A stretch of DNA of 44,559 bases from sequence record NC_047769.1, one strand, 5' to 3'. Both the position numbers and the translations under genes were made by a program. The notes under the pieces are model-generated. The model searched no databases. It was not told the DNA's origin and was given only the letters and a program-made list of their open reading frames with translations. Below are positions 1-44,559 of the stretch, one piece after another (position 1 is the stretch's first letter; every line of letters begins with the position of its first letter). Source of the stretch: Escherichia phage AAPEc6.

Positions 1-54
1 TCTGTTCGTTTCGTTCACTCCGCTTGCGCTACGTTCACTCGCTCACGTGTACCT

Positions 55-500
55 TAGGTTATTCCTTGATGGATGGCTTAGGTTAGCCTTAGTGGACTAC
101 CTTAGTTAAAGCCTTAGTGCTTCACTTAGTATCAGCTTAGTAGTGTACCTTAGTAAGTCTTAGTGTCTTCTCTTAGTGATTGCACATGCAAGCATGTGAG
201 ATGCCATTAGGTCGCGGTCGGTAGACCGCTAAAGAAGGGGAATAGTAATAAGATGCAGTAGGAGGAACACCAGAAACCTAGCCAACCTAGCCTATCCTAG
301 CTCTGTATCTATTGCTTTTCCTTAGTCTCACATGTTAGACAACCTATCTTATTCTTAGTGATGATAACTTAGTGTTGACAAGGTAATCTTAGTGTAATAC
401 TATGCATCACGTAGGCGGTGCTGAGGCACCTAGTAGCCAGCTAGTAAGGCATACGAAGAGACTAGCGCTTACATTGCTCTTTAACAATTTGCTTAGTGTA
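55..500 (+). repeat. Left-terminal array of short CTTAGT(G/A) repeats (about 14 copies), plus CGTTCACTC x2 at 12-40
   Basis: Repeated ccttagt/cttagtg motifs read directly in the first 500 bp; analogous short-repeat arrays flank T7-group genome ends. Confidence 0.6.
375..403 (+). promoter_or_regulatory. Candidate host sigma70 early promoter (TTGACA, 17-bp spacer, TACTAT)
   Basis: Perfect -35 hexamer with a 4/6 -10 hexamer at correct spacing, upstream of the first early ORFs. Confidence 0.3.
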
Positions 501-546
501 ACCTATGTATGCCGTGGTCAATTACTTATTGAATGAGGAATTAACT

Positions 547-726
547 ATGACATTAAACAACCGTGAACTGTCCGTTCTCTTCACTCTGTTGTGCTACATG
601 ATTCGTAACAACGAATTACTTACAGACGATGAGTTAGCCTTGTATCACCGCTTTCTTAACGAAGGTTGGATCGATACAGTTAATCAATACCGTAACATGA
701 TAGATGAGTTGAGGGAGGGTAAATAA
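547..726 (+). CDS. Hypothetical early protein (59 aa; ORF could start at 505)
   Basis: ORF track 505..726; internal ATG at 547 preceded by GAGGA at 535-539. Confidence 0.4.
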   Translation: MTLNNRELSVLFTLLCYMIRNNELLTDDELALYHRFLNEGWIDTVNQYRNMIDELREGK

Positions 727-950
727 TGTATCAACATGAGGTATTCTTTGAATCAGCTAGCGAAGCTATTCGCTTCCGTGATGATATGATGCAAGCTGGT
801 GTAGGCGTTGATGTGTATCACTATTTGATAGATTACGACACTGAATATCACCGAGTTACCTTAGTATCTGAGTATGACAACCAAGTCATTACTGAGTACC
901 TAGGCAGTGAAGATTACGATTACGATGAAGTAATCACGACAAATCTCTAA
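726..950 (+). CDS. Small acidic early protein (74 aa, D/E/Y-rich C-terminal half)
   Basis: ORF track; TAATG stop-start overlap with the upstream ORF suggests translational coupling. Confidence 0.45.
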   Translation: MYQHEVFFESASEAIRFRDDMMQAGVGVDVYHYLIDYDTEYHRVTLVSEYDNQVITEYLGSEDYDYDEVITTNL

Positions 951-958
951 ATTAACTG

Positions 959-987
959 TTGACAGCCACGGCATACAAGGTTACATT
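959..987 (+). promoter_or_regulatory. Candidate host sigma70 early promoter (TTGACA, 17-bp spacer, TACATT)
   Basis: Perfect -35 hexamer and plausible -10 hexamer in the early region. Confidence 0.3.
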
Positions 988-1079
988 AAGCATCAAGACG
1001 GCGACGTCTTTAAACATCCCGCTCTTTAACAATACGGTTTGTGTCTTGATAGGCTAACTAACTAACTAAGGTAATTATC

Positions 1080-1190
1080 ATGAAAGGTTTAATTTGTGTA
1101 GAACGTATGGTCAATGGTAAACTTGAAATATTACCACTGGAAAACCAATCTAGCTTCAAAGAGTGGTATGGCTGTTTCTCACTGATTTAA
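1080..1190 (+). CDS. Small ORF (36 aa)
   Basis: ATG at 1080 after the CTAACTAACTAA/AAGG element; below the ORF-track size cutoff. Confidence 0.25.
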   Translation: MKGLICVERMVNGKLEILPLENQSSFKEWYGCFSLI

Positions 1191-1340
1191 GGTAAAGGCT
1201 GGCACTAGTCAGCCTATCAAGGCGCAAACCAAGCTCTTTAACAATTTGGATAAAGCTTCTTAGTCTGGATAGGTTAAACCTAGGAGATTCTCTTGAGTCT
1301 CCTATAATGTAACCTAACTAACTAAATGAGGATTAATAAC

Positions 1341-1694
1341 ATGGCTATGTCTAATATGACTTACTCTCAGGTTTACAACACCGCTCATGCTGCATTAGTT
1401 GAACGCGTATGGGATGATGCCATTGATTGTATCGATAACGCACATGATGCAATCCATGAGGTGGCGGATAGTGCTGTACCAATCTATTATGCTGACATCT
1501 TCTCGGTGATGGCCAGTGAAGGAATCGACCACTTCTTCGAGGATTCTGGCTTAATGCCAGACACTAAGGATGTGACGGTCGTACTACAAGCCCGTATTTA
1601 TGAACAACTCACCATTGATTTATGGGAACGTGTTCAAGATATGATTGATGCGTACATCGATTCCGCTGAGGATTCAGAAGAAGAGGAAGAATAA
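1341..1694 (+). CDS. ocr: Ocr-like anti-restriction DNA mimic (T7 gp0.3 homolog)
   Basis: Translation MAMSNMTY...[19 protein letters not shown]...[12 protein letters not shown]...[15 protein letters not shown] with poly-Glu tail closely matches T7 Ocr as remembered; GAGGA 8 nt upstream of the ATG at 1341 (ORF track starts at 1326). Confidence 0.9.
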
Positions 1695-1696
1695 GG

Positions 1697-1810
1697 ATGG
1701 AAAAGCAATATAACTTTATCTTTTCAGACGGTGTAACCCTGAAGTGTTCCCTACGATTCGCACAAATTCGTGAGGAAGTACTAGGCACTACATACAAACT
1801 ATTTAGCTGA
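1697..1810 (+). CDS. Small ORF (37 aa) directly after ocr
   Basis: ATG at 1697 with an upstream purine-rich stretch; position analogous to the small genes after T7 0.3; weak. Confidence 0.2.
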   Translation: MEKQYNFIFSDGVTLKCSLRFAQIREEVLGTTYKLFS

Positions 1811-1825
1811 CACTATAAGAGAAGG
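1801..1825 (+). promoter_or_regulatory. Variant phage-type promoter (ATTTAGCTGACACTATAAGAGAAGG)
   Basis: Keeps the GACACTATA core but deviates around +1; possibly a weak or early-class promoter. Confidence 0.35.
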
Positions 1826-1886
1826 CTTAACAAGGCGTTGCTACGGTAGCGCCTGATTAAACTTTCACTTACTAGGAGTTAAGATT

Positions 1887-2114
1887 ATGGATTTAGATAG
1901 CATCATTATGGCGTTTGCTCTTATTGGCTTAAGCTGGTGCTCCTATCACCTTTACCGTGAGTTCTTATTTGATAAAGCTAAACGCAAACTAAGAAAGGAA
2001 GGCGGTAATTACCTTTGTGTAAGAGGTGGGCTTGTAGAATACATTGCACCTAACGGCACGGAATGCGCCATTAGCAAAGATGCATTTATAGAGACGTGGC
2101 ATTACATCAAGTAA
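1887..2114 (+). CDS. Small early membrane protein (75 aa, N-terminal hydrophobic helix)
   Basis: ORF track; AGGAG 8 nt upstream of the ATG. Confidence 0.45.
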   Translation: MDLDSIIMAFALIGLSWCSYHLYREFLFDKAKRKLRKEGGNYLCVRGGLVEYIAPNGTECAISKDAFIETWHYIK

Positions 2115-2147
2115 CTAGCCTATAGCCTGCCTGAGTGGGCTATGTGA

Positions 2148-2170
2148 TATTTACTTACACTATAAGGTGA
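2148..2170 (+). promoter_or_regulatory. Degenerate phage-type promoter (ATTTACTT-ACACTATAAGG)
   Basis: One-base deletion relative to the consensus; upstream of the 307-aa early gene. Confidence 0.25.
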
Positions 2171-2175
2171 TTAAT

Positions 2176-3099
2176 ATGACTGCTGAAAACATCATTCTGT
2201 CTGTTCGTGAAGCTGCAACCACTGAAATCAAGCAACACTTAGACAATATCGGCACTTCTTACATCAAAGTTGGCGCTTGTCTGAATGAATTACGCGGTGA
2301 TTTCGAAGGTCAAAAAGACTTTTTAGCTTATGTAGAATCAGAGTTCGGCATCAAGAAAGCACAATGCTACAAGCTGATGAGTGTAGCCCGTGTCTTTGAA
2401 GGAGATGAACGCTTTAAAGGTGTGGCTATGCGTGTAATGCTGGCGCTCGTTCCTTTCGCTGATGAGAATATAATCATGGAGAAGGCCGCAGAACTCGCCG
2501 CAGATGGCAAGCTGGACACTAATGCCGTAAATGCCCTGATTGATCCTAAGAAAGAGACAAAGGCCGAGACGGTACAATCTAAGGCTGAGGCGGTAAAACC
2601 GCAGGAGAATGCGACTGAGGCCGCAGAAACTATGCAAGGACATGCGACCTTTGAGGATTTCATCTTAGAGAAGGCGAAAGAGGAGTTACAAAGTGTGCCG
2701 CCAGTAAGTGAGTCGGGTAACGACGAATCCGCACCGTGGGAAGATGAAAGCAAGCCGGAAGCGCCTAAGGCCGCGCCACTGGATAACACGGCTAACACCG
2801 AGAATGCCGCTATTGCTGGTCTGCTGGCACAAATTAAAGCACTGACTGAGCAATTACAGGCAGCCAATGACCGCATCGCCTCCTTAAGTAGCGCACGCGA
2901 AAGCAAGAAAGCAGCCGCGCCTATGCTGCCGCAATTCAAATCTTCCTGCTTCTATGCTCGCTTAGGTTTAAGCGCTGAGGAGGCAACGAAGAAAACAGCA
3001 GTTAACAAGGCACGCCGCGAACTGGTTAAGCTGGGATACGGTGAAGGCCATGAGGCATGGCCCTTAATCTCTGAGGCAGTAGAAGAGTTGACTAAGTAA
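2176..3099 (+). CDS. Early protein of unknown function (307 aa; folded N-domain, acidic linker, C-terminal coiled coil)
   Basis: ORF track 2167..3099 (GTG); ATG at 2176 after AAGGTGA; sits where T7 has the 0.7 kinase but shows no kinase motifs. Confidence 0.6.
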   Translation: MTAENIILSVREAATTEIKQHLDNIGTSYIKVGACLNELRGDFEGQKDFLAYVESEFGIKKAQCYKLMSVARVFEGDERFKGVAMRVMLALVPFADENIIMEKAAELAADGKLDTNAVNALIDPKKETKAETVQSKAEAVKPQENATEAAETMQGHATFEDFILEKAKEELQSVPPVSESGNDESAPWEDESKPEAPKAAPLDNTANTENAAIAGLLAQIKALTEQLQAANDRIASLSSARESKKAAAPMLPQFKSSCFYARLGLSAEEATKKTAVNKARRELVKLGYGEGHEAWPLISEAVEELTK

Positions 3100-3162
3100 C
3101 CTTATCGGTGGCATCTTCTTAGGTGTCACCTATTAAGGTTTCTTTCACTAGGAGTAAACAAG

Positions 3163-5790
3163 ATGCAAGACCTACACGCTATTCAACTTCAACTTGAAGA
3201 AGAAATGTTTAACGGCGGTATCCGTCGCTTTGAAGCGGACCAACAACGCCAGATTGCATCCGGTAATGAATCAGACACGGCATGGAATCGCCGCTTATTG
3301 TCCGAGTTAATCGCGCCAATGGCTGAAGGTATTCAGGCATACAAGGAAGAGTATGAAGGTAAAAGAGGCCGTGCACCGCGTGCATTAGCTTTCATTAACT
3401 GCGTAGAAAACGAAGTGGCAGCATATATCACGATGAAAATCGTTATGGATATGCTGAACACGGATGTAACCTTGCAGGCTATAGCCATGAATGTAGCTGA
3501 CCGCATTGAGGACCAAGTACGTTTTAGCAAGCTGGAAGGTCACGCCGCCAAATACTTTGAAAAAGTTAAGAAGTCACTTAAGGCAAGTAAGACTAAATCA
3601 TATCGCCATGCGCACAATGTAGCGGTAGTGGCTGAAAAGTCTGTCGCTGACCGTGATGCGGACTTCTCCCGCTGGGAGGCATGGCCTAAAGATACCTTGT
3701 TGCAAATAGGCATGACCTTGCTAGAAATCTTGGAGAATAGCGTATTCTTCAACGGGCAACCTGTTTTCCTTCGTACCTTGCGCACTAACGGCGGCAAGCA
3801 TGGCGTTTACTACTTACAGACTAGCGAACACGTGGGTGAATGGATAACTGCATTTAAAGAGCACGTAGCTCAGCTGAGTCCAGCCTATGCACCTTGCGTT
3901 ATTCCTCCGCGTCCGTGGGTTTCTCCGTTTAATGGTGGCTTTCACACCGAGAAGGTGGCAAGTCGCATCCGTCTAGTAAAAGGTAACCGCGAGCACGTCC
4001 GCAAGCTGACTAAAAAGCAAATGCCAGCGGTTTATAAGGCTGTTAATGCATTGCAAGCCACTAAATGGCAGGTTAACAAGGAAGTGTTGCAGGTAGTAGA
4101 AGATGTTATTCGTCTAGACCTCGGTTATGGTGTACCTTCCTTTAAGCCGCTCATTGACCGCGAGAACAAACCAGCTAACCCTGTTCCTCTTGAGTTCCAA
4201 CACCTGCGAGGCCGTGAACTGAAAGAGATGCTTACGCCAGAACAGTGGCAAGCTTTTATAAACTGGAAAGGAGAATGTACCAAGCTGTATACCGCTGAAA
4301 CTAAGCGCGGAAGCAAGTCGGCGGCAACCGTTCGCATGGTTGGACAGGCCCGTAAATACAGCCAGTTTGACGCAATTTATTTTGTGTATGCACTGGACAG
4401 CCGCAGCCGTGTATACGCGCAATCTAGCACGCTCTCGCCGCAATCAAATGACTTAGGCAAGGCATTGCTCCGTTTTACCGAAGGGCAGCGTCTTGATAGC
4501 GCTGAGGCGCTTAAGTGGTTTTTGGTGAACGGGGCGAATAACTGGGGTTGGGATAAGAAAACTTTTGACGTGCGCACCGCTAACGTGCTGGACGGCGAGT
4601 TTCAAGACATGTGCCGCGACATTGCAGCCGACCCGCTGACCTTCACTCAATGGGTAAATGCCGACTCCCCTTACGGCTTCCTTGCATGGTGCTTTGAATA
4701 TGCGCGTTATCTTGATGCACTGGATGAAGGCACGCAAGACCAATTCATGACGCACCTCCCAGTCCATCAAGATGGTAGTTGTTCTGGTATACAGCACTAC
4801 AGTGCTATGCTACGCGATGCAGTAGGTGCGAAAGCAGTAAACCTTAAGCCCTCTGACTCTCCTCAAGATATTTATGGTGCCGTTGCGCAGGTAGTAATTC
4901 AGAAGAATTATGCATACATGAATGCAGAGGCTGCGGAAACCTTCACTTCTGGCAGCGTGACTTTAACAGGTGCGGAACTGCGTAGTATGGCTAGTGCGTG
5001 GGATATGATAGGAATCACTCGCGGCCTAACCAAAAAGCCCGTAATGACACTACCTTATGGCAGCACACGTCTAACCTGCCGTGAGTCAGTGATTGATTAT
5101 ATCGTTGATTTAGAAGAAAAAGAGGCCCAACGGGCTATTGCGGAAGGGCGTACCGCCAATCCTGTACACCCTTTTGATAATGACCGTAAAGACAGCCTTA
5201 CACCTAGCGCAGCTTATAACTATATGACAGCTTTAATCTGGCCTTCTATTTCGGAAGTGGTTAAAGCTCCTATAGTGGCAATGAAAATGATTCGTCAGCT
5301 TGCCCGTTTCGCAGCTAAAAGGAATGAAGGCCTAGAGTATACCCTGCCTACTGGCTTCATCTTGCAACAAAAGATTATGGCTACTGATATGCTCCGCGTA
5401 TCTACTTGCTTGATGGGAGAAATCAAGATGAGTCTACAGATTGAAACAGACGTAGTGGATGAAACGGCAATGATGGGCGCTGCTGCTCCTAACTTTGTGC
5501 ATGGTCATGATGCCAGCCACCTTATCTTAACAGTCTGCGACCTTGTTGATAAAGGGATTACATCTATCGCAGTTATTCATGACTCTTTTGGCACTCATGC
5601 AGGCCGTACAGCCGACCTTCGTGATAGCTTAAGGGCAGAAATGGTGAAGATGTATCAAGGCCGTAATGCGCTGCAAAGCCTGCTAGATGAGCACGAAGAA
5701 CGCTGGTTAGTTGATACCGGAATACAAGTACCAGAGCAAGGGGAGTTTGACCTTAACGAAATCTTAGTTTCAGACTATTGCTTCGCATAA
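3163..5790 (+). CDS. Single-subunit DNA-directed RNA polymerase (T7 gene 1 family)
   Basis: 875 aa; motifs [29 protein letters not shown] and C-terminal ...DYCFA match T7/SP6-type RNAPs; AGGAG RBS. Confidence 0.97.
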
Positions 5791-5863
5791 TATTAATAGG
5801 CCATTCCTTCGGGAGTGGCCTTTCTTTTACCTACTACCTGTAACATTTCATTAACATAAAAGT

Positions 5864-5879
5864 GTCTCACATGTGAGAC
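5864..5879 (+). repeat. 16-bp perfect palindrome GTCTCACATGTGAGAC (copy 1), just upstream of a promoter
   Basis: Read directly; identical to the copies at 6045, 8256 and 30670. Confidence 0.9.
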
Positions 5880-5881
5880 TT

Positions 5882-5903
5882 ATTTACCGGACACTATAGG
5901 ATA
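5882..5903 (+). promoter_or_regulatory. Phage RNAP promoter (ATTTACCGGACACTATAGGATA)
   Basis: Matches the window consensus ATTTACTGGACACTATAGAAG at most positions. Confidence 0.6.
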
Positions 5904-5940
5904 ACCGTCGGAGACGGGAAAGAAAGGGAAGATAAAGGAT

Positions 5941-6000
5941 ATAAAGGAAGTAATAGGTATTAAAGGTTATATAGGTTATCTAGGAATACCTATTACCTTC
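5941..6000 (+). other. AT-rich block with phased TAGGT(A/T)A repeats and an 11-bp inverted repeat (GTAATAGGTAT ... ATACCTATTAC); candidate replication origin or RNase III site
   Basis: Inverted repeat read directly (5950-5960 pairs with 5986-5996); position between RNAP and gene 1.1 with two flanking promoters mirrors the T7 primary origin. Confidence 0.45.
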
Positions 6001-6044
6001 TTCCTTCCTCTTATTACCACTCAGAGGAAGGGCAGACCTAGGTT

Positions 6045-6060
6045 GTCTCACATGTGAGAC
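6045..6060 (+). repeat. 16-bp palindrome GTCTCACATGTGAGAC (copy 2)
   Basis: Read directly. Confidence 0.9.
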
Positions 6061-6065
6061 TTCGT

Positions 6066-6088
6066 ATTTACCGGACAGTATAGATAAG
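6066..6088 (+). promoter_or_regulatory. Variant phage promoter (ATTTACCGGACAGTATAGATAAG)
   Basis: Consensus-like with CAGTATAGA replacing CACTATAGA. Confidence 0.45.
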
Positions 6089-6113
6089 ATTAACTCACTT
6101 TGGAGATTTAACC

Positions 6114-6242
6114 ATGCGCAACTTTGAGAAGATGGCCCGTAAAGCTAACCGTTTTGACATGGAAGAGGGGCAGAAGAAAGGCAAGAAGCTGAATAAGCCT
6201 GTCCGTGACCGTGCATCTAAACGCGCTGCGTGGGAGTTCTAA
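6114..6242 (+). CDS. Gene 1.1-like small basic protein (42 aa)
   Basis: Translation MRNFEKMARKANRFDMEEGQKKGKKLNKPVRDRASKRAAWEF resembles T7 gp1.1 (MRNFEKM...KLNK..RDR..KR..WE) as remembered; GGAG RBS; below the ORF-track cutoff. Confidence 0.7.
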   Translation: MRNFEKMARKANRFDMEEGQKKGKKLNKPVRDRASKRAAWEF

Positions 6243-6245
6243 GTT

Positions 6246-8234
6246 ATGGCTATTATTCAGAATGTACCGTGTCCTGCCTGTCAAAAGAATGGACATGATA
6301 TTACTGGCAACCATCTCATGATATTTGATGATGGTGCTGGCTACTGTAATCGTGGACACTTTCATGATAATGGTAGACCTTACTATCACAAGCCGGAAGG
6401 TGGCATCGAGATAACCGAGTTACCTATTACTGGCAATATCAAATATACACCTTCTCAATTCAAAGAAATGGAGAAGGAAGGGAAGATAAGCGACCCTAAA
6501 TTACGTGCCATCGCACTAGGTGGTATGCGTATGAAAGACCGTTGGGAGGTCATGAATGAGCAAGAAAGGGCAGACCAAGAAGCAGAGTGGAAACTTGATG
6601 TTGAATGGTTCCTTACGCTTAAGCGTAAGAACCTTGTTTCCCGACACATTCGCGGCGACATTTGCGCATTGTATGATGTACGTGTCGGACACGATGAAGA
6701 GGGTAGAGTCTCGAGGCATTACTATCCACGCTTCGAGAAAGGTGAGCTAGTAGGCGCTAAGTGTCGCACATTACCTAAAGACTTTAAGTTTGGTCATTTA
6801 GGTAAACTCTTTGGTATGCAAGATCTTTTCGGGATGAATACTTTGTCTCACGTGTTAGACAAGGGAAGACGAAAGGATTGCTTGCTTATTGTGGGTGGGG
6901 AACTGGATGCGCTAGCAGCGCAGCAGATGCTCCTTGATTCTGCCAAGGGTACTAAGTGGGAAGGCCAACCTTACCATGTATGGTCTGTTAACAAAGGGGA
7001 GTCTTGCCTTGAAGAGATTGTGCAGAACCGTGAACACATCGCCCAATTCAAGAAGATTATTTGGGGCTTCGATGGGGATGAGGTAGGGCAGAAGCAGAAC
7101 CAGCAAGCGGCTCGCCTGTTTCCTGGCAAATCCTATATCCTTGAGTACCCTTCTGGCTGCAAAGATGCCAACAAGGCATTGATGGCTGGCAAGGCTAAAG
7201 AGTTTGTTGATGCATGGTTTAATGCCAAGCCATCTGATGAAGTCTTTGGTAGCCAGATTAAATCTATCGCATCTCAAAGGGATAAGCTCAAGGCTGCACG
7301 TCCAGAGCAAGGACTATCATGGCCTTGGCCTAAGCTGAACAAGGTAACGCTAGGTATTCGTAAGAACCAGCTTATCATTGTAGGTGCAGGGTCTGGTGTA
7401 GGTAAGACTGAGTTCCTTCGTGAAGTAGTTAAGCACCTCATTGAAGAACACGGTGAATCTGTGGGCATCATTTCTACAGAAGACCCGATGGTCAAGGTGT
7501 CCCGTGCTTTTATCGGCAAGTGGATTGATAAGCGTATTGAGTTACCTCCAACCAACGACCCGAAAGAAGACGGATACCGTGAGGTGTTCGACTATACCGA
7601 GGAAGAAGCTAACGCCGCCATTGATTATGTAGCTGATACAGGTAAGCTGTTTGTAGCTGACCTAGAGGGTGACTATTCGATGGAAAAGGTAGAGCAAACT
7701 TGCCTAGAGTTTGAGGCTATGGGTATTTCTAATATCATCATTGATAACTTAACGGGGATTAAATTAGATGAGCGTGCTTTTGGTGGGAAGGTTGGTGCAC
7801 TTGATGAATGCGTCAAGCGGATTGGTACTATCAAAGACCGACACCCGGTTACTATATTCCTTGTATCACACCTTACACGTCCTCCGGCAAACCGTACCCA
7901 ACACGAAGAAGGTGGCGAAGTTATCCTTTCTGACTTCCGAGGCTCAGGCGCTATCGGATTCTGGGCATCTTACGCCTTGGGGATTGAGCGTAATACAAGA
8001 GCTGAAACGCTTGACGAAAGGACTACCACGTACATCTCATGTGTCAAAGACCGCGACCAAGGTATCTACACTGGAACCAAGGTCATGCTTAAGGGTGACA
8101 TTCAAACCGGACGTTTAATGGAACCACAAGCCCGTACTAAGTCATTTGATACAGGTGAAGCAAGGCAACAAGAAGTACCAGATTTACCGGACACTATAGA
8201 AGAGACTAACTTCGATGAAGAAAGTGAGTTCTGA
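6246..8234 (+). CDS. DNA primase/helicase (T7 gp4-like)
   Basis: 662 aa; N-terminal zinc ribbon (CPAC...C..GHFH), Walker A GAGSGVGKT, acidic C-terminus ending ...FDEESEF. Confidence 0.95.
   Translation: MAIIQNVPCPACQKNGHDITGNHLMIFDDGAGYCNRGHFHDNGRPYYHKPEGGIEITELPITGNIKYTPSQFKEMEKEGKISDPKLRAIALGGMRMKDRWEVMNEQERADQEAEWKLDVEWFLTLKRKNLVSRHIRGDICALYDVRVGHDEEGRVSRHYYPRFEKGELVGAKCRTLPKDFKFGHLGKLFGMQDLFGMNTLSHVLDKGRRKDCLLIVGGELDALAAQQMLLDSAKGTKWEGQPYHVWSVNKGESCLEEIVQNREHIAQFKKIIWGFDGDEVGQKQNQQAARLFPGKSYILEYPSGCKDANKALMAGKAKEFVDAWFNAKPSDEVFGSQIKSIASQRDKLKAARPEQGLSWPWPKLNKVTLGIRKNQLIIVGAGSGVGKTEFLREVVKHLIEEHGESVGIISTEDPMVKVSRAFIGKWIDKRIELPPTNDPKEDGYREVFDYTEEEANAAIDYVADTGKLFVADLEGDYSMEKVEQTCLEFEAMGISNIIIDNLTGIKLDERAFGGKVGALDECVKRIGTIKDRHPVTIFLVSHLTRPPANRTQHEEGGEVILSDFRGSGAIGFWASYALGIERNTRAETLDERTTTYISCVKDRDQGIYTGTKVMLKGDIQTGRLMEPQARTKSFDTGEARQQEVPDLPDTIEETNFDEESEF
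6845..6860 (+). repeat. Palindrome variant GTCTCACGTGTTAGAC inside the primase-helicase CDS
   Basis: Read directly; one mismatch from the perfect palindrome. Confidence 0.6.
8182..8204 (+). promoter_or_regulatory. Phage promoter (ATTTACCGGACACTATAGAAGAG) embedded in the helicase C-terminal codons
   Basis: Near-consensus; encodes ...DLPDTIEET... Confidence 0.6.
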
Positions 8235-8255
8235 TTAGTGTATTTATCAGGGCTT

Positions 8256-8271
8256 GTCTCACATGTGAGAC
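8256..8271 (+). repeat. 16-bp palindrome (copy 3) with conserved flanks ggcttGTCTCACATGTGAGACagg, downstream of the helicase
   Basis: Read directly; followed by a T-rich stretch, hairpin/terminator-like. Confidence 0.9.
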
Positions 8272-8310
8272 AGGCTCTTATTAAGTACATTAAATAACTG
8301 GAGATTGATT

Positions 8311-8994
8311 ATGTATAACTTAGTGTTGAATGTAGGTGACTTTGTACGCAACATCAAGAAAGATTCAAGTCGCTATCTTTGCCGTGGTGTTGTAACCTTT
8401 GTAGGTGAGAACCTGTATTATGTAGAATATCGCAGTGGTGTTAAGCAATATTACCACAAGAAGACAGCACATAAATATCTTGAAAAGATTGTAGAGATAA
8501 ACAATCAATGTAAGTGCATACATGATGAGGTTTGCGATAAATGTGCTCGCCAGATGCTTAAGAATTTCCTAGCTCCTCTTTATTATGGTGCTGGCCCTCA
8601 AACACTAGCAGAGTACATGGCAGAAAAGAAAACCACACTCAAGAAAGAGCGTCGCAATGTAATCACTGGTAAGACTCAAAGTGAGATGATTAAGCAATGT
8701 GGCACTGCATTAGGTGTTACGCAGTTTAATACTCGTTCATTGGGTAAATCCACAGGGCAAGCTATGGTAAAGATTGGCGAAGCCATGATGCATCCAAATG
8801 TACCTGTACGAATCATGGATGTTGACCATGCAATCACAGAACACGGTACGCAACGACGTGTAATTAATAAGCATTTTGCCGACACTATAGAAGGTATTAT
8901 TCGTAAGCAAGAGTTGAAGGGTCTTCACATCTTAAATGGTGAAGAATTACTGTACCTACCTATCGTTACTGAAGAAACATACGTGAATATCTAA
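8311..8994 (+). CDS. Hypothetical protein with Cys cluster (CKCIHDEVCDKC), 228 aa
   Basis: ORF track 8305..8994 (TTG); ATG at 8311. Confidence 0.6.
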   Translation: MYNLVLNVGDFVRNIKKDSSRYLCRGVVTFVGENLYYVEYRSGVKQYYHKKTAHKYLEKIVEINNQCKCIHDEVCDKCARQMLKNFLAPLYYGAGPQTLAEYMAEKKTTLKKERRNVITGKTQSEMIKQCGTALGVTQFNTRSLGKSTGQAMVKIGEAMMHPNVPVRIMDVDHAITEHGTQRRVINKHFADTIEGIIRKQELKGLHILNGEELLYLPIVTEETYVNI

Positions 8995-9004
8995 GGAGTT
9001 AATC

Positions 9005-9163
9005 ATGACTAAGGTATTAATTTATATGCGTGGACCTCATAAATGCTATGCAGTTGTAGCACCAAATGGTGTTAAGCCTTATCGTACTTCAAAAAGATTG
9101 GCATTAATAGGTGCTAGTAGTAGTGCAAGTTTCCAAATGGAACTTTTTTGGTCATTGGACTGA
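9005..9163 (+). CDS. Small ORF (52 aa)
   Basis: AAGGAG 6 nt upstream of the ATG; below the ORF-track cutoff. Confidence 0.35.
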   Translation: MTKVLIYMRGPHKCYAVVAPNGVKPYRTSKRLALIGASSSASFQMELFWSLD

Positions 9164-9213
9164 AAGGCAATTCCGTGAGGATTTTAAAGTCATTGGCAGC
9201 TTCATGGTGAAAT

Positions 9214-9390
9214 ATGCAGAATAAACATAGTCTTAAAATGTTCGATGGTCATGAAGACCTGCAAGCCAAGATTACTAACCAAGCCTTCCTGTTCGCTCAG
9301 GTAACTATGGCTGAGGCCAAGAAGAATAGTCTCACTCGTGAACAGGTTATCAAGGAAAGTGAAGTGAAACGTAAGATTCGCAGTCGATAA
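9214..9390 (+). CDS. Small ORF (58 aa, basic C-terminus)
   Basis: ATG at 9214; ends just before the palindrome at 9401. Confidence 0.3.
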   Translation: MQNKHSLKMFDGHEDLQAKITNQAFLFAQVTMAEAKKNSLTREQVIKESEVKRKIRSR

Positions 9391-9400
9391 GTCAAGGGTT

Positions 9401-9416
9401 GTCTCACGTGTGAGAC
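9401..9416 (+). repeat. 16-bp palindrome GTCTCACGTGTGAGAC (copy 4, CACGTG core)
   Basis: Read directly; flanks gggtt...cagcc extend the inverted repeat. Confidence 0.9.
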
Positions 9417-9541
9417 AGCCTTTCATCATATTGATTGGAGGTGCATTATGCCACGTGATTATGATTCTGATTGGGACTATTATGACTCAATGAATCCAAA
9501 ACCCGAACGTTCAGATGATTACTACGAAACAGAGGCAATGT

Positions 9542-12088
9542 ATGAAGACTATTGATTGGAAGAAGGAGGCAGAAGGTCGTATCCTCGTGATGGATGCGGA
9601 AGCTAAAGGACTCCTTGACGCCATCCGATATGGACACCGTGAAGATGTGCATATCATTTGCTGCATGGACTTGCTTACTACCGAGGAGTTTCTCTTCTTT
9701 GACCCGTATGAGATGCGTGACCCTGAAGCAAGAGAACTCCTGAAGGAATGGGAAGGTCATCAAGATGGAACCTTGGTTGACGGTGTTAACTTCCTGAAGC
9801 ACTGTGAGGCTATTGTGTCGCAGAACTTCCTAGGATATGACGGTCTTCTCTTTGAGAAAGCATTCCCTGATATTTGGAAAGGCTTTAACTATACCGAGAA
9901 GCGCGGCAAGGGCAGACTCCGTGCTGACCTGTGTCCGGTGCGAGTCATGGATACGCTGGTGATGAGTCGCCTGTTAAACCCCGATAGACGCCTTCCTCCG
10001 CAAGCATATGCCAAAGGTATGGGTAACGTCGCCCCTCACTCAATTGAGGCGCACGGCATCCGTATAGGCCGCTATAAACCGGAGAACGAGGACTGGTCTA
10101 AACTAACTGACCACATGGTTCACCGTGTACGTGAGGACGTGGCGATTGGTCGTGACTTGTTCCTCTGGCTCTTTAACGGGGAATGGATGGAGCACAAACG
10201 CCGTGGCGTGAATAAACGCACTGGCCTAGGTATTGAGACAGCTTTCCACATGGAGTCCATTGTGGCGCTGGAGATGAGCCGTCAGGCCGAGCGTGGATTC
10301 CGTCTGGATATAGATAAAGCATTAGCACGATGCGAGGAATTGGACGCTAAGATTGATGAGACAGTCGCAGCGTTCCGTCCGCACATGCCTATGCGTATCA
10401 AGTCTAAACCTTTTAAACCGGAAGAAAAGAATGAAGTATGCCAACGCGCAAATGAGTATGGAGCTAGCAACAATATACCTACTGTCCTTGACCCCTCACA
10501 CTTTCTTCATGTCGAGAGACGAGGAGATCGCAAGACAGTATGGAGTGTCACTACTAAGTCTGGTGATTGGTCGGCTAGCGTCAAGAAAGACTTTCCTCAC
10601 CTTAGAGGAAACCGTAATGACACGCCAAGTATCAAGTGGATTGGCGCTTACTCGCCTGTTACTTTCGAAGAGATTCCCTTGGGTAACAGGGATACAGTTA
10701 AGCAAGTGCTCTATGATTATGGATGGAAGGGTGTTGAATTTAATGATACCGAGCAAGCGCATCTCGATGAGTACGGAGTATTACCCAAGCCTTGGAGTGG
10801 GAAGATAAATGAAAAGTCCCTTACTTTATGGCAAGAAAGAGCCGCACGTGAAGGTAAAACAGTCCCTGATTGGTGCTTGGGTATCGCTGCATGGTACATA
10901 CTCGTATCCCGTCGTGGTCAGATCCTCAACCGTGGTGACGTTGAAGCCTTCGACCAGAAGGGGGTGTGGCCTTCGCAAGCTGGTATACGAAAGTGTCGCG
11001 GCCTTGTACCTGTAGCATTTAACAAGGAGTTAGGAATCAATGCGCAGCAATACTACGAAAGGTACGGATGCTGGCCTACGTCAGACAAGGATGACGGAGA
11101 ATGGCGTGTGCCAGCTATTGCTATTAGTATTGGAACTTCTACGTTCCGTATGCGTCATCGTAACGTGGTTAATATTCCTGCCCGTGGTTTGTATCCTTTA
11201 CGTGATTTATTCATAGCCGGTAAAGGTAAGCTAATCCTTGGTTGTGATGGTGCTGGTCTTGAACTACGTGTACTGTCTCACTTCATGAATGACCCTGAAT
11301 ACCAAGATATTGTACTGCATGGTGACATTCACACCCATAATCAAATGAAGGCTGGTCTTCCTAAGCGTGACATGGCGAAGACATTTATATATGCCTTCCT
11401 ATATGGGTCTGGTATAGCTAACCTTGCAGCAGTATGTGGTGTTACTGAGGAAGAAATGGAGGAAGTTGTGGCAAGATTTGAGGTTGAACTACCATCTCTT
11501 GCACGTCTTCGTGAGAATGTTATCGCACAAGGTAACAAGTTTGGCTACCTACAAGCACCTGATGGTCATTGGGGTCGCATCCGTATGTCTGGTGGTGAAC
11601 TTAAAGAACACACTATGCTTAACGTACTACTCCAGATGACTGGTTCTCTGTGTATGAAATACGCATTGGTCAGAGCGTTTGCAGTGATGCGCAAGGAAGG
11701 TGTGGCCTTAGATAGCATGGGAAACCCTTGCGGTATAGCTAACGTGCACGATGAAATCCAGATGGAAGTCCCTGAAGATGAGGTCTTGTATCTCAACTAC
11801 GACTTGCCTTTCACCTTAGAAGGGTTCGAAACAGAGAAGGCTGCTGTGAAAGCAGTGTTCGATGCAGAGGAGAAACGTGTTCATGTGGATTCTGAAGGAC
11901 GTATGTGGTCTGCTGCAAATCTCGTTAGTGTTGATGCTGATGCTGGTGTACTTCATTGCCAGCGTCGTTATCACCGTGCAGGGCATATCATTGCCGACGC
12001 AATGACCTGGGCGGGTCAGTACCTGAAGATGCGTTGTCCGATGGCAGGTGAGTATAAGATTGGTGCAAGTTGGAAGGAAACACACTGA
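9542..12088 (+). CDS. DNA polymerase (family A, T7 gp5-like)
   Basis: N-terminal exonuclease motif ILVMDAEA, motif A GCDGAGLELRVL, motif C NVHDEIQ; ORF track begins at 9515. Confidence 0.95.
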   Translation: MKTIDWKKEAEGRILVMDAEAKGLLDAIRYGHREDVHIICCMDLLTTEEFLFFDPYEMRDPEARELLKEWEGHQDGTLVDGVNFLKHCEAIVSQNFLGYDGLLFEKAFPDIWKGFNYTEKRGKGRLRADLCPVRVMDTLVMSRLLNPDRRLPPQAYAKGMGNVAPHSIEAHGIRIGRYKPENEDWSKLTDHMVHRVREDVAIGRDLFLWLFNGEWMEHKRRGVNKRTGLGIETAFHMESIVALEMSRQAERGFRLDIDKALARCEELDAKIDETVAAFRPHMPMRIKSKPFKPEEKNEVCQRANEYGASNNIPTVLDPSHFLHVERRGDRKTVWSVTTKSGDWSASVKKDFPHLRGNRNDTPSIKWIGAYSPVTFEEIPLGNRDTVKQVLYDYGWKGVEFNDTEQAHLDEYGVLPKPWSGKINEKSLTLWQERAAREGKTVPDWCLGIAAWYILVSRRGQILNRGDVEAFDQKGVWPSQAGIRKCRGLVPVAFNKELGINAQQYYERYGCWPTSDKDDGEWRVPAIAISIGTSTFRMRHRNVVNIPARGLYPLRDLFIAGKGKLILGCDGAGLELRVLSHFMNDPEYQDIVLHGDIHTHNQMKAGLPKRDMAKTFIYAFLYGSGIANLAAVCGVTEEEMEEVVARFEVELPSLARLRENVIAQGNKFGYLQAPDGHWGRIRMSGGELKEHTMLNVLLQMTGSLCMKYALVRAFAVMRKEGVALDSMGNPCGIANVHDEIQMEVPEDEVLYLNYDLPFTLEGFETEKAAVKAVFDAEEKRVHVDSEGRMWSAANLVSVDADAGVLHCQRRYHRAGHIIADAMTWAGQYLKMRCPMAGEYKIGASWKETH

Positions 12089-12204
12089 TGGACAGGTTTG
12101 ATATTGTTTGCCTATTCTCTACCTTCTTTCTTATATTCCTTATGCTTGCTTGCTATGGAAGTATACGATTAGATATACCTGATGAAGAGGAGGGTTACGA
12201 TTGA
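12088..12204 (+). CDS. Membrane miniprotein (38 aa, one TM segment, acidic C-terminus)
   Basis: TGATG stop-start overlap with the DNAP stop; hydrophobic core VCLFSTFFLIFLMLACY. Confidence 0.35.
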   Translation: MDRFDIVCLFSTFFLIFLMLACYGSIRLDIPDEEEGYD

Positions 12205-12302
12205 TGCAGGCATCTTTTATTATTCTTGGAGTCATATTATTTATGGTAGTATTCTGGGCTTTCTCTGGCATTGACCCAGATTGTGATGGTAACTACGACT
12301 GA
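12204..12302 (+). CDS. Membrane miniprotein (32 aa), apparent paralog of the preceding ORF
   Basis: TGATG overlap with the upstream miniprotein; hydrophobic core FIILGVILFMVVFWAF; similar acidic C-terminus. Confidence 0.35.
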   Translation: MQASFIILGVILFMVVFWAFSGIDPDCDGNYD

Positions 12303-12370
12303 GTTATACTCAAGGTCACTTACGAGTGGCCTTTATGAATAACTTATTCCTACTTATTTTGTCTAACATG

Positions 12371-12393
12371 ATTTACTGGACACTATAGAAGGA
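12371..12393 (+). promoter_or_regulatory. Phage promoter (ATTTACTGGACACTATAGAAGGA)
   Basis: Exact consensus; preceded by GTCTAACATG, a palindrome half-site relic. Confidence 0.8.
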
Positions 12394-12450
12394 AAGCATA
12401 GGTAATCTAGGTTTATAAGGTAGTATAGGTAATTAAGTAAATATAGGAGA
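12394..12450 (+). other. AT-rich leader with phased ATAGGTAAT-type repeats
   Basis: ATAGGTAAT appears twice plus CTAGGTTTA and AAGGTAGTA at about 10-bp spacing. Confidence 0.4.
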
Positions 12451-12457
12451 TATAAAT

Positions 12458-12835
12458 ATGTCTATGGTAACTACTCTGGTATTCGTGGCTCAATACTTTC
12501 GTGGTCTTGCTAATAAGTTCAAGTCCAAGGCTATCAAAGCTATTGAGGCTCGCATCGAAGCAGTACAGGCAGAGCAAGTTAAAGTTGAAGAACATCGTAG
12601 TTCTCAAATGATTGACTGTCATAACCGCTACTATGCATCTCGTGATGAACTAAATGCACGTCAAGTCAAAGAGGTAGAAGATATGCTGGCACGTCACCAG
12701 CAAGAGCGTGACAGCCTGAAAGCTGAATTTGAAGAGAACAAGGCATCAATTGCTCTTGTACATCAAGCTGCATCTGACAGTCTGAAGAAAGAGATTGTTA
12801 TGCTGGAAATCGAACTGGATAACCTGACCAAATAA
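12458..12835 (+). CDS. Hypothetical protein (125 aa; N-terminal hydrophobic segment then coiled coil)
   Basis: ORF track; AGGAGA RBS. Confidence 0.55.
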   Translation: MSMVTTLVFVAQYFRGLANKFKSKAIKAIEARIEAVQAEQVKVEEHRSSQMIDCHNRYYASRDELNARQVKEVEDMLARHQQERDSLKAEFEENKASIALVHQAASDSLKKEIVMLEIELDNLTK

Positions 12836-12841
12836 GGGTTT

Positions 12842-13141
12842 ATGATGGAAGAAGTAATTCAAGCTAAACATGTAGGTATTATCTTTCGCGATCTAGAGCA
12901 GCGTAAAGTTGCAGGTCATACTCGTCTGGCTAAAGAGGAAGACACCGCAATCACTACTGTAGAACAAGCAGATGCCTATCGTGGACCAGAGTTCACTCAA
13001 GGTGAAACTTGTCACCAATTGAGCCTTTCACTTTGTGACACTATGGCTAGTGTAAATGTACAAGAGGTTGAAGACGGTGAATGTGTTAGTTATGTCTACC
13101 CTCTCGATACTATTGCACGTATTAAGGTAGTTCATAAGTAA
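12842..13141 (+). CDS. Hypothetical protein (99 aa)
   Basis: ORF track. Confidence 0.5.
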   Translation: MMEEVIQAKHVGIIFRDLEQRKVAGHTRLAKEEDTAITTVEQADAYRGPEFTQGETCHQLSLSLCDTMASVNVQEVEDGECVSYVYPLDTIARIKVVHK

Positions 13142-13163
13142 TTACTGGACACTATAGAACAAT
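13140..13163 (+). promoter_or_regulatory. Phage promoter (AATTACTGGACACTATAGAACAA)
   Basis: One mismatch upstream and AAC at +1 to +3. Confidence 0.65.
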
Positions 13164-13218
13164 AGGTCGGCTTAGTTCGGCCTATGATTGTGTAGTGTAA
13201 CAATAGGAGACTAAATAA

Positions 13219-14025
13219 ATGGCACGTGGTGATTTTGATTTTGGTGCTCAGGTTACTAAAGCTGAAGGTAAAGTATTTAAGAACCCTGAAGTTGGTGATC
13301 ATGAAGCAGTAATCTCTGGCATCATTCATGTTGGTTCCTTCCAAGATATCTTTAAGAAAGGTAATACCACTGAAGTTAAGAAGCCAGCAAACTTTGTTCT
13401 TGTTAAAATTATCCTGATGGGCGACGATGACAAGAATGAAGATGATTCTCGCATGGAACAGTGGATGGCTGTGCCATTGAAGTCTGGTGACAAGGCAACT
13501 CTTACTAAGTTCCTGAATGCAGTTGACCCTAAAGAATTGCTGGGTGGCTTCGATGATTTCATCGGTGAATGTCTGACTGCAACTATGGTTGGCTCTGGTG
13601 ATAAGAATGACGATGGCTCATTCAAGTATGTTAACTGGAAAGGATTTGGTGGTATGCCTGACAAGCTGAAGAAACTGGTCATTGCTCAGGTTGAAGAGGA
13701 AGGTCTGTCTATGACAGGTCACATTACCTTTGACAAGCTGACAAAAGAAATCCTTGATGACATCCCAGCTAACTTGGTGCGTCAATACTTCCTGAACGAG
13801 ACACCTCGTGGTAAGAACCTGTCTGTTGCTGGTTCTCATGTAGAAGCAATAATTAAAGCTGCTCGTGAAGAAGACCCAGAATGGAAGAAGGCTAAGAAGA
13901 AAGACGAGGAAGATGCTACCCCAGCTAATCGTAAACCTCTGGATACTGGTGAGTCTGTTCCGCAGGAAGTACCTGAAGCAGAAGATACGCCTGCACCGGA
14001 GATGGATGAGGACGCGGAATATTAA
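13219..14025 (+). CDS. Candidate ssDNA-binding protein (gp2.5-like; acidic C-terminus ...EMDEDAEY)
   Basis: 268 aa, beta-rich N-terminal region, long acidic tail ending in an aromatic residue; AGGAGA RBS; assignment by position and composition only. Confidence 0.5.
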   Translation: MARGDFDFGAQVTKAEGKVFKNPEVGDHEAVISGIIHVGSFQDIFKKGNTTEVKKPANFVLVKIILMGDDDKNEDDSRMEQWMAVPLKSGDKATLTKFLNAVDPKELLGGFDDFIGECLTATMVGSGDKNDDGSFKYVNWKGFGGMPDKLKKLVIAQVEEEGLSMTGHITFDKLTKEILDDIPANLVRQYFLNETPRGKNLSVAGSHVEAIIKAAREEDPEWKKAKKKDEEDATPANRKPLDTGESVPQEVPEAEDTPAPEMDEDAEY

Positions 14026-14034
14026 GGAGAACGG

Positions 14035-14253
14035 ATGAAAGTACAAATCGTAACTCTGCATTGCAAGAAAGGAATCACCACACTTGGCGGCAATACTTTT
14101 CACTCCTTCTCTGAAGGGGAGACATACGCCGACCTTCACTATATCTGGCGTGACGGGCAGCACGTGGTGAACTACAGCGACCCTGCGACTGGTAAACGCC
14201 ACGGCGTGTCGCTTCCGGCGCACGACATTGCTCAGGTGAACACAGTTTTATAA
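14035..14253 (+). CDS. Hypothetical protein (72 aa)
   Basis: ORF track; AAGGAGA RBS. Confidence 0.5.
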   Translation: MKVQIVTLHCKKGITTLGGNTFHSFSEGETYADLHYIWRDGQHVVNYSDPATGKRHGVSLPAHDIAQVNTVL

Positions 14254-14254
14254 A

Positions 14255-14270
14255 GTCTCACGTGTGAGAC
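14255..14270 (+). repeat. 16-bp palindrome GTCTCACGTGTGAGAC (copy 5), upstream of a promoter
   Basis: Read directly. Confidence 0.9.
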
Positions 14271-14285
14271 AAATCGGTGTCCGGT

Positions 14286-14308
14286 ATTTACTGGACACTA
14301 TAGAAGAG
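14286..14308 (+). promoter_or_regulatory. Phage promoter (ATTTACTGGACACTATAGAAGAG)
   Basis: Exact consensus. Confidence 0.85.
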
Positions 14309-14358
14309 AAGAATTTTAATCGGCGATAATGCCATAACCAACAAAAGGAGAATTTAAT

Positions 14359-14730
14359 ATGTTCAAGATTGAAACTATCGTAAACCGTGTTGTTAAAGGT
14401 GCTGCTCTGGTATCCGTTGAGTCTTTCATTATCGTCGATGAAGCTGATCAACTGGTAGCTGGTACTAAGGCTTACGATACCCGTGAAGAAGCTCAGGCTA
14501 AGATTGACAGCATGGGTAACTTCGCTGCTGGTCTGGAGTTTGCTCGTGCTTGCTTCCCTGAGCAGGCTGACAAAGCCCAGATCGGTAAGGCTAACATCGT
14601 AGCTGAATATCTAGATTGGATTGCTGCTGGTAAACCAGTGAAAGAAGTTAAGGCTGCTGAAGAAGCTGAATCTACGGCAGTAGAAGTGTCTGCACCGGAA
14701 GCTCCGGTTAGCGAAGAGGAAGAGTTTTGA
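14359..14730 (+). CDS. Small acidic protein with SSB-like C-terminal tail (...SEEEEF), 123 aa
   Basis: Consensus promoter upstream, AAAAGGAGA RBS, terminator downstream; helix-prone composition; tail resembles SSB or gp2.5 C-terminal tails. Confidence 0.6.
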   Translation: MFKIETIVNRVVKGAALVSVESFIIVDEADQLVAGTKAYDTREEAQAKIDSMGNFAAGLEFARACFPEQADKAQIGKANIVAEYLDWIAAGKPVKEVKAAEEAESTAVEVSAPEAPVSEEEEF

Positions 14731-14788
14731 TAATAGCAGGTGTAGCCTCTGTTAGTCCTAGTTGACTATCACGCTCACCTCATCTAAT

Positions 14789-14825
14789 GCCCTGTCTGCC
14801 TTAGTGTAGGCAGGGTCTTTTTGCG
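14789..14825 (+). terminator. Hairpin plus T-run terminator (CCCTGTCT ... AGGCAGGG then TCTTTTTG)
   Basis: 8-bp stem with one G-U, then a U-run; near-duplicate of the terminator at 23771. Confidence 0.65.
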
Positions 14826-14848
14826 TAATAGTTATTGGAGAATGAATT

Positions 14849-15121
14849 ATGCCGACTATTGAATCTCGAATTGAACTGGACATTAGCTACAATGCAATCA
14901 CCAGACAGTATATTGGGGTTGCCTATGATTACAAAACTGGTGAGAAGCTAGTGGAGGTGAGACAATGGGATGACTATTGGTTAAGACAGAACCTCCATGA
15001 TGCGGTGTCCTCCTTCCTGAAGGAGTGGCCTACATGCGACCAAACTTCGACTTCGGAGCTACAGTATCGGAAGACAATAACCTGTTGCTGTGGCCAACTG
15101 AAGGTAATCGAATCGCTTTAA
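14849..15121 (+). CDS. Hypothetical protein (90 aa), 3' end overlaps the exonuclease gene
   Basis: ORF track; GGAGA RBS. Confidence 0.4.
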   Translation: MPTIESRIELDISYNAITRQYIGVAYDYKTGEKLVEVRQWDDYWLRQNLHDAVSSFLKEWPTCDQTSTSELQYRKTITCCCGQLKVIESL

Positions 15122-16062
15122 TAGATGCTGATATGTTACCTTACATCGTAGGGTATACAATCAGTGATATGACTTATGTACGAGCCACAACTCGTGTTAA
15201 GTCAGGACAAGTCCCATCAATTAAAGACACACCTGAGTGTAAGCAAGCGTGTGACCGTGTGAACTCCTTGCTTAACTCTTGGGTGTACGCAGCAGAATGT
15301 GATGCAGCTAAGTTATTCATGACGAAATCAGAAGCTAACTTCCGTGTCCGCCTAGCATTCACCAAACCTTATAAGGGTCAACGTAAGACCGAGAAGCCTC
15401 CGTTCTTCTATGAATTGCGAGAGCATCTCTTAGAGGTTCATGGTGCAATCTTGGCAGATGGAGAAGAGGCTGATGACCTCATGAGCATCGCACAATGGGA
15501 CAGCCACCGCCGCTTCCAGCAAGATACAGGTAACGAGTTCCCTATCGGTAGTCCAGAGCATAAAGCATTCTCTGATACTTGCATCGTTTCCTTGGATAAG
15601 GATTTGATGATTGTTCCCGGTTGGCACCTTCAGCCGGGACAAGAGAAGAAATGGGTAGAGCCTATGGGTTGGCTTGAGTTACGCCGTAAGGCTAATGGTC
15701 AGGTTAAAGACCTTAAAGGTGCTGGCCTCATGTTTCATTATGCACAGATGATTATCGGTGATGATATTGATAACTATGCTGGCATACCTGGACGTGGTGC
15801 TAAATACGCCTATGATCTTCTCAAAGATTGTAAGACAGAGAAAGAGTTGTACATGGCAGTACTTGGTGCTTACAAGGCTAAGTTCGGACATGGACAAGTT
15901 AAGATTAAGAATTACCGAGGTGGTTATCGTATCGGCAAGGCTTTTGACCTGATGCTCGAATGTGGTCGCCTAGCTCACATGGCAAGATTCAAAGGTGATA
16001 TATGGCGAGCCGATAAGAACCCAATCTTGTGGGGAGATGATGCGGAATGGTTAGCAAATTAA
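15034..16062 (+). CDS. 5'-3' exonuclease (FEN family, T7 gp6-like)
   Basis: Motifs IALIDADMLPY, GEEADDLMS, SLDKDLMIVPGWH, IIGDDIDNYAGIPG; ATG at 15034 after AAGGAG (ORF track GTG at 15025). Confidence 0.85.
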   Translation: MRPNFDFGATVSEDNNLLLWPTEGNRIALIDADMLPYIVGYTISDMTYVRATTRVKSGQVPSIKDTPECKQACDRVNSLLNSWVYAAECDAAKLFMTKSEANFRVRLAFTKPYKGQRKTEKPPFFYELREHLLEVHGAILADGEEADDLMSIAQWDSHRRFQQDTGNEFPIGSPEHKAFSDTCIVSLDKDLMIVPGWHLQPGQEKKWVEPMGWLELRRKANGQVKDLKGAGLMFHYAQMIIGDDIDNYAGIPGRGAKYAYDLLKDCKTEKELYMAVLGAYKAKFGHGQVKIKNYRGGYRIGKAFDLMLECGRLAHMARFKGDIWRADKNPILWGDDAEWLAN

Positions 16063-16457
16063 AATCATCGGAGGTAGCAGCTTATAAGAGGGAATTGCTA
16101 GAGAAGCAAGGATGGAAGTGCCCCCTATGTGGCGGCAGTCTCAAGGCTGTTACTCCTATAAACCGTGTACTTGACCATGACCATGAGACAGGATTCTGCC
16201 GTGCTGTTGTATGCCGAGGCTGCAATGGTGCAGAAGGAAAGATTAAGGGTGTTATCTCTGGTTATGGTAAGGCTGGTAACAACCGTTACTTCCAGCTTCA
16301 ATGGTTAGAGCGACTATATGAATACTGGAAGTTACATAGTACGCCTCAGACAGATAAGTTATATCACAAACACCAAACGGAGGCAGAGAAGCGCGAGGCT
16401 AAGAACCGTAAGGCACGCCTTGCTTATGCAAGAAAGAAGGAGGTTAAAGTTGGGTAA
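16047..16457 (+). CDS. Endonuclease VII-type Holliday junction resolvase (His-Me finger)
   Basis: Motif CPLCGG...DHDHETGFCRAVVCRGCNGAEG. Confidence 0.85.
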   Translation: MVSKLKSSEVAAYKRELLEKQGWKCPLCGGSLKAVTPINRVLDHDHETGFCRAVVCRGCNGAEGKIKGVISGYGKAGNNRYFQLQWLERLYEYWKLHSTPQTDKLYHKHQTEAEKREAKNRKARLAYARKKEVKVG

Positions 16458-17457
16458 GCTTCGCAGCTTGTACAAAGACTCCGAGGTACTTGATGCAATC
16501 GAGCAAGCTACCGACGAGAAAGGTAATGTTAATTACAATGAGATGGCACGTGTATTATCGTGTCACCCTGTGGGTAAGAAGATTACCCGCCAGTTGGCTC
16601 GATACTGGCATGGTCAATTCAAGAAGACCAAGAAGAATGGTGATTATTACCAGACCCTTCTGCAAGAAGATAAGCGTATCAAAGAAGAGCGTAAGCTCAG
16701 GACTCCTGACCGCTACGAGGATTTGGCTATTGTGCCATTGCCTGACTCGCCTCATCGAAGTGTACTGGTGATCCCTGATACTCATGCACCTTATGAGCAC
16801 CCAGATACCCTAGAGTTCCTTGCAGCCGTGGCAGCACGTTACCGTCCAGACACAGTGGTACACCTAGGAGATGAGGCAGACAAACATGCCTTGTCATTCC
16901 ACGATTCGGACCCAAATCTGGATAGTGCTGGCATGGAGTTAGAGAAGGCTCGTATCTTCATGCACAAATTGCACAAGATGTTCCCTGTGATGCGCCTGTG
17001 TCACTCCAACCACGGCTCTATGCACTTCCGTAAGGCAAGCGCCAAGGGCATCCCTGTGCAATACCTGCGCACCTACCGTGAAGTTTTCTTCCCGCAGGGA
17101 GGTGGCGACCAGTGGGATTGGCAGCATACGCACGTCCTTGAGTTGCCGAATGGTGAACAAGTGGCATTCAAGCATCAACCTGCTGGCTCTGTCCTAGCAG
17201 ATGCAGCGCATGAGCGTATGAACCTAGTTTGTGGTCACTTGCACGGTAAGATGTCTGTGGAGTACGCACGTAATACACATGAACAGTATTGGGCTGTGCA
17301 AGGTGGCTGCTTAATTGATGAGTCATCCCGTGCATTTGCCTATGGTCGTGAGTCTAAATACAAGCCAGCATTAGGTTGTGTGGTCATTCTGGAGGGTGTG
17401 CCTCACATTGTCCCGATGCAAACCAATAGCGACAACCGTTGGATTGGCAAGATTTAG
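16450..17457 (+). CDS. Calcineurin-like metallophosphoesterase
   Basis: Motifs IPDTHAP, HLGDEAD, CHSNHG (DxH / GDxxD / GNH pattern); proposed TTG start at 16450 after AAGGAGG (ORF track frame 16318..17457). Confidence 0.7.
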   Translation: MGKLRSLYKDSEVLDAIEQATDEKGNVNYNEMARVLSCHPVGKKITRQLARYWHGQFKKTKKNGDYYQTLLQEDKRIKEERKLRTPDRYEDLAIVPLPDSPHRSVLVIPDTHAPYEHPDTLEFLAAVAARYRPDTVVHLGDEADKHALSFHDSDPNLDSAGMELEKARIFMHKLHKMFPVMRLCHSNHGSMHFRKASAKGIPVQYLRTYREVFFPQGGGDQWDWQHTHVLELPNGEQVAFKHQPAGSVLADAAHERMNLVCGHLHGKMSVEYARNTHEQYWAVQGGCLIDESSRAFAYGRESKYKPALGCVVILEGVPHIVPMQTNSDNRWIGKI

Positions 17458-17476
17458 TTGACACTATAGAACAAAG
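17452..17476 (+). promoter_or_regulatory. Phage promoter (ATTTAGTTGACACTATAGAACAAAG)
   Basis: Closest of all copies to the canonical SP6 promoter ATTTAGGTGACACTATAGAAG; overlaps the phosphoesterase stop codon. Confidence 0.7.
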
Positions 17477-17557
17477 GGCTAGGTAAGACTTTATCGGCTG
17501 GCGTATCCAAATGATATTGCACTAGCCCTTGATTGTATAGTGAATGGAGGATTCAAT

Positions 17558-17821
17558 ATGTCACACTATGAATGTAAGAAGTGTCATAAGCGTTATGATT
17601 ACTGTACTTGTGGTCAAGAGAAAACATCTTTTAAAGTTGGAGACAAGGTATTTCGTAATGAAAAAGATTCGATTCCTTGGAATCAATACTGCAAAGAAGC
17701 TGGTATTGACCCTGATAGCCCTGTAACCATAGATGATATTGATGGCATTAACTTGTGCTTTCGTGAGGTGAGGGGTGCAGGTTGGGATTCCAAAAATTCA
17801 AACTTGCATCTGATAAGTTAG
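17558..17821 (+). CDS. Small Cys-rich protein (HYECKKCHKRYDYCTCG), probable zinc binding
   Basis: ORF track 17540 (GTG); ATG at 17558 after GGAGGA. Confidence 0.5.
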   Translation: MSHYECKKCHKRYDYCTCGQEKTSFKVGDKVFRNEKDSIPWNQYCKEAGIDPDSPVTIDDIDGINLCFREVRGAGWDSKNSNLHLIS

Positions 17822-18060
17822 ACAACAATATGGTAACTAAGCCTAAGCACTACGAGTTCTTTGATGGCGTAGAGGCAATCACTATCATTGCCCGCAGTAT
17901 GACCGAGAAGCAATTCGCTGGCTATTGCATGGGTAATGCTTTGAAGTACCGTTTACGTGCAGGTAAGAAGTTCAACACTGAAGAAGACCTGAAGAAAGCA
18001 GATTACTACAAAGAGTTATTCCAGAAGCATCGTCACGAATGTATTGATGAGGATATTTGA
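17782..18060 (+). CDS. Conserved phage protein, DUF3310-like (start uncertain)
   Basis: Pattern KPKHY...GNALKYRLRAGKK...EDLKKADYY recalled as typical of DUF3310; not verified. Confidence 0.45.
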   Translation: MGFQKFKLASDKLDNNMVTKPKHYEFFDGVEAITIIARSMTEKQFAGYCMGNALKYRLRAGKKFNTEEDLKKADYYKELFQKHRHECIDEDI

Positions 18061-18061
18061 T

Positions 18062-19009
18062 ATGAATATCTTTGAGTTCCTAGGTCTTCCAGAAGACCAC
18101 CGCAATCATCCATTCATGCTGGTGAAGCATCGCGGTGAAGTTCCTGAGAAGAAATTAACTTTTCCATGTTATGCACAGGTGAAACGAGATGGTATCTTTT
18201 CTGCTGTTGTTGTTCGCACTGATGGTGTCGTTGGCATTTTTGGTCGCACTGGTAAGAAATTGGCAAACACTGAAGGACTCGAACAAGCATTTGCTACCTT
18301 TCCGGTTGGCATTTATCTTGGTGAGCTTCAGTCTATGGCCGTTGATATCTACCTTGAGGCGCTCTCTGGGGTTGTGAACCCCAATCGCACTGAGCCACTT
18401 GATTTCATAGGCCAGCAGATTAAAGACAACCTGTATATCGACTTCTTCGATATGTTAACTATTAAGGCATTCCATGATGGATTCACTGCTGTTTCTTATC
18501 TCAAACGTTACGATGCTTTACATCGTCGTATCGGCGCTCATCTTAGCGGGTGCAACGCTATCCTTCCTATCACTCCTTGCCATAATGAGCGAGAAGTTGA
18601 AGCGTTTGCGCAAGAACAAATAGATGCAGGCCGGGAAGGTGCTGTGTTTAAACTGGACTGTGACTATGAAGCAGGCCATAAAGGTTATCGTCAGACTAAA
18701 GAAGTACGTAAGGTAACTTATGACCTTACTTGTATTGGCTTTGAAGAAGGTAAAGGCAAGTACAAAGGTAAGGTAGCTAACCTCATTTTCAAATGGAAAG
18801 GAGGCAAGACAATCAAAGCTATGTTAGGCAAAGGGTGGACTCATGCAGATGCAGAACAGATGTTCCACGATATTAAACATGGCGGACGATTGAATGTCAT
18901 TGGTAAAATCTTTGAAGTCAAAGGTCTTCAGGATTCAAGCAAGGGCAACATTCGTCTGCCCAAAGCGGGAGAATTAAGACATGACAAAGATGAACCAGAT
19001 TTCTTTTGA
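18062..19009 (+). CDS. ATP-dependent DNA ligase (T7 gp1.3-like)
   Basis: Adenylation motif I KRDG (AQVKRDGIF); ORF track 18044 (TTG); ATG at 18062 after GAGGA. Confidence 0.85.
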   Translation: MNIFEFLGLPEDHRNHPFMLVKHRGEVPEKKLTFPCYAQVKRDGIFSAVVVRTDGVVGIFGRTGKKLANTEGLEQAFATFPVGIYLGELQSMAVDIYLEALSGVVNPNRTEPLDFIGQQIKDNLYIDFFDMLTIKAFHDGFTAVSYLKRYDALHRRIGAHLSGCNAILPITPCHNEREVEAFAQEQIDAGREGAVFKLDCDYEAGHKGYRQTKEVRKVTYDLTCIGFEEGKGKYKGKVANLIFKWKGGKTIKAMLGKGWTHADAEQMFHDIKHGGRLNVIGKIFEVKGLQDSSKGNIRLPKAGELRHDKDEPDFF

Positions 19010-19196
19010 TAGCATGAAGGCAACTCGTGCCGTTGAGGTAGCAGAAGCTATCTTCGAAACTTTATCCTGTGGCATGGAAGTGCCATATACTTTACTTGCT
19101 GATGCAGAAGAACTTGGTCTTTCTGTAGAAGCTATCCAAGAGAAGGTTGACGAATTATATGGTACAGACGAAGAAGAAACCGACGATTTCATTTGA
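18981..19196 (+). CDS. Small acidic protein (71 aa, C-terminus ...DEEETDDFI)
   Basis: ORF track; GGGAGA RBS. Confidence 0.45.
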   Translation: MTKMNQISFDSMKATRAVEVAEAIFETLSCGMEVPYTLLADAEELGLSVEAIQEKVDELYGTDEEETDDFI

Positions 19197-19325
19197 AGGA
19201 ATGGAGATGCTTGAGATGATTCTCAAGCCTTCTTCTCCGAAGGTGACTAAGACTCATGAAGAGTTAATCGTTGATGAAGTGAAGCGTTACATCATGGATT
19301 GTGTCAGAGCACAACTGGTGGTCCA

Positions 19326-19787
19326 ATGATACGTCCAGCTTCCTTCCTAGATATTCCTGAGATTATAAACCTTGGGAATAAATATGTGGAAGAGGAAGTC
19401 AAGGTAGTGGCCCATCACTCAGCCTCATGGAATGCAGAACAAAGCGCACATAACCTTTGCGCATCTCTTAGTAGAGAAGATTTATTCCTATGGGTTGCTG
19501 TAGATGAAGGGCAGATTGTAGGGTTCCTGTGGGCTGGCTATCACGAGTTGGCCCCTTGGACACCTGTAAGGGTTGCCTCTGACATTCTCTTTTATATTAT
19601 ACCAGAGAAGCGAGGAACCCTACTTGGTATGCGTCTCATCAAAGCCCTAAAGCAATGGGCTAGTGATAATGAATGCTCTGAGGTTCGCCTGTCTATCGCC
19701 TCTGGTATTAATGAAGAACGTGTCGGACGTATGTATAAGCGACTTGGCTTTGAACCGTTTGGCACTGTGTACAACCTGAAGTTCTAA
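19326..19787 (+). CDS. GNAT-family N-acetyltransferase
   Basis: Acetyl-CoA-binding-like segment (QIVGFLWA...RGTLLGMRLIKAL) and overall GNAT pattern; ORF track starts at 19299. Confidence 0.7.
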   Translation: MIRPASFLDIPEIINLGNKYVEEEVKVVAHHSASWNAEQSAHNLCASLSREDLFLWVAVDEGQIVGFLWAGYHELAPWTPVRVASDILFYIIPEKRGTLLGMRLIKALKQWASDNECSEVRLSIASGINEERVGRMYKRLGFEPFGTVYNLKF

Positions 19788-19796
19788 GGAGATAAC

Positions 19797-20006
19797 ATGG
19801 GTGTTGTAAAGAAAGCATTTAAGGCTATCGGTCTTGCTCAAGATGCACCACGTATTGAAGCGAAAGTGCCAGCACAGCAGCTTGAGCGTAAGCCCGAGAC
19901 TGAAGCTGAAGATATTCAGATTGGTGCAGGGGGTGATGATGCTACTGCATCTGCAAAAGGCAAGCGTGGCCTTGTCCGTCCGGTAGCTTCTAGCCTGAAG
20001 GTGTGA
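19797..20006 (+). CDS. Small protein just upstream of portal (69 aa), possibly virion-associated
   Basis: ORF track; GGAGA RBS; position analogous to T7 gene 7.3. Confidence 0.45.
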   Translation: MGVVKKAFKAIGLAQDAPRIEAKVPAQQLERKPETEAEDIQIGAGGDDATASAKGKRGLVRPVASSLKV

Positions 20007-20007
20007 T

Positions 20008-21558
20008 ATGAAACAGAGCACAGATTTGGAGTATGGAGGTAAGCGATCTAAGATACCTAAGCTATGGGAGAGATTCTCCACTAAACGTAGCTCTTTCCTT
20101 GATAGGGCGAAGCATTACTCCAAATTAACCTTGCCCTATCTGATGAATGACAAAGGTGATAACGAGACTTCGCAGAATGGATGGCAAGGTGTAGGTGCTC
20201 AGGCAACTAATCATCTAGCCAACAAGCTAGCGCAAGTACTATTCCCTGCACAGCGTTCCTTCTTCCGTGTAGACTTAACTGCACAAGGTGAGAAGGTTCT
20301 TAATCAGCGTGGCCTGAAGAAGACAGAGCTAGCTACCATCTTCGCTCAAGTGGAAACACGGGCAATGAAAGAGTTAGAGCAACGTCAATTCAGGCCTGCT
20401 GTAGTAGAAGCATTTAAGCATCTTATTGTTGCTGGCAGCTGTATGCTATACAAGCCGAGCAAAGGTGCAATCAGTGCTATCCCAATGCATCACTACGTAG
20501 TTAACCGTGATACCAATGGCGACCTGTTAGACATTATCTTGCTACAAGAGAAAGCCTTACGTACCTTTGACCCAGCTACACGTGCTGTAGTGGAGGTTGG
20601 CCTGAAAGGTAAGAAGTGCAAGGAAGATGACAGCGTTAAGCTGTACACACATGCTAAGTATCTTGGTGATGGATTTTGGGAACTCAAGCAATCTGCTGAT
20701 GATATCCCTGTGGGTAAGGTGAGTAAAATCAAATCAGAAAAGCTACCTTTCATCCCATTAACTTGGAAGCGAAGCTATGGTGAGGATTGGGGTCGCCCTC
20801 TTGCAGAGGATTACTCCGGTGATTTATTCGTTATCCAATTCTTATCTGAAGCGGTTGCCCGTGGTGCTGCGCTGATGGCAGATATCAAGTACCTGATTCG
20901 TCCGGGTGCTCAAACTGATGTTGACCACTTTGTTAACTCTGGCACTGGTGAGGTTGTCACTGGTGTAGAAGAAGACATCCATATTGTACAGTTAGGTAAA
21001 TACGCAGACCTCACACCTATTAGCGCGGTTCTAGAGGTATACACTCGCCGTATCGGTGTTGTCTTCATGATGGAGACAATGACACGCCGTGACGCCGAAC
21101 GTGTTACTGCTGTAGAAATCCAGCGAGATGCGTTAGAGATTGAGCAGAACATGGGTGGTGTATACTCCCTCTTTGCTACTACTATGCAATCGCCAGTAGC
21201 GATGTGGGGTCTGCTGGAGGCAGGGGAGTCCTTCACTAGTGACTTAGTGGACCCTGTGATTATCACAGGTATTGAAGCTTTAGGACGCATGGCTGAGTTG
21301 GATAAACTGGCTAACTTTGCTCAGTATATGTCACTGCCATTACAATGGCCTGAGCCTGTCCTAGCTGCTGTGAAATGGCCTGACTATATGGATTGGGTGC
21401 GTGGTCAAATCTCTGCTGAACTGCCGTTCCTTAAATCGGCTGAAGAGATGGCACAAGAACAGGAAGCACAGATGCAAGCACAGCAAGCACAGATGCTTGA
21501 AGAAGGTGTGGCTAAGGCCGTGCCGGGTGTAATTCAACAAGAACTTAAGGAGGCGTAA
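20008..21558 (+). CDS. Portal (head-to-tail connector) protein
   Basis: 516 aa; WQGVGAQATNHLANKLAQVLFP resembles the T7 gp8 segment WQAVGARGLNNLASKLMLALFP as remembered. Confidence 0.92.
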   Translation: MKQSTDLEYGGKRSKIPKLWERFSTKRSSFLDRAKHYSKLTLPYLMNDKGDNETSQNGWQGVGAQATNHLANKLAQVLFPAQRSFFRVDLTAQGEKVLNQRGLKKTELATIFAQVETRAMKELEQRQFRPAVVEAFKHLIVAGSCMLYKPSKGAISAIPMHHYVVNRDTNGDLLDIILLQEKALRTFDPATRAVVEVGLKGKKCKEDDSVKLYTHAKYLGDGFWELKQSADDIPVGKVSKIKSEKLPFIPLTWKRSYGEDWGRPLAEDYSGDLFVIQFLSEAVARGAALMADIKYLIRPGAQTDVDHFVNSGTGEVVTGVEEDIHIVQLGKYADLTPISAVLEVYTRRIGVVFMMETMTRRDAERVTAVEIQRDALEIEQNMGGVYSLFATTMQSPVAMWGLLEAGESFTSDLVDPVIITGIEALGRMAELDKLANFAQYMSLPLQWPEPVLAAVKWPDYMDWVRGQISAELPFLKSAEEMAQEQEAQMQAQQAQMLEEGVAKAVPGVIQQELKEA

Positions 21559-22478
21559 TGTCTTTCTCATTTACTGAACCGTCAACCACTCACCCTACTG
21601 CTGAAGAGGGTCCGGTAGAAACCAAGGAGGTAACAACTGATGCTGCTACTACTGATGCTCCTGCTGACGCTGGCACTGCTGTACAAGATGACAATGCTGG
21701 TGCACAACCTACTGAAGACACCGGAGGAGAAGCTTCTGGACAACCTTCAGAAGAAGGAGACAATGGCGGAGAGAATGGTGAACCTAAGCCAGATGATACC
21801 GCGACCGACACTGAGGAAGTGCAATACTTCTTCGGAGAATATGAAGTAACAGTAGATATACCACAGGATGTTACTGATAGCCTTAAAGAGAAAGGTATTG
21901 ATGCTAAGCAGGTTGCCAAGGAACTCTATGCCAAAGATGGCAAGTTTGAATTGTCCGATGCAACCAAGCAGAAGCTGTATGATGCCTTTGGTAAGTTTGC
22001 AGTAGACGCCTACTTGTCTGGCCTGAAAGCGCAGAATGAAGCCTTCTTCCTGAAGGAAGCCAATGCTGCAAAGGAACTTGAAGCAGCTAACACTCAGCGC
22101 TTCTCTGATGTTTCTAAGGAAGTTGGTGGCGAAGAAGGTTGGTCCCGTCTTGAGGCGTGGGCGCTGGAAGCGCTGTCCGATGACGAACTCACGGCATTCA
22201 ATGCGGTGATGGAGTCTGGCAACCAATACCTCCAGCAATATGCTGTGCGTGAACTAGAAAGCCGCCGTAAAGCTGCACAGGGTGATGACAAGCCAAACTT
22301 GATTGAGCCATCTGCACCTGCTGCCGCATCTGAGGATAATGGACCCCTGTCTCGCGAGCAGTATCTCCGTGAGATGATGACGCTGGGTTCCCGCTTCGGT
22401 ACAGACAAGAAAGCTGCTGCTGAGTATCAGGCTAAGCTGGATGCTCGCCGCCGTGCGGGTATGGCTCGCGGACTTTAA
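21558..22478 (+). CDS. Capsid assembly scaffolding protein
   Basis: 306 aa, highly acidic and helical, between portal and capsid; AAGGAGG RBS. Confidence 0.8.
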   Translation: MSFSFTEPSTTHPTAEEGPVETKEVTTDAATTDAPADAGTAVQDDNAGAQPTEDTGGEASGQPSEEGDNGGENGEPKPDDTATDTEEVQYFFGEYEVTVDIPQDVTDSLKEKGIDAKQVAKELYAKDGKFELSDATKQKLYDAFGKFAVDAYLSGLKAQNEAFFLKEANAAKELEAANTQRFSDVSKEVGGEEGWSRLEAWALEALSDDELTAFNAVMESGNQYLQQYAVRELESRRKAAQGDDKPNLIEPSAPAAASEDNGPLSREQYLREMMTLGSRFGTDKKAAAEYQAKLDARRRAGMARGL

Positions 22479-22483
22479 TCAGT

Positions 22484-22508
22484 ATTTACTGGACACTATA
22501 GAAGGGAG
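22484..22508 (+). promoter_or_regulatory. Phage promoter (ATTTACTGGACACTATAGAAGGGAG) driving the capsid gene
   Basis: Exact consensus; transcript 5' end predicted to form a GGGAGA/TCTCCC stem-loop (22504-22519). Confidence 0.85.
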
Positions 22509-22554
22509 AAATGTCTCCCTAAATTATCAATTTGATTTATAAGGAGGTTTATTA

Positions 22555-23763
22555 ATGTCTACGCCGAATAACCTGACCAACGTTGCAGTTTCCGCTTCCG
22601 GTGAGGTAGACAGCCTTCTCATTGAGAAATTCAATGGTAAGGTAAATGAGCAGTACCTGAAAGGTGAGAATATCATGTCTTACTTCGATGTTCAGACTGT
22701 AACTGGTACTAACACTGTAAGCAACAAGTACTTGGGTGAAACCGAGTTGCAGGTTCTAGCACCGGGCCAGTCTCCGGCTGCAACCTCTACTCAGGCCGAT
22801 AAAAACCAGCTGGTGATTGATGCCACTGTTATCGCGCGTAACACCGTTGCTCACCTGCACGACGTACAGGGTGACATTGATAGCCTGAAGCCGAAGCTGG
22901 CTACTAACCAAGCTAAGCAGCTGAAGAAGATGGAAGATGAAATGCTTATTCAGCAGATACTGCTGGGCGGTATTGCCAACACTAAGGCCAAGCGCACAAA
23001 TCCTCGTGTGAAAGGTCATGGCTTCTCTGTAAACGTAGAGGTCAATGAAGGAGAAGCACTGGTTAACCCACAGTATGTAATGGCAGCTGTAGAGTTTGCT
23101 CTGGAGCAGCAGCTTGAGCAGGAAGTTGATATCTCTGATGTAGCTATTCTGATGCCATGGCGTTACTTCAACGTACTGCGTGACGCAGACCGTATTGTTG
23201 ATAAGAGCTACACCATCAGCCAGTCTGGTGCTACTATTCAAGGGTTCGTATTGTCTTCCTACAACTGCCCGGTCATCCCGTCTAACCGCTTCCCGAAATA
23301 CTCTCAGGGCCAGAAGCATCACCTGTTGTCTAATGAAGATAACGGTTATCGCTATGACCCGATTGCAGAAATGAATGGTGCTATTGCTGTACTGTTCACC
23401 TCCGACGCACTGCTGGTCGGTCGCTCTATCGATGTAACTGGTGATATCTTCTATGAGAAGAAAGAGAAGACCTACTACATTGATACCTTTATGTCTGAAG
23501 GTGCAATCCCTGACCGCTGGGAGGCTGTGTCTGTAGTCACTACCAAGCGTGAAACTGATGGTACGCCTACCTCTACTGCAACTCAGGCTGCACAGCACAC
23601 TCAGGTTCTGAACCGTGCACAGCGCAAAGCTGTCTACGTTAAGAATGCTGCCCCTGCAGGTGCTTTCGCTGCTGCTAGCTTGCCTGCTGAAGACTTGGTT
23701 GCTGCTGTACGTGCAGTGATGGCTAATGACATTAAGCCGACTGCAATGAAACCTACTGAGTAA
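22555..23763 (+). CDS. Major capsid protein
   Basis: 402 aa; strong promoter and AAGGAGG RBS upstream, terminator downstream; position between scaffold and tail tubular genes. Confidence 0.9.
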   Translation: MSTPNNLTNVAVSASGEVDSLLIEKFNGKVNEQYLKGENIMSYFDVQTVTGTNTVSNKYLGETELQVLAPGQSPAATSTQADKNQLVIDATVIARNTVAHLHDVQGDIDSLKPKLATNQAKQLKKMEDEMLIQQILLGGIANTKAKRTNPRVKGHGFSVNVEVNEGEALVNPQYVMAAVEFALEQQLEQEVDISDVAILMPWRYFNVLRDADRIVDKSYTISQSGATIQGFVLSSYNCPVIPSNRFPKYSQGQKHHLLSNEDNGYRYDPIAEMNGAIAVLFTSDALLVGRSIDVTGDIFYEKKEKTYYIDTFMSEGAIPDRWEAVSVVTTKRETDGTPTSTATQAAQHTQVLNRAQRKAVYVKNAAPAGAFAAASLPAEDLVAAVRAVMANDIKPTAMKPTE

Positions 23764-23770
23764 TACCTAT

Positions 23771-23806
23771 GCCCTATCTACCTTGCGTAGGTAGGGTTCT
23801 TTTTTG
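23771..23806 (+). terminator. Hairpin plus T-run terminator after the capsid gene (T7 T-phi analog)
   Basis: CCCTATCTA ... TAGGTAGGG stem followed by TTCTTTTTTG. Confidence 0.7.
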
Positions 23807-23818
23807 TTAGGAGGATTC

Positions 23819-24556
23819 ATGCCTGTAATTAGACAAACCAGTAAAGTAGGACATATGATGGAAGATGTGGCCTTCCAGATTATTGATAGTAAGCTGGAAG
23901 CGGTAAACTTGTGTATGCGAGCTATTGGTCGTGAGGGTGTGGATTCTCTCGACTCAGGGGACTTGGACGCAGAAGATGCAAGCAAGATGATCGACATCGT
24001 ATCCCAGCGGTTCCAGTACAACAAAGGAGGTGGCTGGTGGTTCAATCGTGAACCAAACTGGCAGATTGCACCTGATACCAATGGTGAAGTCAATTTACCT
24101 AACAACTGCCTAGCAGTATTGCAGTGTTATGCTTTAGGTGAAAAGAAAGTACCTATGACTATGCGAGCAGGTAAGCTCTACTCTACTTGGAGTCACACCT
24201 TTGATATGCGTAAGCATGTTAATGCTAATGGTATGATTCGTCTTACCTTACTCACCTTACTACCCTACGAGCATTTACCTACAAGTGTAATGCAGGCTAT
24301 TGCCTATCAAGCTGCTGTAGAGTTTATTGTGTCTAAGGATGCAGATCAGACTAAGCTAGCCACTGCGCAGCAGATAGCCACTCAGCTTCTTATGGATGTA
24401 CAATCTGAGCAAATGTCACAGAAGCGATTAAACATGCTGGTACATAACCCCACTCAGCGTCAGTTTGGTATCATGGCAGGTGGTTCTCAGAATGTACCTG
24501 CTTACTCTCATTCACCATATGACAGTTGGGCACTTCGTCCGTGGGAGGATCGTTAA
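23819..24556 (+). CDS. Tail tubular protein A (gp11-like)
   Basis: ATG at 23819 after GGAGGA (ORF track TTG at 23804); position. Confidence 0.8.
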   Translation: MPVIRQTSKVGHMMEDVAFQIIDSKLEAVNLCMRAIGREGVDSLDSGDLDAEDASKMIDIVSQRFQYNKGGGWWFNREPNWQIAPDTNGEVNLPNNCLAVLQCYALGEKKVPMTMRAGKLYSTWSHTFDMRKHVNANGMIRLTLLTLLPYEHLPTSVMQAIAYQAAVEFIVSKDADQTKLATAQQIATQLLMDVQSEQMSQKRLNMLVHNPTQRQFGIMAGGSQNVPAYSHSPYDSWALRPWEDR

Positions 24557-26958
24557 TGGAAGTACAAGGTTCATTAGGGAGGCAAATCCAAGGGATTAGC
24601 CAGCAACCTCCAGCGGTACGTCTTGATGGTCAATGTACGACTATGGTGAACATGGTCCCTGATGTAGTGAATGGAACTCAATCCCGCATGGGTACAACTC
24701 ATATTGCAAAGATACTTGATGCGGGGACTGATGACATGGCTACTCATCATTATCGCAGAGGTGATGGTGATGAAGAGTATTTCTTCACGTTGAAGAAAGG
24801 ACAAGTTCCTGAGATATTCGATAAGTATGGGCGCAAATGTAATGTGACTTCACAAGATGCACCTATGGCTTACTTGGCTGAGGTGATAAACCCAAGAGAA
24901 GATGTGCAATTTATGACGATAGCTGATGTTACTTTCATGCTTAACCGCAGGAAGGTAGTTAAAGCCAGTAACAGAAAGTCACCCAAAGTTGGAAACAAAG
25001 CCATTGTGTTTTGTGCATATGGTCAATACGGTACATCTTATTCCATTGTAATTAATGGGGCCAACGCTGCTAGTTTTAAAACACCGGATGGTGGAAGTGC
25101 AGACCATGTTGAACAAATTCGAACTGAACGTATCACTTCTGAATTGTTCTCTAAGTTGCAGCAATGGAGCGGTGTGAGTGACTATGAAATACAAAGAGAC
25201 GGTACTAGTATATTTATCGAGAGACGGGATGGTGCTAGCTTTACAATAACAACCACCGATGGTGCAAAAGGTAAGGATCTGGTGGCTATCAAGAATAGGG
25301 TCAGTTCTACTGACCTTCTTCCTTCTCGTGCCCCTGAAGGGTATAAAGTACAAGTGTGGCCTACTGGAAGTAAACCAGAGTCCCGTTATTGGTTACAAGC
25401 GGAACCTAAAGAGGGAAACCTTGTATCTTGGCAAGAAACAGTAGCTGCTGATGTATTACTTGGATTTGATAAAGGTACAATGCCTTACATCATTGAACGT
25501 ACAGGCATCATTGACGGCATAGCTCAATTTAAGATTAGGCAAGGCGATTGGGAAGACCGCAAGGTAGGGGATGACTTGACTAACCCCATGCCATCCTTTA
25601 TTGATGAAGAAGTTCCTCAGACAATTGGTGGAATGTTCATGGTGCAGAACCGTTTATGCTTTACAGCAGGTGAAGCTGTCATTGCATCACGCACTTCCTA
25701 CTTCTTTGATTTCTTCCGTTACACTGTTATCTCAGCTTTGGCTACCGACCCATTCGATATCTTCTCAGATGCGAGTGAAGTTTACCAGTTGAAACATGCA
25801 GTGACTTTAGATGGTGCTACTGTACTGTTCTCTGATAAATCTCAATTTATCTTACCGGGAGATAAGCCGCTGGAGAAGGCTAATGCCCTACTTAAGCCTG
25901 TAACCACTTTTGAAGTGAACAACAAAGTTAAGCCAGTTGCCACTGGCGAGTCTGTGATGTTCGCTACAAACGATGGTGCATATTCTGGTGTACGAGAGTT
26001 TTATACAGATTCTTATAGTGACACTAAAAAGGCTCAGGCAATCACGAGCCATGTGAATAAGCTAATCGAAGGTAATATTATAGGCATGGAAGCTAGCACC
26101 AATGTTAACCGCTTGCTTGTCACTACAGATAAGTACCGCAACATAATCTACTGCTATGATTGGTTATGGCAAGGAACAGACCGTGTACAATCTGCATGGC
26201 ATGTATGGGAGTGGCCTTTGGACACAAAGGTACGAGGTATGTTTTATTCTGGCGAATTACTTTACCTGCTCCTTGAGAGAGGCAATGGTGTCTATCTGGA
26301 GAAGATGGATATGGGTGATGCATTAACCTATGGTTTAAATGATCGCATCCGAATGGACAGACAGGCAGAGTTAATCTTCCAGCATTTCAAAGCAGAAGAT
26401 GAATGGGTATCTGAACCGCTCCCTTGGGTTCCTACTAACCCAGAACTTTTAGATTGCATCTTAATCGAGGGTTGGGATTCATACATTGGCGGCTCTTTCT
26501 TATTCAAGTACAACCCTAGTGACAATACTTTGTCTACAACCTTTGATATGTATGATGACAGCCATGTAAAAGCGAAGGTAATTGTTGGTCAGATTTACCA
26601 TCAAGAGTTTGAACCTACGCCTGTGGTTATCAGAGATAATCAAGACCGCGTATCATATATTGATGTACCAGTTGTTGGTTTGGTTCATCTTAACCTTGAT
26701 ATGTACCCTGATTTCTCCGTAGAAGTTAAGAATGTGAAGAGCGGTAAGGTGCGTAGAGTGTTAGCGTCAAACCGTATAGGTGGTGCTCTCAACAATACAG
26801 TAGGTTATGTTGAACCGAGAGAAGGTGTCTTCAGATTTCCACTGAGAGCTAAGAGCACGGATGTTGTTTATCGTATCATTGTAGAGTCACCTCACACATT
26901 CCAGCTTCGTGATATTGAGTGGGAAGGTAGCTACAATCCAACAAGAAGGAGGGTCTAA
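24556..26958 (+). CDS. Tail tubular protein B (gp12-like)
   Basis: 800 aa; TAATG overlap with the upstream gene; position and size. Confidence 0.85.
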   Translation: MEVQGSLGRQIQGISQQPPAVRLDGQCTTMVNMVPDVVNGTQSRMGTTHIAKILDAGTDDMATHHYRRGDGDEEYFFTLKKGQVPEIFDKYGRKCNVTSQDAPMAYLAEVINPREDVQFMTIADVTFMLNRRKVVKASNRKSPKVGNKAIVFCAYGQYGTSYSIVINGANAASFKTPDGGSADHVEQIRTERITSELFSKLQQWSGVSDYEIQRDGTSIFIERRDGASFTITTTDGAKGKDLVAIKNRVSSTDLLPSRAPEGYKVQVWPTGSKPESRYWLQAEPKEGNLVSWQETVAADVLLGFDKGTMPYIIERTGIIDGIAQFKIRQGDWEDRKVGDDLTNPMPSFIDEEVPQTIGGMFMVQNRLCFTAGEAVIASRTSYFFDFFRYTVISALATDPFDIFSDASEVYQLKHAVTLDGATVLFSDKSQFILPGDKPLEKANALLKPVTTFEVNNKVKPVATGESVMFATNDGAYSGVREFYTDSYSDTKKAQAITSHVNKLIEGNIIGMEASTNVNRLLVTTDKYRNIIYCYDWLWQGTDRVQSAWHVWEWPLDTKVRGMFYSGELLYLLLERGNGVYLEKMDMGDALTYGLNDRIRMDRQAELIFQHFKAEDEWVSEPLPWVPTNPELLDCILIEGWDSYIGGSFLFKYNPSDNTLSTTFDMYDDSHVKAKVIVGQIYHQEFEPTPVVIRDNQDRVSYIDVPVVGLVHLNLDMYPDFSVEVKNVKSGKVRRVLASNRIGGALNNTVGYVEPREGVFRFPLRAKSTDVVYRIIVESPHTFQLRDIEWEGSYNPTRRRV

Positions 26959-27704
26959 TGGCTATAGGTTCAGCTGTTATGGCTGGTATGTCTTCTATTG
27001 GTAGTATGTTTGCAGGCAGCGGTGCAGCAGCCGCTGCTGGTGGTACTGCCGCAGCAGCAGGAGGGACAGCCGCCGCAGGTGGCGGAGGTTTGCTTGGCTC
27101 ACTTGGTAGTTTCTTAGGAGGTTCTTCTGCTGGCTTCTCTAATGCAGGACTGCTTAGTGCAGGTATGCAAGGTCTTGGTCTTCTAGGCAATCTTTTTGGT
27201 GGAAGTGATGAAGCCAAAGCTATGAAGAAAGCTCAAGAGGAGCAATGGCGGCAGCAGTTAATTGCTACACAAGAAGCATACAAAACAGTAGCAGATGCAG
27301 AACGCTCTGCTGCTAAACAGTATCATGCAGATGCAATCAGTAATCAGGCTTCACTGCTACAGCAAAGAGCACAGGTTGCATTACTTGCTGGTGCTACTGG
27401 TACTGGTGGTAACTCTGTGTCTTCTATGCTGAATGACTTAGCAGCAGAAGGCGGAAGGAACCAGAGTACAATTATCGATAACTATGAGAATCAGAAGATT
27501 AATTTCACCAACCAGCTTAAGTCCATCCAACGGGGTGGTCAGATGCAGATGCGTGAGTTTAAGAAACCTTCTGCCGTGAGCACCTTGGTGCAAGGTATCC
27601 CGAGTCTGGCATCTGCCTATGTAACAGGTAGTAAGTCCGGCATGGCTTTAGGTAAAGCTTTAACTGATTCTCGTACATATTCATCTGGAACAAGAGGTAT
27701 TTAA
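26958..27704 (+). CDS. Internal virion protein (Gly/Ala-rich N-terminus)
   Basis: ORF track; AAGGAGG RBS; position after the tail tubular genes. Confidence 0.65.
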   Translation: MAIGSAVMAGMSSIGSMFAGSGAAAAAGGTAAAAGGTAAAGGGGLLGSLGSFLGGSSAGFSNAGLLSAGMQGLGLLGNLFGGSDEAKAMKKAQEEQWRQQLIATQEAYKTVADAERSAAKQYHADAISNQASLLQQRAQVALLAGATGTGGNSVSSMLNDLAAEGGRNQSTIIDNYENQKINFTNQLKSIQRGGQMQMREFKKPSAVSTLVQGIPSLASAYVTGSKSGMALGKALTDSRTYSSGTRGI

Positions 27705-30652
27705 TGGCAATTGAGCGACAAGCAGTACAAGGTCTGCCACAAGTGCAGGCCACTTCTCCTAATGTCATGACCTTTGCACCTCAGCGAGTTGGAGGTGTGG
27801 AGGCTGGCGTAGCTTCTACCTCCGGTAGTCGATTTATCGAAGACCTTATTCGAGCAGCCAGTAGTGTAGCTGATGTAACCACTGGTATCCTTAATCAAAA
27901 GATTGAGGAAGATAAGGTTGTTCAAATGGAACGGGCATATAACGGATTAATGCCTTCTGAGGATGCAACTCGTGGTGGCGCTCGTGCTAACATGCTTGTC
28001 AAAGCTCAACTGCTAGCTAATGATGAAGCAGCACGAATGAAAGACATGGCTACTCGTTTCCAAGGAACGGATGACGAGTGGACACAACTTATGGTTGACT
28101 CTCGTAATGAGATGCAGAATAAGCTGTTCCAGCAATACCCTGAGTTGCAAGGTGACAAAGATACTATGCGTATGGTCACTAATGTCTTCCAAGAACAGCA
28201 GCCTCAGATTTGGGCTACACGAACCCAGCATAAACTTGACCGTGAACAAGCAGACCGTGAGGATACCTTTGACGGGCGAGTGGCTTCTACTTGGGATTCT
28301 AATATTGACCCTGAAGCCTCTGGCTATGCTTTACAGGAACGAATCCGCGAAGGTCTTACTCAAGGATTACTACCTGAACAGATGCACAAGAAGTTAGTCC
28401 AGCGAGCAATTTCACTTGCACAAGGAGGTGATGTTAGCATGGCTGAAGCCCTGAAGTATGTGAAGGACGATAAGGGTGTTTCTGTTTATGCTAAGAATCC
28501 ACAGCTTATCACAGCCATCACTAGTGGTAACGCAGTTTGGGCTAGGAATAATGTAGCTGATGTAACTCGTATGTCTTTCGAAGTTAAAGAATCCTACCTT
28601 GCAGGTGATTTAACTGATGAAGAATTGTTGGAACGAGCACAGCACATTAATAATCTGACAGGTAACTCTGTCTTCTCTAATCCAGAACTAGAGGCACTGA
28701 TGCGCCAACGGGCTAAGCAGAATGCAGAGCTAGGTGCAATGCAGGATATGCGACGTGAGCTTTACTCCGATCGCCTGACTGGCTTCCAAGGTAAGACTGA
28801 CAAAGAGAAGAAGGCTTACATTGATGTTATCAAACAGGATAGCCAACTTTATGCAGACCAGCAAATCAAACAACGTGGCTTGGACCCTTACAGTCAAGAG
28901 GCTGAAGCTATTCGTGGTGCAGTGGAAGTGCAGCGCCTGCAATTCATGAACTCCAAAGGCTTAGTGGATGATACCTTTGAGTCTCGTATCAAAGCCATGG
29001 AATCTATGCTATCGCCTGAGCACTTTGCCAAGGGCGAACCACAGGAGTTGATGACTATTCGCCAGTTGTGGGAACAGTTACCAGAAGAGAGCCGAGGTGT
29101 CTTTGGTGACACGGTGAATGGCTATATGGATAACTACAACACTGCACTACAAATGGGAGAGACACCTTTGCAGGCTGCAAGGTTTGCGCGTGAAGCACAG
29201 CAGAAATTCTCTCGTACTGAGAAGGAAACCAAGAAGTTCAACTCAGCTATTGGAGATGCACTGGATGAGGTATCTGGTGCTGGCTGGTTTGATGGTAAAA
29301 CCGAAGTGTCAGACTTAGGTAAAGCTATTGCGGAAGAAGAGTTACGAGCTAAGGCCAATATGTTGTGGTCTAGTGGTATGCGTAACATGGATTCCATCAA
29401 GAAGGCTTTAATTACTTGGGGCAATAAACGCTACACTCAATCAGAGGATGCAAAGACTTCCGGTGGCTATTTCATTAAAGGTGATTACACTTCTGCATCT
29501 GATATGCTTATGTCAGTTGGGAAAGGCGTAAACCCTACCGATGTACCTCTGGCGCTTGGTAGGTATGTAGAAACACAGATGCCAGAATTGAAGAAGGAGC
29601 TTCAAGAGTGGGAAACTAAAGATGATATATACATTGATTACAATGAACAGAAAGGAACTTTTGTGATTCGTGCTGGTGCAGCAGGTCGCCCTCTTTCTGG
29701 AGTAATCCCTGTAACCTCTTTAGATACTACTTCACTACTAGATTCTGCCTATCAGAAGAAAGTAGAGAAACGAGATAAAGGCGAGTATGTTCACCCGTAC
29801 CGTACAGATATTGGTGCACAAGAGCCTATGCCAGCTAAACCAACTGCCAAAGATATTGGTAAATTTGGACTAGCTAACTTCCTCATGTCTTCTGCTTTTG
29901 CTTCTGGTGAGAATCTGCCTTCTAACTTCGAGATTAACTATCGAGGTAATATGCAACAATTCTATGACAAGCTAGCTATGGATGAGAATAAAGATAAAGT
30001 TGGCTTTAATAGGGCAACTGGAACCTTTACTCCATATAAAGACGCTCGCGGTGAGTCTATCGGTTACGGTCATTTCTTAACGGAAGAAGAGAAGCGAAAC
30101 GGGTATATTAAGATTGGTGATGAACTAGTTCCCTATCGAGGGTCTATGTCTCAGCTTACAGAGAGCAAGGCTCGCGCTCTTATGGAGCAAGATGCTAAGA
30201 AGCATGTGCCTCCTACTCGTGACTGGAAGATTCCGTTTGACCAGATGCATCCTGCACAGCAACGTGGCTTGATGGATTTAACCTACAATTTAGGTAAAGG
30301 TGGAATCCAGAACTCACCGCGTGCTCTTGCTGCATTCAAAGCTGGTAAGCTTACGGAAGGCTTTATCGAAATGCTGGGCACTGCATCAAGTGAAGGTAAG
30401 CGTATTCCTGGCCTACTGAAGCGACGCGCTGAGGCATACAATATGGCATCTGCTGGTGGTGTGCCTAAGATTACCGAAGTGGAGACTCGTGAAGATGGCT
30501 CCATGTGGGTTAGGTTTGGTGGACCTATGCCAGCAGGTTCTGTCTCGGCATGGACTCATAAACGTATTGGCGCGGATGGTTGGTATCAGGTTTATGAGGC
30601 TGCACCTACCAAGTTAGCTAAAGGTTCTAAGGTAGGTAAAGTTAAGTTGTAG
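27704..30652 (+). CDS. Internal virion protein with T4-lysozyme-like (GH24) domain near the C-terminus
   Basis: Segment PYKDARGESIGYGHFL parallels T4 lysozyme IYKDTEGYYTIGIGHLL. Confidence 0.8.
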   Translation: MAIERQAVQGLPQVQATSPNVMTFAPQRVGGVEAGVASTSGSRFIEDLIRAASSVADVTTGILNQKIEEDKVVQMERAYNGLMPSEDATRGGARANMLVKAQLLANDEAARMKDMATRFQGTDDEWTQLMVDSRNEMQNKLFQQYPELQGDKDTMRMVTNVFQEQQPQIWATRTQHKLDREQADREDTFDGRVASTWDSNIDPEASGYALQERIREGLTQGLLPEQMHKKLVQRAISLAQGGDVSMAEALKYVKDDKGVSVYAKNPQLITAITSGNAVWARNNVADVTRMSFEVKESYLAGDLTDEELLERAQHINNLTGNSVFSNPELEALMRQRAKQNAELGAMQDMRRELYSDRLTGFQGKTDKEKKAYIDVIKQDSQLYADQQIKQRGLDPYSQEAEAIRGAVEVQRLQFMNSKGLVDDTFESRIKAMESMLSPEHFAKGEPQELMTIRQLWEQLPEESRGVFGDTVNGYMDNYNTALQMGETPLQAARFAREAQQKFSRTEKETKKFNSAIGDALDEVSGAGWFDGKTEVSDLGKAIAEEELRAKANMLWSSGMRNMDSIKKALITWGNKRYTQSEDAKTSGGYFIKGDYTSASDMLMSVGKGVNPTDVPLALGRYVETQMPELKKELQEWETKDDIYIDYNEQKGTFVIRAGAAGRPLSGVIPVTSLDTTSLLDSAYQKKVEKRDKGEYVHPYRTDIGAQEPMPAKPTAKDIGKFGLANFLMSSAFASGENLPSNFEINYRGNMQQFYDKLAMDENKDKVGFNRATGTFTPYKDARGESIGYGHFLTEEEKRNGYIKIGDELVPYRGSMSQLTESKARALMEQDAKKHVPPTRDWKIPFDQMHPAQQRGLMDLTYNLGKGGIQNSPRALAAFKAGKLTEGFIEMLGTASSEGKRIPGLLKRRAEAYNMASAGGVPKITEVETREDGSMWVRFGGPMPAGSVSAWTHKRIGADGWYQVYEAAPTKLAKGSKVGKVKL

Positions 30653-30669
30653 TACCTAACTCAAGGCTT

Positions 30670-30685
30670 GTCTCACATGTGAGAC
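30670..30685 (+). repeat. 16-bp palindrome (copy 6) with the same 24-bp context as copy 3 (ggcttGTCTCACATGTGAGACagg)
   Basis: Read directly; lies between two internal virion protein genes. Confidence 0.9.
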
Positions 30686-30716
30686 AGGTCTTTATGATAG
30701 GCACTATGGAGGAATT

Positions 30717-33700
30717 ATGGAACAAGACATTAAGACTAATTGGGCTGGATATGTCCAGTCTACTCCTGAGCCGTTTTCTATTGAGGCGGCTCCGGTATCG
30801 GCTCCTACGATACGCCAGCGTAATGAGTTACAAGAGCAAGTTCTTGAAGCTAAAGCTGACGCTGACATTTTAGGTGCTGTAGGTGCTGCCTTCCAGAATG
30901 AGTGGTTGGCATTCGGAGGCAAGCGGTGGTATGACCGTGCCACTGCTGATTTCACACCTCAACCAGACTTTGAGATACAACCTGAGCAACGTGAAGCACT
31001 ACGTTTCAAATATGGCACGGATATGATGCAGACAATCACTGAGGGTGTTCGTTCTGAGGATGAATTGAACTTCCGTATTCAGAATGCTGATGAAGACCTT
31101 GAGCGCAATAAGCGCATTGCTCAGGCTGGCTGGGTTGGCTCTGTGGCGACGATTGGCGCTGCTGTGCTTGACCCTGTGGGATGGGTTGCCTCTATTCCAA
31201 CCGGTGGTGCCGCTAAAGTTGGACTCGTAGGCCGTGCTGTGCGTGGCGCTATCGCCGCTGGCGTGAGTAATGCCGCTATTGAATCCGTATTGGTCCAAGG
31301 TGACATGACTCGTGATTTAGATGACATTATGGTAGCACTAGGTTCCGGTATGGCTATGGGTGGCATTATTGGCGCTGTAGCGCGTGGTAGGGCCACTAAG
31401 CTCAGTGAGCAAGGGGATGACAGGGCTGCGAGCATTGTGCGCAGTGCAGACGCAGGGGACCGCTATGTGCGTGCTGTTGCTGATGATAGTATCGGTGCGA
31501 TGCGTGTTAAGGGTGAAGAGGTACTCACTGAGGGTGCATTTGATATCTCTAGCAAAGGTGAAGATTTGCTGAAAACCCTACAGCGGGAAGGTAATGCAAT
31601 TGATATGACCCCTCGCCGCTGGGCCGGAACTCTGTCTGCCCTTGGTACTGTCGTACATTCCTCTCAGGATGCAAGTGTACGCGGCCTTGGTGCTCGCCTG
31701 TTTGAGTCCCCCCAAGGCTTAGGTATGCAGAAGGCATCTGCTAGTCTCATGCAGAATACTAACTTGAACCGTCTGAAATCTGCTGATATGAATCGTTTCA
31801 ACGATGGGTTCGATTTATGGCTCAAAGAGAATAATATCAACCCGGTTGCAGGTCATACTAACTCTCACTATGTGCAGCAATATAATGAGAAGGTATGGGA
31901 AGCTGTACGCATCGGTATGGATGAGTCTACGCCTAAGTCTATCCGTATGGCAGCAGAGGGGCAGCAAGCTATGTATCGTGAAGCATTAGCATTACGTCAA
32001 CGCTCTGGTGAAGCTGGGTTTGAAAAGGTTAAAGCAGATGATAAGTACATGCCTGATATTTTTGACAGTATGAAGGCTCGTCGTCAGTTCAGTATGCACG
32101 ATAAAGAGGACATCATTGAGTTATTCTCTCGTGCATACCAGAATGGTTCTCGTAAGGTTCCAAAGGAAGTGGCTGATGATATTGCACGAGCACAAGTAAA
32201 CCGCGTTGCTGATGCCACCTTGACCGGACAGCTTAGCTTTGAAAAGGCTATGTCTGGTCAAACCAAAGCAGAATATGAAGCACTCATGCGCAAAGCAGGC
32301 TTTAGTGATGAAGAGATTGAAAAGATGGTAGAAGCTCTGGATAATAAAGAAACCAGAGATAATATCTCTAACCGAGCTAAGATGAGTTTAGGCTTAGATG
32401 TTACTCAAGAGTACAATGGCATTCGTATGCGTGACTTTATGAACACTAACGTGGAAGAGTTAACAGATAACTACATGAAGGAAGCGGCAGGTGGTGCTGC
32501 CTTGGCTCGTCAAGGTTTCTCTACCTATCAGGCTGCACTTAATGCAATTGATCTTGTAGAGCGAAATGCACGAAATGCAGCTAAAGATACAAAAGCACAC
32601 GCACAATTTGAAGCGGAGTCGGCTAAGATCCGTCAATCAGAGCCTGATTACAAGAAGGCACAAGAGAAGATTGAAGAGTTAAAGAAGCGACTTAAATTGA
32701 AAGAGAAAGATGAAGCAGCAGGTCTGGCTATTGATGAAGAAATCCGTCAGATGCGAGAGGGGCTTCGCTTGATTATGGGTAAATCTATCGATTCAAACCC
32801 ACAAGATTTGTCTACTAAAATGCTGCGTCGTGGGCGTGACATTACAGGCGTACTTCGCTTAGGTCAGATGGGCTTCGCACAGCTAGGTGAACTTGCTAAC
32901 TTCATGGGTGAGTTTGGTATTGCTGCCACCACTATGGCTTTAGGTAAGCAATTCCGCTTCACCTCTAAGGCGTTGCGTAATGGCGATGGCTTCTTTCGAG
33001 ATAAGAATTTAGCTGAGGTTGAGCGAATGGTAGGTTACATTGGTGAAGACAACTGGCTAACAACTAAGGGTGCGCGTCCAGATGAGTTTGGTGATGTAAC
33101 CACAGTGCGAGGTATGATGGCCCATTTTGACCAGTCCATGAACTCTATACGACGTGCTCAGACAAACCTATCCCTCTTCCGCATGGCACAGGGTTCTCTG
33201 GAGCGAATGACCAATAGGCAAATAGCTTTGTCTTTCATTGACCACCTTGAAGGCAAGAAGATTATTCCTCAGAAGAAACTGGAGGAACTTGGTCTTACTC
33301 AGGAGTTCATGACTAATCTACAGAAGCACTATGATGCTAACTCTAAAGGTTCTGGCTTGCTTGGCTTTGATACAATGCCTTATGCCATGGGTGAAACTTT
33401 AGCTAATGCTATTCGTCGTAAGTCAGGTCTAATTATCCAACGTAACTTCATTGGTGATGAAGGTATCTGGATGAACAAAGCACTAGGTAAGACATTTGCA
33501 CAGCTTAAGTCATTCTCTCTTGTATCTGGTGAGAAGCAATTTGGTCGAGGGATTCGCCACGATAAGATTGGTCTAGCTAAGAAGACAGCCTTTGGCTTTG
33601 CTTTGGGTTCGATGGTGTATGCAGCGAAAGCCTATGTGAACTCTATTGGACGAGAAGACCAAGATGAATATCTGGAAGAGAAGTTATCGCCTAAAGGGTT

Positions 33701-34025
33701 GGCCTTTGGTGCAATGGGTATGATGAGTACAACTGCTGTATTTAGTCTAGGTGGAGATTTCTTAGGTGGCCTAGGTGTTCTACCTTCTGAGTTAGTACAA
33801 TCCCGTTATGAGGCTGGCTTTCAGACTAAGGGTTTGATAGACCAAATACCACTAGTAGGTGTTGGTCAAGATGCATATCGTTTAGCAGATTCTATAACTA
33901 AATACGCAGAGGGTGATACAGAAGGTGTAGATGTGGCACGTAGGGCTTTACGCTTAGTGCCTCTAGCTAATGTAATAGGAATCCAGAACGCATTGCGTTA
34001 TGGCTTAGATGAACTGGAGGATTAA
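30717..34025 (+). CDS. Large internal virion / ejection protein (gp16-like)
   Basis: 1102 aa; position and size. Confidence 0.75.
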   Translation: MEQDIKTNWAGYVQSTPEPFSIEAAPVSAPTIRQRNELQEQVLEAKADADILGAVGAAFQNEWLAFGGKRWYDRATADFTPQPDFEIQPEQREALRFKYGTDMMQTITEGVRSEDELNFRIQNADEDLERNKRIAQAGWVGSVATIGAAVLDPVGWVASIPTGGAAKVGLVGRAVRGAIAAGVSNAAIESVLVQGDMTRDLDDIMVALGSGMAMGGIIGAVARGRATKLSEQGDDRAASIVRSADAGDRYVRAVADDSIGAMRVKGEEVLTEGAFDISSKGEDLLKTLQREGNAIDMTPRRWAGTLSALGTVVHSSQDASVRGLGARLFESPQGLGMQKASASLMQNTNLNRLKSADMNRFNDGFDLWLKENNINPVAGHTNSHYVQQYNEKVWEAVRIGMDESTPKSIRMAAEGQQAMYREALALRQRSGEAGFEKVKADDKYMPDIFDSMKARRQFSMHDKEDIIELFSRAYQNGSRKVPKEVADDIARAQVNRVADATLTGQLSFEKAMSGQTKAEYEALMRKAGFSDEEIEKMVEALDNKETRDNISNRAKMSLGLDVTQEYNGIRMRDFMNTNVEELTDNYMKEAAGGAALARQGFSTYQAALNAIDLVERNARNAAKDTKAHAQFEAESAKIRQSEPDYKKAQEKIEELKKRLKLKEKDEAAGLAIDEEIRQMREGLRLIMGKSIDSNPQDLSTKMLRRGRDITGVLRLGQMGFAQLGELANFMGEFGIAATTMALGKQFRFTSKALRNGDGFFRDKNLAEVERMVGYIGEDNWLTTKGARPDEFGDVTTVRGMMAHFDQSMNSIRRAQTNLSLFRMAQGSLERMTNRQIALSFIDHLEGKKIIPQKKLEELGLTQEFMTNLQKHYDANSKGSGLLGFDTMPYAMGETLANAIRRKSGLIIQRNFIGDEGIWMNKALGKTFAQLKSFSLVSGEKQFGRGIRHDKIGLAKKTAFGFALGSMVYAAKAYVNSIGREDQDEYLEEKLSPKGLAFGAMGMMSTTAVFSLGGDFLGGLGVLPSELVQSRYEAGFQTKGLIDQIPLVGVGQDAYRLADSITKYAEGDTEGVDVARRALRLVPLANVIGIQNALRYGLDELED

Positions 34026-34987
34026 TGAGTTATACTTTCACAGAACATATAGCCAACGGTACGCAAGTAACCTATCCCTTTAGCTTTGCTGGTAGGGATA
34101 AAGGTTATCTTCGTGCCTCAGATGTGATAGTGGAGTCTCTTCAAGGTAACACTTGGATTGAGGTTACATCTGGCTGGCAACTAACTGGCACGCACCAGAT
34201 TACTTTTGATGTAGCACCAGTTGCAGGTTTGAAGTTCCGTATTCGAAGGGAAGTACAAAAGGAGTATCCATACGCTGAGTTTGACCGTGGTGTTACCTTG
34301 GATATGAAGTCTTTAAATGGTTCTTTCATTCATATACTGGAGATTACACAGGAGTTACTTGACGGGTTTTATCCAGAAGGATACTTCATTAAACAGAATG
34401 TAAGCTGGGGCGGCAATAAGATTACTGATTTGGCTGATGGCACAAATCCTGGAGATGCAGTAAATAAAGGGCAGCTTGATGCCATCGACAAGAAGCATAC
34501 AGATTGGAACGCCAAACAGGACATTGAGATTGCTGGCCTTAAGGCTGGTATGACTTCTGGTATTGCGCACAGAACTGTTCCTTGGTACACGATAGCCCAA
34601 GGTGGTGAGATTTCCGTAAAACCACCTTATGAATTTCAAGATGCACTAGTTTTCCTTAATGGGGTATTGCAGCACCAAATTGTAGGCGCATACTCTATAA
34701 GCAACAACACTATCACTTTCGCAGAGCCGCTTGTGGCGGGTACAGAGGTGTATGTGCTGATTGGTAGTCGTGTGGCTACATCTGAACCTAATATTCAGTT
34801 GGAGTTGAACTTTGACTTAGTAGAAGGCCAACAAGTAGTACAGATTGGCTCTGCATTTAAGTACATTGAGGTCTACCTTGATGGATTATTACAACCTAAA
34901 CTTGCTTATCAGGTAGACGGTGACATTGTTACTTTCTCAGAAAGAGTACCAGAATGCCGGATGACTGCTAAGATTATCACAGCATAA
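34025..34987 (+). CDS. Tail fiber adaptor (T7 gp17 N-terminal domain-like)
   Basis: N-terminus YTFTEHIANGTQVTYPFSFAGRDKGYLRASDVIV resembles the T7 tail fiber N-terminal anchoring domain; only 320 aa. Confidence 0.7.
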   Translation: MSYTFTEHIANGTQVTYPFSFAGRDKGYLRASDVIVESLQGNTWIEVTSGWQLTGTHQITFDVAPVAGLKFRIRREVQKEYPYAEFDRGVTLDMKSLNGSFIHILEITQELLDGFYPEGYFIKQNVSWGGNKITDLADGTNPGDAVNKGQLDAIDKKHTDWNAKQDIEIAGLKAGMTSGIAHRTVPWYTIAQGGEISVKPPYEFQDALVFLNGVLQHQIVGAYSISNNTITFAEPLVAGTEVYVLIGSRVATSEPNIQLELNFDLVEGQQVVQIGSAFKYIEVYLDGLLQPKLAYQVDGDIVTFSERVPECRMTAKIITA

Positions 34988-34996
34988 GGAGGTGGG

Positions 34997-35191
34997 ATGA
35001 TTAACTCCGAACTGGTAGATAGTGGTGTGAAGCTTGCGCCACCTGCACTCGTATCAGGTGGGTACTTCCTCGGTATCAGTTGGGATAATTGGGTGTTAAT
35101 AGCAACATTCATTTATACCGTGTTGCAAATTGGGGACTGGTTTTATAATAAGTTCAAGATTTGGAGGGAGAAGCGTGAGCGTACACAATAA
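34997..35191 (+). CDS. Class II holin (T7 gp17.5-like)
   Basis: ISWDNWVLIATFIYTVLQIG resembles T7 holin LSLNEWFYVAAIAYTVVQIG; AAGGAGG RBS. Confidence 0.75.
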   Translation: MINSELVDSGVKLAPPALVSGGYFLGISWDNWVLIATFIYTVLQIGDWFYNKFKIWREKRERTQ

Positions 35192-35474
35192 ACATGCAGC
35201 TACAGAGGACGAGGTTGGCATTCTGCATGGTGCTATTACCAAAATCTTCAATAAGAAAGCACAGGCAATACTGGACACTATAGAAGAAGACCCTGATGCA
35301 GCATTACATTTAGTGTCTGGTAAGGATATTGGTGCGATGTGTAAGTGGGTTCTTGATAACGGCATTACCGCCACACCTGCTGCACAGCAGGAAGAGTCCA
35401 AGTTATCTAAGCGCCTCAAGGCTATCCGAGAGGCATCCAGTGGTAAAATAATTCAATTTACAAAAGAGGAGTAA
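35175..35474 (+). CDS. Candidate terminase small subunit (GTG start)
   Basis: No in-frame ATG near the 5' end; GTG at 35175 after GGAGGGAG; position between holin and large terminase. Confidence 0.45.
   Translation: MSVHNKHAATEDEVGILHGAITKIFNKKAQAILDTIEEDPDAALHLVSGKDIGAMCKWVLDNGITATPAAQQEESKLSKRLKAIREASSGKIIQFTKEE
35268..35288 (+). promoter_or_regulatory. Promoter-like sequence (ATACTGGACACTATAGAAGAA) inside the small-terminase ORF
   Basis: Core matches the consensus; the upstream ATTT is degenerate. Confidence 0.4.
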
Positions 35475-35475
35475 T

Positions 35476-35919
35476 ATGCATAGATGGTGTGAATCTCAAG
35501 GTTATACCATCTTACCTTCTGGTGTCATCCTTTCAAAGGGTGGCACCCCTCTCAAGCCTTTCAAGGTGGGTAGGGGTTATTTAGCAGTTAAAATTAAAAA
35601 TAAAGAAGGTAAATGGCGTAATGTCTATGTTCATCACTTAGTGGCTTATAAGTATTTACCTAAAACCGATAATGAAGTAAACCACAAAGACGGCAATAAG
35701 CACAACAATGATGTTAGCAACTTGGAGTGGGTGACAAGAAGCGAGAATAACTACTTAAAATGCAATGGAAATGATAGGAGTGCCTTAAATAATTACTTAG
35801 CAAGATTAAAAGATTGCTTCTTGCAGGGTAAGGGTGTAGCAGAAACCGCTAGGCTTACTGGTAAAAGTGAACCAAGGGTTTCTTCTCTCTTTAAGGAGTG
35901 GCGAAATGGCAAAGGCTAG
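35476..35919 (+). CDS. HNH homing endonuclease
   Basis: Motif VNHKDGNKHNNDVSNLEWVTRSENN; A-rich codon usage; GAGGAG RBS. Confidence 0.85.
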   Translation: MHRWCESQGYTILPSGVILSKGGTPLKPFKVGRGYLAVKIKNKEGKWRNVYVHHLVAYKYLPKTDNEVNHKDGNKHNNDVSNLEWVTRSENNYLKCNGNDRSALNNYLARLKDCFLQGKGVAETARLTGKSEPRVSSLFKEWRNGKG

Positions 35920-37804
35920 AGAATCACAGGCAGAGGCATTAAAGCGGTGGGAAAACCTTAAAGAACTACAAGACACTTTTAAGTATACAGCGGAAGGTTT
36001 GCTTCTCTTTGCAGATACAGTTATTCATAACTTAATTGCAGGCAACCCTCATCTGATTCGTATGCAGGCGGATATCTTGAAGTTCCTATTTTACGGACAC
36101 AAGTACCGCCTCATCGAAGCGCCTCGTGGTATCGCTAAGACAACACTATCAGCAATCTATACGGTATTCCGTATTATTCATGAACCGCATAAGCGTATCA
36201 TGGTTGTGTCCCAAAACGCCAAGCGAGCAGAGGAAATCGCAGGTTGGGTAGTTAAAATCTTCCGTGGCTTAGACTTTCTTGAGTTTATGCTGCCGGATAT
36301 CTACGCTGGGGACCGTGCATCCGTTAAGGCGTTTGAGATTCATTACACCCTACGTGGTAGTGATAAGTCTCCTTCTGTATCCTGTTACTCAATCGAAGCA
36401 GGTATGCAGGGCGCTCGTGCTGATATTATTCTAGCGGATGACGTAGAGTCGATGCAGAATGCTCGTACGGCAGCGGGCCGTGCCTTGCTTGAGGAGCTGA
36501 CTAAGGAGTTTGAATCTATCAACCAGTTTGGGGATATCATTTACCTTGGTACACCTCAGAACGTAAACTCTATCTACAACAACCTACCTGCTCGTGGTTA
36601 CTCTGTTCGTATCTGGACTGCGCGTTACCCTTCAGTAGAGCAAGAGCAATGTTATGGCGACTTCCTTGCACCTATGATTGTTCAAGATATGAAGGACAAC
36701 CCAGCACTTCGCTCAGGGTACGGGTTGGATGGTAATAGTGGTGCACCTTGTGCCCCTGAAATGTATGATGATGAAGTCCTGATTGAGAAGGAAATCTCTC
36801 AGGGTGCTGCTAAGTTCCAGCTTCAGTTCATGCTTAACACTCGCATGATGGATGCTGACAGATACCCATTACGCCTGAACAATCTAATCTTCACCTCGTT
36901 TGGTACAGAGGAAGTCCCTGTGATGCCTACGTGGAGTAATGATTCCATAAACATCATTGGTGATGCACCTAAGTATGGTAACAAGCCTACGGATTTCATG
37001 TACAGACCTGTAGCTCGCCCATATGAATGGGGTGCTGTCTCCCGCAAGATTATGTATATTGACCCTGCGGGTGGTGGTAAGAATGGAGATGAGACGGGTG
37101 TAGCCATCGTATTCCTGCACGGCACATTCATTTATGTGTATCAGTGCTTTGGTGTACCTGGCGGATACCGAGAGTCGTCCCTGAATCGCATTGTGCAGGC
37201 CGCAAAGCAGGCGGGTGTTAAAGAGGTATTCATTGAGAAGAACTTTGGTCATGGCGCGTTTGAGGCGGTAATTAAGCCGTACTTTGAACGAGAGTGGCCT
37301 GTAACTCTGGAAGAGGATTACGCCACCGGACAGAAAGAGTTGCGTATCATTGAGACGCTGGAGCCGCTCATGGCAGCCCATAGGCTTATCTTCAATGCAG
37401 AGATGGTGAAGTCAGACTTTGAGTCGGTACAGCACTATCCGCTTGAACTACGCATGTCCTACAGTCTTTTCAATCAAATGTCGAACATAACGATTGAGAA
37501 GAACAGCCTCCGGCATGATGACCGCCTAGACGCCCTGTATGGCGCTATACGGCAATTAACTTCTCAGATAGACTATGACGAGGTTACACGGATTAATCGC
37601 CTCAGAGCGCAGGAGATGCGCGATTACATCCATGCTATGAACACACCTCATCTACGCAGGGCAATGCTATATGGAGATTACGGTACTGAGCGAAGAGTGA
37701 CCAACACTTCCGTAGCGATGCAGCAGCGAGTTTACGGGCAGAACTACCGAAATAAATCGGCAAGCAGAAATACACTTTCTGCAAGGATTTCAAGGACTTA
37801 TTAA
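35906..37804 (+). CDS. Terminase large subunit (gp19-like)
   Basis: ATPase and nuclease segments (APRGIAKTT, ADIILADDVE, IYLGTPQN); ATG at 35906 after AAGGAG (ORF track 35867). Confidence 0.93.
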   Translation: MAKARESQAEALKRWENLKELQDTFKYTAEGLLLFADTVIHNLIAGNPHLIRMQADILKFLFYGHKYRLIEAPRGIAKTTLSAIYTVFRIIHEPHKRIMVVSQNAKRAEEIAGWVVKIFRGLDFLEFMLPDIYAGDRASVKAFEIHYTLRGSDKSPSVSCYSIEAGMQGARADIILADDVESMQNARTAAGRALLEELTKEFESINQFGDIIYLGTPQNVNSIYNNLPARGYSVRIWTARYPSVEQEQCYGDFLAPMIVQDMKDNPALRSGYGLDGNSGAPCAPEMYDDEVLIEKEISQGAAKFQLQFMLNTRMMDADRYPLRLNNLIFTSFGTEEVPVMPTWSNDSINIIGDAPKYGNKPTDFMYRPVARPYEWGAVSRKIMYIDPAGGGKNGDETGVAIVFLHGTFIYVYQCFGVPGGYRESSLNRIVQAAKQAGVKEVFIEKNFGHGAFEAVIKPYFEREWPVTLEEDYATGQKELRIIETLEPLMAAHRLIFNAEMVKSDFESVQHYPLELRMSYSLFNQMSNITIEKNSLRHDDRLDALYGAIRQLTSQIDYDEVTRINRLRAQEMRDYIHAMNTPHLRRAMLYGDYGTERRVTNTSVAMQQRVYGQNYRNKSASRNTLSARISRTY

Positions 37805-37826
37805 TTACTGGACACTATAGAAGGAA
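37803..37826 (+). promoter_or_regulatory. Phage promoter (AATTACTGGACACTATAGAAGGAA)
   Basis: Near-consensus; overlaps the terminase stop codon. Confidence 0.75.
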
Positions 37827-37839
37827 GGCCCAGATAATA

Positions 37840-37885
37840 AGAGAAATAATAGGTAATATAGGTTAACCTAGGTTATATAGGTATG
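37840..37885 (+). other. AT-rich block of four phased TAGGT(A/T)A repeats; candidate secondary origin or regulatory site
   Basis: ATAGGTAAT, ATAGGTTAA, CTAGGTTAT, ATAGGTATG at about 9-10 bp spacing; followed by hairpin GGGTGTAC-TCCT-GTACACCC (37895-37914). Confidence 0.4.
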
Positions 37886-37960
37886 CCTTAGTATGGGTGT
37901 ACTCCTGTACACCCTATTCCTTACTACCTTACTATATTTACATAATAGGAGAGAGAGACA

Positions 37961-38239
37961 ATGGCTAATGATTATAGTAGTCAACCATTAACAGGTAAGT
38001 CTAAGCGAAAGCAGGTACAACCTGTAAGTGAAGCACTAATGCTTCCGGTAATCTCAAAAGAGGAAGCTAGTAAGAAAATCAATGTTATTAATGATGCCAC
38101 CAAATCAGGTAAACAGAAAGGGGCCATGGTGTGCCTTGAAGTGGAAGATGGTGTATTGAAGATTGCTATCGCGGTTGATGGCAAAGAAGATTCAGAGTGG
38201 AAGTTAGTGACAGTGGAACCCACTGTTACCCCAGCTTAA
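37961..38239 (+). CDS. Small protein, paralog A (92 aa)
   Basis: Shares the core SGKQKGAMV-LE...L-IA-A...W...VTPA with the next ORF. Confidence 0.6.
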   Translation: MANDYSSQPLTGKSKRKQVQPVSEALMLPVISKEEASKKINVINDATKSGKQKGAMVCLEVEDGVLKIAIAVDGKEDSEWKLVTVEPTVTPA

Positions 38240-38256
38240 GAGAAGGAGGAGGTTAC

Positions 38257-38550
38257 ATGGCTAAATATGGTACTACAGGTTCTGTTACTGGTCAGGCTTT
38301 TCGAGTAAAAGCAGTACAAACTATTGCAACGGCAATCCCGATGCCTGTTGTTAAAGAAGCAGACCTTAAGAGTAAAGATCACCCTATCAACATCAAACAC
38401 CTGTCAGGTAAGCAGAAAGGTGCAATGGTTGCTCTTGAGAAAGATGACACAACCTTACATATTGCTGTTGCACGTGGTAGTGAACCCACAGACTCTTGGG
38501 ATGTAACTGGTATGGAATCGCTCGCTGTCACTCCAGCAGGTGGAGAATAA
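38257..38550 (+). CDS. Small protein, paralog B (97 aa)
   Basis: AAGGAGGAGG RBS; paralogous to 37961..38239. Confidence 0.6.
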   Translation: MAKYGTTGSVTGQAFRVKAVQTIATAIPMPVVKEADLKSKDHPINIKHLSGKQKGAMVALEKDDTTLHIAVARGSEPTDSWDVTGMESLAVTPAGGE

Positions 38551-38894
38551 TGCTTAACAAATACTTCAAGCGTAAAGAGTTCGCTTGCCGTTGTGGGTGC
38601 GGTACATCCACTGTTGATGCTGAATTACTACAGGTAGTCACAGATGTGCGTGAGCACTTTGGTTCTCCTGTAGTTATCACTTCGGGGCATCGCTGTGCTA
38701 AGCACAATGCCAATGTAGGTGGCGCTAAGAACTCCATGCATCTTACTGGTAAGGCTGCTGACATTAAAGTGTCTGGCATATTACCTTCTGAAGTGCATAA
38801 GTATCTTACTAGCAAATACCAAGGCAAGTATGGTATCGGTAAGTATAACTCCTTCACTCACATCGATGTACGGGATGGTTGTGCGCGATGGTAA
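38550..38894 (+). CDS. Endolysin, peptidase M15-type zinc peptidoglycan hydrolase
   Basis: Motifs SGHRCAKHN, NSMHLTGKAADI, HID (H-x-D / H zinc-ligand pattern); TAATG overlap with the upstream ORF. Confidence 0.75.
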   Translation: MLNKYFKRKEFACRCGCGTSTVDAELLQVVTDVREHFGSPVVITSGHRCAKHNANVGGAKNSMHLTGKAADIKVSGILPSEVHKYLTSKYQGKYGIGKYNSFTHIDVRDGCARW

Positions 38895-39002
38895 GATGTG
38901 TTGAATGGTGTGAGCGTATGGTTGCCCAAGCTGCCGAGGATGGCAACTATGATGACTGGAAGAACTACTCTGACTTGTTAGCTCAATGGAAAGGGAGATG
39001 CA

Positions 39003-39152
39003 ATGAAAAAGCTGTTTAAGTCTAAGAAGGTTGTAGGTGCACTGGTTGCACTTGTTATTGCTCTTGTTTCTGTAGGTCTTGGTGTAGACCTTGGCTCTGG
39101 CACGGAATCCTCTGTGACAGATGTGGTCTGCCAAGTGATTACCTGTGAATAA
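39003..39152 (+). CDS. Small membrane protein (49 aa, basic N-terminus plus TM segment)
   Basis: GGGAGA RBS; MKKLFKSKKVVGALVALVIALVSVGLG. Confidence 0.4.
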   Translation: MKKLFKSKKVVGALVALVIALVSVGLGVDLGSGTESSVTDVVCQVITCE

Positions 39153-39366
39153 GTTTCTAGAAGTGCTGGCAGGTCTTATTGGCCTGCTTGTCTCTGCTAA
39201 GAAGAAACAAGAAGAGAAGGAGGCACAAAGTGAAGCGAATCATGTTAGTGACAATCCTGCTGATTGGTTCGCTGACCACTTCCGGGTGTCAGCAGGCGTT
39301 ACCAGAGAAAGCAATGGTGAAACCTCTGAGGCCGACGCTGACGGAAGTTTACGAGGTAGACGATAA
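39145..39366 (+). CDS. Candidate i-spanin (N-terminal TM then charged periplasmic domain); GTG start
   Basis: ORF track; TM segment FLEVLAGLIGLLVSA; overlaps the o-spanin candidate in another frame. Confidence 0.4.
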   Translation: MNKFLEVLAGLIGLLVSAKKKQEEKEAQSEANHVSDNPADWFADHFRVSAGVTRESNGETSEADADGSLRGRR

Positions 39367-39439
39367 GGTCTGCTTTAGTAAGCCTGACGCTACAAAATTA
39401 GGTTTGTATATTCTTTCGCTAGAACGCGGATATAATTAA
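39242..39439 (+). CDS. Candidate o-spanin lipoprotein (Rz1-like)
   Basis: MLVTILLIGSLTTSGC: signal peptide with lipobox-like TSGC; overlapping architecture. Confidence 0.45.
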   Translation: MLVTILLIGSLTTSGCQQALPEKAMVKPLRPTLTEVYEVDDKVCFSKPDATKLGLYILSLERGYN

Positions 39440-39468
39440 TACATAGCTTTATGTATCAGTGTCTTACG

Positions 39469-39492
39469 ATTTACTGGACACTATAGAAGAGG
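39469..39492 (+). promoter_or_regulatory. Phage promoter (ATTTACTGGACACTATAGAAGAGG) driving the tailspike genes
   Basis: Exact consensus; preceded by GTCTTACGAT half-site relic. Confidence 0.85.
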
Positions 39493-39570
39493 TAAGATAG
39501 CGCCGTTCTTTTGAGCGGCCTATTACTAGCCAATCTTCATAGGGAGGGTTGGAAAGTAATAGGAGATAGC

Positions 39571-41469
39571 ATGGCTAAATTAACCAAACCTAATACTGAA
39601 GGAATCTTGCATAAAGGACAATCTTTGTATGAGTACCTTGATGAGAGAGTTTTAACATCAAAGCCGTTTGGTGCTGCAGGTGACGCCACTACTGATGATA
39701 CGGAGGTTATAGCTGCTTCATTAAACTCTCAGAAAGCTGTCACAGTCTCAGATGGTGTATTCTCTAGCTCTGGTATTAATAGTAATTACTGTAACTTAGA
39801 CGGTAGGGGTAGTGGCGTGCTAAGTCACCGTTCCAGTACAGGTAACTACTTAGTATTTAACAATCTACGTGCAGGTCGTTTAAGTAATATTACGGTAGAA
39901 AGTAATAAGGCGACTGATACAACTCAGGGACAGCAGGTGTCTCTTGCTGGTGGAAGTGATGTTACTGTAAGTGACGTTAACTTCTCAAACGTTAAAGGTA
40001 CTGGTTTCAGTTTAATCGCATACCCTAATGATGCGCCACCTGATGGACTTATGATTAAAGGCATTCGAGGTAGCTATTCAGGCTATGCTACTAATAAGGC
40101 AGCAGGATGCGTACTTGCTGACTCCTCAGTTAACTCCCTCATAGATAACGTCATTGCTAAGAACTACCCTCAGTTCGGAGCAGTAGAGTTGAAAGGTACA
40201 GCCAGTTACAACATAGTCAGTAATGTTATAGGGGCAGATTGCCAGCATGTAACTTACAACGGCACTGAAGGGCCAATAGCTCCTTCTAATAACCTTATCA
40301 AGGGGATGATGGCTAATAACCCTAAGTATGCAGCGGTTGTTGCAGGCAAAGGAAGTACGAACTTAATCTCAGACGTGCTCGTAGATTACTCAACTTCTGA
40401 TGCTAGGCAGGCTCATGGTGTTACAGTAGAGGGTTCTGATAACGTCATAAATAATGTACTTATGTCAGGATGTGATGGTACTAACTCTTTAGGGCAAGGG
40501 CAGACTGCTACAATTGCACGCTTTATAGGTACAGCTAATAACAACTATGCGTCTGTATTTCCTAGCTACAGTGCTACAGGTGTTATTACTTTCGAATCCG
40601 GCTCTACCCGTAACTTCGTAGAGGTAAAGCACCCTGGCAGGAGAAACGACCTTCTCAGTTCTGCTAGTACTATTGACGGTGCAGCTACTATTGACGGCAC
40701 TAGTAATAGTAACGTAGTGCACGCACCTGCCTTAGGGCAGTACATAGGTAGTATGTCAGGTAGGTTCGAATGGCGGATTAAGTCCATGTCACTCCCTTCA
40801 GGCGTTCTTACTTCTGCTGATAAGTACAGAATGCTTGGAGATGGTGCTGTGTCATTAGCTGTAGGTGGGGGCACTTCTTCTCAAGTTCGCCTATTTACTT
40901 CTGATGGTACTTCTCGGGCAGTGTCCCTCACCAACGGTAACGTGCGTCTTTCTACCAGTAGCACAGGCTTTTTGCAGTTAGGTGCTGATGCAATGACCCC
41001 AGACAGTACTGGTACATACGCATTAGGTTCCGCCAGCCGAGCATGGTCTGGCGGTTTTACTCAAGCAGCATTCACTGTTACCTCAGATGCTCGGTGTAAA
41101 ACAGAACCTCTTACTATCTCAGATGCCTTACTGGATGCTTGGTCTGAAGTTGACTTTGTGCAGTTTCAGTATTTGGATCGTGTTGAGGAGAAGGGTGCAG
41201 ACTCAGCTAGATGGCACTTCGGTATCATCGCTCAGCGAGCTAAGGAGGCTTTCGAACGTCACGGTATAGATGCACATCGCTATGGCTTCTTGTGCTTCGA
41301 CAGTTGGGATGATGTATACGAGGAAGATGCCAATGGCTCTCGTAAACTGATTACACCAGCAGGTTCCCGCTACGGTATTCGTTACGAGGAAGTACTGATA
41401 TTAGAGGCTGCGTTGATGCGGCGGACTATTAAGCGTATGCAGGAAGCACTAGCTTCCCTGCCTAAGTAA
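39571..41469 (+). CDS. Tailspike capsule depolymerase, beta-helix lyase-like, with C-terminal intramolecular chaperone domain
   Basis: 632 aa from the ATG at 39571 (AGGAGA RBS); repetitive N/V/G/S beta-helix-like coils; C-terminal TSDARCK...HFGIIAQ shared with the next tailspike. Confidence 0.8.
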   Translation: MAKLTKPNTEGILHKGQSLYEYLDERVLTSKPFGAAGDATTDDTEVIAASLNSQKAVTVSDGVFSSSGINSNYCNLDGRGSGVLSHRSSTGNYLVFNNLRAGRLSNITVESNKATDTTQGQQVSLAGGSDVTVSDVNFSNVKGTGFSLIAYPNDAPPDGLMIKGIRGSYSGYATNKAAGCVLADSSVNSLIDNVIAKNYPQFGAVELKGTASYNIVSNVIGADCQHVTYNGTEGPIAPSNNLIKGMMANNPKYAAVVAGKGSTNLISDVLVDYSTSDARQAHGVTVEGSDNVINNVLMSGCDGTNSLGQGQTATIARFIGTANNNYASVFPSYSATGVITFESGSTRNFVEVKHPGRRNDLLSSASTIDGAATIDGTSNSNVVHAPALGQYIGSMSGRFEWRIKSMSLPSGVLTSADKYRMLGDGAVSLAVGGGTSSQVRLFTSDGTSRAVSLTNGNVRLSTSSTGFLQLGADAMTPDSTGTYALGSASRAWSGGFTQAAFTVTSDARCKTEPLTISDALLDAWSEVDFVQFQYLDRVEEKGADSARWHFGIIAQRAKEAFERHGIDAHRYGFLCFDSWDDVYEEDANGSRKLITPAGSRYGIRYEEVLILEAALMRRTIKRMQEALASLPK

Positions 41470-41554
41470 GCAACAGGCAGTGCGTAAGCACTGCTTTTAG
41501 CGCAACTTTTCTTAAAGGTTATCATGATGGTAGCCTTTCAGAAAAGGAGGTTAC

Positions 41555-43990
41555 ATGATTCAAAGACTAGGTTCTTCATTAGTTAAATTCAAGAGTAAAA
41601 TAGCAGGTGCAATCTGGCGTAACTTGGATGACAAGCTCACCGAGGTTGTATCGCTTAAAGATTTTGGAGCCAAAGGTGATGGTAAGACAAACGACCAAGA
41701 TGCAGTAAATGCAGCGATGGCTTCAGGTAAGAGAATTGACGGTGCTGGTGCTACTTACAAAGTATCATCTTTACCTGACATGGAGCGATTCTATAACACC
41801 CGCTTCGTATGGGAACGTTTAGCAGGTCAACCTCTTTACTATGTGAGTAAAGGTTTTATCAATGGTGAACTATATAAAATCACGGATAACCCTTATTACA
41901 ATGCTTGGCCTCAAGACAAAGCGTTTGTATATGAGAACGTGATATATGCACCTTACATGGGTAGTGACCGTCATGGTGTTAGTCGTCTGCATGTATCATG
42001 GGTTAAGTCTGGTGACGATGGTCAAACATGGTCTACTCCAGAGTGGTTAACTGATCTGCATCCAGATTACCCTACAGTGAACTATCATTGTATGAGTATG
42101 GGTGTATGTCGCAACCGCCTGTTTGCCATGATTGAAACACGTACTTTAGCCAAGAACGCACTAACCAATTGTGCATTGTGGGATCGCCCTATGTCTCGTA
42201 GTCTGCATCTTACTGGTGGTATCACTAAGGCTGCAAATCAGAGATATGCAACAATCCATGTACCTGATCACGGACTCTTCGTGGGCGATTTTGTTAACTT
42301 CTCTAATTCTGCGGTAACAGGTGTATCAGGTGATATGACTGTTGCAACGGTAATAGATAAGGACAACTTCACGGTTCTTACACCTAACCAGCAGACTTCA
42401 GATTTGAATAACGATGGAAAGAGTTGGCACATGGGTACTTCTTTCCATAAGTCTCCATGGCGTAAGACAGATCTTGGTCTAATCCCTCGTGTCACAGAGG
42501 TGCATAGCTTTGCTACTATTGATAACAATGGCTTTGTTATGGGCTATCATCAAGGTGATGTAGCTCCACGAGAAGTTGGTCTTTTCTACTTCCCTGATGC
42601 TTTCAATAGCCCATCTAATTATGTTCGTCGTCAGATACCATCTGAGTATGAACCAGATGCGGCAGAGCCATGCATCAAGTACTATGACGGTGTATTATAC
42701 CTTATCACTCGTGGCACTCGTGGTGACAGACTTGGAAGCTCTTTGCATCGTAGCAGAGATATAGGTCAGACTTGGGAGTCACTGAGATTTCCACATAATG
42801 TTCATCATACTACCTTACCTTTTGCTAAAGTAGGAGATGACCTTATTATGTTTGGTTCAGAACGTGCAGAAAATGAATGGGAAGCAGGTGCACCAGATGA
42901 TCGTTACAAGGCATCTTATCCTCGTACCTTCTATGCACGATTGAATGTAAACAATTGGAATGCAGATGATATTGAATGGGTTAACATCACAGACCAAATC
43001 TATCAAGGTGACATTGTGAACTCTAGTGTAGGTGTAGGTTCTGTTGTAGTTAAAGACAGCTACATTTACTATATCTTTGGTGGAGAAAACCATTTCAACC
43101 CAATGACTTATGGTGACAACAAAGATAGAGACCCATTTAAAGGTCATGGACACCCTACTGATATATACTGCTATAAGATGCAGATTGCAAATGACAATCG
43201 TGTATCTCGTAAGTTTACATATGGTGCAACTCCGGGTCAAGCTATACCTACTTTCATGGGTACTGATGGAATACGAAATATCCCTGCACCTTTGTATTTC
43301 TCAGATAACATTGTTACAGAGGATACTAAAGTTGGACACTTAACACTTAAAGCAAGCACAAGTTCCAATATACGATCTGAAGTGCAGATGGAAGGTGAAT
43401 ATGGCTTTATTGGCAAGTCTGTTCCAAAGGACAACCCAACTGGTCAACGTTTGATTATTTGTGGTGGAGAAGAGACTTCGTCCTCTTCAGGTGCACAGAT
43501 AACTTTGCACGGCTCTAATTCAAGTAATGCTAAGCGTATCACTTATAACGGAAATGAGCACCTATTCCAAGGTGCACCAATCATGCCTGCTGTAGATAAC
43601 CAGTTTGCTGCTGGTGGACCCAGTAACCGATTCACGACCATCTACCTAGGTAGTGACCCTGTTACAACTTCAGATGCTGACCACAAGTACGGTATCTCTA
43701 GTATTAATACCAAGGTGTTAAAGGCTTGGAGCAGGGTTGGTTTTAAACAGTATGGTTTGAATAGTGAAGCAGAGAGGAACCTTGATAGCATACACTTCGG
43801 TGTCTTGGCTCAGGATATTGTAGCTGCTTTTGAAGCTGAAGGGTTAGATGCCATTAAGTATGGAATTGTGTCCTTCGAAGAAGGTAGGTACGGTGTGAGG
43901 TATAGTGAAGTTCTAACCCTAGAGGCTGCTTATACTCGTTATCGTTTAGACAAGTTAGAGGAGATGTATGCCACTAATAGAATCAGTTAA
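41555..43990 (+). CDS. Tailspike endosialidase (endo-N-acetylneuraminidase) with C-terminal intramolecular chaperone domain
   Basis: 811 aa; two Asp-box motifs (SGDDGQTW, SRDIGQTW); C-terminal TSDADHK...HFGVLAQ; AAGGAGG RBS. Confidence 0.88.
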   Translation: MIQRLGSSLVKFKSKIAGAIWRNLDDKLTEVVSLKDFGAKGDGKTNDQDAVNAAMASGKRIDGAGATYKVSSLPDMERFYNTRFVWERLAGQPLYYVSKGFINGELYKITDNPYYNAWPQDKAFVYENVIYAPYMGSDRHGVSRLHVSWVKSGDDGQTWSTPEWLTDLHPDYPTVNYHCMSMGVCRNRLFAMIETRTLAKNALTNCALWDRPMSRSLHLTGGITKAANQRYATIHVPDHGLFVGDFVNFSNSAVTGVSGDMTVATVIDKDNFTVLTPNQQTSDLNNDGKSWHMGTSFHKSPWRKTDLGLIPRVTEVHSFATIDNNGFVMGYHQGDVAPREVGLFYFPDAFNSPSNYVRRQIPSEYEPDAAEPCIKYYDGVLYLITRGTRGDRLGSSLHRSRDIGQTWESLRFPHNVHHTTLPFAKVGDDLIMFGSERAENEWEAGAPDDRYKASYPRTFYARLNVNNWNADDIEWVNITDQIYQGDIVNSSVGVGSVVVKDSYIYYIFGGENHFNPMTYGDNKDRDPFKGHGHPTDIYCYKMQIANDNRVSRKFTYGATPGQAIPTFMGTDGIRNIPAPLYFSDNIVTEDTKVGHLTLKASTSSNIRSEVQMEGEYGFIGKSVPKDNPTGQRLIICGGEETSSSSGAQITLHGSNSSNAKRITYNGNEHLFQGAPIMPAVDNQFAAGGPSNRFTTIYLGSDPVTTSDADHKYGISSINTKVLKAWSRVGFKQYGLNSEAERNLDSIHFGVLAQDIVAAFEAEGLDAIKYGIVSFEEGRYGVRYSEVLTLEAAYTRYRLDKLEEMYATNRIS

Positions 43991-44117
43991 GCAATCTGCT
44001 GTACGCCAGAACACAGAAGAACTCATTCAATCAGGACGTGACCATAAGCAGGCATATGCCATTGCAAAGGATGTACAACGTCGTACCATGAAGAAACCTT
44101 CTGCATCTTCTGCGTAA
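43968..44117 (+). CDS. Small basic ORF (49 aa) overlapping the endosialidase 3' end
   Basis: GAGGAG 4 nt upstream of the ATG; below the ORF-track cutoff. Confidence 0.3.
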   Translation: MPLIESVKQSAVRQNTEELIQSGRDHKQAYAIAKDVQRRTMKKPSASSA

Positions 44118-44119
44118 GC

Positions 44120-44559
44120 AGGTTAATATCTTAGTGTACACAAGGGCAGACCTAGGTTTGCTCTTAGTGTATTTACAATGGAGGTCTTATGTATATACCT
44201 ATGGAAGCAATAGTAGGTGGCCTATGCTTGTTGATAGGTTTCGTTATAGGCTTAATAGCAAATCCTTAGTCCTGTACAAGGATTAACCAAAGTCAAAATT
44301 TTGATATAGGCGTGTGTCAGCTCTCTCGCCCTCGCCCTCGCCGGGTTGTCCCCATAGGGTGGCCTGAGGGAATCCGTCTTCGACGGGCAGGGCTGAGGTA
44401 CTCATTGGCTAGTACAAGGGAGGCGGAGGGAACGCCTAGGGAGGCCTAGGAATGGCTTAGTGGTGGACAAGGTGATTACCTTAGTGAAGCCTCTTAGTGC
44501 ATTCCTGAGGCCATTCAGGGCGTTTATGAGGGATTGACAGGGTGGGCGTGGGTGGGCTA
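44120..44559 (+). repeat. Right-terminal region: CTTAGTG repeats (about 6 copies) flanking a GC-rich block (44310-44450)
   Basis: Same heptamer family as at the left end; local GC-rich stretch with CCCTCG repeats is atypical for this genome. Confidence 0.55.
44189..44269 (+). CDS. Hydrophobic miniprotein (26 aa, single predicted TM)
   Basis: GGAGG 4 nt upstream of the ATG; MYIPMEAIVGGLCLLIGFVIGLIANP. Confidence 0.25.
   Translation: MYIPMEAIVGGLCLLIGFVIGLIANP

Follow-up and report, generated by a model that had tools for sequence, protein, structure and literature searches.

At the right end of the genome of Escherichia phage AAPEc6, two receptor-binding protein genes follow each other at positions 39469-43990, an arrangement that raises the question of whether the phage is equipped for two capsule types, and of how the two proteins would be expressed, matured and mounted on the tail. 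The DNA analysed here (the window, 44,559 nucleotides) is the complete unit genome of a Vectrevirus; the parts of the module all lie on its plus strand. The region is almost certainly the cassette of receptor-binding proteins of a Vectrevirus related to K1-5, encoding co-transcribed, self-maturing spikes that would be mounted on gp37 and mediate infection of both K1 and K5 hosts. The evidence gathered against this reading consists of caveats, and none of it is contradictory.

Identity of the cassette

The window is collinear with Escherichia phage K1-5 (AY370674 / NC_008152) throughout, at 90-97% nucleotide identity, and the spike region is less diverged than the rest of the genome, with 98.7% nucleotide identity to K1-5 across its full length. 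The K1-5 features aligned to it are annotated as 'K5 lyase' (gp46) and 'K1 endosialidase' (gp47). Judged by this alignment, AAPEc6 39469-43990 is the known two-tailspike cassette of K1-5, almost unchanged in a close relative, and the architecture of dual-specificity K1/K5 coliphages that had been proposed for it is thereby borne out. Since the cassette is well described and nearly unchanged, the module is real but ordinary. The likeness to K1-5 includes gene order, promoter, an 85-nt spacer and the lengths of the spikes and their adaptor (632, 811 and 320 aa), and the differences between these proteins amount to 4 substitutions in gp46, 14 in gp47 and 1 in gp37. Elsewhere, two features of AAPEc6 are absent from K1-5: a gene for an HNH endonuclease, which precedes the terminase gene, and a 41-aa insertion in gp36. 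As in the dual-tailspike modules of SP6 and K1-5, the two spike genes are neighbours at the right end of the genome; a phage promoter precedes the pair, and a conserved spacer lies between them. The end of the endosialidase gene is overlapped by a small ORF of 49 aa (43968..44117), the counterpart of K1-5 gene 48, which is annotated at the same relative position; a Pfam search with this ORF returned no match.

Catalytic bodies and C-terminal chaperone domains

The first spike gene (gp46, 39571..41469) encodes a 632-aa precursor of a predicted K5 lyase (heparosan lyase). The mechanical ORF list reaches back to TTG 39511 (652 aa); the start was placed at ATG 39571, in exact agreement with K1-5 gp46 and with KflA of phage K5A. 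The protein is identical to K1-5 gp46 at 628/632 residues (99.4%) and to KflA, a trimeric beta-helical K5 lyase (PMC8822698), at 622/632 (98.4%). Its residues 1-505 match the K5 lyase structure PDB 2x3h with 1065.7 bits, as expected of a KflA-type protein, and this match provides the fold assignment, because a Pfam search of the lyase body found no beta-helix family; the polysaccharide lyase tailspike foreseen in the original prediction is thus confirmed as a depolymerase homologue. Glu206, Lys208 and Tyr229, reportedly proposed as catalytic in the K5 lyase by Thompson et al. in 2010, are all found in the AAPEc6 lyase at exactly those positions, and no Asp-box occurs in this first spike. Its identity to the two characterized lyases suggests that it degrades the K5 heparosan capsule by beta-eliminative cleavage.

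The second spike gene (gp47, 41555..43990) encodes an 811-aa precursor of a predicted K1 endosialidase (endo-N-acetylneuraminidase), with 797/811 residues identical to K1-5 gp47 (98.3%). All four Pfam domains of this family are present far above their cutoffs, namely End_N_terminal (residues 39-102), End_beta_propel (103-545, 737 bits), End_beta_barrel (214-296) and End_tail_spike (546-705), and residues 38-705 match endoNF (PDB 3gvl and 1v0e) with approximately 1329 bits. The two sialidase Asp-boxes noticed at the outset are SGDDGQTW at residue 152 (nt 42008-42031) and SRDIGQTW at residue 400 (nt 42752-42775). The catalytic residues of endoNF are reportedly Glu581, Arg596 and Arg647, plus His350, in the work of Stummeyer in 2005 and Schulz in 2010; H140, E371, R386 and R437 of the AAPEc6 protein align with H350, E581, R596 and R647, and the residues expected of an active sialidase are therefore kept. 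Given its identity to K1-5 gp47, whose activity has been published (PMC6966330, PMC5380687), the protein probably hydrolyses the alpha-2,8-polysialic acid of the K1 capsule.

Both proteins end in a Peptidase_S74 intramolecular chaperone domain (PF13884), assigned to residues 505-632 of the lyase (41083..41466) and 706-811 of the endosialidase (43670..43987). The Pfam matches cover residues 505-565 at 54.4 bits and 706-763 at 39.1 bits, respectively, with a gathering threshold of 22 bits. The two C-termini align with each other (local score 185) and share three motifs, in the order lyase / endosialidase: TSDARCK / TSDADHK, HFGIIAQ / HFGVLAQ and YGIRYEEVLILEAA / YGVRYSEVLTLEAA. Together with the conserved Ser/Lys dyad, these matches agree with the early view that the two domains are related and of the intramolecular-chaperone type. 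Structural matches were found to PDB 3gud (1e-22) and 3gw6 (9e-20) for the lyase domain and to 3gw6 for that of the endosialidase (2.7e-58).

Autoproteolysis of such domains involves a Thr-Ser scissile bond, a Lys at +5 from the Ser and an upstream Arg described as a 'folding sensor' (PMC4690869). In the endosialidase, Ser706 and Lys711 correspond to Ser911 and Lys916 of endoNF, which places the scissile bond at T705-S706, and the endoNF chains in the PDB stop exactly at query residue 705. In the lyase, the motif T504-S505-D-A-R-C-K510 contains Ser505 as the predicted cleavage residue and Lys510 as its partner. The upstream Arg is found 14 residues before the cleavage Ser in the endosialidase (R692) and 15 before it in the lyase (R490), a register shift of one residue. 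The mature beta-helical lyase spike is thus predicted to end at Thr504 (nt 41082) and the mature endosialidase spike at Thr705 (nt 43669). For the K1-5 lyase, a precursor of 67 kDa and a mature form of 52 kDa have been reported (PMC5380687). By analogy with these near-identical proteins, trimerisation of each AAPEc6 spike would be aided by its own chaperone domain, and attainment of the correct trimer fold would lead to self-excision of that domain through Ser505/Lys510 in the lyase and Ser706/Lys711 in the endosialidase.

Transcription and the inter-spike spacer

The tailspike operon is preceded by an SP6/K1-5-type phage RNA polymerase promoter recognized by its consensus (39469..39489, ATTTACTGGACACTATAGAAG), which reads ATTTACTGGACACTATAG at 39469-39486, followed by AAG. 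The window contains 11 matches to this consensus, whereas chance alone would give 0.06. The promoter at 39469 is identical to four other AAPEc6 promoters, with copies at 12371, 14286 and 22484, and the same sequence is annotated as a promoter in Y10025.2, the record for the phage K5 lyase. It is the sole consensus match in 39000-44559 even when 6/21 mismatches are allowed.

Between the two genes lies an 85-nt spacer (41470..41554) predicted by RNA folding and conservation to form two hairpins. Hairpin 1 (41475-41496) has the run UUUU on its 3' side, and hairpin 2 (41506-41546) abuts the ribosome-binding site AAGGAGG (41544-41550) and partly covers it. As hairpin 1 resembles a terminator and is located directly 3' of the lyase stop codon, expression of the endosialidase would require read-through; the late promoter at 39469 would then give rise to one transcript carrying gp46 and, past the spacer, gp47. 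The claim that both spikes are transcribed from one promoter consequently stands as regards the lack of a second phage promoter, but has to be amended to include this read-through. In addition, a stable hairpin with a U-run could end some of the transcripts, and equal output of the two spikes is therefore not guaranteed.

The same hairpin, right behind the lyase stop and conserved with compensatory changes, would also fit a model in which it is a full terminator, the two spike genes are separate units and gene 47 has a promoter of its own, in or close to the spacer, that escaped recognition. This model is very unlikely. The scan of 39490-44559 revealed no phage-type promoter at up to 6/21 mismatches, and a search of the 85-nt spacer no sigma-70-like site; in the whole region such sites are not enriched, with 11 found and 14.6 in shuffled sequence. 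Furthermore, the U-run of hairpin 1 has just 4 residues. Finally, both spikes are present in K1-5 virions (PMC6966330), and read-through must therefore occur in the near-identical K1-5 cassette. Co-transcription from the promoter at 39469, with read-through of the spacer, is thus also the probable mode of expression in AAPEc6.

The spacer itself is conserved in 107 phage records, and its RNA fold has a free energy of -37.3 kcal/mol (z-score -6.4). In the covariation analysis the structure displays 6 pairs with compensatory changes and 97.5% of cells paired; 0/500 shuffles reached the observed values, and slid controls gave at most 2 compensatory pairs. For hairpin 1, at least three independent compensatory changes are distributed across phages of Escherichia, Salmonella, Proteus, Lelliottia and Pectobacterium. 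No Rfam family matches the spacer. An unrelated myophage of 147 kb also has a copy, which follows a gene for a tail protein. It is conceivable, albeit somewhat doubtful, that the spacer is a functional RNA element rather than a case of passive homology. Hairpin 1 and its U-run could act as an attenuator or stabilise 3' ends, and in this way determine how much slot-1 relative to slot-2 spike mRNA is present, and the conserved block could also serve as a recombination joint for swapping spike genes. The dyad symmetry of the inter-spike spacer was reportedly noted already in the original K1-5 paper, and thus a regulatory function alone would be new, if true.

Adaptor, host range and related systems

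The tailspike adaptor gp37 (34025..34987, 320 aa) is encoded far upstream of the spikes and differs from K1-5 gp37 at a single position (319/320 residues identical, 99.7%). Its particle-binding N-terminal domain is of the T7 gp17 type (Pfam Phage_T7_tail, residues 3-153, 27.2 bits with a cutoff of 25.2), a receptor-binding domain is lacking, and residues 1-317 match the 'tail adaptor protein' PDB 7y22_e (1e-81). The adaptor role of gp37 has been described (PMC6966330, PMC6872550), and the approximately 165 C-terminal residues make up a T4 gp10-like portion on which the two docking sites for the tailspikes are located (PMC6872550). The protein is thus the adaptor announced in the original prediction and does contain the T7 gp17 domain, but not only that domain. 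Of the published gp37-docking peptides (PMC6872550), MAKLTKP is present without change at residues 1-7 of gp46 (nt 39571-39591) and MIQRLGSSLVK at residues 1-11 of gp47 (nt 41555-41587). Carried over to AAPEc6, this suggests that gp37 attaches to the tail via its N-terminal domain, while the mature spikes dock by their N-terminal peptides on two separate sites of the adaptor trimer, such that each tail vertex would bear both enzymes.

With these two capsule specificities, the phage should infect E. coli of either capsule type, K1 or K5. K1-5 infects K1 and K5 strains by means of gp47 and gp46 mounted on gp37 (PMC6966330, PMC5380687), and vB_EcoP_K1-ULINTec7 plates on strains of both types (PMC8541614); near-identity to these phages makes the same dual host range probable for the AAPEc6 isolate. 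That the cassette is intact yet one spike has been inactivated or retargeted by substitution, yielding a K1-only or K5-only phage like K1E with its truncated gp46, is extremely improbable: the substitutions relative to K1-5 and the relatives with a degenerate slot-1 gene (K1E and ACG-C91, gp46 of 111 aa) give it some ground, but both spike ORFs are full length, no substitution affects a catalytic or cleavage residue, every catalytic, Asp-box and cleavage residue known for these proteins is kept, and the lyase changes A25E, V246M and T450A are also among the differences from the active, crystallised KflA, indicating that these sites tolerate natural variation.

A dual-specificity cassette therefore remains the favoured reading, and the closest known systems differ from it in distinct ways. 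ULINTec7 (MZ997841), a Vectrevirus with a K5 lyase and an endosialidase, is the third record with a full-length cassette and covers 100% of the query, but its module shows just 93.3% nucleotide identity. The KflA locus of coliphage K5A (Y10025.2; PDB 2x3h) shares its upstream promoter sequence with AAPEc6 and has almost the same spacer, and yet its slot-2 protein is another one, which begins with MLQRLSTKLIQ and shares only the MxQRL start with AAPEc6 gp47. EndoNF of phage K1F (PDB 1v0e, 3gvl, 3gw6) has the beta-propeller, beta-barrel, stalk and chaperone domains of gp47, as well as its catalytic residues and cleavage site. In contrast, endoNF is anchored by a T7 gp17-like N-terminal domain of its own, whereas gp47 offers only a docking peptide of 11 residues and would rely on gp37 (PMC6872550). 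Salmonella phage SP6 shares the design of a gp37 adaptor with two spikes (PMC6966330); its spikes target Salmonella O-antigens instead of E. coli capsules, while its spacer is 89% identical to that of AAPEc6 and its slot-2 gene opens with the peptide MIQRLGSSLV.

Relation to phage K1-5

The whole window aligns collinearly with Escherichia phage K1-5 (AY370674, Vectrevirus), individual blocks being 90-97% identical in nucleotide sequence. It starts at about position 235 of K1-5, and its final 234 nt (44326-44559) match the K1-5 terminal repeat at 97%; the window is therefore a unit-length genome in which the direct terminal repeat is present once, at the right-hand end. No record in the phage collection is closer than K1-5 to the tailspike module (39469-43990) or to the right half of the window; over the left 25 kb, K1-5 is slightly outranked by several Vectrevirus records that lack annotation.

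Over its full length, the module is 98.7% identical in nucleotide sequence to K1-5, whose features at this place are 'K5 lyase' (gp46) and 'K1 endosialidase' (gp47). The products gp46, gp47 and gp37, the last being the adaptor on which both spikes would dock, differ from those of K1-5 by 4, 14 and 1 amino-acid substitutions, respectively, none of them at a known functional residue. The original prediction of a dual tailspike is correct and describes something already known. The module is the K1-5 architecture itself rather than a variant of it. The comparison shows that the K1-5 cassette circulates nearly unchanged on a more diverged backbone, in agreement with published work that regards such cassettes as mobile modules.

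The two tailspikes and their adaptor

The first tailspike has the predicted length of 632 residues, from an ATG at 39571 to a stop codon ending at 41469; a longer, TTG-initiated frame in a mechanical ORF list finds no support among homologues. It shares 628 of its 632 residues with K1-5 gp46 and 622 with KflA, the K5 lyase of phage K5A (Y10025.2), and the crystal structure of KflA (2x3h) matches residues 1-505 with 1065.7 bits. The window lyase has E206, K208 and Y229, which Thompson et al. (2010) reportedly proposed as the catalytic residues of KflA. Because Pfam detects no β-helix or pectate-lyase family in the lyase body at E <= 0.01, the fold is assigned from the PDB match. Inactivation of the lyase, as has occurred in K1E, is rejected in view of the full-length frame and its 99.4% identity to K1-5 gp46. 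The K5-lyase body is also contained in another solved tail spike, 9vvr_A, of 843 residues, in which chain residues 229-842 align with lyase residues 16-631, the chain being some 228 residues longer at its N terminus.

The second tailspike (41555-43990) has the expected 811 residues, 797 of which are identical in K1-5 gp47, and a complete Pfam endosialidase architecture. Its two predicted Asp-boxes are present, at residues 152 and 400, and the lyase has none. Structures of endoNF, the endosialidase of coliphage K1F (1v0e, 3gvl), match residues 38-705 with about 1329 bits, and all four of the endoNF residues His350, Glu581, Arg596 and Arg647 are conserved, as H140, E371, R386 and R437 in numbering transferred by alignment. 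Both spikes are covered by solved structures at >90% identity.

As had been proposed, the two C termini are related: they align with each other, and every motif quoted for them is present. Both score above the Pfam gathering cutoff of Peptidase_S74 ('chaperone of endosialidase'), and both have matches to 3gw6 and 3gud, two chaperone domains of known structure. The described mechanism of autocleavage involves three residues: the serine of a Thr-Ser bond, a lysine five positions further on that activates it and, as folding sensor, an arginine some 14 positions upstream that comes from a neighbouring chain (PMC4690869). The corresponding residues are T705-S706, K711 and R692 in the endosialidase, and T504-S505, K510 and R490 in the lyase, the arginine of the latter being shifted by one residue. 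In the solved structures, the endoNF chains stop at precisely the residue that aligns with T705, and in a review table the K1-5 lyase appears at 67 kDa, with a mature form of 52 kDa (PMC5380687). Together, these observations make it a well-founded expectation that both spikes would be autocleaved in the window phage.

The upstream adaptor, gp37 (34025-34987), indeed has 320 residues, 319 of them identical in K1-5, and a T7 tail-fibre domain by Pfam. That it carries only the N-terminal domain of T7 gp17 is an understatement, however, since this domain spans residues 3-153 of the 320 and the K1-5 protein combines a T7-like anchor with a T4 gp10-like domain that offers two docking sites (PMC6872550). 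A solved 'tail adaptor protein' (7y22_e) matches gp37 over its whole length at 1e-81. In K1-5, the heptapeptide MAKLTKP of gp46 docks to the middle of gp37 (PMC6872550, citing Leiman 2007), and the undecapeptide MIQRLGSSLVK of gp47 to its C-terminal part (PMC6872550); both peptides are unaltered at the N termini of the window spikes. In SP6 (AY288927.2; region 2588-2610), the 'tail fiber protein' gene is annotated to start at locus position 2608, some 20 nt after the conserved ATG of MIQRLGSSLV; its start codon may thus have been placed too far downstream in the record.

Transcription and the spacer between the spike genes

The promoter predicted at 39469, which begins ATTTACTGGACACTATAGAAG, is present and of SP6 type. 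The SP6-type consensus is matched 11 times in the window, where chance would give 0.06 matches; the 21-mer of this promoter recurs at 12371, 14286 and 22484, and Y10025.2 annotates an identical sequence as the K5 lyase promoter. A separate promoter for gene 47 is rejected: between 39490 and the genome end, no further phage promoter is found even when 6 of 21 mismatches are allowed, and sigma-70-like sites are no commoner than in shuffled sequence, falling below the shuffled expectation. The best reading is a single promoter and a single transcript, and a conserved element that separates the two genes would have to be read through for gene 47 to be expressed.

That element, the 85-nt spacer (41470-41554, + strand), is predicted to form two hairpins (-37.3 kcal/mol, z-score -6.4). 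The first (41475-41496), with UUUU behind it, begins six nt past the lyase stop codon; the second (41506-41546) terminates within the gene 47 ribosome-binding site, AAGGAGG. Across 107 phage records the spacer is conserved, and the spike genes on either side of it vary: the gene behind it differs across the relatives examined, and the one in front has shrunk to 111 aa in K1E and ACG-C91. In an alignment of 14 representatives from Escherichia, Salmonella, Proteus, Lelliottia, Pectobacterium and Klebsiella phages, 97.5% of the cells are paired and six pairs show compensatory double changes, including four of the eight pairs of hairpin 1; these values are somewhat favoured in that the structure was derived from the same 14 sequences. 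None of 500 shuffles attained them, and slid controls gave at most two compensatory pairs. No Rfam family reaches its gathering score anywhere in the window, the spacer giving only miRNA hits at chance level. The original K1-5 paper reportedly contains an early description of the spacer. A regulatory role of its hairpins, whether in attenuating transcription, in stabilising the mRNA or in tuning translation, is possible, and it is the sole element here with some residual novelty.

A copy of the spacer with 83% identity is found in Escherichia phage alia (NC_052655, locus positions 4001-4077), a 147-kb Justusliebigvirus myophage, immediately 3' of a 'tail protein' gene, which suggests that transfers of spike cassettes between unrelated families of phages have included the spacer. 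VEc3, 6949 and Sem4, which are Vectreviruses, combine a 632-aa gene in the first position with a different gene of ~507-570 aa in the second, as does PSK8 with a 630-aa first gene. Of the two positions, the second therefore seems to have been swapped more often.

Host range and differences outside the module

K1-5 infects K1 and K5 strains by means of these two enzymes (PMC6966330, PMC5380687). ULINTec7, the third record with a full-length cassette (93.3% identity), plates on K1 and K5 strains alike (PMC8541614). With protein identities of 98-99% and no damage to the active sites, the window phage is expected to share this dual host range. The analysis adds little new biology beyond a K1-5-like phage predicted to infect K1- and K5-encapsulated E. 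coli, and its use lies in annotation and in the selection of phages or depolymerases for therapy.

Two differences from K1-5 lie elsewhere. Ahead of the terminase gene, the window has an HNH endonuclease gene that K1-5 lacks, a 147-aa HNH_3 ORF (35476-35919, + strand; 42.6 bits) located behind gene 39 and overlapping by 14 nt the start, at 35906, of the gene for the large terminase subunit. The endonuclease gene is present in 17 phage records, VEc3 among them. The 435-nt segment missing from K1-5 recurs outside the window at ~96% identity in 16 phage records, most of them Vectrevirus (e.g. VEc3, EC120, Mt1B1_P10), a distribution as expected of a mobile homing endonuclease. The internal virion protein gp36 (30717-34025) has 1102 residues, compared with 1061 in K1-5, owing to a 41-aa insertion rich in lysine and glutamate (residues 627-667; 32595-32717), AHAQFEAESAKIRQSEPDYKKAQEKIEELKKRLKLKEKDEA, which looks like a coiled coil.

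The small adjacent counterparts of K1-5 genes 41 and 42 (37961-38239 and 38257-38550, + strand) are paralogues that have in common SGKQKGAMV.LE..D..L.IA.A (local score 139), and neither of the two has a Pfam match. The RefSeq records of K1E and ACG-C91 name these counterparts 'acetyl-CoA acetyltransferase', an annotation that seems to be without support.
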